This document shows, in pieces, positions 1 through 7,256 of a stretch of DNA of 7,256 bases. This DNA is from a virus (Duplodnaviria; Heunggongvirae; Uroviricota; Caudoviricetes): IMG/VR virus record IMGVR_UViG_2698536480_000006. One strand, 5' to 3'. The notes below the pieces were generated by a model. The model saw only the letters and a program-made list of their open reading frames with translations, was not told the origin of the DNA and did not search any database. Both the position numbers and the translations under genes were made by a program. Within the stretch, counting starts at the first letter, position 1, and each line of letters begins with the position of its first letter.

Positions 1-594
1 ATGCTTATTGGCTATGTACGCGTGTCAACAAGTGACCAGAACACGGAATTGCAGCGTAACGCGCTGGAGTGCGCAGGATGTGAGCTGATTTTTGAGGATA
101 AAATCAGCGGCACGAAGTCCGACCGACCGGGACTGAAAAAACTGCTCAGGACATTATCGGAGGGGGATACACTGGTAGTCTGGAAGCTGGACCGGCTGGG
201 GCGTAGTATGCGGCATCTGGTCATTCTGGTTGAGGAGCTGCGCGAACGCGGCATTAATTTTCGCAGCCTGACGGATGCTATTGATACCAGCACGCCGATG
301 GGGCGTTTTTTCTTTCATGTGATGGGTGCCCTGGCTGAAATGGAGCGAGAACTCATTGTCGAGCGGACACGCGCCGGACTGGAAGCGGCCAGAGCCAAAG
401 GTCGTATTGGTGGCAGACGTCCGAAACTCACCGCGAGTGAGTGGGAGCAGGTCGGACGGTTGCTGGCTGCGGGGGAATCTCGTCAACGCGTGGCACTGAT
501 TTTTGATATTGGCCTGTCCACGCTCTATAAAAAATTTCCCTCATCAGCGACAAAGAATAAATTGTGTCATCCCTTAGCCAACCGGGACAAATAG
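1..594 (+). CDS. Serine DNA invertase (site-specific recombinase, Gin/Hin/Pin/Cin family), 197 aa
   Basis: N-terminal MLIGYVRVSTSDQ motif with the catalytic Ser at residue 9; conserved resolvase/invertase core (GDTLVVWKLDRLGRS, MGRFFFHVMGALAEMERELIVERT); C-terminal HTH region (GRIGGRRPKLT...LSTLYKKFP). Very close to Mu Gin and E. coli Pin by recalled sequence. Window begins exactly at the ATG, so any upstream crossover site is not visible. Confidence 0.9.
   Translation: MLIGYVRVSTSDQNTELQRNALECAGCELIFEDKISGTKSDRPGLKKLLRTLSEGDTLVVWKLDRLGRSMRHLVILVEELRERGINFRSLTDAIDTSTPMGRFFFHVMGALAEMERELIVERTRAGLEAARAKGRIGGRRPKLTASEWEQVGRLLAAGESRQRVALIFDIGLSTLYKKFPSSATKNKLCHPLANRDK
84..108. repeat. Perfect inverted repeat GCTGATTTT-(7 bp)-AAAATCAGC inside the invertase coding sequence; candidate Fis-bound recombinational enhancer
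   Basis: Seen directly: 9-bp arms are exact reverse complements separated by tgaggat. It encodes the conserved ELIFEDKISG segment. Gin/Hin invertases carry their enhancer in the 5' part of the invertase gene. Confidence 0.4.
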
Positions 595-630
595 CCTGAC
601 ATCTCCGGCACAACTGAAAATATCACTCAC
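563..630 (+). promoter_or_regulatory. Candidate Ogr-dependent late promoter (PF-like) for the FI-FII-E-T-U-D operon, overlapping the invertase 3' end
   Basis: Positional inference: P2-type tail operons are transcribed from a late promoter just upstream of FI. Imperfect dyad TGTGTC...GGGACA (565..589) and a -10-like TATCAC (621..626) are present, but no exact TGT-N12-ACA element was found. Confidence 0.25.
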
Positions 631-653
631 CCATTAACCACGGAGTTAAACGG

Positions 654-1844
654 ATGAGTGACTATCATCACGGCGTGCAGGTGCTGGAGATTAACGACGG
701 CACCCGCGTCATTTCCACCGTATCCACTGCCATTGTTGGCATGGTCTGCACGGCCAGCGATGCGGATGCGGAAACCTTCCCCCTCAATAAACCGGTGCTG
801 ATTACCAATGTGCAGAGCGCAATTGCAAAGGCCGGTAAAAAAGGCACGCTGGCGGCGTCGTTACAGGCCATCGCTGACCAGTCAAAACCGGTCACCGTTG
901 TCGTACGTGTGGAAGACGGCACCGGCGAAGACGAAGAAACGAAACTCGCGCAGACCGTTTCCAATATCATCGGCACCACCGACGAAAACGGTCAGTACAC
1001 CGGACTGAAAGCCCTGCTGGCGGCGGAGTCAGTAACCGGTGTTAAACCGCGTATTCTCGGCGTGCCGGGACTGGACACCAAAGAGGTGGCTGTTGCACTG
1101 GCATCCGTCTGTCAGAAGCTGCGCGCTTTCGGGTATATCAGCGCATGGGGCTGTAAGACCATTTCCGAGGTGAAAGCCTACCGCCAGAATTTCAGCCAGC
1201 GTGAGCTGATGGTCATCTGGCCGGATTTCCTCGCATGGGATACGGTCACCAGTACCACCGCCACCGCGTATGCCACCGCCCGTGCGCTGGGTTTGCGTGC
1301 CAAAATCGACCAGGAGCAGGGCTGGCATAAAACGCTGTCCAACGTCGGGGTAAACGGTGTTACCGGCATCAGTGCCTCTGTATTCTGGGATTTGCAGGAG
1401 TCCGGCACCGATGCTGACCTGTTGAACGAGTCAGGTGTCACAACGCTGATTCGCCGTGACGGTTTCCGCTTCTGGGGTAACCGTACCTGCTCTGATGACC
1501 CGCTGTTCCTCTTTGAAAACTACACCCGCACCGCGCAGGTGCTGGCCGACACGATGGCTGAGGCGCACATGTGGGCGGTGGACAAGCCCATCACTGCAAC
1601 GCTGATTCGCGACATCGTTGACGGCATCAATGCCAAATTCCGTGAGCTGAAAACAAACGGCTATATCGTGGATGCGACCTGCTGGTTCAGCGAAGAATCC
1701 AACGATGCGGAAACCCTCAAGGCCGGAAAACTGTATATCGACTACGACTATACACCGGTGCCTCCTCTTGAAAACCTGACCCTGCGCCAGCGTATTACCG
1801 ATAAATACCTGGCAAATCTGGTCACCTCGGTTAACAGCAATTAA
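654..1844 (+). CDS. FI: Contractile tail sheath protein gpFI, 396 aa
   Basis: ORF of 396 aa, the P2 FI length; GGAG Shine-Dalgarno at 642..645; position immediately 5' of the tube gene; sequence recalled as the P2 FI family (MSDYHHGVQVLEINDGTRVIS...). Confidence 0.92.
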   Translation: MSDYHHGVQVLEINDGTRVISTVSTAIVGMVCTASDADAETFPLNKPVLITNVQSAIAKAGKKGTLAASLQAIADQSKPVTVVVRVEDGTGEDEETKLAQTVSNIIGTTDENGQYTGLKALLAAESVTGVKPRILGVPGLDTKEVAVALASVCQKLRAFGYISAWGCKTISEVKAYRQNFSQRELMVIWPDFLAWDTVTSTTATAYATARALGLRAKIDQEQGWHKTLSNVGVNGVTGISASVFWDLQESGTDADLLNESGVTTLIRRDGFRFWGNRTCSDDPLFLFENYTRTAQVLADTMAEAHMWAVDKPITATLIRDIVDGINAKFRELKTNGYIVDATCWFSEESNDAETLKAGKLYIDYDYTPVPPLENLTLRQRITDKYLANLVTSVNSN

Positions 1845-1856
1845 GGAGCCTGACCG

Positions 1857-2375
1857 ATGGCAATGCCGCGCAAACTCAAGTTAATGAACGTCTTTCTGAA
1901 CGGCTACAGCTATCAGGGCGTTGCAAAGTCCGTCACGCTGCCAAAACTGACCCGTAAGCTCGAAAACTATCGCGGTGCGGGAATGAACGGCAGCGCACCG
2001 GTAGACCTCGGCCTTGATGACGATGCGCTGTCAATGGAGTGGTCGCTCGGGGGCTTCCCGGATTCGGTTATCTGGGAGCTTTACGCCGCAACCGGTGTGG
2101 ATGCTGTGCCGATTCGTTTTGCAGGCTCTTACCAGCGCGACGATACCGGCGAAACGGTGGCCGTCGAGGTGGTCATGCGTGGTCGTCAGAAAGAAATCGA
2201 CACCGGCGAGGGTAAACAAGGAGAAGACACCGAGTCGAAAATCTCCGTGGTCTGCACCTATTTCCGGCTGACGATGGACGGTAAGGAGCTGGTCGAAATC
2301 GACACCATCAACATGATTGAGAAGGTGAACGGCGTCGACCGGCTGGAGCAACACCGCCGCAATATCGGCCTGTGA
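1857..2375 (+). CDS. FII: Tail tube protein gpFII, 172 aa
   Basis: 172 aa, the P2 FII length; strong AAGGAG RBS at 1843..1848 overlapping the FI stop; sheath-tube gene order. Confidence 0.92.
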   Translation: MAMPRKLKLMNVFLNGYSYQGVAKSVTLPKLTRKLENYRGAGMNGSAPVDLGLDDDALSMEWSLGGFPDSVIWELYAATGVDAVPIRFAGSYQRDDTGETVAVEVVMRGRQKEIDTGEGKQGEDTESKISVVCTYFRLTMDGKELVEIDTINMIEKVNGVDRLEQHRRNIGL

Positions 2376-2382
2376 TTTTCAT

Positions 2383-2403
2383 CCGGTCAGCCAGGCTGAC
2401 CGG
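2383..2403 (+). other. GC-rich stem-loop (CCGGTCAG-ccagg-CTGACCGG) in the FII-E intergenic region
   Basis: Seen directly: 8-bp perfect stem (extendable to 10 bp with a minimal loop). It is not followed by a U-tract on either strand, so it is not a canonical intrinsic terminator. Confidence 0.45.
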
Positions 2404-2431
2404 TTAACCCTGATTCAGAAGTGAGAAAACC

Positions 2432-2707
2432 ATGGACAAAGAAAATGTCATTACCCTGGAAAATCCGGTCAAGCGTGGTGAGCAGGTCATCGAACAGGTC
2501 ACGCTGATGAAACCCAATGCCGGGACGCTGCGCGGTGTCAGTCTGGCAGCGGTCGCAAACTCCGAAGTTGATGCACTGATTAAGGTGTTGCCGCGCATGA
2601 CGGCACCGATGCTGACCGAGCAGGAAGTCGCCGCACTGGAACTGCCTGACCTTGTGGCGCTGGCCGGTAAGGTGGTCGGTTTTTTGTCGCCGAACTCGGT
2701 GCAGTGA
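2432..2707 (+). CDS. E: Tail assembly chaperone gpE, 91 aa
   Basis: 91-aa ORF between tube and tape-measure genes, ending ...KVVGFLSPNSVQ*; contains the slippery heptamer near its 3' end. Confidence 0.9.
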   Translation: MDKENVITLENPVKRGEQVIEQVTLMKPNAGTLRGVSLAAVANSEVDALIKVLPRMTAPMLTEQEVAALELPDLVALAGKVVGFLSPNSVQ

Positions 2708-2859
2708 CGTTTCCGAAAAATCTCTCGGTCGATGACCTGATGGCGGATGTGGCAGTGATATTTCACTGGCCGCCATCAGAACTGTATCCCATGAGCCTGA
2801 CCGAACTCATCACATGGCGCGAAAAGGCGCTCCGGCGAAGCGGAAACACGAATGAGTAA
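2432..2859 (+). CDS. E+E': Tail assembly chaperone gpE+E', 142 aa, made by -1 programmed ribosomal frameshift at 2680..2686
   Basis: Hand translation: zero-frame codons GGT TTT TTG give the heptamer T_TTT_TTG; after a -1 slip the frame stays open from 2686 (VAELGAVTFPKNLSVDDLMADVAVIFHWPPSELYPMSLTELITWREKALRRSGNTNE) to TAA at 2857..2859. 85 + 57 = 142 aa, the P2 E+E' length. The stop overlaps the T start. Confidence 0.85.
2680..2686 (+). promoter_or_regulatory. -1 programmed ribosomal frameshift slippery site T_TTT_TTG
   Basis: Heptamer in the X_XXY_YYZ register relative to the E frame; same motif class as the conserved tail-chaperone frameshift of dsDNA phages. Confidence 0.85.
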
Positions 2860-5299
2860 CAATGTAAAATTACAGGTATTGCTCAGGGCTGTTGATCAGG
2901 CATCCCGCCCGTTTAAATCCATCCGCACAGCGAGCAAGTCGCTGTCGGGGGATATCCGGGAAACACAAAAATCACTGCGCGAGCTGAATGGTCACGCATC
3001 CCGTATTGAGGGATTTCGCAAGGCCAGCGCACAGCTCGCCGTGACTGGTCATGCACTTGAAAAGGCACGGCAGGAGGCCGAAGCCCTTGCCACACAGTTT
3101 AAAAACACTGAACGTCCGACCCGTGCTCAGGCGAAAGTGCTGGAATCCGCAAAGCGTGCGGCGGAGGACTTACAGGCGAAATATAACCGCCTGACGGATT
3201 CCGTTAAACGCCAGCAGCGGGAACTGGCCGCTGTGGGAATTAATACCCGCAATCTTGCACATGATGAGCAGGGGCTGAAAAACCGTATCAGTGAAACCAC
3301 CGCACAGCTTAACCGGCAGCGTGACGCGCTGGCGCGTGTCAGTGCGCAACAGGCAAAACTTAACGCAGTAAAACAGCGTTATCAGGCAGGAAAGGAGCTG
3401 GCCGGAAATATGGCCTCAGTGGGCGCTGCCGGTGTGGGGATTGCGGCGGCGGGAACGATGGCCGGTGTTAAGCTGCTGATGCCAGGTTATGAATTTGCGC
3501 AGAAAAACTCAGAATTACAGGCCGTGCTCGGTGTGGCAAAAGACTCCGCCGAAATGGCCGCGCTACGCAAGCAGGCGCGCCAGCTCGGCGACAATACCGC
3601 CGCCTCGGCGGATGATGCGGCCGGTGCACAGATTATCATCGCGAAAGCGGGTGGGGATGTTGATGCCATTCAGGCGGCAACGCCGGTCACGCTGAACATG
3701 GCGTTGGCAAACCGTCGCACGATGGAGGAAAACGCCGCCCTGCTGATGGGGATGAAATCTGCCTTTCAGCTTTCAAACGATAAGGTTGCTCATATCGGGG
3801 ATGTTCTCTCCATGACGATGAACAAAACCGCCGCCGATTTTGACGGTATGAGCGATGCGCTGACCTATGCCGCACCTGTGGCAAAAAATGCCGGTGTCAG
3901 CATTGAAGAAACCGCCGCAATGGTCGGGGCGCTGCATGATGCAAAAATCACAGGCTCAATGGCGGGGACGGGAAGCCGTGCCGTGTTAAGTCGCCTGCAG
4001 GCACCGACGGGAAAAGCATGGGATGCACTCAAAGAGCTTGGAGTGAAAACCTCAGACAGCAAGGGGAATACCCGACCAATATTTACCATTCTGAAAGAAA
4101 TGCAGGCCAGTTTTGAGAAAAACCGGCTCGGTACTGCCCAGCAGGCTGAATACATGAAAACCATTTTCGGGGAGGAGGCCAGTTCAGCCGCCGCCGTGCT
4201 GATAACTGCCGCTTCAACCGGAAAGCTGGACAAACTGACCGCTGCGTTTAAAGCCTCAGACGGGAAGACCGCAGAGCTGGTAAATATCATGCAGGATAAC
4301 CTCGGCGGTGACTTTAAGGAGTTTCAGTCCGCTTATGAGGCGGTGGGGACTGACCTGTTTGACCAGCAGGAAGGCACACTGCGTAAGCTCACGCAGACGG
4401 CCACAAAGTATGTGTTAAAACTCGACGGCTGGATCCAGAAAAACAAATCACTGGCGTCAACCATCGGCATCATTGCCGGTGGCGCGCTGGCGCTGACTGG
4501 CATCATCGGTGCAATTGGTCTTGTAGCCTGGCCGGTTATCACCGGCATCAATGCCATCATCGCGGCAGCAGGCGCAATGGGGGCAATCTTCACGACGGTT
4601 GGCAGTGCTGTTATGACCGCCATCGGGGCGATTAGCTGGCCGGTTGTGGCCGTGGTGGCTGCCATTGTCGCCGGGGCGTTGCTTATCCGTAAATACTGGG
4701 AGCCTGTCAGCGCATTCTTTGGCGGTGTGGTTGAAGGGCTGAAAGCGGCATTTGCGCCGGTGGGGGAACTGTTCACGCCACTGAAGCCGGTGTTTGACTG
4801 GCTGGGCGAAAAGTTACAGGCCGCGTGGCAGTGGTTTAAAAACCTGATTGCCCCGGTCAAAGCCACTCAGGACACCCTGAACAGTTGCCGTGACACGGGG
4901 GTCATGTTCGGGCAGGCACTGGCTGACGCGCTGATGCTGCCGCTTAATGCGTTCAACAAACTGCGCAGCGGTATTGACTGGGTACTGGAAAAACTCGGTG
5001 TTATCAACAAAGAGTCAGACACACTTGACCAGACCGCCGCCAGAACTCAAGCCGCCACGTATGGCAGCGGTGGTTATATTCCGGCGACCAGCTCTTATGC
5101 AGGCTATCAGGCTTATCAGCCGGTCACGGCACCGGCTGGCCGCTCTTATGTAGACCAGAGTAAAAACGAATATCACATCAGCCTGACGGGGGGTACTGCG
5201 CCGGGGACACAGCTTGACCGCCAGTTACAGGATGCGCTCGAAAAATACGAGCGGGATAAACGTGCGCGCGCCCGTGCCAGCATGATGCATGACGGTTAA
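2852..5299 (+). CDS. T: Tail tape measure protein gpT, 815 aa
   Basis: 815 aa, the P2 T length; N-terminal region rich in heptad-like charged/Ala/Leu/Gln sequence; Gly/Ala-rich hydrophobic segments at roughly residues 533..615; position after the E/E' chaperone pair. Confidence 0.92.
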   Translation: MSNNVKLQVLLRAVDQASRPFKSIRTASKSLSGDIRETQKSLRELNGHASRIEGFRKASAQLAVTGHALEKARQEAEALATQFKNTERPTRAQAKVLESAKRAAEDLQAKYNRLTDSVKRQQRELAAVGINTRNLAHDEQGLKNRISETTAQLNRQRDALARVSAQQAKLNAVKQRYQAGKELAGNMASVGAAGVGIAAAGTMAGVKLLMPGYEFAQKNSELQAVLGVAKDSAEMAALRKQARQLGDNTAASADDAAGAQIIIAKAGGDVDAIQAATPVTLNMALANRRTMEENAALLMGMKSAFQLSNDKVAHIGDVLSMTMNKTAADFDGMSDALTYAAPVAKNAGVSIEETAAMVGALHDAKITGSMAGTGSRAVLSRLQAPTGKAWDALKELGVKTSDSKGNTRPIFTILKEMQASFEKNRLGTAQQAEYMKTIFGEEASSAAAVLITAASTGKLDKLTAAFKASDGKTAELVNIMQDNLGGDFKEFQSAYEAVGTDLFDQQEGTLRKLTQTATKYVLKLDGWIQKNKSLASTIGIIAGGALALTGIIGAIGLVAWPVITGINAIIAAAGAMGAIFTTVGSAVMTAIGAISWPVVAVVAAIVAGALLIRKYWEPVSAFFGGVVEGLKAAFAPVGELFTPLKPVFDWLGEKLQAAWQWFKNLIAPVKATQDTLNSCRDTGVMFGQALADALMLPLNAFNKLRSGIDWVLEKLGVINKESDTLDQTAARTQAATYGSGGYIPATSSYAGYQAYQPVTAPAGRSYVDQSKNEYHISLTGGTAPGTQLDRQLQDALEKYERDKRARARASMMHDG

Positions 5300-5313
5300 G
5301 GAGGTGACGAAAA

Positions 5314-5793
5314 ATGATGCTCGCGTTAGGTATGTTTGTTTTTATGCGCCAGACGCTGCCACACCAGACCATGCAGCGTGAATCAGATTATCGCTGGCCG
5401 TCAAATTCCCGTATCGGTAAACGGGATGCCTTTCAGTTTCTCGGTGTTGGCGATGAAAACATCACGCTTGCCGGTGTGCTTTATCCCGAACTGACCGGCG
5501 GCAAGCTGACGATGACCACGCTCAGACTGATGGCAGAGGAAGGCCGGGCGTGGCCGTTGCTGGATGGTACCGGCATGATTTACGGCATGTATGTCATCAG
5601 CAAGGTGAGTGAAACAGGGAGTATTTTCTTTGCAGACGGCACACCCCGGAAAATTGATTTTACGCTGTCGCTCACCCGCGTTGATGAATCACTGACCGCG
5701 CTTTATGGCGATATCGGTAAACAGGCGGAATCGCTCATCGGTAAGGCTGGCAGTATGGCGACCAGATTCACGGGGATGACGAGGGCGGGATAA
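5314..5793 (+). CDS. U: Tail protein gpU (tail terminator/completion family), 159 aa
   Basis: 159 aa, the P2 U length; strong AAGGAGGTGA RBS at 5298..5307; stop codon shares a base with the D start (TAATG). Confidence 0.88.
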   Translation: MMLALGMFVFMRQTLPHQTMQRESDYRWPSNSRIGKRDAFQFLGVGDENITLAGVLYPELTGGKLTMTTLRLMAEEGRAWPLLDGTGMIYGMYVISKVSETGSIFFADGTPRKIDFTLSLTRVDESLTALYGDIGKQAESLIGKAGSMATRFTGMTRAG

Positions 5794-6956
5794 TGCTGGA
5801 TGCGCTGACATTTGATGCAGGCAGTACGCTGACGCCGGATTACATGCTGATGCTCGACAGCAGGGATATTACCGGCAATATCAGCGACCGTCTGATGAGC
5901 ATGACCCTGACGGATAACCGGGGCTTTGAGGCTGACCAGCTTGATATTGAACTGAACGATGCCGACGGGCAGGTCGGGCTACCGATTCGTGGCGCTGTCC
6001 TGACGGTGTATATCGGCTGGAAAGGTTTTGCCCTGGTATGCAAAGGGAAATTCACCGTTGATGAGGTTGAACACCGGGGCGCGCCGGATGTGGTTACCAT
6101 CCGCGCCCGGAGTGCAGATTTTCGCGGGACGCTCAATTCCCGCCGTGAAGGTTCATGGCATGACACCACGCTCGGTGCGATTGTTGAGGCGATAGCCTCC
6201 CGTAACAGGCTGGAAGCCAGTGTCGCTCCGTCACTGGCCGGAATTAAAATCCCGCACATCGACCAGTCGCAGGAGTCTGATGCGAAATTCCTGACCCGTC
6301 TTGCAGAACGCAACGGCGGTGAGGTGTCGGTAAAAATGGGAAAACTGTTGTTTCTCAAAGCGGGGCAGGGGGTGACGGCCAGTGGTAAAAAAATCCCGCA
6401 GGTCACCATAACCCGCAGCGACGGCGACCGCCATCATTTTGCGATTGCTGACCGTGGAGCCTATACCGGCGTAACGGCAAAGTGGTTACACACCAAAGAC
6501 CCGAAGCCACAAAAGCAGAAGGTAAAACTGAAACGCAAAAAGAAAGAGAAACACCTGCGCGCACTGGAGCACCCGAAAGCGAAACCGGTCACGCAGAAGA
6601 AAGCGCCAAAAGTACCGGAAGCGCGCGAAGGTGAATACATGGCAGGTGAGGCTGACAACGTTTTTGCCCTGACCACGGTATATGCCACGAAAGCGCAGGC
6701 CATGCGCGCCGCTCAGGCGAAGTGGGATAAGCTGCAACGGGGCGTTGCGGAGTTTTCCATCAGTCTGGCTACTGGTCGGGCAGATATTTACACGGAAACG
6801 CCGGTCAAAGTATCAGGCTTTAAGCGCGTCATAGACGAGCAGGACTGGACAATCACTAAGGTGACACATTTTCTGAATAATAGCGGCTTCACGACGTCCC
6901 TGGAGCTTGAGGTCAGGCTTTCTGATGTGGAGTACGAAACAGAAGATGATGAGTGA
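5793..6956 (+). CDS. D: Tail protein gpD (late control D family), 387 aa
   Basis: 387 aa, the P2 D length; ATG overlaps the U stop, consistent with translational coupling; contains a lysine-rich low-complexity segment. Confidence 0.88.
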   Translation: MLDALTFDAGSTLTPDYMLMLDSRDITGNISDRLMSMTLTDNRGFEADQLDIELNDADGQVGLPIRGAVLTVYIGWKGFALVCKGKFTVDEVEHRGAPDVVTIRARSADFRGTLNSRREGSWHDTTLGAIVEAIASRNRLEASVAPSLAGIKIPHIDQSQESDAKFLTRLAERNGGEVSVKMGKLLFLKAGQGVTASGKKIPQVTITRSDGDRHHFAIADRGAYTGVTAKWLHTKDPKPQKQKVKLKRKKKEKHLRALEHPKAKPVTQKKAPKVPEAREGEYMAGEADNVFALTTVYATKAQAMRAAQAKWDKLQRGVAEFSISLATGRADIYTETPVKVSGFKRVIDEQDWTITKVTHFLNNSGFTTSLELEVRLSDVEYETEDDE

Positions 6957-6974
6957 TGTTTTTATTTTATCTGT

Positions 6975-7003
6975 TTGTTTTATAAGGATAAATTAACTAA
7001 AAT
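6975..7003 (+). promoter_or_regulatory. Candidate sigma70 promoter for ogr (-35 TTGTTT 6975..6980, 17-bp spacer, -10 TAAAAT 6998..7003)
   Basis: Seen directly in the AT-rich D-ogr intergenic region; correct spacing, with GGAAGAGG RBS at 7022..7029 before the ATG at 7038. Confidence 0.5.
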
Positions 7004-7037
7004 GGCACCATCAACAAAACCGGAAGAGGTGCTCGCG

Positions 7038-7256
7038 ATGTTTCATTGTCCTTTATGCCAGCATGCCGCACATGCGCGTACAAGTCGCTATATCACTGAC
7101 ACGACAAAAGAGCGTTATCACCAGTGTCAGAACGTGAATTGCAGCGCCACGTTCATCACTTATGAGTCGGTACAGCGATACATCGTGAAGCCGGGAGAAG
7201 TCCACGCCGTGAGGCCGCACCCGTTGCCGTCAGGGCAGCAAATTATGTGGATGTGA
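7038..7256 (+). CDS. ogr: Late gene transcriptional activator Ogr (Cys4 zinc-finger), 72 aa
   Basis: MFHCPLCQHAAHARTSRYITDTTKERYHQCQNVNCSATF... with the C-X2-C-X22-C-X4-C zinc-binding motif; matches P2 Ogr by recalled sequence and length. The start is moved from the ORF-track ATG at 6975 to 7038 because of the RBS and the 72-aa family length. Confidence 0.93.
   Translation: MFHCPLCQHAAHARTSRYITDTTKERYHQCQNVNCSATFITYESVQRYIVKPGEVHAVRPHPLPSGQQIMWM

Follow-up and report, generated by a model that had tools for sequence, protein, structure and literature searches.

A Gin/Pin-type DNA invertase ahead of the tail sheath gene in a P2-like Escherichia coli prophage, and its probable tail-fibre switch

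An invertase gene at the head of a P2-type tail operon

The DNA analysed here (hereafter, the window) is a single stretch of 7,256 nt that extends from the ATG of an invertase gene to the stop codon of ogr. The features that bear on its interpretation are as follows.

1..594, + strand: Pin/Gin-type serine DNA invertase gene (197 aa, Ser9, HTH_7 at residues 138-181), assigned by Pfam, Gin/PinE similarity and PHROG 125
22..86, no strand: putative Fis-dependent recombinational enhancer with candidate Fis cores at about 22-37 and 71-85, placed by conservation and geometry
557..585, + strand: Ogr/activator site of the PF late promoter, assigned by homology to the annotated P2 feature and overlapping the 3' end of the invertase gene
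562..594, + strand: backbone-encoded C-terminal tail (LCHPLANRDK plus TAG) at the right-hand joint between module and P2 DNA, placed by alignment of invertase-less phages
654..1844, + strand: FI tail sheath gene, first of the F operon (Phage_sheath_1, Phage_sheath_1C and Gp18_domIII_N domains), collinear with P2 FI

The invertase reading frame opens at the first base of the window and closes with a TAG stop at 592-594. The FI sheath gene is followed by the FII tube, the E chaperone with its E' frame, the T tape measure, U, D and ogr, with Pfam domains in all seven genes. This FI-FII-E/E'-T-U-D-ogr order and its spacing are those of P2 (NC_001895), including a PF late promoter upstream of FI, and make the element P2-like (Peduovirus). 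For ogr, the list of reading frames gives a TTG start at 6975 (6975-7256, 93 aa), whereas annotated relatives begin at an ATG at 7038 (72 aa, OgrK).

A prior interpretation made from the letters alone, referred to here as the sequence-only reading, had placed the invertase on the strand of the tail operon, in the slot held by the nonessential Z/fun locus between G and FI in classical P2. NC_001895 does carry nonessential fun(Z) at that position, on the opposite strand, and the invertase lies on the same strand as FI, which starts 59 nt downstream of it. The idea that the invertase fills the Z/fun slot stands in so far as the gene directly precedes FI; it does not stand as a simple insertion. 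Homology to P2 ends near the end of gene I and resumes only at the PF activator site, and the H to FI region of classical P2 holds no vestigial crossover site at up to 7 mismatches, from which it follows that the whole H-G-Z/fun block of P2 has been exchanged for an H', an invertible segment and an invertase. The resulting junction of invertase and FI is common, being present (at least 80% coverage) in 549 of 5,426 complete E. coli genomes.

The invertase, its C-terminal tail and a candidate enhancer

The protein carries a Resolvase domain at residues 3-135 (Pfam, E=2.9e-52) and an HTH_7 domain at residues 138-181 that covers 44 of 45 profile positions (E=5e-13), with the catalytic Ser9 in the motif YVRVSTSDQ aligned to the catalytic serine of Gin. 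Its best match among solved structures is Mu Gin (3uj3/4m6f) over residues 1-182 (E=2e-93), and the Hin DNA-binding domain (1hcr) matches residues 139-188 (E=3e-9). Identity amounts to 85.9% with PinE of e14, about 76% with Mu Gin (over 1-182), and 78.6% and 74.7% with the recombinases of two P2-like prophages of EPEC. The protein falls in PHROG 125, 'DNA invertase' (E=1e-100); in an NCBIfam search no model reached its cut-off. Fis/enhancer-dependent invertases conserve the residues equivalent to Hin K47, K/R48, K/R51, Q151, R154 and L155, which resolvases do not (McLean 2013 eLife, PMC3798978), and the window's protein has K46, K47 and R50 together with Q150, R153 and L154, at an offset of -1 relative to Hin. 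Catalytic domain, helix-turn-helix, similarity to the prototypes and Fis-contact residues thus all place it in the Gin/Cin/Pin/Hin family, in agreement with the sequence-only reading, which had called it an intact Gin/Pin-like serine invertase.

Residue 11 is a serine (AGT, window 31-33), where nearly all relatives, including PinE, Gin and the invertase of phage pro483, have asparagine (AAT). This position is two residues from the catalytic serine and inside a conserved block that may be a Fis site; since gamma-delta resolvase carries serine at the equivalent position, N11S is probably harmless. Along the gene, synonymous divergence among homologues climbs steadily, with values of about 0.26 at the 5' end and about 0.6 near codon 130, while amino-acid divergence increases abruptly past codon 140. 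This profile suggests mosaic recombination within the invertase gene.

In 1985 Kahmann reportedly placed the Gin enhancer within the 5' coding region of the invertase gene, and the Hin enhancer likewise lies in the 5' coding region of its own invertase gene. Enhancers of this family span 65 bp, with a Fis site at each end, and usually lie about 100 bp from one crossover site, hix in the case of Hin (PMC3798978). In a codon alignment of 36 non-redundant invertase homologues, synonymous divergence is 0.305 over codons 7-30 and 0.457 over codons 31-135 at equal amino-acid divergence (0.078), a difference confounded by the steady 5'-to-3' synonymous gradient across the whole gene. Such a gradient could also stem from recombination history. 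Third codon positions hardly vary among the 36 in two blocks, window 25-41 and 73-95. Fifteen-mers fitting G-N13-C, a weak motif, occur at window 22-36 and 71-85, a GTCA-N5-TGAC dyad is centred at 30, and the candidate Fis centres lie 48-49 bp apart. The span so defined is 64 bp and lies about 90 bp from the crossover site described below, fitting the published geometry (PMC3798978), on which its placement, together with the conservation, is based. On this basis a putative Fis-bound enhancer is assigned to the 5'-terminal ~90 nt of the invertase coding sequence.

At its other end the protein becomes unalignable to Gin and Pin past residue ~181-182. Phages that lack the invertase align to the window only from 562 or 574 onward. 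Identity to P2 is continuous from 574 to the start of FI, with a TTGTG match at 562-566; from 574 up to the FI ATG it amounts to about 98% and takes in the activator site and transcription start annotated in P2. The annotated activator (Ogr) site of PF reads GGTGGTTGTGCTGTCGATTAGCCAACCGG in P2; its counterpart at window 557-585 is ATAAATTGTGTCATCCCTTAGCCAACCGG, and the PF transcription start falls, by alignment with P2, at about 628-630. Codons 188-197 (LCHPLANRDK) and the TAG stop therefore belong to the P2 backbone, into which the invertase frame continues over the joint.

Across a survey of 93 loci from IMG/VR, e14, EPEC and others, the tail tracks the downstream context: it is of the SSATKNKLCHPLANRDK or the ANKSNESP type before FI, and (V/A)GDK in most loci that have no FI downstream, e14 PinE ending in ...AGDK. 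Tails of the LCHPLANRDK type, with few changes, occur in about 35 of the 93. Variable tails of 4 to ~20 residues are normal among invertases of the Gin/Cin/Pin/Hin family, and the unstructured C-terminal tail of Hin is dispensable, its deletion leaving inversion unaffected (PMC3798978). The sequence-only reading had remarked that the C-terminal 17 residues look divergent and reach into the region upstream of FI. The observation was sound; because P2 promoter DNA is translated in frame from codon 188, the odd tail is a junction scar and should not be taken for functional divergence.

The overlap with the PF activator site also invites a speculative proposal, considered unlikely, in which Ogr bound at PF keeps the invertase 3' end from being transcribed or translated and so freezes the fibre orientation, or in which read-through from the invertase supplies basal transcription of the F operon. 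Were the former true, Ogr binding would lock the fibre orientation while virions are built during late expression. Constraint on the promoter DNA accounts equally well for conservation of the tail in the P2 backbone.

Crossover sites and the invertible segment upstream

An exact-protein look-up of the invertase returned eight contigs (L003-L010), one of which, L010 (GCA_001575385.1, LOOD01000021.1), is 100% identical to the window across all 7,256 nt and is taken here as the source contig. It reaches 86 nt to the left of window base 1, and within this short extension, at -81..-56, lies a 26-bp crossover site of the pix/gix type, TTCTCCAAAACCAACGTTTAAGAAAA, with 2 mismatches to the site adjoining pinE of e14. 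The sequence-only reading had noted that the window opens at the invertase ATG, leaving any crossover sites outside it, as this position bears out; the window itself, searched with a 19-nt core pattern at up to 3 mismatches, holds no further crossover-like site.

The source contig ends 5 nt past the crossover site (L010 1-31 being window -86 to -56). On the minus strand its terminal 17 nt, comprising the inner half-site and the last 5 nt, encode GFGEGA, matching the start of an alternative fibre tip, 'FGEGANWVML...', in L005 and in a further E. coli chromosome, L001. The right crossover site and the opening codons of an opposed fibre exon are thus both visible in the source contig itself; the left part of the switch, with the second site, would lie beyond its end. 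Of the eight contigs encoding the identical protein, three (L008, L009 and L010) end no more than 1.6 kb upstream of the invertase. Breaks at the switch are the pattern expected of short-read assembly when a segment is present in both orientations, and the end of L010 could instead reflect a repeat common to another prophage. A weak terminator-like hairpin with TTTATTC after it (L010 48-67, window -39 to -20) separates the crossover site from the invertase ATG and might curb read-through into the invertase gene from the fibre operon, and a scan of the 86 nt upstream of the gene found no sigma-70-like promoter.

The complete arrangement is visible in relatives. L001, pro483 (L002), L003-L005 and L007 share the layout H(+), tfa(+), tfa'(-), fibre C-terminal fragment(-), invertase(+); the invertase is identical over its 197 aa in L003-L005 and L007, and 99.0% identical in L001. 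In all six the right site stands at -81, and an inverted partner, TTCTC(G/A)CATACCTTGGTTTGGGAGAA on the + strand, lies 1.5-2 kb upstream within H, where it encodes ...YLG(L/F)GE.... The central dinucleotides of the paired sites are TT and AA, that is, mutually inverted. Five contigs, three with the identical protein and two at 96-99% identity, were compared site by site, and both sites were present in all of them. Across the 93-locus survey, a recognisable site lies upstream of the invertase in 85 loci, at -79 to -81 in 84 of these, an inverted partner (median distance 1.9 kb) accompanies it in 59 of the 72 loci whose upstream sequence extends for 2.5 kb or more, and FI follows directly downstream on the same strand in 59 of the 93.

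Both orientations of the segment occur in natural isolates among these relatives. L003 and L004 are related by an exact inversion of the 1,429 bp between the sites: their segments are 99.3% identical as reverse complements and 29% identical directly, and on either side the two contigs run collinear at about 99%. A second flipped pair consists of L001 and L005. In L008 (GCA_002518205.1) both orientation junctions occur within one assembly, the left end (1-76) being the reverse complement of the contig's own invertase-side flank and site (1494-1569) joined to the opposite end of the segment. Mixed orientations in the culture are the simplest explanation, the alternative being two prophage copies. 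When inversion at the site cores was simulated, H stayed in frame in five of five loci, with the last 100-230 residues exchanged. Inversion has also been observed experimentally at the EPEC locus L015 (PMC4272514). The invertible tail-fibre switch that the sequence-only reading had predicted upstream, with inverted sites of about 26 bp flanking opposed fibre tips and chaperone genes and with the segment found in both orientations, is therefore present in full beside the identical protein, and its right end and exon start are present in the source. Counts of the two junctions in complete E. coli genomes (436 vs 17) were rejected as an orientation ratio: P2 prophages that lack the invertase and have a fixed classical H tip probably carry the commoner junction too.

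The prophages concerned occupy two chromosomal sites, fieF-pfkA-sbp for L003, L004, L006 and L008-L010 and pflB-focA for L001, L005 and L007, and those at the two sites have identical or near-identical invertases. Two of them are visibly altered. L006 (9900-9945, 8325-9515) encodes the identical invertase, with the inner half of the right site replaced (GAGTAGGAAAGGAACGTTTAAGAAAA), a single tfa, and no H gene called between gene I and that one fibre-assembly gene; a deletion has probably disabled its switch. L007 has suffered large deletions, with lysB fused towards H and the region from the end of FI to ogr missing, and retains an intact-looking switch, which thus appears to persist in a decayed prophage.

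Together, these data make it highly probable that window 1-594 encodes the recombinase of an invertible tail-fibre switch of the Gin/Cin/Pin type in a P2-like (Peduovirus) E. coli prophage. The enzyme would bind two inverted 26-bp sites, one 56-81 nt before its own ATG and the other 1.5-2 kb further upstream in H, with host Fis assisting the reaction from an enhancer that probably lies within the initial ~90 nt of its coding region. Cutting at the central AA/TT dinucleotides and rotation of the strands would invert the intervening segment, exchanging the C-terminal receptor-binding part of H and bringing the matching assembly chaperone into the expressed orientation. A single lysogen would thereby give rise to virions of two host ranges, presumably also in the source genome. 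The unusual C-terminal tail is a by-product of how the module was joined to the backbone, since the invertase frame runs through the joint into the PF activator site as far as the first stop.

Other roles for the gene have to be weighed against this one. It might be a relic, with the reading frame intact but the segment fixed through loss of the left site, deletion of the segment or inactivity of the enzyme, leaving a gene that serves the prophage no longer. L006, with its identical invertase, half-replaced site and uncalled H, shows the kind of decay envisaged, as do the heavily deleted L007 and the remnant L015 of EPEC, and in the source the assembly stops before the segment and N11S is unusual. 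Yet the source retains an intact right site at the canonical -81 with the start of an alternative exon beyond it, the tail operon and ogr are complete in the window, mixed orientations cause short-read assemblies to break at precisely such a site, and the EPEC remnant still inverts experimentally (PMC4272514). A relic is accordingly judged improbable.

Still less probable is that the invertase acts mainly in trans on behalf of the host, flipping segments of cryptic prophages such as e14 and generating chimeric fibres that block superinfecting phages. Action in trans is possible because the crossover sites are identical or near-identical to those of e14, making cross-reaction likely, and cross-complementation is well established within the Gin/Cin/Pin/Hin family. 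PinQ of the Qin prophage inverts the P segment of e14 and inhibits T2 adsorption (PMC12529663). Such activity would, however, supplement and not replace the function in cis, and the invertase is tightly linked to its own segment, within a complete and apparently functional tail cluster, in hundreds of genomes. For invertases linked in this way to their own segment, a role in host range has been demonstrated in Mu and P1. The last candidate, a resolvase or other serine recombinase unconnected with inversion, such as a transposon cointegrate resolvase, draws on the Pfam domains shared with resolvases and on matches to the gamma-delta and Tn3 enzymes (1e-28 to 1e-33), and is effectively refuted: the match to Gin is 60 orders of magnitude better than that to gamma-delta resolvase (E=2e-33), the protein carries the Fis-contact residues specific to invertases, pix-type sites in inverted orientation as well as flipped segments lie beside the identical protein, and there are no transposon genes nearby.

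Invertible tail-fibre switches with Pin/Gin-type invertases are textbook knowledge in Mu, P1 and e14. A switch of this kind in a P2-like prophage is ordinary, widespread and already described, its known precedents including the experimentally studied P2-like prophages of EPEC, Fels-2, and the P2 Z/fun hotspot. The present case therefore carries little weight as a discovery, and its value is practical and modest: contigs of such prophages tend to end at the switch, as the source contig does, and the H protein annotated for a lysogen represents only one of two host-range states.

Comparison with known systems

The closest relatives are the Peduovirus phages pro483, S164 and 'P2' of O157:H43 T22, which are 95.6-96.7% identical in DNA across the invertase and FI and in which the gene at the same position is annotated as a DNA invertase. 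Pro483 has both sites and the opposed fibre and chaperone modules, and its invertase is 96.4% identical to that of the window (7 differences in 197 residues, including N11 in place of S11). These phages otherwise differ from the window's prophage only allelically, and in their fibre-tip modules.

The Pin/P segment of e14, a cryptic prophage of E. coli K-12, has the same module order, fibre(+), tfa(+), tfa'(-), fibre'(-), invertase(+). The site adjoining pinE is identical at 26 of 26 positions to those of pro483 and L003, and the DNA of tfaE-type chaperones in the window's relatives is 84-90% identical to that of e14. In contrast, the backbone of e14 is lambdoid and the gene downstream is mcrA, not a tail sheath; PinE, at 184 aa, ends in ...FPAGDK and is without the 13-residue extension derived from the backbone.

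Experimental evidence comes from EPEC E2348/69, in which whole-genome sequencing and PCR have shown co-existing orientations in two P2-like prophages, as they have in e14 (Goldberg 2014, PMC4272514). At one of these loci (L015, 2977580-2979467), both orientations were found by sequencing and PCR, with 93% in the forward state (PMC4272514). As in the window's relatives, an invertible fibre segment and a recombinase are followed by FI, FII, E and T, and the right site differs from that of the source by 1 nt; the lineage is more distant (77% DNA identity, 78.6% invertase identity) and the invertase ends in another C-terminal tail (ATNPVVSATGEP). The second EPEC locus (L014, NC_011601 1887000-1898000) departs further, with three sites and a different gene order. 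It is shufflon-like: downstream of the recombinase come U, T and E, encoded on the opposite strand, in place of FI, and its two inverted partner sites agree with the published three-repeat structure.

Fels-2 of Salmonella, compared here by its published description, is likewise P2-like; its pin homologue, fin, adjoins an inverted tail-fibre region from which alternative C-termini are fused to a constant N-terminus (PMC7953296). Fin is reported to act on the flagellar H segment too, according to the citation of Kutsukake 2006 in PMC4272514. Further afield, the Gin/G segment of Mu and the Cin/C segment of P1 share the two opposed module pairs of the S/U type, a crossover site within the fibre gene, an invertase outside the segment beside one site and, as proposed for the window's gene, an enhancer inside the invertase gene (PMC3798978). 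They are set apart by another backbone, a longer segment (~3 kb in Mu) and sites of the gix rather than the pix type.
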